Part shown: positions 1-25,752 of the stretch, one piece after another
Numbering within the stretch: position 1 is the stretch's first letter
Layout: every line of letters begins with the position of its first letter
DNA from: a virus
Lineage: Duplodnaviria; Caudoviricetes
Reading direction: 5' to 3' (one strand)
Length of the DNA stretch: 25,752 nucleotides
IMG/VR virus record: IMGVR_UViG_3300031608_000040
Span: 1 to 25,752 of that record
Position numbers and translations under genes: made by a program
The notes under the pieces: generated by a model
The model's database searches: none
Told to the model about the DNA's origin: nothing
Seen by the model: the letters and a program-made list of their open reading frames with translations, nothing else

Positions 1-1
1 T

Positions 2-49
2 CAAAAAGAATGGTATCGACCAAAAGATGAGGTTTATGTAAGCGGATAA
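2..49 (+). CDS. 3' end of an upstream ORF (partial)
   Basis: Open frame QKEWYRPKDEVYVSG* ends at TAA 47-49, just before the RBS (AAGGAG) of the next gene. Confidence 0.5.
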   Translation, partial: QKEWYRPKDEVYVSG

Positions 50-64
50 AATAAGGAGAGCGCA

Positions 65-280
65 ATGCTAACATGCTTAATAATTGCAGGATCGTTATGG
101 ATAGGTGATGACACACGTATGTTTCCTACACAAGGAACATATTATTTTTTAAAGGTTAAAGACAGCTTAAATGTTTATACTGAAAAGGGTAGAGTGACTA
201 GTTTTCCGATACCTAAAGATTTAAATGGCGACAATATAAAAGAATTATTTGCTAACACATGCGCTCCCATGGTGGAATAG
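65..280 (+). CDS. hypothetical protein, 71 aa; last 18 nt overlap tRNA-Leu
   Basis: AAGGAGAG RBS upstream; hydrophobic N-terminus. Confidence 0.6.
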   Translation: MLTCLIIAGSLWIGDDTRMFPTQGTYYFLKVKDSLNVYTEKGRVTSFPIPKDLNGDNIKELFANTCAPMVE

Positions 281-348
281 GTAGACACGCCAGACTTAAA
301 ATCTGTTGGCCATAGGCCGTCCCGGTTCAAGTCCGGGTGGGAGCACCA
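263..348 (+). tRNA. tRNA-Leu(UAA)
   Basis: GCTCCCA/TGGGAGC acceptor stem, GTGGAATAGGTAGACAC D-arm, anticodon TAA 297-299, long variable arm, GGTTCAAGTCC T-arm, A73, encoded CCA. Confidence 0.97.
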
Positions 349-353
349 ATAAA

Positions 354-429
354 GTTCGGATAGCTTAGCGGTTAAAGCCCCCCGCTCATAACGGGTTGAT
401 CGTAGGTTCAAATCCTACTCCGAACACCA
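354..429 (+). tRNA. tRNA with CAU anticodon (Ile2/lysidine type or elongator Met; not initiator)
   Basis: GTTCGGA/TCCGAAC acceptor, loop CTCATAA (385-391), GGTTCAAATCC T-arm, CCA end; paired G1-C72 and no GGG/CCC initiator stem. Confidence 0.93.
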
Positions 430-448
430 ATAATTAAAAGGATATAAA

Positions 449-712
449 ATGGATATAAAAGGACCAGGATATTCGAATAATTACGCATCACAGCCAGTAG
501 AACTAATAGTCAAAACTCAACGAGCAAGAGACATTCAAATGGACTTGGCTGTAAAACAAAGGAATTGGGTTGAACATACGGTATCAAACCATAGAGAAAT
601 GAAACAGTCATATGATGCGATGGCTGAAACATACAATTCATCCGGTAAAGTAAAACGACAACCAGAACCTGTTGAAGGTTCTATGACAAAATCAGTGGAT
701 ATAAAAGCATGA
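449..712 (+). CDS. hypothetical protein, 87 aa
   Basis: AAGGA RBS; ATGA overlap with next ORF. Confidence 0.7.
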   Translation: MDIKGPGYSNNYASQPVELIVKTQRARDIQMDLAVKQRNWVEHTVSNHREMKQSYDAMAETYNSSGKVKRQPEPVEGSMTKSVDIKA

Positions 713-1056
713 CTAAATCAATTGGACCAAATGATATTGTTCCACCAAAATACTATTCTGGTTGGGGACATGGCGAACATAATAAACATGAACAAAGTTA
801 TATGGTAGACTCTCTTTATGATACGACTGATTATACTTTCTCTATAAGTGGAAAAGCAATTACTACATCAAATGTAGGCACGTCTGGCCCATTTAAATCT
901 GCATTTGAAGCATCAACAGAAGGAGTAATTAGACAAGAACTTATTACGTATAGAATGCGTGATGGAATAATGATAAAAGAAGTTAATGTAAGAAAATATA
1001 CACCAAACGATTATATCGATTCAAAAGATGTAATTCCACTAGGGGAGATAGACTAA
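709..1056 (+). CDS. hypothetical protein, 115 aa
   Basis: Translationally coupled at both ends (ATGA, TAATG). Confidence 0.7.
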   Translation: MTKSIGPNDIVPPKYYSGWGHGEHNKHEQSYMVDSLYDTTDYTFSISGKAITTSNVGTSGPFKSAFEASTEGVIRQELITYRMRDGIMIKEVNVRKYTPNDYIDSKDVIPLGEID

Positions 1057-1283
1057 TGCAAGTATTAAACGAGTCTTATACGATGCAAGAACAAATGATT
1101 AAAGCATGTCGTATGCATGCTGAAGGTGATCTAGAAAGAGCTAAAACTAATTTTATGGTTTATTTAAATAATCCTGTTGGCATTGGTGAACACAGCGATA
1201 TTGTAGAGGCTATGCAAAAAGAGCTTAGCACTATGGGTCATGCAAGTGAACGTCTTGAAATGTTAAGTAAGCATTTTGAATGA
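1056..1283 (+). CDS. small hypothetical protein of a type recalled from marine T4-like phages
   Basis: GGGGAG RBS; motif HAEG...VYLNNPVGIGEHSDIVEA. Confidence 0.75.
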   Translation: MQVLNESYTMQEQMIKACRMHAEGDLERAKTNFMVYLNNPVGIGEHSDIVEAMQKELSTMGHASERLEMLSKHFE

Positions 1284-1969
1284 AATATTTTATTGCTGCT
1301 CCATTTGGAAATTATATAAAACTATCAAATGCGATTAGCGTAACTGGAAGTTGGACTTATCAGAATCGTCCAGGACTATTTCCTCAGATCTTAAAAACAC
1401 TTCGTTATACTAAAGATGGATGGCGAAATAAAATAGGTCTGAGGAATGCTGGAATAAAAGAAGGATTAAAAAGATCTGGTCCTAATGATGTTTTAAGTTT
1501 AGCTGCGATAGATCATTGGGATTGGGTCAACATGGAAAGTGTTGTTCCAAGTACGACTTCTTTAGAAATTAATATTAGTTGTCCCAATTTGGATAAAGAT
1601 GTTGGAGCAGCTAGCTTACCAGGATTTAAATTCTGGCCAGTTGGTAAGCGAGAATGGTGTATTTGTAAAGTTCCTCCGACAGCGACAGAAAGTCTTATTG
1701 ATCAGATAGTTGACTTTGGATATAGTCAAATTCATGCTAGTAACACTTTATATTCTATTCATGGGGGACAGAGTGGAAAATTACTAATACCATACACAAA
1801 CCGAATTATTGAATACATCAAAACAAAATATCCTCATGTAACAATTATTGCTGGTGGTGGTGTGACTACAAAAAAAGATGCTGAAAATTATTTTAAACAC
1901 GGCGCTGATTATGTAAGTCTTGGATCAGTGTGTTTTACACCATGGAAAATAAAAAATATTTTAACTTAA
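1280..1969 (+). CDS. pyrD: dihydroorotate dehydrogenase-like FMN TIM-barrel (class 1, short)
   Basis: EINISCPN (catalytic Cys loop), KVPP, SNT, GGQSG, IIAGGGV, GADYVSLGS motifs. Confidence 0.8.
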   Translation: MKYFIAAPFGNYIKLSNAISVTGSWTYQNRPGLFPQILKTLRYTKDGWRNKIGLRNAGIKEGLKRSGPNDVLSLAAIDHWDWVNMESVVPSTTSLEINISCPNLDKDVGAASLPGFKFWPVGKREWCICKVPPTATESLIDQIVDFGYSQIHASNTLYSIHGGQSGKLLIPYTNRIIEYIKTKYPHVTIIAGGGVTTKKDAENYFKHGADYVSLGSVCFTPWKIKNILT

Positions 1970-1986
1970 AACACCTGGCTTTCCTG

Positions 1987-1994
1987 TATAAATA
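1987..1994 (+). promoter_or_regulatory. T4-type late promoter TATAAATA
   Basis: Exact consensus in the intergenic gap 37 nt before the AsnRS-like gene; gp33 is present in the window. Confidence 0.75.
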
Positions 1995-2031
1995 ATGTCA
2001 ATTGAACACTACACACTGAGAGGAAATATTC

Positions 2032-2856
2032 GTGACACAATTGATTGATCCACAAAAATTTACAAAAGCCGTTGACCTTTTAAGGTCATTTTTTTTAAAC
2101 AGAGGCTTTCATGAAGTACATACACAAAACCGTTTAAGCATTTTAGCAGCGTGCGAAGATCCAGAAAACGTTGCAACATATAACTATGAAGGTCAAGTTT
2201 GGCCTCTTCCGCAGACTGGTCAGATGTGGTTGGAATATGAATTATTAACTCGCCCCTCTTCGAAGGGGTTTTTTTGTATCTCAACTTCTTACAGACAAGA
2301 ACCGAATGCAATTCCAGGCAGACATGACACGATTTTCCCGATGTTTGAATTCGAAATGCCAGGAGATATTAATGATCTCAGAGTAATGGAAAGGCAATTG
2401 TGTGCCCATCTAGGATTCGATGATTTAACAGAAAAAACATACAGAGAGTGGCAACAACATTATGGCTTAAGTGCTACAACTGAATTAGATGCACAGCATG
2501 AACTAGCTATGCAAGCTGGTTTTAATAGCTGTATGATTACAGACTTTCCAGAATTCACAAGTCCATTTTGGAATATGGCAAGAAATGAAGATGGCACGAG
2601 TAAGAAAATTGATGTTATTCTTGGAGGTATGGAAACAATTGGTAGTGCAGAACGTAGCACTGATAAAGACCAAATGCGTGACACATTCCATACAATTTCA
2701 GATGGTGAATATGCTGGCTTGATTAGTAGCCTATTCGGAAAAGATAGAGTAGAAGCTGAATTAGAAAAATTCTTAGAGTTTGATTTCTTTCCAAGAGTTG
2801 GAGGAGGAATTGGTATGACGCGCATGATTAGTGCGCTGGATACTCTTAAGAAATAA
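2032..2856 (+). CDS. class IIb aaRS (Asn/Asp/Lys family) catalytic domain only, no N-terminal anticodon-binding OB fold
   Basis: Motif 1 LRSFFLNRGFHEVHT, LPQTGQMWLE, motif 2 SYRQEP..GRH..FPMFEFE, ETIGSAER, motif 3 GGGIGMTRM; GAGAGG RBS, GTG start; 274 aa. Confidence 0.88.
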   Translation: MTQLIDPQKFTKAVDLLRSFFLNRGFHEVHTQNRLSILAACEDPENVATYNYEGQVWPLPQTGQMWLEYELLTRPSSKGFFCISTSYRQEPNAIPGRHDTIFPMFEFEMPGDINDLRVMERQLCAHLGFDDLTEKTYREWQQHYGLSATTELDAQHELAMQAGFNSCMITDFPEFTSPFWNMARNEDGTSKKIDVILGGMETIGSAERSTDKDQMRDTFHTISDGEYAGLISSLFGKDRVEAELEKFLEFDFFPRVGGGIGMTRMISALDTLKK

Positions 2857-2862
2857 GAATAA

Positions 2863-2971
2863 TCCGAGGTGGTGGAATGGTAGACACGCCGTACTGTTTA
2901 TACGGTGAATCAAATATACCCGCAAAAGTATATTTATATTCGTGAAGGTTCGAATCCTTCCCTCGGAGCCA
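2863..2971 (+). tRNA. non-canonical tRNA-Asn(GUU), 109 nt, with 38-nt variable arm
   Basis: TCCGAGG/CCTCGGA acceptor, G73, CCA; anticodon stem CCGTA/TACGG with loop CTGTTTA; T-arm GAAGG-TTCGAAT-CCTTC; variable region 2906-2943. Confidence 0.9.
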
Positions 2972-3011
2972 ATTATATATACAATAGAAGGATATATTAT
3001 AGGAGAAGTGA

Positions 3012-3203
3012 ATGAGTAAAATTATCGAGTTTCCTCAAACATCAGAATTGGATAAACAATTTATGACAATAGAATCACAACAGCAGGTAATTAGAGATCA
3101 AGCAGCACTAATCAAACAGCTTGAAGATGACAAAAAAGCAAAAGCTGAACTTCGTGAGGAAGGCGGCCAAATTAAAGGCGAAGCAGTCTTTCTAAACGAG
3201 TAA
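3012..3203 (+). CDS. hypothetical coiled-coil protein, 63 aa
   Basis: AGGAG RBS; heptad-like Q/L/E-rich sequence. Confidence 0.7.
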   Translation: MSKIIEFPQTSELDKQFMTIESQQQVIRDQAALIKQLEDDKKAKAELREEGGQIKGEAVFLNE

Positions 3204-3206
3204 ACA

Positions 3207-3214
3207 TATAAATA
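3207..3214 (+). promoter_or_regulatory. T4-type late promoter TATAAATA
   Basis: Exact consensus, intergenic, upstream of the lipase gene. Confidence 0.75.
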
Positions 3215-3247
3215 ATATTATCTAAAAGAATACAAGGTAATACTATT

Positions 3248-4015
3248 ATGGCACAACCAATAAATCAATTAAGCTTTAAAGCCAGAAGCCTCTTGTTTGC
3301 TCAACTATCAGCAATTGCGTACTCCGATCTTAAAGAAGCTAAGACCGCAGCACGAAGACTTGAATTCACTACAGTTGAATTTTATGATGTCAATGGCGCA
3401 CAGGCATACAGATTTATGAATAAGTATGATTGTATTATCACATGCAGAGGAACTCAGCCAACTGAGTTTAACGATATTAAAGCTGATTTGCAATCAATTC
3501 CAGTAATGGCAGAAACAGTATCAAGAGTTCATAAAGGGTTTAAGGCCGAGGTCGATGAACTTTGGCCAGCTATATGTGAAGATCTAGATAGAAAGCAAAA
3601 TAACAAAAAAACACTTTGGTTTTGCGGACATTCTCTCGGTGCTGGTATGGCAACAATCATGTCGTCACGATGCTTACATAATATATTTTTAAAAAATCCG
3701 GTTGAATTGTATACGTTCGGTTCTCCTCGTGTAGGCTTTAAGAAATACTGCAAATCTCTTGGAGTAATTCATCACCGTTTCGTAAATAATAACGATGTTG
3801 TCACTCGCGTGCCCTTAGTAATGATGGGTTATAGACATCACGGAACAGAACATTATATGGATTCCAATGGAGAATTCACAAATGTGTCTGGGATAAAAAG
3901 ATTTTGGGATAGATTAAAAGGCATGGCTGCCGGTATTATGAAATTAAAAATAGATAATTTTAGTGATCATAGTATGGATTGTTACATAGAGAATATAAAA
4001 AATATGAAAGAATAG
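3248..4015 (+). CDS. class 3 lipase (alpha/beta hydrolase)
   Basis: CRGT oxyanion motif, GHSLG nucleophile elbow, YTFGSPRVG, NNNDVVTRVP, C-terminal DH(SM). Confidence 0.92.
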   Translation: MAQPINQLSFKARSLLFAQLSAIAYSDLKEAKTAARRLEFTTVEFYDVNGAQAYRFMNKYDCIITCRGTQPTEFNDIKADLQSIPVMAETVSRVHKGFKAEVDELWPAICEDLDRKQNNKKTLWFCGHSLGAGMATIMSSRCLHNIFLKNPVELYTFGSPRVGFKKYCKSLGVIHHRFVNNNDVVTRVPLVMMGYRHHGTEHYMDSNGEFTNVSGIKRFWDRLKGMAAGIMKLKIDNFSDHSMDCYIENIKNMKE

Positions 4016-4033
4016 GGATCCAGGAGACTACTT

Positions 4034-4111
4034 TTGGATTTTCCTGCAAATTGGTTGATTGACGACCCCTGTGACGACTGCACTCACTGGGTGTCTGTTT
4101 TACACAAATAG
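4034..4111 (+). CDS. putative 25-aa micropeptide MDFPANWLIDDPCDDCTHWVSVLHK
   Basis: AGGAG at 4022-4026, TTG start 7 nt later; fills the gap before the next promoter. Confidence 0.45.
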   Translation: MDFPANWLIDDPCDDCTHWVSVLHK

Positions 4112-4114
4112 TTA

Positions 4115-4143
4115 TTTACTTTTGTACAAAAATATGATATAAT
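4115..4143 (+). promoter_or_regulatory. early-type sigma70 promoter
   Basis: TTTACT-17 nt-TATAAT with TG extended -10. Confidence 0.75.
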
Positions 4144-4168
4144 TATATGAGATAAAATGGAGATATAA

Positions 4169-4531
4169 ATGAGAAAACTAATATTAATGTGCTCAGCATT
4201 AACATTCATAGCAGCGTCTGCCAACGCTGCGACGAGATTAGCTCATGTAACGCATATTCAAAATAATGGTTATCAATGTGAGGATACTTCTAATTTTTTA
4301 TCCTCCATGATCGTTGGTGCTGCACTCGGAAAAATAATTACTGGAAACGACAGAGGCGCGGTCGTTGGTGCTGCGCTGACATCGTCTTTAAATAATAATA
4401 ATAGAAGATGTTATAAGGTTCGAACAGTTTTCTGGCAAGCACAAAGCTATGGAAGATTATATCGAGGTAGTACAATAGTACGAGGAGATCAGTATTTTGG
4501 ATCAACAATATATGTGGATGGATTACCATAA
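4169..4531 (+). CDS. secreted/membrane glycine-zipper protein
   Basis: Signal peptide ending ASANA; VGAALG...GAVVGAAL zipper; GGAG RBS. Confidence 0.7.
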   Translation: MRKLILMCSALTFIAASANAATRLAHVTHIQNNGYQCEDTSNFLSSMIVGAALGKIITGNDRGAVVGAALTSSLNNNNRRCYKVRTVFWQAQSYGRLYRGSTIVRGDQYFGSTIYVDGLP

Positions 4532-4806
4532 TGAAAAGAGATGATATGGATGTGGAACGAATGGCAGAGATTATAAATTATATTAGCTGTAAATTAATGG
4601 ATGAGGGTAATGAACCTGAATTAGTTGCCGGCGTGTTAGCCGCTTGCTCACTAAGCATATATAAGTCCATTTTAAAAGAAGAAGACTATCAGCATATGAT
4701 AGATGAGATTAGTAAAAGCCGGGATATGATTGGTCCTTTCGTGCGTAGCGAAAAGGCTAATATTGAAGATATAGTAATGGCTTCGCGAAGCAAATATATA
4801 CACTAA
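4531..4806 (+). CDS. hypothetical protein, 91 aa
   Basis: TAATG coupling with upstream gene. Confidence 0.7.
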   Translation: MKRDDMDVERMAEIINYISCKLMDEGNEPELVAGVLAACSLSIYKSILKEEDYQHMIDEISKSRDMIGPFVRSEKANIEDIVMASRSKYIH

Positions 4807-4824
4807 AGTTGAAGGAGTATGATT

Positions 4825-4989
4825 ATGGTGCAGTTAACAGACGATACAGAAGCTGAACGCTATCGTAAAATACTCCTATCACAAGCATCTGAAATACAAA
4901 TGCTAAGAGAACAAATAAAAGAAGAAGTGAAAGAGAAGTATGGTTATATAAAAAGAATCAGGGAATTAAAGGAATTGATAAATGTTTAA
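4825..4989 (+). CDS. hypothetical coiled-coil protein, 54 aa (not in ORF track)
   Basis: AAGGAG RBS 4812-4817; MVQLTDDTEAERYRKILLSQASEIQMLREQIKEEVKEKYGYIKRIRELKELINV. Confidence 0.7.
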   Translation: MVQLTDDTEAERYRKILLSQASEIQMLREQIKEEVKEKYGYIKRIRELKELINV

Positions 4990-5446
4990 CAAAATATTAT
5001 TAGTAAGTGCAATATTTATTATTGCGTCGTGTACAGCGAGTATATCAGTAAAAGCAGATCCAGAATTGTATCTAGAACCATCAGCGCCTAATACAATAGA
5101 TGATAAAAAAGATAAAAAATTAGCTGATAAAAACTACGATGCTCCGCCCTCAGAAATTCCTAGAAATCCGACCCAGCAGGCAATGAGAATTCCGTGCGAT
5201 AATACAGATTATGTGGTCAACTTGCTAGAAGAATACGGTGAGAAAAAACTATTCGACGCCGCGGGCATATTGCATATGATTCCTCCTGGTCGACCTCCAC
5301 AGTTTGCTCAACCATTCGCAGCACCAGTATCATTCTATGTAGATATGGATAGCGGCAAATGGACTTTACTTGTAAGCCAAAGCGGTTATACATGCCTTAT
5401 CACCAGTGGCAATGAATTTATTGCCGGTGGCCGAGACGGTGGGTAG
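4982..5446 (+). CDS. putative lipoprotein/exported protein
   Basis: Basic-hydrophobic N-terminus with IIAS-C lipobox; two Cys in C-terminal domain (PC...YGE...GKWTLL...TCLI..G). Confidence 0.65.
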   Translation: MFNKILLVSAIFIIASCTASISVKADPELYLEPSAPNTIDDKKDKKLADKNYDAPPSEIPRNPTQQAMRIPCDNTDYVVNLLEEYGEKKLFDAAGILHMIPPGRPPQFAQPFAAPVSFYVDMDSGKWTLLVSQSGYTCLITSGNEFIAGGRDGG

Positions 5447-5729
5447 TGGTGTATGGATGCTTTATTCGCTTTTTTTGCTTGTAGAGCCGAATGAGAGATT
5501 TATCTTTGAAGGAACACAATATCAAAGTAAAGCTCAATGCGTCCAAATGACAACCCAAAATATTGTAAAACTATCTCAATCTCTAATATTGCAATTAAAT
5601 AATGAGTACGGCAAAAATACATGGAAGGCATTGGAAATTGGATGTGTAGAGAAAGGTGGCGATCCTATGAAAAGGGTTCCAATAATTAATAAACACAAAG
5701 AAAAGAAACCAGAAGGCGAAATGGTATGA
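5406..5729 (+). CDS. hypothetical protein (true start probably further downstream, near 5457)
   Basis: ORF track; hydrophobic segment then two Cys; ATGA coupling downstream. Confidence 0.6.
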   Translation: MAMNLLPVAETVGSGVWMLYSLFLLVEPNERFIFEGTQYQSKAQCVQMTTQNIVKLSQSLILQLNNEYGKNTWKALEIGCVEKGGDPMKRVPIINKHKEKKPEGEMV

Positions 5730-5938
5730 CTGAAGCTGAAATTGAAATTGAATTGAGCAGACAAATGTCTGATTATTATTATATTGAACGATCAAAAAAT
5801 TTCAGACGAAATATACACGATGCGCAACAAAGAAGTAAACTAATGGAGTTAAGAGTTAAACCAGTCGAAAAACAAGAAAGCTATCATGCATATATAGCTA
5901 GAAGATATAAAGAAATAGAGGATACCACTAATGTTTAG
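5726..5938 (+). CDS. hypothetical protein, 70 aa
   Basis: Coupled ORF in operon. Confidence 0.65.
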   Translation: MTEAEIEIELSRQMSDYYYIERSKNFRRNIHDAQQRSKLMELRVKPVEKQESYHAYIARRYKEIEDTTNV

Positions 5939-6137
5939 CAAGCAATGTCAATCACATTTAAATGACGTAAATGAAACCGCAATAGATCATATGTATAGCG
6001 CAGTAACAGCTGCAGTTAAATTACAGGCATTAGTACCGCTTTTGCTTGTTCATAGTGTTGTTCCAAGTCTATTTACTACTACAGCATCGGATACCATGAA
6101 AGATATATTAAAAGATAGAGGAACTACCGATGAGTGA
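5931..6137 (+). CDS. DUF6356-like small membrane-associated protein
   Basis: HL..V.ET...H...A......L.VH.VVP.LF..TAS pattern; GAGG RBS. Confidence 0.6.
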   Translation: MFSKQCQSHLNDVNETAIDHMYSAVTAAVKLQALVPLLLVHSVVPSLFTTTASDTMKDILKDRGTTDE

Positions 6138-6378
6138 TATGTTTGATTTTGGCTTTACAGCTGTTACCGAAGATGAATTAGAAGTTTCAAAACAAGCTAT
6201 GAATTCAGCCGTTGATGCTGAATCAAGTCAAACAAGATTAGACGATTTGTATAACGCAGTTATTCCACTATTAAATAATCTAAAGAAAAATCCTGAAAAA
6301 GAATACATTCTTTGGCCGGATAGACTTGCAAAAGTTGAATCATTTGAAACGCATCTTACAAAAATCTATAAAGGTTAG
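6130..6378 (+). CDS. hypothetical protein of a type recalled from T4-like phages
   Basis: FDFGFTAV.EDEL and PLLNNLKKNPEKEYILWPDR motifs; GAGG RBS. Confidence 0.75.
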   Translation: MSDMFDFGFTAVTEDELEVSKQAMNSAVDAESSQTRLDDLYNAVIPLLNNLKKNPEKEYILWPDRLAKVESFETHLTKIYKG

Positions 6379-6461
6379 CTGTAACAAATATATTACACTT
6401 TAAATTAATGCGCTTAACTGCGCATTTTTTGTTGTACATTCTCTCCATATTGTAGTATAAA
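6378..6461 (+). repeat. regulatory cassette copy 1: palindrome + terminator hairpin + early promoter
   Basis: TGTAAC-N6-ATTACA (6380-6397); AATGCGC/GCGCATT hairpin with T tract (6407-6430); TGTACA-17-TATAAA (6433-6461). Confidence 0.85.
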
Positions 6462-6484
6462 GGTACCATGATAAGGAGATCATA

Positions 6485-6658
6485 ATGCAAGAATATCGTG
6501 AAATTTCTAAGATGCTTCGTCAGTTAATTCGGCATACAAATTCGCCTACTTCACCTATTCACGCAGAGAGCATCCGCGCCATAGCGGAATTCTGTGAGGA
6601 TAAGGCTGACGATATCGAATTGGATATGATTGTAGAAATGCAAAGGAATGCAGTATGA
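6485..6658 (+). CDS. hypothetical protein, 57 aa (not in ORF track)
   Basis: AAGGAG RBS right after promoter; MQEYREISKMLRQLIRHTNSP...; ATGA coupling. Confidence 0.75.
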   Translation: MQEYREISKMLRQLIRHTNSPTSPIHAESIRAIAEFCEDKADDIELDMIVEMQRNAV

Positions 6659-7293
6659 TTTATCTCTCCTATCAAAAGTCAGTTGTAGTTGATCTCAAAG
6701 GTAAAGGTTGGGATGATGATACTATTATGAAGTTTCTTGACTATGTAAATAAGAAAGAAACTTTGATTAAAACTGGTCGTAAGAACGGTAAATATTCTCG
6801 TGACTCAGACAAATCAAAAGTTTATAGTGCCGAGTTTAAGTACGAACGTACTTATGGTCAGGGTAAAAAGTTTAAAAATCTTGAAGAAGCTCAAAAATAT
6901 TGTGACAAAGTTTTAGCTTCAAAGACTTGGAAAAAAATATCAACTGCCGGTGTAAGAAATATTGCTTTGGCTGAAATGTCTGGTAGCAGAACAGCTGGTC
7001 GGGCATGGGATCATAATATCGATCTTAATCGTAGAAGCGGTTTAAATCAATATGTTCTTCTTCATGAGATGGCTCATAGCGCAGGCAATATGCACCATGA
7101 TGTACGCTTTCGTATTACTCTTCTTAAATTGGTTTCTCGTTTTATGAGTAGCGAAAATGCAAACTATCTCAAAGGTTGCTTCAAAGCAAAGAAGTTGAAA
7201 GTTACCGAGTCATCGAATATCAAATCTCCAGAAGTCTGGAAAAAAGGATACGACAGATTAGCAGCTGCTCGTAAAGAAAGAATGCCATCATGA
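6655..7293 (+). CDS. HEXXH zinc metallohydrolase (Rv0185/TIGR04338-like)
   Basis: RDSDKSKVYSAE motif and LLHEMAH....HHD..F. Confidence 0.75.
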   Translation: MIYLSYQKSVVVDLKGKGWDDDTIMKFLDYVNKKETLIKTGRKNGKYSRDSDKSKVYSAEFKYERTYGQGKKFKNLEEAQKYCDKVLASKTWKKISTAGVRNIALAEMSGSRTAGRAWDHNIDLNRRSGLNQYVLLHEMAHSAGNMHHDVRFRITLLKLVSRFMSSENANYLKGCFKAKKLKVTESSNIKSPEVWKKGYDRLAAARKERMPS

Positions 7294-7499
7294 AAATATG
7301 TCAGCCAGCCTTATATGATTATCACGATTTAGAATTTATTTCTAAGCTGGTATCAAAACGGTTGGCTGACAACATTGATGACAAATTGATTATTGAAGAA
7401 GTAAAGAACAAAGTAGGATCAACCTACATGGAATATACAATGAAACAAATTGAGGCACAAAAATGTTTGAACACGCAATCCTTGAAGCCATCTTCTTAG
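7290..7499 (+). CDS. hypothetical protein, 69 aa
   Basis: ATGA coupling. Confidence 0.55.
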   Translation: MKICQPALYDYHDLEFISKLVSKRLADNIDDKLIIEEVKNKVGSTYMEYTMKQIEAQKCLNTQSLKPSS

Positions 7500-7538
7500 C
7501 ATGTCTTCTTATAGCAACGTTAACATAGGAGAAATATA

Positions 7539-7745
7539 ATGGCATACACTAAACGTCATGGCGGGGCTTATGATAGAGGATCGGCTGATAGCTGGTATCG
7601 CCGTAATCCAGAACCGCACTATTGGACTGGTGGATCTTATCAGGGTATTCATATCACTGAAGATCGAATGACGAAAGAAGAAGTAAACGACTATTGGGCT
7701 GGATTTGATGAAAACGAATCTTCTGGTTGTCACAAAGAGTGGTAA
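7539..7745 (+). CDS. small hypothetical phage protein
   Basis: AGGAG RBS; RHGGAYDRGSADSWY.R..EPHY motif recalled from marine T4-like phages. Confidence 0.8.
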   Translation: MAYTKRHGGAYDRGSADSWYRRNPEPHYWTGGSYQGIHITEDRMTKEEVNDYWAGFDENESSGCHKEW

Positions 7746-7749
7746 TACT

Positions 7750-7844
7750 GCTGTAACATTTTTATCACACTTCTATCTAATATTAAATTAATGCGCTTTA
7801 CGGCGCATTTTTTGTTGTACATTCCATTAAAAACATTGTACAAA
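7750..7844 (+). repeat. regulatory cassette copy 2: palindrome + terminator hairpin + early promoter
   Basis: TGTAAC-N6-ATCACA (7752-7769); AATGCGC/GCGCATT hairpin with T tract (7790-7813); TGTACA-17-TACAAA (7816-7844). Confidence 0.85.
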
Positions 7845-7867
7845 GGTATTATCAAATGGAGATAAAC

Positions 7868-8080
7868 ATGACATACTCAATTTTAAATCAAAACCAAACT
7901 TCACTTTCCGACTTCGATACCATTCCTCAAATCATCTCTCATATCAAATCACTAAATCTTCCATCATCCGAACAATATATGATTTTTCCATCACATAATC
8001 AAATAACTTCTACATTCTTTCTCTTAACACTAAAACAACTTATTAAAACATTCAAAAATACTCCACACGAATTTAATTAA
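7868..8080 (+). CDS. guanine-depleted hypothetical protein, 70 aa
   Basis: GGAGA RBS 7858-7862 favours ATG 7868 over 7856; first gene after cassette 2. Confidence 0.6.
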   Translation: MTYSILNQNQTSLSDFDTIPQIISHIKSLNLPSSEQYMIFPSHNQITSTFFLLTLKQLIKTFKNTPHEFN

Positions 8081-8086
8081 AAATAT

Positions 8087-8133
8087 TATAATATATCGAC
8101 GATAACACACAATATTATCGTCGATATATTATA
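8087..8133. repeat. perfect 19-bp inverted repeat with 9-nt loop
   Basis: TATAATATATCGACGATAA / TTATCGTCGATATATTATA, intergenic. Confidence 0.95.
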
Positions 8134-8156
8134 CAACGAAACAAAGGAGAAACTAA

Positions 8157-8357
8157 ATGAAATCTTTTACTTTTCAACCTAATCCAACCTTTCAATTTTC
8201 ACTTCTTCCTATCTTCACTGATGGATTAGAAGTTAACTACACAATCAATCCTGATAACACTGTTACTTTTTCTTCAAACAATGAGGATGCCCTTCAAGAA
8301 TGCTGGGAACAACTATACGACGATCCTTACGATCCTTTTGACCTTATCGAGGTATAA
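8157..8357 (+). CDS. acidic hypothetical protein, 66 aa
   Basis: AAGGAG RBS. Confidence 0.75.
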   Translation: MKSFTFQPNPTFQFSLLPIFTDGLEVNYTINPDNTVTFSSNNEDALQECWEQLYDDPYDPFDLIEV

Positions 8358-8361
8358 TAAT

Positions 8362-8757
8362 ATGATTCTTGATACAATCAATCTTCCAAAAAAGATTAAA
8401 CCAGAAATGATTGACTCAATTGTTAATCATGCGAACGAGGTTCTCGATCTTTCAGATCTTGATGAACTAGTAATTCGTTTTAAAGCACAGAATGATGCTT
8501 GTGGCTACTTCGATGGATTTGATGATGACTCTACTGCTGGTATTGAAGTCAACACAAAAAATACTATCGATGAGATTGTTACTACAATATTTCACGAGCT
8601 GGTACACGTACAGCAAGTTCTTCACGGAGTCTTTGATGACTTTGAAAAAACTTGGAATGGAGAGTCATTCGGACATCTCGATTACAATGATCGTCCATGG
8701 GAAATAGATGCATTTAAAAAAGAAAAAGAGCTTTTTTATTCCTGGAACCGCATTTAA
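8362..8757 (+). CDS. HEXXH zincin-like metallopeptidase
   Basis: TIFHELVHVQQ and Y.DRPWEIDA motifs; GAGG RBS favours start 8362 over 8281. Confidence 0.8.
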   Translation: MILDTINLPKKIKPEMIDSIVNHANEVLDLSDLDELVIRFKAQNDACGYFDGFDDDSTAGIEVNTKNTIDEIVTTIFHELVHVQQVLHGVFDDFEKTWNGESFGHLDYNDRPWEIDAFKKEKELFYSWNRI

Positions 8758-8760
8758 CTG

Positions 8761-8789
8761 TGTACATCCCCTTAAAACTATGGTAATAT
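8761..8789 (+). promoter_or_regulatory. early-type sigma70 promoter
   Basis: TGTACA-17-TAATAT with TG extension. Confidence 0.8.
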
Positions 8790-8814
8790 GACCTTAAATC
8801 AAATGGAGAATATC

Positions 8815-9105
8815 ATGATTGCAACAAATATGGCAGACCGTCTTGCAATGATCGCCGCGATTGCTGAAAAGCGTAAGAATGAAAATGCTCGTAAAAATCG
8901 GCTTTCAGTCATTCGCAAAAACACTGCAAAGGTTCAGGTCGTAGCTCGTAAAAAGCGTACAGCTGAAGATAAAAAGCTTGCAGATTTCACTGGCGGTCAG
9001 GAAAATATTAATCACTATACTGACGCATCTAAGTATGCTAAAACATATTATGGTGAAACTCTTCACGAGACAACTCGTCATGACACAGATTGGGGTAACT
9101 ACTAA
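8815..9105 (+). CDS. basic hypothetical protein
   Basis: GGAG RBS; ORF-track start 8788 falls inside the promoter, so 8815 is preferred. Confidence 0.75.
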   Translation: MIATNMADRLAMIAAIAEKRKNENARKNRLSVIRKNTAKVQVVARKKRTAEDKKLADFTGGQENINHYTDASKYAKTYYGETLHETTRHDTDWGNY

Positions 9106-9206
9106 TGTTAGAACTATTGGCAATGGTGATAGTAATCGGTTTAGCTGTTCCTTTGCTTGGGATCTTATATATGTTTTATGATATGTTTTTAGGGAGTAAC
9201 AAATAA
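9105..9206 (+). CDS. 33-aa single-TM peptide (not in ORF track)
   Basis: MLELLAMVIVIGLAVPLLGILYMFYDMFLGSNK; TAATG coupling at both ends. Confidence 0.65.
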   Translation: MLELLAMVIVIGLAVPLLGILYMFYDMFLGSNK

Positions 9207-9364
9207 TGGAAGTTGTCACAATTATCAACCTTTTCGTAGGTATTTTTTGCCTTCGCGCTTACTTAAAAAGCGATTCACATGAAGATCCATTCATTATTAC
9301 TTATGCATATCTGGCGATGTCAGCAGCAAATTTAGGAATGGTTCTCTATAAACTACCTATCTAA
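9206..9364 (+). CDS. 52-aa membrane protein (not in ORF track)
   Basis: GGGAG RBS; two hydrophobic segments. Confidence 0.65.
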   Translation: MEVVTIINLFVGIFCLRAYLKSDSHEDPFIITYAYLAMSAANLGMVLYKLPI

Positions 9365-9374
9365 GGATATAATC

Positions 9375-9893
9375 ATGGAAGATTGCAAAACATTCGCAAA
9401 AGCATTTTCATTTGCAGAACGTGCTCACGCTAATCAAAAACGTAAGTATACAGATGAGAAATATTTTTCGCATTGTGTAGCAGTTTCTGATATGATCGAA
9501 GAGTACTTGGATACACACGTGGTTGATGTCTCAACCACTGTGGCGATGTCTGTGGCTGTGCTGCACGATGTTGTTGAAGATACGTCATTTGATCACATGG
9601 ACATCAGAGAGCGGTTTTCAGATGAGATTGCAATGGGTGTATGGTTTCTTACCGATACTGAATCGTTTGTTGGCAATCGTAAACTTCGGAAAAAGCTTGA
9701 TCGTGATCGTTTAGCAAATGCACCAGAGTGGGTAAGATTGATCAAGAAATTTGATATCGAGCATAATGCTAAAAGTATCAAAAAGCACGATCCTAAGTTT
9801 TTGAAAATCTTTCAACAAGAAACCGATGAGTTGCTTGAAGCTATGAACATGCATGATGGCATTTTAAAGGAGAAAATTAATGGATCAGCCTAA
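9375..9893 (+). CDS. HD-domain (p)ppGpp hydrolase-like protein (Mesh1/small alarmone hydrolase)
   Basis: A..FA..AH..QKRK....Y..H...V and AVLHDVVEDT motifs; no synthetase domain. Confidence 0.88.
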   Translation: MEDCKTFAKAFSFAERAHANQKRKYTDEKYFSHCVAVSDMIEEYLDTHVVDVSTTVAMSVAVLHDVVEDTSFDHMDIRERFSDEIAMGVWFLTDTESFVGNRKLRKKLDRDRLANAPEWVRLIKKFDIEHNAKSIKKHDPKFLKIFQQETDELLEAMNMHDGILKEKINGSA

Positions 9894-10251
9894 TACACAC
9901 GGGTTTGAAATGGAGGAAAATGAACATGCGGGGGTAAAGCGAGTATATAGCGATATTAAGCCTCGCCCAGAACTTTCTGATATTGTTCGATCACTTAGAA
10001 ACCAAGCTGGGGAGGAATGGAAATCACAATGCACTGATCACTGGGCGTGGAAAGCCGCAGATCATATTATTCAATTAGAGCGGACAGCAAAAGGTGAGAA
10101 TGAAATTAAAGATATTATGTGGAAGTCTATGGATCGAAAAGACATGCAAATCACTGACTTAGAAGCAGATAATGAATTCTTAAAAGGACTTATTAACAAG
10201 TATCATTTAGAAAATGATGCATTTACCGGAAAGGGTAATATCGATGACTGA
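9880..10251 (+). CDS. hypothetical protein, 123 aa, C-terminal coiled coil
   Basis: AAGGAG RBS. Confidence 0.7.
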   Translation: MDQPNTHGFEMEENEHAGVKRVYSDIKPRPELSDIVRSLRNQAGEEWKSQCTDHWAWKAADHIIQLERTAKGENEIKDIMWKSMDRKDMQITDLEADNEFLKGLINKYHLENDAFTGKGNIDD

Positions 10252-10555
10252 AGTAGTAAATGAAACCGCTAACAGTGACTCCCGTGATAAGTTTATGGGA
10301 ATGCTTACGTCTGGCGTATGTGAAGTAACCTTTACAAAGCTAAATGGTGATAAACGAGTTATGACTTGTACTTTGCTAGAAGGTATGATTCCATCGGCTG
10401 AAAAAGATGAACCTATTAGTCAAAAGAAAGTTCGTGCTGTAAATCCTGAAGTCATTCCATGTTGGGATACAAAGGCAGAAGGCTGGCGGTCTTTTCGTGT
10501 TGATAGCGTACAGGAATGTAAATACGTTTATCGCCAAAAAGTTTATTCTGCCTAG
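10244..10555 (+). CDS. WYL_2/DUF2693-like SH3-fold protein
   Basis: VTFTK.NG..R.M.CTL and WD....GWRSFRVD motifs; start 10244 preferred. Confidence 0.8.
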   Translation: MTEVVNETANSDSRDKFMGMLTSGVCEVTFTKLNGDKRVMTCTLLEGMIPSAEKDEPISQKKVRAVNPEVIPCWDTKAEGWRSFRVDSVQECKYVYRQKVYSA

Positions 10556-10568
10556 CCGAATTTAACTA

Positions 10569-10597
10569 TGTACATCGCTTTAAAATTATGGTAAAAT
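10569..10597 (+). promoter_or_regulatory. early-type sigma70 promoter
   Basis: TGTACA-17-TAAAAT with TG extension; similar to the 8761 promoter. Confidence 0.8.
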
Positions 10598-10622
10598 GCT
10601 ATTGACGAACAGGAGATATACT

Positions 10623-10955
10623 ATGTCTATGCATATGATTCAAGGTGTACAAGTACACGGCAAATCTAAAATCAAAAAGAAGCCGGGTTGGAAAGAGAGG
10701 GAAGCTGAACATCAAGCTTTCCTCAAGCGGATGGGTGTGAAAGGCACTAAGCAAGACTATCGTCATGAACGACCTAAATTTAAAGTTTCGAGAGATCAGC
10801 TATCAAATAGTATTGATAATGGTACACTAAAAGAAACGAATAAATATACAGGTAATGAGATCGCCGGCATTGTAGTAACACATAAAAGTAATCTTATGCC
10901 AATTCGTAAAGACAATAAACAAGGTATGATCGATGCAGCGAATATGCGTAGATGA
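10623..10955 (+). CDS. basic hypothetical protein of a type recalled from T4-like phages
   Basis: AGGAG RBS; C-terminal YTG..I.GI...HKSN..PI.....A..MRR motif. Confidence 0.8.
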   Translation: MSMHMIQGVQVHGKSKIKKKPGWKEREAEHQAFLKRMGVKGTKQDYRHERPKFKVSRDQLSNSIDNGTLKETNKYTGNEIAGIVVTHKSNLMPIRKDNKQGMIDAANMRR

Positions 10956-11239
10956 TTTTAGATAAACACGTTATTAAAGTGATCAGTAATAATGTACATA
11001 TGACGGTGCCGTATTATCTTATGGCATCGTATGCTTATTATGAAAAAGATGATCCAATATTATCTGATGATTTTTATGATAAATTAGCAAAGAAAATTTT
11101 AAATCAATGGGACGATATTGAACATTACCATAAGCATTTACTAAGCAAGGAGGTCTTAGAAGCAGGTAGTTATATTGGAAAATATCCAACTATAGTATCA
11201 GAGGCCCTTAAGAGCTTAAGAAAGAATGTCAAGAAATGA
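10952..11239 (+). CDS. stand-alone NAD-dependent DNA ligase domain Ia-like protein
   Basis: AYYEKDDPILSDDFYDKL matches the LigA Ia motif YY..D.P.ISD.EYD.L; only 95 aa. Confidence 0.7.
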   Translation: MILDKHVIKVISNNVHMTVPYYLMASYAYYEKDDPILSDDFYDKLAKKILNQWDDIEHYHKHLLSKEVLEAGSYIGKYPTIVSEALKSLRKNVKK

Positions 11240-11463
11240 TTACAGTTGAACATAAATATGATCATAGTATTATTACCATTTTAGATAATAATGGAAAAAC
11301 CGATGATGTTGAAATTATAGTTGATGAAGAACTCTGCTATATTCGTCAATACAGTGATGACGATGATTTTAATATTGTGGTAATATCACCTTACATGTTA
11401 AAAGAACTAATAGCAGCATATGATATGGCTGAAGGATCATATGTTACTGCAGGTAAATCATAA
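11236..11463 (+). CDS. acidic hypothetical protein, 75 aa
   Basis: ATGA coupling. Confidence 0.7.
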   Translation: MITVEHKYDHSIITILDNNGKTDDVEIIVDEELCYIRQYSDDDDFNIVVISPYMLKELIAAYDMAEGSYVTAGKS

Positions 11464-11492
11464 TAAAAAATAAGAAAATATGCATTTAAGGG

Positions 11493-11521
11493 TTTACAAT
11501 CACTCTTGGTTGTGTTAGAAT
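11493..11521 (+). promoter_or_regulatory. early-type sigma70 promoter
   Basis: (G)TTTACA-17-TAGAAT with TG extension; GTTTAC is the T4 early -35. Confidence 0.8.
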
Positions 11522-11544
11522 AGTCACATGTTAAGGAGACATCT

Positions 11545-11763
11545 ATGTTAGAATTCGGTTTTTTAATAAGTGCAATTATTTGTACTTCTTACGTTTTAGG
11601 CCGTAGAAATGCTAAAGAAGAAAGTGTTGAAGGTATAGTTGATCTTGTAATCACTAAGTTGTGTCATGAAGGCTACATTCATTATGAAGAAATGGATGAT
11701 GGCGACTATGACTTAATTAAAATAAAGGATGTAGATAATGGTAGCTCGCAAGACAGCGCGTAA
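11545..11763 (+). CDS. small protein with N-terminal TM helix
   Basis: AAGGAG RBS; hydrophobic first 19 aa. Confidence 0.75.
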   Translation: MLEFGFLISAIICTSYVLGRRNAKEESVEGIVDLVITKLCHEGYIHYEEMDDGDYDLIKIKDVDNGSSQDSA

Positions 11764-12865
11764 AGTTAAAGTCAAGGCAACGTTTTCTCGGCGTGCACGA
11801 ACTGGTTTTGCTGCTGCGCCACAAGATAACTTTCGTGATTTCAACGATTACGTTCGCACAGAAGCTGACAAGAAGGACGTCATCAGTAAGATCAAATCTT
11901 ACATTAAAACCGTACTTCCTAAAGCTGATGCACGTATCGCTATGGACGCGCCTGAGTGGTCCTTTGCGGGTCTACCTTTGTTGGCATCTACTATTGTATG
12001 GAAAGAAATGGATCGCGAGTTTCCAGTCTGGTGGGATGCTGAGAAGGTTCTTAAAAAGCACGTTAATGAATTGCTATCCCGCGGTAGAGCCAAACAAGCT
12101 GAAAAGTCTAATAAGCCAGAAGAAGCTGGTCTAGTAAAGAAAACAATTCAAGAAATTATTCAAGAACGTACTTCTGATTTTATCGCTAGTGTTGATAATA
12201 TCGTAGATAGTTGGGAAACTGCCGGCGACTATTCAGTCTATGATGAATTAAAGAAAATCGACGCACCATACAATATGGCTAAGACTGCTTTCGCATATTA
12301 TACACCCCAGATGAATGAAATCAATGAGCTTGTCAATGATAAGCCTGAAGATCTTCTTGAGGCATATTCAAACTGGTCAACATCACGTCGTAAAAAATAT
12401 CTAAAATTTCTCACCGAACTCTGCGCTGAGATCGAAAAGTATATGGCTTCAAAAAAAGCATTACGCGCTACTCGTAAGCCTAAAGTTAAAACTGCAGACA
12501 AACAAGTTGAGAAGCTCAAGTTTTTAAAAGAGTCAAAAGAATATAAGCTTACATCTATTACACCTACGTCTATTATTGGCGCTATGCGAATCTATACATT
12601 TAATGTAAAGTATAGAGAAATAACTGAGTATGTTTGTGAGAAGGCAATTGGCTTTGAAGTCAAAGGTACTACTATTGTCGGTCTAGATGCTGACCTATGC
12701 CGAAGCACACGTCTTCGCAAGCCTGATGAATTTATTCCAGCAATCTTGAGTAAGTCGTCAACTCAAATTAATAAAGACTGGTCAAAGCTTACAACTAAGA
12801 CAACAAAAAATGTTAACGGACGTATCAATAAAGATGTCATCATATTAAGAGCTTTGGCTAAGTAG
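11738..12865 (+). CDS. basic hypothetical protein, 375 aa, upstream of gp33
   Basis: Long ORF with AAGGA RBS; no function recognised. Confidence 0.85.
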   Translation: MVARKTARKVKVKATFSRRARTGFAAAPQDNFRDFNDYVRTEADKKDVISKIKSYIKTVLPKADARIAMDAPEWSFAGLPLLASTIVWKEMDREFPVWWDAEKVLKKHVNELLSRGRAKQAEKSNKPEEAGLVKKTIQEIIQERTSDFIASVDNIVDSWETAGDYSVYDELKKIDAPYNMAKTAFAYYTPQMNEINELVNDKPEDLLEAYSNWSTSRRKKYLKFLTELCAEIEKYMASKKALRATRKPKVKTADKQVEKLKFLKESKEYKLTSITPTSIIGAMRIYTFNVKYREITEYVCEKAIGFEVKGTTIVGLDADLCRSTRLRKPDEFIPAILSKSSTQINKDWSKLTTKTTKNVNGRINKDVIILRALAK

Positions 12866-12876
12866 AAAGGAACAAA

Positions 12877-13110
12877 ATGACCGAGGAAATACAATTCATG
12901 AATCGCGCTAAATTTAGCAAGCTTATAGAGTCACAGGTAATTGATAAAAAATTATCGTATATGGATGCTGTAATTGAAACATGTGACATGACAAATATCG
13001 ATCCGCAGGACGTTAAAAAGTTTATATCAAAGGTAATCAAAGAAAAAATCGAAGCAGAAGCAATGAGTCTTAATTATTTACCGAAACAAAACGAATTGTT
13101 ATTTGAATGA
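12877..13110 (+). CDS. gp33: late transcription coactivator gp33
   Basis: FS..IE..V....LSYMDAV...C....IDP..V.K.IS..IKEKIEAEA..LN.L; synteny with gp32. Confidence 0.92.
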   Translation: MTEEIQFMNRAKFSKLIESQVIDKKLSYMDAVIETCDMTNIDPQDVKKFISKVIKEKIEAEAMSLNYLPKQNELLFE

Positions 13111-13283
13111 TACGTTGGTACGATTATATAGCAGTGGCTTTTATGGCAATGTTTATGTTTCCAGGCGCGATGATGATATTACCTCCAATGATTAATTTAA
13201 ATGCTATTATACCTCTCTGTGCTTCTTGGTATGTGTGGATAATGTACTGTGATAAAAGGCAGAGTATGGAAAATGACAGATAA
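13107..13283 (+). CDS. 58-aa membrane protein (not in ORF track)
   Basis: ATGA coupling to gp33; MIRWYDYIAVAFMAMFMFPG... two hydrophobic segments. Confidence 0.65.
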   Translation: MIRWYDYIAVAFMAMFMFPGAMMILPPMINLNAIIPLCASWYVWIMYCDKRQSMENDR

Positions 13284-13413
13284 CGAAATACAAGAATTTA
13301 TTAAAATGTTTAAAGGAGTACTACCAGACCCAGACAACTACCCGGCATCTTTCGATTATTACTATCAACTATATAAACATATAAAACAAACTAAGGAAAA
13401 TAAAAATGCTTGA
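13273..13413 (+). CDS. 46-aa hypothetical protein (not in ORF track)
   Basis: MTDNEIQEFIKMFKGVLPDPDNYPASFDYYYQLYKHIK...; overlaps both neighbours. Confidence 0.6.
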   Translation: MTDNEIQEFIKMFKGVLPDPDNYPASFDYYYQLYKHIKQTKENKNA

Positions 13414-13600
13414 ACTTATTCTGATTTTAGGTCTCTTCACAAACGATAACGCAGAGTTTTTTGAGGCGGACGAAGTTAATGCAGCGGCTGGTTTGAAGTG
13501 GGAATATGTTGGTTCTCAACCTGTTCCTGAAGGCCATGTTGCAATTGCATCAATTAATCCAGACACTGGTAAAGAAACTATTATGTTTATCAGGAAATAA
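13406..13600 (+). CDS. hypothetical protein, 64 aa
   Basis: AAGGA RBS; hydrophobic N-terminus. Confidence 0.7.
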   Translation: MLELILILGLFTNDNAEFFEADEVNAAAGLKWEYVGSQPVPEGHVAIASINPDTGKETIMFIRK

Positions 13601-13613
13601 TGATATATAGTGA

Positions 13614-13642
13614 TGTACAAAGCGTACAATACATTGTATAAT
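13614..13642 (+). promoter_or_regulatory. sigma70-type promoter for gp32
   Basis: TGTACA-17-TATAAT. Confidence 0.8.
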
Positions 13643-13688
13643 AATTCAGTAATATAAAAAATACTTCAGCAAATATAAGGAATATAAT

Positions 13689-14588
13689 ATGTCTTTTGCA
13701 AATCTTAAACGTGACCGCGGTCAAATCAGTAAACTCGTCGCAGCAGCCGAAGCTGTTGGTGGAGGGGCTTCTTCAAATAAATATACAGATGATCGTATGT
13801 GGAAGCCTACTGTTGATAAACAGAATAACGGTTATGCCGTTATTCGCTTTCTTCCAGCTACCGAAGGTGCCGAACTTCCATGGGTTCGTTATTGGGATCA
13901 TGGTTTTAAAGGTCCTACCGGTAAATGGTATATTGAAAAATCGCTTACATCTATTGGTCAAGATGATCCAGTTGGAGAGCTTAATAGTAAGCTATGGAAT
14001 ACTGGATTAGAAGCTGATAAAGAAACAGCTCGCCGACAAAAACGTCGTCTACATCATGTGTCAAATATCCTAGTTGTATCTGATCCAGGTAATCCTGCCA
14101 ATGAAGGTAAGGTATTTCTCTATCAATACGGTAAGAAAATCTTTGACAAATTAATGGATGCTATGCAGCCAGAATTTGCAGATGAAGAACCAATCAATCC
14201 ATTTGATTTTTGGACTGGTGCTAACTTCAAACTAAAAATTCGGGATGTTGAAGGTTATCGCAACTACGATAAATCAGAATTTGCTTCTCAAGAAGTACTT
14301 TCTGAAGATGATGCAAAACTTGAAGGTCTTTACAACTCTATGCACGATTTAAATGCATACACAAAAGATGGCTTTAAGTCCTATGCCGAACTAAAGACCA
14401 AGCTAATGAGTGTACTAGGTGAGGCAGCAGTTGCCGGTGCGCCTACCATGGCTCAGGAGCGTAGTCTAGGTGAAGAACGACCAGCGCCTGCTATTAAAGC
14501 AGTGCCTGAACCTGCAATGAGTGCGGTGTCAAGTTCGGATGATGAAGATGATATTATGTCCCATTTTGCTAATTTAGTCAATGATTAA
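13689..14588 (+). CDS. gp32: single-stranded DNA-binding protein gp32
   Basis: MSFANLK, DDRMWKP..DK..NGYAVIRFLP, WYIE.SL.SIG..DPV, YGKKIFDK, NPFDFW.GANFKLK, YRNYDKSEF, acidic tail. Confidence 0.98.
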   Translation: MSFANLKRDRGQISKLVAAAEAVGGGASSNKYTDDRMWKPTVDKQNNGYAVIRFLPATEGAELPWVRYWDHGFKGPTGKWYIEKSLTSIGQDDPVGELNSKLWNTGLEADKETARRQKRRLHHVSNILVVSDPGNPANEGKVFLYQYGKKIFDKLMDAMQPEFADEEPINPFDFWTGANFKLKIRDVEGYRNYDKSEFASQEVLSEDDAKLEGLYNSMHDLNAYTKDGFKSYAELKTKLMSVLGEAAVAGAPTMAQERSLGEERPAPAIKAVPEPAMSAVSSSDDEDDIMSHFANLVND

Positions 14589-14607
14589 ATAGCTAAATAT
14601 AACTGAG

Positions 14608-14637
14608 AAATGCCGGCTTTATGCCGGCATTTTTTTT
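14608..14637. terminator. intrinsic terminator between convergent gp32 and tape-measure genes
   Basis: AAATGCCGGC-TTTAT-GCCGGCATTT followed by T tract. Confidence 0.9.
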
Positions 14638-14638
14638 A

Positions 14639-17050
14639 TTAAAACACGGAAAGATGTTGCCTATTTGGTGGGCCCCATCCTTCAAATCTAGGGTCCATTT
14701 TGGCAAAAGAAGATCCAGCCGGAGCATGTCCGCCAACTACTGCTGAGGAGGTTGAAGTTGTGCTATTGTCAATGTTTCCAATTACTACACCCTGTGTGTT
14801 ATGAAACTTGCTAGCTTCCATTGCAGTGAAAGCGGCTTTTAATTCCTCAGCCCGTCTTTGATCAGAAGGCATAAGTTTTTTTGTAACTGCAGTACCGGTG
14901 GATGCATTAAACAATGCAATCGCAGCTCCCTTGAGAGTTCGATCTTCTGCATTAGTGCCAAGTGTCGCAACAAGACCTGTCTCTACTGCCAGCGCGACAG
15001 TTTTTGCGACTTGTGCTTCAAAGCTTACAGCTGCTGGAATTCCGAAAGCTTCTTTTCTATAAGCCGCATCCATATCGAAGCCCACAGCAATTTTTGGTTT
15101 TAAACCTAATGTTTCTAATATCGTATCTCCGGCGGGCATGCCAGAGATCGAACTTATGACATTGCTCTTTATATCTGCAACTGACGGAATAAAGTCAAAT
15201 ATCATATCGATCAGTCCTTGTAGTTTTTCAACAACCGATTCAACAATTCCACTCATCATTTGTTTACCTTCAGTAACAATATCGGAAATCATATTAGGAA
15301 TAAGGCTAGTAAATATATTTTTTATCCCAGACCATACACCACCATTTGGCTGCGGATCTCCGTCAGCACCTTCTGTTTTAGCAAATAGGTCTGTAAACGA
15401 AGTTACCATTGCTGTTATCTTTGCGGGAATTGCGACTGTAAATACTTCTTTTAAATCTTTGAACATTCCTTCAGGAATTATACCCATTATTTGATCTTTA
15501 AAGTGTTCAGCAATCGCAATTATTTTATTAGGAAGTCTAACAGTAAATCCTTCAATCATATCATTCCATAGAAACTTAATTCTTGTAACAGTTCCTCCAG
15601 CAGTGTCAGGTGACATAGGATCATCAGTCGTGCCAAAGCCAAATAACTTTCCAATGCTTGTTAGAAAATTAGTAAGTGGAGTTAGTATAAAGTTATCAAT
15701 AAAGCTGCCTTCACCCCAGACAGTTTTTGCAAAAGCCTCCCAGGTTTCTTTTGGGTTAGTGAATATACTTTTTATAAAAGTTACAGCACCTGAAATCATA
15801 TTAAATGGAGCCATTAACACACTTTTAAATAATTTTTCAAAAGAAAATTTCTCAGCCCATTTGCCAATTTTACCGGTCATGGATCCCTCATCCCATTGAC
15901 CATCATCGCCTACACCCCAAGGCATTAGTTTTCTAAGAATCCATAATATTCCATTTTTAACTAAATCAAATGGAGCGCCGAAGAAATTAGATAATGTAGT
16001 AGAAAGACCTTCGCTAAAAGCCTTCATCACACCTTCGCCGCTTGCCATCTCATCTTGAAATTTCTTAATACCTGCCCATGCCGACATAAGAACACCGAGT
16101 GGCCATAATATTTTTTTAAACACTCCTGCAAAAAATTTACCAGCTCCAGAATTTAATAAACCTTTTCCAGCATTTCCGAAAGATGCTAATAGTTTACCCG
16201 CCGATCCTGATAACGCATTAGTAACAGCAGCACCTGCAGCTTTAATAGGTGCCATTATTTTGGCAAAACCTTGTGTTATTTTGTGAAATATAGAAACTCC
16301 TTTGTTTGCTCCAAATCTTCCGTCAGCACCACGAGTTTGAATCGTCTCCCCGTCTACGCCTAATCCTACCATAGAATAATATCGACCTTTTAAGTTCGAC
16401 ATAAACGAGCTCATTCTGTTTGAAATCTGCGTAGTAAGAGGAGTTTTTAATTGATTCCCGCCTGGCATTCTTGGTCCAGTATTACCGGCTGGCATTCCTC
16501 CACCTTTCATATCGACATCAAAACCAAATAACTTTAATGCGCTATTTCTTAACATGGCCATTCTATCACCAAAAAACGCAGAAAATGTAGTATAACCTGA
16601 TGGTACTATTTTACCAACAAGTTTATCAGCAAAAGTTAAAGGAATAATCGAACGTAAAGCTTTTCCTATTTTATCAGCATTTGTTATAGCTAATTTTTCC
16701 CACCCACGGAGGCCAGCAAGGGCAGTACCTAATGCTGCCAATCCAGCAGTAAACGCGAGTACTCCTTTAATTCCAGGAATATTTGGTAAGTTAAGTCCGG
16801 ATGTAGCAGGGCTACCGGAGCCAGATGTCGGTCTACGAGGAGCATTAGATACTTGTTTTGCTTCTCTCTCTGCTTCTATACGTCTTCGTTCTGCTTCTCC
16901 AGCTTGATCTTTCATCCAATCGATATATTGAGTAAATCTAACATTTAATTCCTCAAGCGAATGACTCTGCTTCGCTTGAGATCTAATATCCTGAGCGTTA
17001 TAAGCAGACATGTGACTTGCTAAATCATTGAGGTCTTTTATTTGGGCCAT
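14639..17050 (-). CDS. tape-measure/baseplate hub protein (gp29-like), 803 aa
   Basis: G/A-rich amphipathic helical sequence with periodic F/W, RGADGRF motif; directly follows gp26-gp51. Confidence 0.7.
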   Translation of the reverse strand: MAQIKDLNDLASHMSAYNAQDIRSQAKQSHSLEELNVRFTQYIDWMKDQAGEAERRRIEAEREAKQVSNAPRRPTSGSGSPATSGLNLPNIPGIKGVLAFTAGLAALGTALAGLRGWEKLAITNADKIGKALRSIIPLTFADKLVGKIVPSGYTTFSAFFGDRMAMLRNSALKLFGFDVDMKGGGMPAGNTGPRMPGGNQLKTPLTTQISNRMSSFMSNLKGRYYSMVGLGVDGETIQTRGADGRFGANKGVSIFHKITQGFAKIMAPIKAAGAAVTNALSGSAGKLLASFGNAGKGLLNSGAGKFFAGVFKKILWPLGVLMSAWAGIKKFQDEMASGEGVMKAFSEGLSTTLSNFFGAPFDLVKNGILWILRKLMPWGVGDDGQWDEGSMTGKIGKWAEKFSFEKLFKSVLMAPFNMISGAVTFIKSIFTNPKETWEAFAKTVWGEGSFIDNFILTPLTNFLTSIGKLFGFGTTDDPMSPDTAGGTVTRIKFLWNDMIEGFTVRLPNKIIAIAEHFKDQIMGIIPEGMFKDLKEVFTVAIPAKITAMVTSFTDLFAKTEGADGDPQPNGGVWSGIKNIFTSLIPNMISDIVTEGKQMMSGIVESVVEKLQGLIDMIFDFIPSVADIKSNVISSISGMPAGDTILETLGLKPKIAVGFDMDAAYRKEAFGIPAAVSFEAQVAKTVALAVETGLVATLGTNAEDRTLKGAAIALFNASTGTAVTKKLMPSDQRRAEELKAAFTAMEASKFHNTQGVVIGNIDNSTTSTSSAVVGGHAPAGSSFAKMDPRFEGWGPPNRQHLSVF

Positions 17051-17059
17051 CGTCTATTC

Positions 17060-17197
17060 CTACTGCTTTTGCTGTCGCTCTTTGTGTCTTCGCTCTTCTT
17101 CTTTCATATGGTCAATCAACATCATTAAATATATTTCTCTCTCCCAGGGTATCATATTCTCAAGTTCAGTAAGTGCATAATTATGATCCTGCATCAT
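17060..17197 (-). CDS. gp51: gp51 baseplate hub assembly domain (frame open up to 17257; probably reached by frameshift)
   Basis: HNYALTELENMIPWEREIYLMML motif; not in ORF track. Confidence 0.88.
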   Translation of the reverse strand: MMQDHNYALTELENMIPWEREIYLMMLIDHMKEEERRHKERQQKQ

Positions 17198-17247
17198 TCT
17201 AAAATTACTCTGATAGTAATGTAAGAGATTTTCATGGGAGAGACATA

Positions 17248-17958
17248 TTAAAAAAAATCAGCCATTCCTTCTAGTTTCTTTTTATTGACATGACCGCATT
17301 CTGAACAGTCAAACTCAACATCTTTCATAACAGTTGGCATTTTATCCGTATAATTTTTAATCTTTTCAAATTGTACAGTGTCTAAAGATTCAATGAAATT
17401 AGTAATTGCTTTTGAATCTTCGTCTTTAACAATAATTCTATCATCTGCTGTGTTAACGTATTTGATGCAATTGCCTAACATACGAATTGACATGTCAGAA
17501 GGCGACATATCAGACATCGTTGGATCATTTAAACTATTAAAACTTGGCCATTGCATTTCTAAAGATATGTCGTCAGTCAATTCAACAATGTTGCTAATTT
17601 CTGGAAGGTCGGGTTTCGTATCAATTAAATTAATAGTCAATTCATTTGATGTTTCGCACTCTTCACATGCCACACCGATTTTAGCTGTTTCGCCTACAGA
17701 CTTAGATCTGATAATAATAAACATATACTCAATATCAAAAACTGCTAAATCATTCCATTTGATATCAGCTTCTGGGTCAATACATGCTTTAATTGTATCA
17801 ACAATTGCTCCAAACATTTGTTGAGAATCTTGTGATTCAAGCGCTATCATTAAAACTTTTTCTTCCCTTACTAAGTATGGTCTAAATTTTATAATTTGAC
17901 CTGTAGTAGGAATACTCATTTCATATTTTGGTTTATCATTTAGTACTGGTAGTGCCAT
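17248..17958 (-). CDS. gp26: baseplate hub assembly protein gp26
   Basis: MALP...P.Y....P.TG..I.FRPYLVREEKVL, FDIEY.F..IRSKSVGE, two CxxC pairs, LEG..DFF end. Confidence 0.93.
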   Translation of the reverse strand: MALPVLNDKPKYEMSIPTTGQIIKFRPYLVREEKVLMIALESQDSQQMFGAIVDTIKACIDPEADIKWNDLAVFDIEYMFIIIRSKSVGETAKIGVACEECETSNELTINLIDTKPDLPEISNIVELTDDISLEMQWPSFNSLNDPTMSDMSPSDMSIRMLGNCIKYVNTADDRIIVKDEDSKAITNFIESLDTVQFEKIKNYTDKMPTVMKDVEFDCSECGHVNKKKLEGMADFF

Positions 17959-17993
17959 TATATTACCTCATTGTTTAAAATTATATTATTCAT

Positions 17994-18752
17994 TTAACCT
18001 GGATCTTTCCATGGTTTCTTTTGACCATTAGATCTACTAGTTTTTAAAGATCCCCTTAAATCTGGATTAATCCATTCGCCTTTATTTACTGCTGTTAACA
18101 TTGGATTTGTGTTAACTATTTTTCTTTTGGATCTTTGGTTTACATAAGTCTTTTCACTTCTCCAGTTTGTGTAAGTCATACTAACTGTAATTTCAACTGT
18201 TCCATTATTATCATTTGCTAAATCTATTTGCGCCAGCGCAATTGGGAAAGCATCCTCTAAAAGGACGCTATATACTACATTTCCATTAGAATCTAATTGA
18301 TGAATGACTACATCTTTTGCATAACCTCCGAACCGACCTTTTTTGAACTTTATTTCATTAGTATTTAAATCAATTTGTCTATCCATCCATACTTCAAAAT
18401 AGTCTCGAATTTTATAATCATTTGTTTCATAGAATGAAAAATTGACATCTTGAACACTATATCCATATGCAACTTTTTCTGATTTCATTCCGATTCTTCG
18501 ATCGTTAGTTAGTATGCTTCTCATTGGTAAGGTACAAGATTTACACAATAAATTAATATCACCAGTAGGATGCATTCGAGCGTGGTCACCGGCTTGCTGT
18601 ACCATGTCACCCGGAGGTACGTCGGCGCCAACTTGTGTAACTATTGCATCTGGGCCAAGAGCAGGCAATTCAACTGCAAACTTATTAGGTCTTGCAAGAC
18701 CTTGTGCCATCATGCTTTTAAATCTTTCAACTCCTAAGTCAACTTGTTTCAT
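17994..18752 (-). CDS. tail-tube-fold protein (gp54 tube initiator / gp19-like)
   Basis: GLARPNKF.V, C....LP, VAYG, F.F......R.YFE.W, L..AFP, V...Y..W; adjacent to gp2 and gp26. Confidence 0.75.
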   Translation of the reverse strand: MKQVDLGVERFKSMMAQGLARPNKFAVELPALGPDAIVTQVGADVPPGDMVQQAGDHARMHPTGDINLLCKSCTLPMRSILTNDRRIGMKSEKVAYGYSVQDVNFSFYETNDYKIRDYFEVWMDRQIDLNTNEIKFKKGRFGGYAKDVVIHQLDSNGNVVYSVLLEDAFPIALAQIDLANDNNGTVEITVSMTYTNWRSEKTYVNQRSKRKIVNTNPMLTAVNKGEWINPDLRGSLKTSRSNGQKKPWKDPG

Positions 18753-19330
18753 AGCATCCCTCTTGAGTTTTTATACACTTCTTTGCCGGAGGCTTTGTTC
18801 CAAGACGCAGTTGGAAGAAATGTAGCTATCTCCCACTCAGGTGCGTGTACTTTTGCTAATCGACTTTTTAAATGTTTTTTAAGATAGTGTTTAATAGTAG
18901 GTTTGTAGTACTTCATATTGCTTGCTGCTTTTACAGTAGAATAAGTGACGTTGAAATCATCTTCTGATGCCGTTGTCATTAATGCATCTAAAAATTTAGC
19001 TCTAAGAGTTGGAGGTAAATAATGTAGATTCATTCCTAAAAAACCTCCCTTTGCTTTACCGATAATAATCACAAGCGGAAAAGAATCATAAAACGGTAGT
19101 GTGTCTTTATGTTTAGGATCATAGAAAAACATACACATTTTACCAATATCAGTATTATTATTAAGTGTTAACTCTTCCTCTTGCATTAACTCACCTTGAT
19201 TAATTCTACGAAATTCTTTTCCTCGCATAGTACTTATTTTTTTACGGAACCATTCGCGCGACTCTTTGGTGCGAGGAGTAATCCCTGCACGAAAAGCTTC
19301 TAATTCTAGTTTTTTAAATATCTCTGTCAT
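18749..19330 (-). CDS. gp2: DNA end protector gp2
   Basis: SREWF, GKM.MF.YDPKHKDTLPFYD.FPL, GFLG.NLHYLPP.LRA.FL, K.YL..H, WEIA.FLPT. Confidence 0.95.
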   Translation of the reverse strand: MTEIFKKLELEAFRAGITPRTKESREWFRKKISTMRGKEFRRINQGELMQEEELTLNNNTDIGKMCMFFYDPKHKDTLPFYDSFPLVIIIGKAKGGFLGMNLHYLPPTLRAKFLDALMTTASEDDFNVTYSTVKAASNMKYYKPTIKHYLKKHLKSRLAKVHAPEWEIATFLPTASWNKASGKEVYKNSRGML

Positions 19331-19335
19331 GACTC

Positions 19336-19343
19336 TATTTATA
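19336..19343 (-). promoter_or_regulatory. T4-type late promoter TATAAATA (minus strand)
   Basis: TATTTATA on plus strand, at the gp4/gp2 junction; very close to the gp2 start (nearly leaderless mRNA). Confidence 0.65.
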
Positions 19344-19833
19344 CTTTTTTCTTAGGTTTCTTCATTGGAGGTAGTGGTTTTAAACTTTTGCCTTTTGGCC
19401 TTATTCCCATTTTATCAAGAGTATTTTCGGTCCATATTTGAAATTCCCAATTACGATCAGTTGCGTAGTTTTTTGCAGCTTTCCATTTATTCATATTCTT
19501 TACATAAGTCAATCCTTCAGTAATATAACGTTTTGTTTTTTTACCTGGATTTTTCGGAGGTCGTGTTTCTTTATCTGGTTTAATCTCAACCAACACAGTT
19601 TTTTTATTCTTAAATGTAATTTTAAGATCAACAAAATACCTATGATATTTTCGGTCAACTTCATACAAATATGGCACCACGACTTCTTCACTTGACCATG
19701 ATTCAACATCGCTTTGCTCGTCGCACCATTTAAAACAATGTCTTTCCCACATCGATCTATACACTATTTTAGTGTAGTCTCCTCTATATTTCTTTGGATT
19801 TTTAGGTTTGTATTTACCAGAATATGTTTTCAT
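19339..19833 (-). CDS. gp4: head completion nuclease gp4
   Basis: YSGKYKPKNPKKY.GD...IVYRS.WE, WSSEE..VPY, HRYFVD, EIKP, N..KW.AA. Confidence 0.96.
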   Translation of the reverse strand: MKTYSGKYKPKNPKKYRGDYTKIVYRSMWERHCFKWCDEQSDVESWSSEEVVVPYLYEVDRKYHRYFVDLKITFKNKKTVLVEIKPDKETRPPKNPGKKTKRYITEGLTYVKNMNKWKAAKNYATDRNWEFQIWTENTLDKMGIRPKGKSLKPLPPMKKPKKKV

Positions 19834-19842
19834 GTTTTCCCA

Positions 19843-19878
19843 TATAAATATAACTAACAGAATTTAACTATATTTATT
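19843..19878. promoter_or_regulatory. divergent late promoter region
   Basis: TATAAATA (+) 19843-19850 toward gp48; AATAAATA variant (-) 19871-19878 toward gp4. Confidence 0.75.
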
Positions 19879-19888
19879 AGGAAAACAT

Positions 19889-20947
19889 ATGACATTAGAG
19901 GCGAATGCTACCACCACCGCTAATTTTCAACAAGCAGCAAAGCAGCAGTTGCAATTTCCTAGAGAAAACGTGACTGACTTCAAAGCGTATATAAGATTTC
20001 AGCCCATTATGACTACTCCACCAGCTTTAGGTGAAAATAGTAGAATAGGAGATCTGATATTGCGTACCATAGATAATGTTGTCACCGGCAACACGGGGGC
20101 CATTGGCACGGACAACGCAGCGCTTAATGCCCCTGACGGAAATGGCAATCACCTTGAAAAATCTAAAAGAAATCCGTCTAAACAAAGATGTGTTTTATAT
20201 ATGCCGTCTTCTTTTAATATGCAAGATGGTGTTTCTTATTCAACCCCGGCGTTAGGTATATTAGGGCAGTCAATGAAGGAAGGAATTGAAGGCGGTAGTG
20301 GCATTATAGATGGTGGTTTGTCAGCTGCTACAGATGGTTTAAAAAATCTAATTGCCGGAGTAACTGGTGGGATGGGTCAAGATGCTGCAAGACTCGCTGC
20401 AGCTAGACTTACACAGTCATTAACTCAAAATAGTTTTGCGGATGGAGCAGTACGAAGTGCGTTAAAAACGTCAGCACATCCAAATATTGCATTATTGTTT
20501 GACAAACCAGAATTACGAACATTTAGATTTCAATTTAAAATGCAGCCGACTACTGAAGAAGAAGCAATAGAAATAGAGAAGATCGTCAAATTTTTTAGAA
20601 CTGAATTGTATCCTGAGTCATTTGGCATATCTGGCTCGAATACTAGTAATGGAGAGACGTCGGAATATGAAGTTAAAGCTGGGTATAAATTTCCAAATGA
20701 AATCCAAATTTCATTACATTATGATCTAGATAGAAATACACGATCTGACGTTTCTAGCGCACAGGGTTATACCAAATCCCAATGGTTTAGATTTAAGCCG
20801 TGTTATTTAAGATCAGTTAATGCAACATATAACACAAGTAATACTAATAGTTTTTATAAAGGCGGTTATTTTCAAGAAACAACATTAGACCTAAGTTTCC
20901 AAGAAAATGAGTTAATGGATAAAAATGCTGTTAAAGAGGGATTCTAA
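19889..20947 (+). CDS. gp48: baseplate tail tube cap gp48
   Basis: LYMP....QD.VSY, PN..LLF..P.LRTF.FQFKM.P....EA..I..I.KFFR, YKFP, FKPC.L.S....Y, LSFQE. Confidence 0.88.
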   Translation: MTLEANATTTANFQQAAKQQLQFPRENVTDFKAYIRFQPIMTTPPALGENSRIGDLILRTIDNVVTGNTGAIGTDNAALNAPDGNGNHLEKSKRNPSKQRCVLYMPSSFNMQDGVSYSTPALGILGQSMKEGIEGGSGIIDGGLSAATDGLKNLIAGVTGGMGQDAARLAAARLTQSLTQNSFADGAVRSALKTSAHPNIALLFDKPELRTFRFQFKMQPTTEEEAIEIEKIVKFFRTELYPESFGISGSNTSNGETSEYEVKAGYKFPNEIQISLHYDLDRNTRSDVSSAQGYTKSQWFRFKPCYLRSVNATYNTSNTNSFYKGGYFQETTLDLSFQENELMDKNAVKEGF

Positions 20948-21780
20948 TGTCATATTTTCAATCATATCCAGTTGTATCATATCAATTTGGCGGTGGTGAT
21001 AACGGAATATCAGCTGTTCAAAATATATCGGCATATGCTGACATAATTGATAAATTTAAAAATAGCTCTCAAAGTTATTTGTTATACGATATTATAGAAG
21101 GTGACAGACCTGATGTTGTGTCATATAATTTATATGGTAGTGATAATTATTACTGGACATTTTATTTAATGAATGATAATTTAAGAAGGCAGGGATGGCC
21201 TTTAAGTCATAGTGAAACGGTCGACCTAGCAAAAGAATCTTATCCACATACAACTCTTGTTTTTCGTACCGATGATAATGGTGTCGGTCATGTAGGTCAT
21301 TCGGATGCAGCACAAAATCTTGTTAGAATATTTAAGATAGGTTCTAAATTAGAAGGCGCACTTAGTGGTGCAACCGGAACTGTTGTTCGTAAAGATTTAG
21401 ATTTAGGACAAGTAATTATTAGTGGATCGACTGGTGTATGGCAAAATGGTGAAGCAGTGTATTTTAACAGAATAGTTGAAGATCCACTGGCACTTTTAGA
21501 TCCATCCAATACCGCGCAATATGAAGGTATTACCACTTATGAAAACGCTAGGTTAAAAACAAACTCATTAGAATATTTAAGTGCACATCATTATGAAGAT
21601 GCATCCGGAGATTGGATAGACGTAGATCCTAATAGTGAAGCTCAATCATCGCTTATTACTGAAAAAACACACCTAGACTTTATTGACGAAGAAAATGCTA
21701 AATTAAAAAGAATAAAAATATTAAAGCCTAGTATCGTTAGGCAAGTAGCTCAAACCTTTTCGACTGTCATAGGCGGATAA
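20947..21780 (+). CDS. gp53: baseplate wedge subunit gp53
   Basis: YF..YP...Y, Y.I.EGDRPD.VS..LYG...YYW...LMN, WPLS, HHYE, EN...KRIKILKP. Confidence 0.9.
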   Translation: MSYFQSYPVVSYQFGGGDNGISAVQNISAYADIIDKFKNSSQSYLLYDIIEGDRPDVVSYNLYGSDNYYWTFYLMNDNLRRQGWPLSHSETVDLAKESYPHTTLVFRTDDNGVGHVGHSDAAQNLVRIFKIGSKLEGALSGATGTVVRKDLDLGQVIISGSTGVWQNGEAVYFNRIVEDPLALLDPSNTAQYEGITTYENARLKTNSLEYLSAHHYEDASGDWIDVDPNSEAQSSLITEKTHLDFIDEENAKLKRIKILKPSIVRQVAQTFSTVIGG

Positions 21781-21786
21781 TAAACT

Positions 21787-23265
21787 ATGTATGAACAGAA
21801 TAAAATCATTAACCCAGTTTCATATGATATTCAATCAGTGATACTTACTGCAGATCGTTGGTCTGAGTGGGATGATGACGCTGGTTATGATATTAGTCGT
21901 TTTATTTCTGACATAATATTTTATGAAAATTTAGATTTACCATATCTAACTGCGGCAATGTCGTTTTTAGATAATCAAAGTCTTTCGGATAAATTAAATT
22001 TCACCGGCACAGAACGTGTTGAAATAAAAATTATGACAGACGAAGAGCAAATAGATAAGCAACTTTCTATTACTAAACATTTCATTATAACAGAAGTAAT
22101 GTCATCTGAAAAAGTCGGTGATAATAATGAAATGGTATCTTTACATATGATAGAAGAGAGAGCATATCAGTCTAAAGTAACCTCAGTTAATAAATCTTTT
22201 AAAAAAATTAATGCTCACAGAGGATCAGCAGATGCTTTTGCTGGAAATCCTATTGATGTAATTCAAGCATTGCTCAGAACTTTAGATCGATCGACCGCAT
22301 CTGGTGGGTATTTTTTAGATAACAAGTTAATGTACGATAAAAATGATGATCAGCTTCCTATCTTTGATGGTGAATTAAATATTATAATTCCTAATCTTCC
22401 GGCTGTCGATGCAATTAGTTGGATTTCTCGAAGATGTGCTACATCGAGCGGCATGCCGTTTTACACATTTGCATCAATGGGTGACGATAGAATACGATTT
22501 GTTAGTTTAGAAGCTATGCTTAAGATGAATCCCATTAACGAATTACATATGCCTTATACATATTCTTATCAGTTACTATCTGAAGCTCAAACCGTTCCTA
22601 ATGGTGTTAAATCATATATAATATCTGATTTTACGAATACCGGAAGTGATAATCAATTAATATACACAGCTTCCGGACTAGGGACTTCTACACATAGTTT
22701 TATTGATACATACTCTGGGGAAATCAGTACTGTAAATTTTGATCCCGTGCGAATGTTTGATCATTTACATGATCAAAATATTTTAAGTACAAGAGATTTA
22801 CCAGTCTATGATGGAAAATTAAGATTTGGTAGTAGAAATATTGCGGAAATAAATGGAGAAACAAGAACTAATATATCGACATCAAAAACATTTAGTAATA
22901 CAAAAAGAGGTGTTGATGATAAAAAGAGAAGTTATAATGAAGTAGGTGATACAAGTCACCATGCATTAAAAGTTGAATCCAGCGCAGCTAGAGCATTTTT
23001 AACAAAATCTGGTTTAATGATAAAAGTACCAGGTAGAAACTTTTTGGCGAAAAATAGCAATCTCACAATAGGAAACAAAATTTCTGTTGAATTTAAAAAG
23101 AACATAGTGCAATCGCCGCAAGAAGGTGTGAATCATGCAGGAGACTTGTTAGATCTTAAGAGATCTGGTGAATATATAATTTATGGTGCAGAACATACTT
23201 TTAGTGTGGATGACGGTTATTCGGTCGGGCTGAATTTAGTAAGATTAGCTTTACAAAAAAGATAA
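21787..23265 (+). CDS. baseplate structural protein, probable hub (gp27-like), 492 aa
   Basis: Position between gp53 and gp5; YE.L..PYLTA, TG.ER, VPG, D..RSG.Y.I....H.F pattern. Confidence 0.55.
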   Translation: MYEQNKIINPVSYDIQSVILTADRWSEWDDDAGYDISRFISDIIFYENLDLPYLTAAMSFLDNQSLSDKLNFTGTERVEIKIMTDEEQIDKQLSITKHFIITEVMSSEKVGDNNEMVSLHMIEERAYQSKVTSVNKSFKKINAHRGSADAFAGNPIDVIQALLRTLDRSTASGGYFLDNKLMYDKNDDQLPIFDGELNIIIPNLPAVDAISWISRRCATSSGMPFYTFASMGDDRIRFVSLEAMLKMNPINELHMPYTYSYQLLSEAQTVPNGVKSYIISDFTNTGSDNQLIYTASGLGTSTHSFIDTYSGEISTVNFDPVRMFDHLHDQNILSTRDLPVYDGKLRFGSRNIAEINGETRTNISTSKTFSNTKRGVDDKKRSYNEVGDTSHHALKVESSAARAFLTKSGLMIKVPGRNFLAKNSNLTIGNKISVEFKKNIVQSPQEGVNHAGDLLDLKRSGEYIIYGAEHTFSVDDGYSVGLNLVRLALQKR

Positions 23266-23275
23266 GGGTTTAAAT

Positions 23276-24394
23276 ATGGCATACTATTGGGGAGATGATC
23301 CACGATTTTTCTTAGGAAGAGTTGTCAGTAATAGTGATTTATCTCAAATGGGCAGATACCAAATTCGAATCTTTGGCATTCATGATAATGAAGCTGATAT
23401 TCCTAATGAGGATTTACCTTGGGCTCAAGTGGTAATACCAACTACTGAGCAAGGTATTGGTGGTGTAGGAGCTAATCCGCAGATATCACAGAACGCGATG
23501 GTTTATGGAATGTTTTTAGATGGAAAGCTTTCTCAAGTACCGCTAATTATAGGATCTATTACAACCATACAAGCGCCATCAAGTGTACAAACAATGGATC
23601 CATCTTTAAGGGCAAATGGATCTGTTAACAGATATGGCGGTGTTGCAGGATCTTATGTAAAAGAAATATCTGCACAAGGCGAATCTGATTTTTTAGGCCC
23701 GCAAGAAGTAACGCCGGACGGCGAGACTATCATTACTGATGCAAAAAATATGGTCGGATCAAACACTGAAGAAAAAATATATAATGCATTATTATCAGGT
23801 GGCTTAAGTGCATCGGCAGTTTGTGGTTTAATGGGAAACTTTGCATATGAATCTGGACCTGCCGCTAGTTCAAAAACGACATGGCCTCCCAATCCAAATG
23901 GTAAAAACTTCATAAAAGGTGGTCCTTGGAATTTAGCAATTAATCCATCAGATAGAGGTATGCCAGCATTTGGCCTTGCTCAGTGGAGAAATGATAGATG
24001 GCAGTCAGATAATCATCCTGGAAAGGGAATAGTGCCATGGGCTGAATCTAACGGATTAAGTTGGCGCGCGCTATCTACTCAATGCAGATGGGTGATATAT
24101 GAATTAAGTGTTGGAGAAAGTGGCGCTGGGGCTAAATTAAGAGAGGCTACAAATCCAGCTGACGCAGCATATATTGTATGTAGATATTACGAGAGGCCGC
24201 AAAACGGAAAATATAATTGGGGAGGCAAAGCGCCAAGTCCTCTTATGAGATCGACAAATACTTCGTATTGTACAGCTTTAGGCGGTGCAAAGCCTTATAA
24301 AAAATCAAGAAGTCTAGAAGAAAGAATAAAGGCAGCAAATGGATATTGGAATAGATACGTTGTTGGTACTTCAACAAGTGGGGGAGCTGGATAA
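23276..24394 (+). CDS. gp5: gp5 N-terminal OB domain fused to a phage tail lysozyme (Phage_lysozyme2-like)
   Basis: GRV....D..Q.GR.QIRIFGIH...IP..DLPWA.V..P, V.G.FLDG...Q.P.I.G; then GLMGNFAYESG, GLAQW...R, YERP. Confidence 0.85.
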   Translation: MAYYWGDDPRFFLGRVVSNSDLSQMGRYQIRIFGIHDNEADIPNEDLPWAQVVIPTTEQGIGGVGANPQISQNAMVYGMFLDGKLSQVPLIIGSITTIQAPSSVQTMDPSLRANGSVNRYGGVAGSYVKEISAQGESDFLGPQEVTPDGETIITDAKNMVGSNTEEKIYNALLSGGLSASAVCGLMGNFAYESGPAASSKTTWPPNPNGKNFIKGGPWNLAINPSDRGMPAFGLAQWRNDRWQSDNHPGKGIVPWAESNGLSWRALSTQCRWVIYELSVGESGAGAKLREATNPADAAYIVCRYYERPQNGKYNWGGKAPSPLMRSTNTSYCTALGGAKPYKKSRSLEERIKAANGYWNRYVVGTSTSGGAG

Positions 24395-25752
24395 ATGAAT
24401 CTTACTGATTTAAATAACAAATTAAGTTCTATTAATAAAGTTGTAGACTATAAAAAATTAAAGAATACTTTATCAGATGCTGCGGATTTATCAAAATCTT
24501 TAACAGCAAATGATTTTGCTTCAATTCTTCCTGGAGCCTCTATTAACGGAATTAAGTCATTATCAGATGCAATACCAGTCAAAGATACTATTGCAAATTT
24601 TCCATTACCACAAATTGTTACACTAACCCCCGAGATGCCAGGACTTAGAGATAAGATGGTTAAAGCATTGACCGATGATGAGAAAGAGATTTTAGGGCAG
24701 ATGGGTGGTCCAGTTTTTATTAATCCAGTCACTGGCGCAACCGTTACGCCAAAAACGTTAAATACAACATTAGTAAATGGCGTAAAAAAAGCAAATATAT
24801 TAGCAGCAAGTCCAGCGTCAATACAATCTAATATTAAAAGTATTACAGCTGAATTGCCAGATTTTGACGGCATTATGAAAGATTTAATTCCTTTAGATTT
24901 ACAAGGCATCGCGCAAGGAGCATTAGGATCGGTTGCAAATTTAGAATCTGTTGCTAAAGAACTAGGTGCAGACTTAACAAAATCGGTCACGTCATTAACT
25001 GATATTCCAAAGCAATTAAAAACAATAGCAAAAGGTGGTGTAGGAGGTTTAGCTAGTGTTTTTATTGGTGATGTGGATAAAGCATTAAGTAACGCTTCAT
25101 CGGCTTTTGGTTCATCGATTGAAATTGATAACGTATCTAATCTAGGACTTTTGCAAGACGCTAAATTATCTGTTGAAAATCATTTAGAACAAAGTGTCAA
25201 CTCAGTCACTGGTAATTTATTAAATACTTCACAAAAAGCTAGTGTTATACAGAATCTAAAGTTACAAAAATTTGATACTGCTATTAACGAAATACAAAAA
25301 ATAGCATCTTTAAAAACAGGACTAACAAATGCTGCGGATGCTACGCAAGAAGCATTAGGTATAAGTCAGGACAGACTTGAAACATTAATCCAATCGCAGA
25401 CTTGCGATTTGTCTTCTAATATTTCTTTTAATGATGTAGCTGCCTCGGCAACCGCTGCTACATCTTACATTTCAGAAATAGGTAATCACGCAGTATCGTG
25501 GAATGGTGCTAATACTGCTGTCTCGACAAACTATGCTATAAATATCACTGATGGTGATTACCAGTTTGCAAGAGTTATTACTCTTGAAGAATTAGTCGCT
25601 GAATTTAATAGTGTTAAAAGGGAAGTAACTGAAGTAGTTGTACATTGGACTGAGCATTTCTTAGATCAGCCACACGCTGGTGCTAGAGAGGTTCATGCAA
25701 TCGCTAATGATATGAATTTAGAAGGATGCAACTATCACTATATTATAAAAAA
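24395..25752 (+). CDS. large structural protein with the start of an N-acetylmuramoyl-L-alanine amidase (Amidase_2) domain; runs off the window
   Basis: Frame open for 452 codons from ATG 24395; ends EVVVHWT...GCNYHYIIK, resembling T7-lysozyme-like V.H.T / YH..I motifs. Confidence 0.75.
   Translation, partial: MNLTDLNNKLSSINKVVDYKKLKNTLSDAADLSKSLTANDFASILPGASINGIKSLSDAIPVKDTIANFPLPQIVTLTPEMPGLRDKMVKALTDDEKEILGQMGGPVFINPVTGATVTPKTLNTTLVNGVKKANILAASPASIQSNIKSITAELPDFDGIMKDLIPLDLQGIAQGALGSVANLESVAKELGADLTKSVTSLTDIPKQLKTIAKGGVGGLASVFIGDVDKALSNASSAFGSSIEIDNVSNLGLLQDAKLSVENHLEQSVNSVTGNLLNTSQKASVIQNLKLQKFDTAINEIQKIASLKTGLTNAADATQEALGISQDRLETLIQSQTCDLSSNISFNDVAASATAATSYISEIGNHAVSWNGANTAVSTNYAINITDGDYQFARVITLEELVAEFNSVKREVTEVVVHWTEHFLDQPHAGAREVHAIANDMNLEGCNYHYIIK

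Follow-up and report, generated by a model that had tools for sequence, protein, structure and literature searches.

Identity of the Long-arm tRNA

The locus raises the question of what role could be played by a tRNA that combines the anticodon of asparagine with the body of a leucine tRNA and a uridine at position 37. The window, i.e. the whole analyzed stretch of 25,752 nucleotides, is a fragment of a T4-like phage with genes for gp32, the baseplate, and the tail. Its plus strand carries a gene of 109 nt at 2863..2971, which was assigned as a long-variable-arm tRNA-Asn(GUU) from the sequence, the Rfam model, and covariation. The acceptor stem TCCGAGG/CCTCGGA (2863-2869/2961-2967) starts with the pair U1-A72 and is followed by a D arm with A15 and an extra base 20a (2872-2887) and by the anticodon arm (2889-2905), whose loop CUGUUUA (CTGTTTA in the DNA, 2894..2900) contains GUU at 2896-2898 and U37 at 2899. 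The variable arm of 38 nt (2906..2943) forms a stem-loop with a covarying base and an invariant UAUUUA in its 3′ strand; folding predicted an 8-bp inner stem and an 8-nt loop (z = −2.23, with 3 of 200 shuffles equally good). The T arm (2944-2960), the discriminator G73 (2968), and the CCA end (2969-2971) complete the molecule. A 21-nt stretch of the D arm is identical to that of the tRNA-Leu in the window, apart from a single additional A on the Leu side. Thus the description given in the initial annotation, with a D arm one base off tRNA-Leu, a 38-nt variable region with an 8-nt loop, and the loop CUGUUUA, was confirmed on the sequence in full. The tRNA-Leu(UAA) at 263-348 and a CAU tRNA at 354-429 are of ordinary build.

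Neither ARAGORN nor an Rfam scan of the whole window called 2863-2971, as might be expected if the tRNA were in decay, the fold had arisen by chance, or the assembly were at fault. Applied to the interval itself, the Rfam tRNA model RF00005 gave a score of 48.8 bits (E 1.3e-9), where the gathering score is 29. The acceptor, D, anticodon, and T stems are all intact, and the CCA end is present. Covariation was analyzed in 40 long-arm genes (38 from viral loci, the window gene, and L084). In this alignment 96.8% of cells were paired, 17 of 29 pairs had two-sided changes, and none of 500 shuffles scored as high. All four tRNA stems showed two-sided changes, and the base of the variable arm had 4 and 16 of them at two pairs. 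Because every stem covaries, the tRNA is not decaying, as the initial annotation had held. In its four closest relatives the gene is 110 nt long and likewise of the long-arm type, not an ordinary 76-nt tRNA-Asn, approximately 700 matching stretches in IMG/VR were estimated from a pattern search, and the gene is present in cultured phages. Decay or artefact, refuted by the covariation, can therefore be dismissed almost entirely. A blastn search of the tRNA against cultured phages returned 29-nt T-arm matches only, and a scan for sigma-70 promoters and terminators gave no signal at the tRNA. In RNA libraries, three runs contained 5-10% of the words, and contigs extended over 2806-2973 and 2876-2973 with one mismatch each; these matches show no transcription, ends, strand, or charging.

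Three canonical traits of tRNA-Asn, namely GUU, G73, and U1-A72, are all present, whereas the short variable loop, the standard D loop, and A37 are replaced by the 38-nt arm, base 20a, and U37. With bacterial tRNA-Leu the molecule shares the D arm, A15:U48, G18G19, the A20a hinge, and the long arm, but it has G73 in place of A73 and U35 in place of A35, and the LeuRS determinants are therefore absent. U1-A72, G73, CCA, and A15:U48 were invariant in 55 of 55 distinct genes linked to the enzyme described below, including the window gene, which upholds the earlier assignment of an Asn identity on a Leu-type body; the GUU anticodon was itself a selection criterion of the tRNA parse. According to PMC9976931, G73 on a Leu-type body can turn Leu identity to Ser in some contexts. 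A host SerRS might accordingly charge the long-arm G73 tRNA with serine, and the tRNA would then misread Asn codons or serve to deliver serine. With the Leu-type A15:U48 core in 55 of 55 genes, U1-A72 fixed, and an AsnRS-type pocket in the partner enzyme, we consider this very improbable.

An intron or insertion in the arm was ruled out, since arms of 12-39 nt all form paired stems. If the chimera proposed initially is taken as a recent Leu/Asn recombinant within the window, the proposal fails: the whole family has the Leu-type body, which is also frequent where the enzyme is absent. A scan of metagenomes, restricted to A37-A38 and with ∼0.3-1.2 kb of DNA fetched per side, yielded 119 loci (L303-L421) with 84 distinct long-arm tRNA-Asn genes, of which 80 had no enzyme in the DNA fetched. 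Given these 80 genes, tRNAs that combine GUU with a Leu-type body are widespread in tRNA arrays and not unique to the lineage of the window. No description of the enzyme-less class was found in the open papers searched. A few of its members have G1-C72 and A73.

Linkage of the tRNA to an AsnRS-like Enzyme

Directly upstream, and ending 6 nt before the tRNA, a gene on the plus strand (2032..2856) encodes a protein of 274 amino acids (phrog_29758) with PF00152 as its only domain, an AsnRS-derived class II catalytic core that is predicted to form dihydroorotate. Among the best 80 of 597 confirmed viral loci, a whole tRNA was found behind this gene in 76 (73 parsed and 3 identified by eye); the gap was ≤30 nt for 70 of the parsed tRNAs and 161 nt for 3. 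One of the remaining four loci is cut by a contig end, and L005, L007, and L018 had no tRNA in the DNA fetched. The genes adjoining the pair vary among the viral loci. In a reverse scan by tRNA pattern, comprising 120 loci that overlap partly with the viral-locus set, the enzyme lay directly upstream in 97; 10 loci were too short to judge, 6 were chance non-tRNA matches, and 7 were long-arm GUU tRNAs without enzyme. None of the counts given here and below is phylogenetically independent. The enzyme tree (thinned to 125 tips and rooted with the most divergent fusion) placed the tRNA-linked enzymes in one clade amid bacterial and fused forms (FastTree support 0.94; 92 tips, 9 of them without a parsed tRNA).

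The same pair is carried by the cultured phages P-SSM2 and P-SSM7, where it is annotated as a 'tRNA ligase' and a tRNA-Asn. In PMC3037559, a 'tRNA ligase' (T4-GC 194) is listed for two cyanophages out of 16. In P-SSM2 the tRNA-Asn was located directly behind the enzyme (L161:3314-3402), and the feature in AY939844.2 lies ∼2 kb downstream within a CDS. A class 3 lipase gene follows the pair both in the window (3248-4015) and in P-SSM2 (L161:3435-4049). Seven phage-like contigs with the pair in bacterial or archaeal bins (L081-L085, L097, and L122) are likely mis-binned.

The origin of the enzyme was traced by profile, fold, and motif comparison. A profile of 89 relatives matched the AsnRS and AspRS catalytic domains best (E 5e-11 to AsnRS), and its alignment with three genomic AsnRS sequences had a probability of 97%. 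The first Foldseek match of the AlphaFold model (pLDDT 93) was the AsnRS of Pyrococcus horikoshii (E 2e-17, TM 0.79). The aligned motifs were QTGQMWLE, RHDTIFPMFEFE, and ETIGSAER in the enzyme and QSGQLYIE, RHLIEFWMMDAE, and EIIGGSQR in AsnRS; AspRS-like comparators with an asnS score under the cut-off had QSPQFYKQ at the first site. Both alignment and fold gave motifs 1-3 and an AsnRS-type amino acid pocket, and the ATP-binding residues of motifs 2 and 3 were invariant in the family, as were family-specific residues including R34, W66, P103, and R255. Judged by motif alignment and fold match, the core is therefore AsnRS-derived and keeps the ATP-binding arginines. It has no anticodon-binding domain: the N-terminal OB-fold is absent from the 274-residue protein, and none is listed in 15 longer homologs. 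The asnS model gave 21 bits against a cut-off of 342.6, a phmmer search of the PDB with the single protein found no match, and the ESM Atlas returned 'tRNA ligase' clusters only. Seven residues separate the viral from the bacterial enzymes, none of them clearly a tRNA contact. One homolog, P0133, has a long, homing-endonuclease-like N-terminal region (PF22945), and the rest of its cluster is 297 or 614 amino acids long.

The Enzyme Family and Pyrimidine Synthesis

Dihydroorotate corresponds to asparagine plus one carbonyl that bridges the α-amine and the side-chain amide. On the basis of gene context and genome comparisons, we regard it as quite likely that the enzyme forms dihydroorotate from asparagine and CO2 or bicarbonate. 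It would then stand alone in place of CarAB, PyrB, and PyrC.

In the window, the gene directly upstream of the enzyme (1280..1969, plus strand) encodes a divergent dihydroorotate dehydrogenase of 229 residues, a PyrD-like protein that would be the next enzyme of the pathway and whose clade also adjoins the enzyme in Rickettsiales operons. This 229-residue clade is common to marine phages and Rickettsiales operons. In phage G189, pyrD-like and PRTase genes lie within 9 kb of the enzyme. The pyrD-like gene of the window had strong matches in 4 and weak matches in 2 more of 50 mostly fragmentary phage records, and a pyrE-like gene was found in 6 of the 50. In a set of 50,697 phage records, three named cultured cyanophages have the enzyme, namely P-SSM2, P-SSM5, and P-SSM7, and these are also the ones with a P-SSM2-type pyrE; pyrE in P-SSM2 is reported in PMC1079782.

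Of 80 loci from genomes, seven with a tRNA look like phage contigs in bins and two more are phage-like; the other 71 are bacterial (55-61% identity). No GUU tRNA was found within 3 kb of the bacterial copies, and a private tRNA is therefore not required by the enzyme family. A tRNA-Asn pattern search in the carrier genomes gave mostly chance matches and two ordinary short genes (L287 and L294), and a stricter pattern matched none. Several of the bacterial copies belong to pyrimidine operons. Those of Rickettsiales have the orders paralog-pyrD-pyrE-pyrF (L428) and paralog-pyrF-pyrE-pyrD-prs-tkt (L429), and in Bacteroidota the paralog lies beside pyrD and UMP synthase. The 15 longer homologs included nine with a DHODH domain and one with an OMP decarboxylase. 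In CPR bacteria the paralog was found between a Dus (PF01207) gene and dnaX at L088, L090, L095, L098, and 12 more loci. tRNA-Gln genes near CPR copies, 0.1-2.8 kb away and mostly past dnaX, were read as ordinary synteny.

Profiles were obtained for 50 of the 71 carrier genomes (20 non-CPR or unassigned and 30 CPR on long contigs). Scores over the cut-off were found for pyrB in 1, DHODH in 30, pyrF in 27, and asnS in 11 genomes. All nine Bacteroidota carriers had pyrD and pyrF, and none had pyrB. In five carriers checked, carB was over the cut-off in one and pyrC in none, with two sub-threshold amidohydrolase matches; gatB was missing in 2 of 10 carriers checked. Two groups served as controls. 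The family of G015 comprised 121 genomes, 112 of them with pyrB, and the three carriers, two of them known beforehand, were all among the nine genomes without it. In the order of G016 (Rickettsiales, 81 genomes), carriers accounted for 0 of 64 genomes with pyrB, 3 of 4 with pyrF and no pyrB, and 0 of 13 with neither. The enzyme is thus complementary with pyrB where later pyr genes are kept, and it occurs in pyr operons and fusions. Exceptions occur among CPR genomes. Of the 50 carriers, 23 have no pyrF, including G001 and G003, two closed chromosomes from which pyrD is missing as well, so that some CPR copies have no visible downstream pyrimidine pathway.

These data bear on a second reading of the pair, in which the enzyme is a minimal AsnRS that does not read the anticodon and would recognize its own tRNA-Asn for charging by the acceptor stem and the variable arm, as a natural orthogonal pair for phage translation. 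The tight linkage, the AsnRS-type pocket and ATP motifs, the P. horikoshii AsnRS as top fold match, and the carriers G001 and G003 without pyrD and pyrF would all suit such a synthetase. Operons, fusions, and pyrB complementarity nevertheless link the family, including the tRNA-linked cyanophage members and the pyrD-like gene of the window, to pyrimidine synthesis. An arm that varies between 12 and 39 nt, with repeated switches on the protein tree, would make a poor recognition handle, and a purine would be expected at position 37 of a decoding tRNA. Translation by an orthogonal pair is therefore considered improbable. If it were true, a natural anticodon-blind synthetase/tRNA pair would be useful for genetic code expansion.

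A Possible Asparagine Carrier

We instead favor a real Asn-identity long-arm tRNA that likely does not decode and would act as an asparagine carrier for the predicted dihydroorotate-forming enzyme; to this model as a whole we assign an even chance. A non-ribosomal role had been raised initially from U37. It is kept here as the best reading, but on a different basis, because the tRNA has an obligate upstream AsnRS-like enzyme, which the initial annotation had missed, and because that enzyme has links to pyrimidine synthesis. In its full form the proposal is a tRNA-dependent entry to de novo pyrimidine synthesis, where the enzyme would cyclise Asn from Asn-tRNA with CO2, taking over from three almost universal enzymes, and a dedicated, non-decoding marine-phage tRNA would route host aspartate and nitrogen into the pathway by transamidation. 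This fuller version is tentative, slightly short of an even chance.

The phage may have taken a long-arm tRNA-Asn from the pool in phage tRNA arrays. We infer that this happened in one phage lineage, in which the signals for charging were retained and those for decoding were relaxed; with U37 the t6A site would be gone and the tRNA barred from decoding, while the charging signals stay fixed. To our knowledge, Prochlorococcus and SAR11 have no AsnRS, and the marine hosts of this phage type presumably make asparagine only via tRNA. In such hosts, ND-AspRS, which reads GUU and G73, and GatCAB, which reads U1-A72, would load the phage tRNA, which would then supply its asparagine to the enzyme. A carbamate on the α-amine could close onto the activated α-carboxyl (adenylate or tRNA ester) to give an N-carboxyanhydride, and the ring could then be closed by the side-chain amide. 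Chemical precedents for such steps are the carbamate adenylation by TsaC, the CO2-driven anhydride formation from aminoacyl adenylates, and the base cyclisation of N-alkoxycarbonyl-asparagine. The indirect tRNA route is the sole asparagine source in many bacteria, as stated in PMC2330236. Since the phage enzyme lacks a domain with which to read the anticodon, the fixed GUU and G73 are compatible with a host synthetase; U1-A72 fits GatCAB according to the tRNA identity determinants in PMC9976931. Together the fixed GUU, G73, and U1-A72 suggest aminoacylation.

Several observations point the other way. PMC2330236 describes a supernumerary D-loop base as a GatCAB antideterminant, and the extra D-loop base 20a therefore argues against efficient use by GatCAB. 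A37 is kept in 10 of 77 enzyme-linked genes, and the three loci L005, L007, and L018 have no tRNA. AsnRS in 11 of 50 carriers and the missing gatB in 2 of 10 indicate that free asparagine could be the substrate, and the invariant ATP motifs 2 and 3 would fit its activation. The enzyme might accordingly make dihydroorotate from free Asn and ATP with no tRNA, while a nuclease-resistant translation tRNA rides on the same late transcript. The intact ATP site, the absence of an adjacent tRNA-Asn in bacterial carriers, and enzyme-less long-arm tRNA-Asn genes that appear translation-competent all speak for this alternative, which we consider rather unlikely on the evidence of linkage and of position 37. 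It leaves unexplained why 70 of the 80 loci retain a gap of ≤30 nt in spite of changing neighbor genes.

Nucleotides at Position 37

In the reverse scan, position 37 was U in 65, A in 10, and C in 2 of 77 distinct enzyme-linked genes; the 55 distinct genes of the viral-locus parse had 40 U, 12 A, and 3 C. The seven long-arm GUU tRNAs without enzyme (L201, L206, L217, L220, L226, L227, and L235; six distinct) all had A37 and lay among other tRNAs. A pyrimidine was thus present in 67 of 77 enzyme-linked genes versus 0 of 6 distinct enzyme-less genes (p 2e-5, kinship uncorrected). Five records of enzyme-less tRNAs, one of them 92% complete, were searched, and neither a relative of the enzyme nor PF00152 was found. 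U33 was lost in 2 of 61 enzyme-linked genes. U1-A72 was stricter beside the enzyme (77 of 77 versus 64 of 80 without it), where G73 was also present in 77 of 77.

The preference for U looks like selection, and evasion of host anticodon nucleases, which the initial annotation had also raised, may be one way to account for it. In PMC10264068, loop mutations of phage tRNAs are proposed to evade nucleases, and according to PMC13191261, t6A37 aids PrrC cleavage of tRNA-Lys; both would suit a nuclease-resistant translation tRNA beside an enzyme that uses free asparagine. However, the other tRNAs within the viral loci kept a purine at position 37 in 34 of 34 cases, and that reading leaves unexplained why a pyrimidine occurs solely beside the enzyme and why U33 was lost twice.

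Avoidance of EF-Tu via the T stem was also considered. A51-U63 lent it no support (62 of 77 enzyme-linked versus 56 of 80 enzyme-less genes, p 0.14), and no clear signature emerged, G50.U64 alone being enriched beside the enzyme (21 of 77 versus 5 of 80). A second odd long-arm type in these phages was seen at L045 and L053, a UAU-anticodon tRNA with a 24-nt variable arm, the loop CTTATAC, and A73.

Comparison with Known Systems

De novo pyrimidine synthesis is taught as beginning with CarAB, PyrB, and PyrC. The phage enzyme would share the predicted product of this route, which is then passed to PyrD, PyrE, and PyrF, but it is a single unrelated protein with a predicted start from Asn and CO2 rather than from carbamoyl phosphate and aspartate. 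Metabolic paralogs of aminoacyl-tRNA synthetases with a repurposed catalytic core are known, namely AsnA and EpmA. Like the phage enzyme, archaeal asparagine synthetase A/AsnRS2 (PDB 3P8T) consists of the catalytic core only; it is repurposed for metabolism, as is predicted for the phage enzyme. Its sequence match is weak (E 0.0084, versus 5e-11 to AsnRS), it is not among the top fold matches listed, and the gene context of the phage enzyme is pyrimidine synthesis. The class IIb domain of AsnRS itself (PDB 1X54, 2XGT/2XTI, 9SH8, and 8H53) shares fold, motifs 1-3, and pocket with the enzyme, which differs in having no anticodon-binding domain, in an identity of only ∼19%, and in being fused to or beside pyr enzymes.

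Bacterial tRNA-Asn has GUU, G73, and U1-A72 in common with the phage tRNA (determinants as in PMC9976931 and PMC2330236). The phage class has an arm of 12-39 instead of 5 nt, a Leu-type 3-bp D stem with 20a, and mostly U37 instead of A37. Closest are the long-arm tRNA-Asn genes of tRNA arrays, the likely source pool, with the same Leu-type body, A15:U48, and mostly G73 and U1-A72; they differ by A37, by arms of 11-21 nt, and by lying among other tRNAs with no enzyme found nearby.

Aminoacyl-tRNAs are used outside the ribosome in tetrapyrrole synthesis, which draws on Glu-tRNA, and staphylococci have a non-proteinogenic tRNA-Gly with relaxed decoding features. We know of no case in nucleotide synthesis, nor of one with a dedicated phage-borne pair. 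In searches of open PubMed Central and bioRxiv text, no description was found of the tRNA class, the pair, or a pyrimidine role of the paralog. The tRNA is conserved and belongs to an uncharacterised enzyme-tRNA module, which probably forms a new entry route to pyrimidines. If so, a one-enzyme bypass derived from an aminoacyl-tRNA synthetase would close the gap in the pathway of some Rickettsiales, Bacteroidota, and CPR bacteria. In abundant marine phages, among them the cultured P-SSM2 and P-SSM7, whose annotation of the gene reads 'tRNA ligase' and no more, the bypass would be an auxiliary metabolic function that has gone unrecognised. The dedicated tRNA would be a new case in nucleotide metabolism, tying the translation machinery to nucleobase synthesis.

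Variable Arm and Late-promoter Motif

The variable arm contains, on the minus strand at 2931..2938, the T4 late-promoter motif TATAAATA, as defined in PMC3037559 and of putative function here. The same motif lies on the plus strand at 1987..1994, 37 nt before the enzyme gene. Of six full copies of TATAAATA in the window, four are just before genes, one is within a coding region, and one is that in the arm. A TAAATA core lies at most 120 nt upstream in 53 of the 56 loci with a long arm and in 8 of the 16 with a short arm. TATTTA, which read antisense is the T4 late-promoter core, was present on the 3′ strand in all 29 distinct long arms of one set and in 31 of 35 of the reverse-scan set. In the 40-gene alignment, five pairs at TATTTA varied by one-sided A/G wobbles, of which there were 34, without any two-sided change; the arm base, in contrast, covaried fully. 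The motif was absent from the short-arm versions (42 of 42) and is therefore not essential. An antisense late promoter in the variable arm is possible, with recognition at the RNA level as an alternative.

An invariant strand that is antisense to the late-promoter core, with a partner strand that varies by A/G wobble only, might also be expected if the RNA stayed uncharged and acted on the enzyme or its transcript as a cofactor or regulator, i.e. as a bound scaffold, as a 3′ element for processing or stabilisation, or by carrying an antisense late promoter. The absence of the motif from all 42 short arms and the fixed GUU, G73, and U1-A72 make such a role quite improbable.

Arm lengths of the enzyme-linked tRNAs ranged from 12 to 39 nt. 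Arm class changed 13 times among 83 tips of the protein tree, compared with 27.6 times after shuffling; long arms are intermixed with short ones, with more clustering than expected by chance, and a binding of arm class to one protein clade was ruled out. At L001 (tRNA at 3832-3941), the enzyme is 98.5% identical to that of the window and the tRNA differs in anticodon stem and arm; the tRNA may have been exchanged by recombination or may be fast-evolving.

Follow-up and report, generated by a model that had tools for sequence, protein, structure and literature searches.

Why would a phage gene be written almost without guanine? The question is raised by the window (the whole analyzed stretch of 25,752 nt), a fragment of a marine T4-like phage as judged by a gp32 match, with gp32 of the nearest named relatives being 53–59% identical. 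Its 70-aa gene at positions 7868–8080 (+ strand), assigned here to family A, contains after the ATG (7871–8080) only 5 G, along with 54 C, 83 A, and 68 T. The preliminary description of this DNA placed these G's at 7910, 7916, 7970, 7981, and 8069, each in a codon that cannot do without it; a recount returned the same positions (codons GAC, GAT, GAA, ATG, and GAA) and confirmed the absence of Gly, Ala, Val, Arg, Cys, and Trp from the encoded protein, as well as 0 G in 8160–8219 vs. 14 G in 6661–6720. All numbers given there for the G depletion proved exact.

G depletion in the gene and its homologs

A sliding count of G across the window yielded a mean of 40.3 per 210 nt, compared with 5 in the gene (binomial P ~1e-14), and a lowest 210-nt value of 18 outside this region. 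Since C is enriched in the gene (54/210, P 3e-4), AT richness is not the cause, as originally argued, and an assembly artefact is excluded because a second, separate contig (L214) carries the gene without a single difference. The family A gene is the sole outlier among 227 ORFs in carrier G001 (1.4% G vs. 20.4 ± 3.0) and among 130 ORFs in carrier G002.

Overlapping searches located family A relatives in 8, 12, and 27 loci (one false match included; L035 was dropped as an AT-rich false match), representing 12 protein clusters with 54–97% identity. No cluster contains Gly, Cys, or Trp, and Arg occurs solely in one N-terminal extension. The homologs keep the G depletion: members down to 54% identity have 0–5 G after the ATG, with none at all in the member in L222. 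Codons with an optional G account for 7/601 in family A vs. 327/1315 in 30 genes of the window, and G-requiring residues for 45/1040 vs. 1666/3834, in counts that omit duplicates and the partial or mis-started members L034, L223, L226, and L238–L240. The frame 7868–8080 is a genuine protein-coding gene under purifying selection, with pN/pS of 0.15–0.50 in 11/11 family pairs and with variable columns distributed 41/25/61 (of 71) over the three codon positions, third positions being the most variable. Thus, the strand-specific, selected avoidance of G in an early gene, proposed from the window alone, is upheld by both the family members and the codon counts.

AlphaFold predicts for this protein a compact alpha/beta fold (beta-beta-alpha-beta-beta-alpha-alpha, pLDDT 85), and it is striking in itself that a folded protein is encoded almost entirely by G-less codons. 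Sequence and fold searches (Pfam, PHROG, Foldseek) gave no hint of its function: there was no Pfam or PHROG family match, no Foldseek match at E 0.001, and nothing usable in the fold search, where the best Z was 4.6 and the APOBEC3H rows (E 0.06) were taken as chance. A tblastn search of 50,697 phage records returned no match, HMMER over 1.84 billion representatives returned two matches (both family A members), and an Atlas search gave scores of at most 0.82 and no family. In the RNA runs checked for the gene all shares were <0.1; one contig from an RNA library spans 7881–8060 with 7 differences, which is no demonstration of transcription.

Cassette layout and mobility

The gene is the cargo of a compact unit on the + strand. 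A terminator-like stem-loop with a T tract (7790–7813), apparently closing off upstream transcription, forms the front of the cassette and is followed by a predicted early sigma70-type promoter (TGTACA, 17 nt, TACAAA; 7816–7844) and a Shine-Dalgarno (SD) sequence GGAG (7858–7861). The same layout precedes other family members as well as ordinary genes, and in the window the unit is 77% identical to a cassette front at 6400–6487 that precedes ordinary genes. Past the stop codon lies a perfect 19-bp inverted repeat (hairpin, 8087–8133), kept in L216 and L217 with a compensatory pair change and absent from most carriers, and then a second SD sequence GGAG (8146–8149) serving the next gene.

Family A is a mobile accessory promoter-plus-gene cassette. 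The promoter and gene are found together in unrelated surroundings in L008 and L015, and the gene is missing from the same site in L003, L004, and G028, the latter being syntenic on both sides. Both hallmarks of the PeSL cassettes of T4-type phages are present, i.e., a stem-loop, a predicted sigma70-like promoter, and an SD sequence before an accessory gene, and gain, loss, or movement of that gene between units. The likeness to the published cassettes (PMC2839356) extends to a single small accessory gene shuffled between sites; the difference is that the parts of that account available to us do not mention avoidance of a base or motif in the cargo gene.

The same observations bear on the suggestion, made in the preliminary description, that the region is a promoter-coupled unwinding or origin element. 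A C-rich, G-poor strand followed by a strong hairpin would suit an origin, an unwinding element, or a Rho-loading site. Nevertheless, this suggestion is disfavoured because the frame is under purifying selection and the gene changes location and is absent from this position in close relatives; moreover, the hairpin is missing in most carriers. A T4-type R-loop origin is a conserved non-coding unwinding element, and the coding selection and the absence from close relatives do not fit it. A mutational artefact would be expected to replace G by A, as in G-to-A hypermutation, whereas here it is C that was gained. We consider a DNA element or a mutational artefact hardly credible.

Some other genes of these phages were recorded in passing. 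A heme oxygenase is paired with a ferredoxin-dependent bilin reductase in two carriers (L040:16214-17384 of G001 and L008:82-1375), and the window itself encodes at 1280–4015 dihydroorotate-dehydrogenase-like, class II tRNA-synthetase-like, and lipase genes (Pfam matches on the G002 counterparts).

Further G-poor families and the context of residual G

The gene behind the second SD sequence (8157–8357, + strand; family B) encodes a 66-aa acidic protein, and its codons 2–21 are free of G, with 0/27 optional G codons. Where family A is missing, this gene follows the promoter immediately. Because the context rule described below does not hold in family B, it may be a weaker or a different case. 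Its protein contains 12 Asp/Glu and 1 Lys, with only four related clusters, and one could speculate that it acts as a DNA mimic.

Two more families came from a scan of six hydroxymethylase contigs, fetched regardless of their G content. One of the six (G032) contained two further G-poor genes, both with a promoter and an SD sequence of their own, arranged as one-gene cassettes directly upstream of DNA polymerase: family C (L276:5640-5852; 26 protein clusters, a predicted helical fold, nothing usable in a fold search) and family D (L276:5921-6103; 38 loci). Profile alignment found no relationship of family A with either C or D (probability 0.7% and 9.9%, respectively). The dCMP hydroxymethylase gp42 is present in 14 of the 18 longer family D records searched (of 38 loci), records that were reached via a gp42 contig and are located close to gp42. 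The first G codon in families B, C, and D is codon 22, 28, and mostly 30, respectively, and later codons are less G-free. A further family is probably represented by a GTG-start ORF of an alpha-GT phage (L181:372-557), which lies 2.4 kb upstream of gp42, is preceded by a promoter and an SD sequence, and has 3 G in its first 120 nt.

In seven complete marine T4-like genomes that lack gp42, none of 1,442 SD-bearing ORFs had ≤9% G, and no such gene was present in the hydroxymethylase phages G023, G028–G031, T4, RB69, and phiAS4. The difference between 1/6 hydroxymethylase contigs and 0/7 controls is not significant, and the hosts differ; a promoter-anchored test in the control genomes involved just 10 promoters, too few for use. 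At ≤9% G there were also ORFs in G023 (4, three inspected), G030 (1), T4 (1), and, apart from the gene itself, G001 (1), which were classed by eye as shadow ORFs and left out of the count.

A further feature of families A, C, and D is the base that precedes a forced G. In family A this base is C or G in 14/18 distinct states, compared with 66/284 before other codons (p 4e-6) and ~19% in ordinary genes; the corresponding values are 10/12 vs. 13/107 in family C and 12/26 vs. 39/214 in family D, all of them for states that are related by descent and hence not fully independent. Across all families, G itself occupies this position in 13 distinct states before a forced G vs. 2 elsewhere. Depletion of AG+TG is 32-, 23-, and 6-fold in families A, C, and D, whereas that of CG+GG is 6.3-, 1.4-, and 2.3-fold, with CG in family C at background (3.48 vs. 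3.33 per 100 nt). In the gene of the window four of the five G's are preceded by C, and a single AG/TG is left where shuffling of the family's own codons gives 4.2 (P 0.002); the same shuffle in the other tested members gave P from <0.001 to 0.23. Thus, the motif mainly avoided is AG/TG on the coding strand, i.e., CT/CA on the template, with template CG and CC better tolerated; GA is the commonest residual G context in family A (49 cases), and the SD sequence and the ATG carry unavoidable AG/TG. Avoidance of UV dimers was rejected, as AA (template TT) is not depleted.

This rule bears directly on several explanations in which the messenger is what matters. A gene without G could be made under scarcity of GTP or in the presence of a terminating GTP analogue such as the ddhGTP of viperin, and the very low total G of family A (none after the ATG in L222) would suit it. 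The HD-domain gene noted earlier as a ppGpp hydrolase 1.3 kb downstream does exist (9375–9893, Pfam HD_4, E 7.6e-10). GTP limitation is disfavoured, however, because optional G's were added before forced ones, raising the number of G, and because no match to the HD gene lies beside the cassette in L008 and L015; in addition, family C shows CG at its background frequency and the HD gene itself is 23% G. This makes it highly improbable. Selection for an unstructured, rapidly translated mRNA agrees with a predicted folding energy of -7.1 kcal/mol, compared with -46.5 ± 8.1 for 23 window genes. On the other hand, openness of the start region is ordinary (0.57 vs. 0.49 ± 0.10), avoidance of structure does not predict retention of CG/GG with loss of AG/UG, and giving up at least six amino acids is a high cost, all of which renders this explanation very improbable.

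An RNA target deserves more weight, since the coding-strand and template-strand readings are indistinguishable by sequence: AG/UG sites in mRNA may be cleaved or modified by a host toxin that these messages would escape. The G-directed RNA cleavage initially proposed would need precisely this AG/UG specificity. Antitoxin-like proteins would be fitting cargo for small accessory one-gene cassettes, yet a two-base RNA motif would strike the SD sequence too, the link to hydroxymethylase phages described below would be left unexplained, and GA, the motif of the RNA ADP-ribosyltransferase CmdT, is the very context that most often survives in family A. Altogether, we regard an RNA target as rather improbable.

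Probable cytosine modification and the template strand

A different line of evidence comes from the carriers. G001, at 83% completeness, has a dCMP hydroxymethylase of the T4 gp42 type (E 5.5e-75), in which the catalytic Cys and Asp align, as well as a separate ThyX, a dCMP deaminase, and nucleotide-sugar enzymes. A gp42-type match was found in 4/19 family A carrier records, the 15 records with no match being 6–44% complete and eight further metagenome contigs with the gene (two >150 kb) lying outside this count; in G017 the gp42-type gene lies 1.0 kb downstream of the family A gene. The hydroxymethylase region lies outside the window, and in G002, the closest long relative, the polymerase region is missing altogether. 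A complete phage with gp32 71% identical to that of the window (G023) encodes the hydroxymethylase and has no family A gene. Because relatives carry this enzyme, we infer cytosine modification in the phage of the window as well. The suggestion that the gene avoids modified C on its template, one of several offered at the outset, gains support from the carrier hydroxymethylase and from the context rule, while the modification itself is deduced from relatives.

Across 84 loci, the position behind gp42 holds an alpha-GT homolog in 33 and phrog_13881 in 31, never both. An alpha-GT homolog is present in carriers of families C, D, and E, and the family A carriers G001, G004, and G017 have phrog_13881 in its place, which suggests an alternative modifier, i.e., a candidate hmC-modifying enzyme. 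In G001, phrog_13881 (L042:13955-14935) follows gp42 and the dCMP deaminase, and it also occurs in Aeromonas phage phiAS4. Just upstream of gp42 in G001 (L042:10627-12799) are DAHP/Kdo-synthase-like, cytidylyltransferase, cupin, and second nucleotidyltransferase genes, possibly providing an unusual sugar donor for DNA modification.

A coding gene under AG/TG-specific selection against G, the mobility of its cassette, a hydroxymethylase in several carriers, and recurrence in unrelated families are what has to be explained. We favour avoidance of modified C on the template strand, in whichever form, with a probability of about 0.7. Its counter-defence version, to which we give an even chance, holds that sugar-modified C made by the phage itself is kept off the template strand, leaving the gene transcribable under attack. 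The CT/CA sites of the template likely carry the sugar-modified cytosine of the phage, whose sugar addition would favour CA/CT above CG/CC. According to the passages available, T4 alpha-GT modifies one of two adjacent hmC and skips the other; sparing of CG by a sugar transferase was not documented in the literature as far as it was accessible. The modified base would then be excised by a Brig1-like host enzyme. Modified C is removed by Brig1 and Brig3, and the resulting abasic sites are proposed, in the parts of these reports consulted, to impede transcription and cause misincorporation of A (PMC11078745; 10.64898/2026.02.25.707755). The more lesions the template has, the more transcription would be blocked or miscoded, so a short one-gene transcript with 0–3 such sites in its reading frame, vs. 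~28 in an ordinary gene of the same size, may still yield protein, and that protein would counter the defence. The patchy presence of the gene points to a host-dependent value and hence to counter-defence. In its most extended form, which we put forward tentatively and at somewhat less than even odds, these are short emergency genes, of at least three independent origins, in phages with sugar-modified cytosine, with a template free of modifiable CA/CT, for counter-defence proteins made while a modified-base glycosylase destroys the DNA.

A position-independent lesion does not explain the 5' bias of families B, C, and D. The main rival, therefore, is a slowing of the host RNA polymerase by the phage's bulky modified C with no host attack involved, because a G-free 5' end fits pausing before ribosome coupling, where slowing would be worst, better than fixed lesions; genes would avoid modified C to be expressed first. 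This alternative shares the context-rule and hydroxymethylase evidence. Nevertheless, ordinary genes behind the same type of promoter have normal G (a median of 15 AG/TG in the first 120 nt), and the gene is dispensable in the hydroxymethylase phages G023 and G028 and has no counterpart in T4, so that we regard it as unlikely.

The G avoidance of the gene is real, selected, and recurrent, and what is new here is the rule on AG/TG, the connection with the hydroxymethylase, and two further families; no description of such G-free genes was found in the accessible literature that was covered. If the template reading is true, a counter-defence can operate by omitting the targeted base from the strand that is read, protecting a gene rather than a genome, a principle that did not turn up in the literature covered. 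Composition alone could then find inhibitors of base-excision defence, none of which is named in the literature passages at hand, and the avoided motif would reveal the sequence context of DNA modification in uncultured phages.

One of the nearest known settings is the arms race over modified cytosine in T-even phages (gp42, alpha-GT, Brig1/Brig3, IPI), with which our carriers share a gp42-type enzyme and, in families C, D, and E, an alpha-GT homolog; lesions that block transcription are proposed there too, in the portions of that work available. The counter-measures described in those portions are loss of a GT, a second GT, other chemistry, and pre-packaged inhibitors (PMC11078745, PMC13216743, 10.64898/2026.02.25.707755, 10.1101/2025.10.29.685425). 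A gene with a target-free template is not among them, within the same excerpts. Restriction-site avoidance is likewise a removal of target sites by selection; it strips them from phage DNA genome-wide and symmetrically on both strands, whereas here one strand of single genes is affected. Interferase-escaping mRNAs are comparable in another respect: ACA-less mRNAs escape MazF and the GCU-less ghoT mRNA escapes MqsR, so that avoidance of a motif on a single strand keeps one gene expressed under attack. In the phage genes analyzed here, by contrast, what has been purged is a two-base motif and, almost completely, one base, at a cost in amino acids, and the avoidance probably operates at the DNA template.
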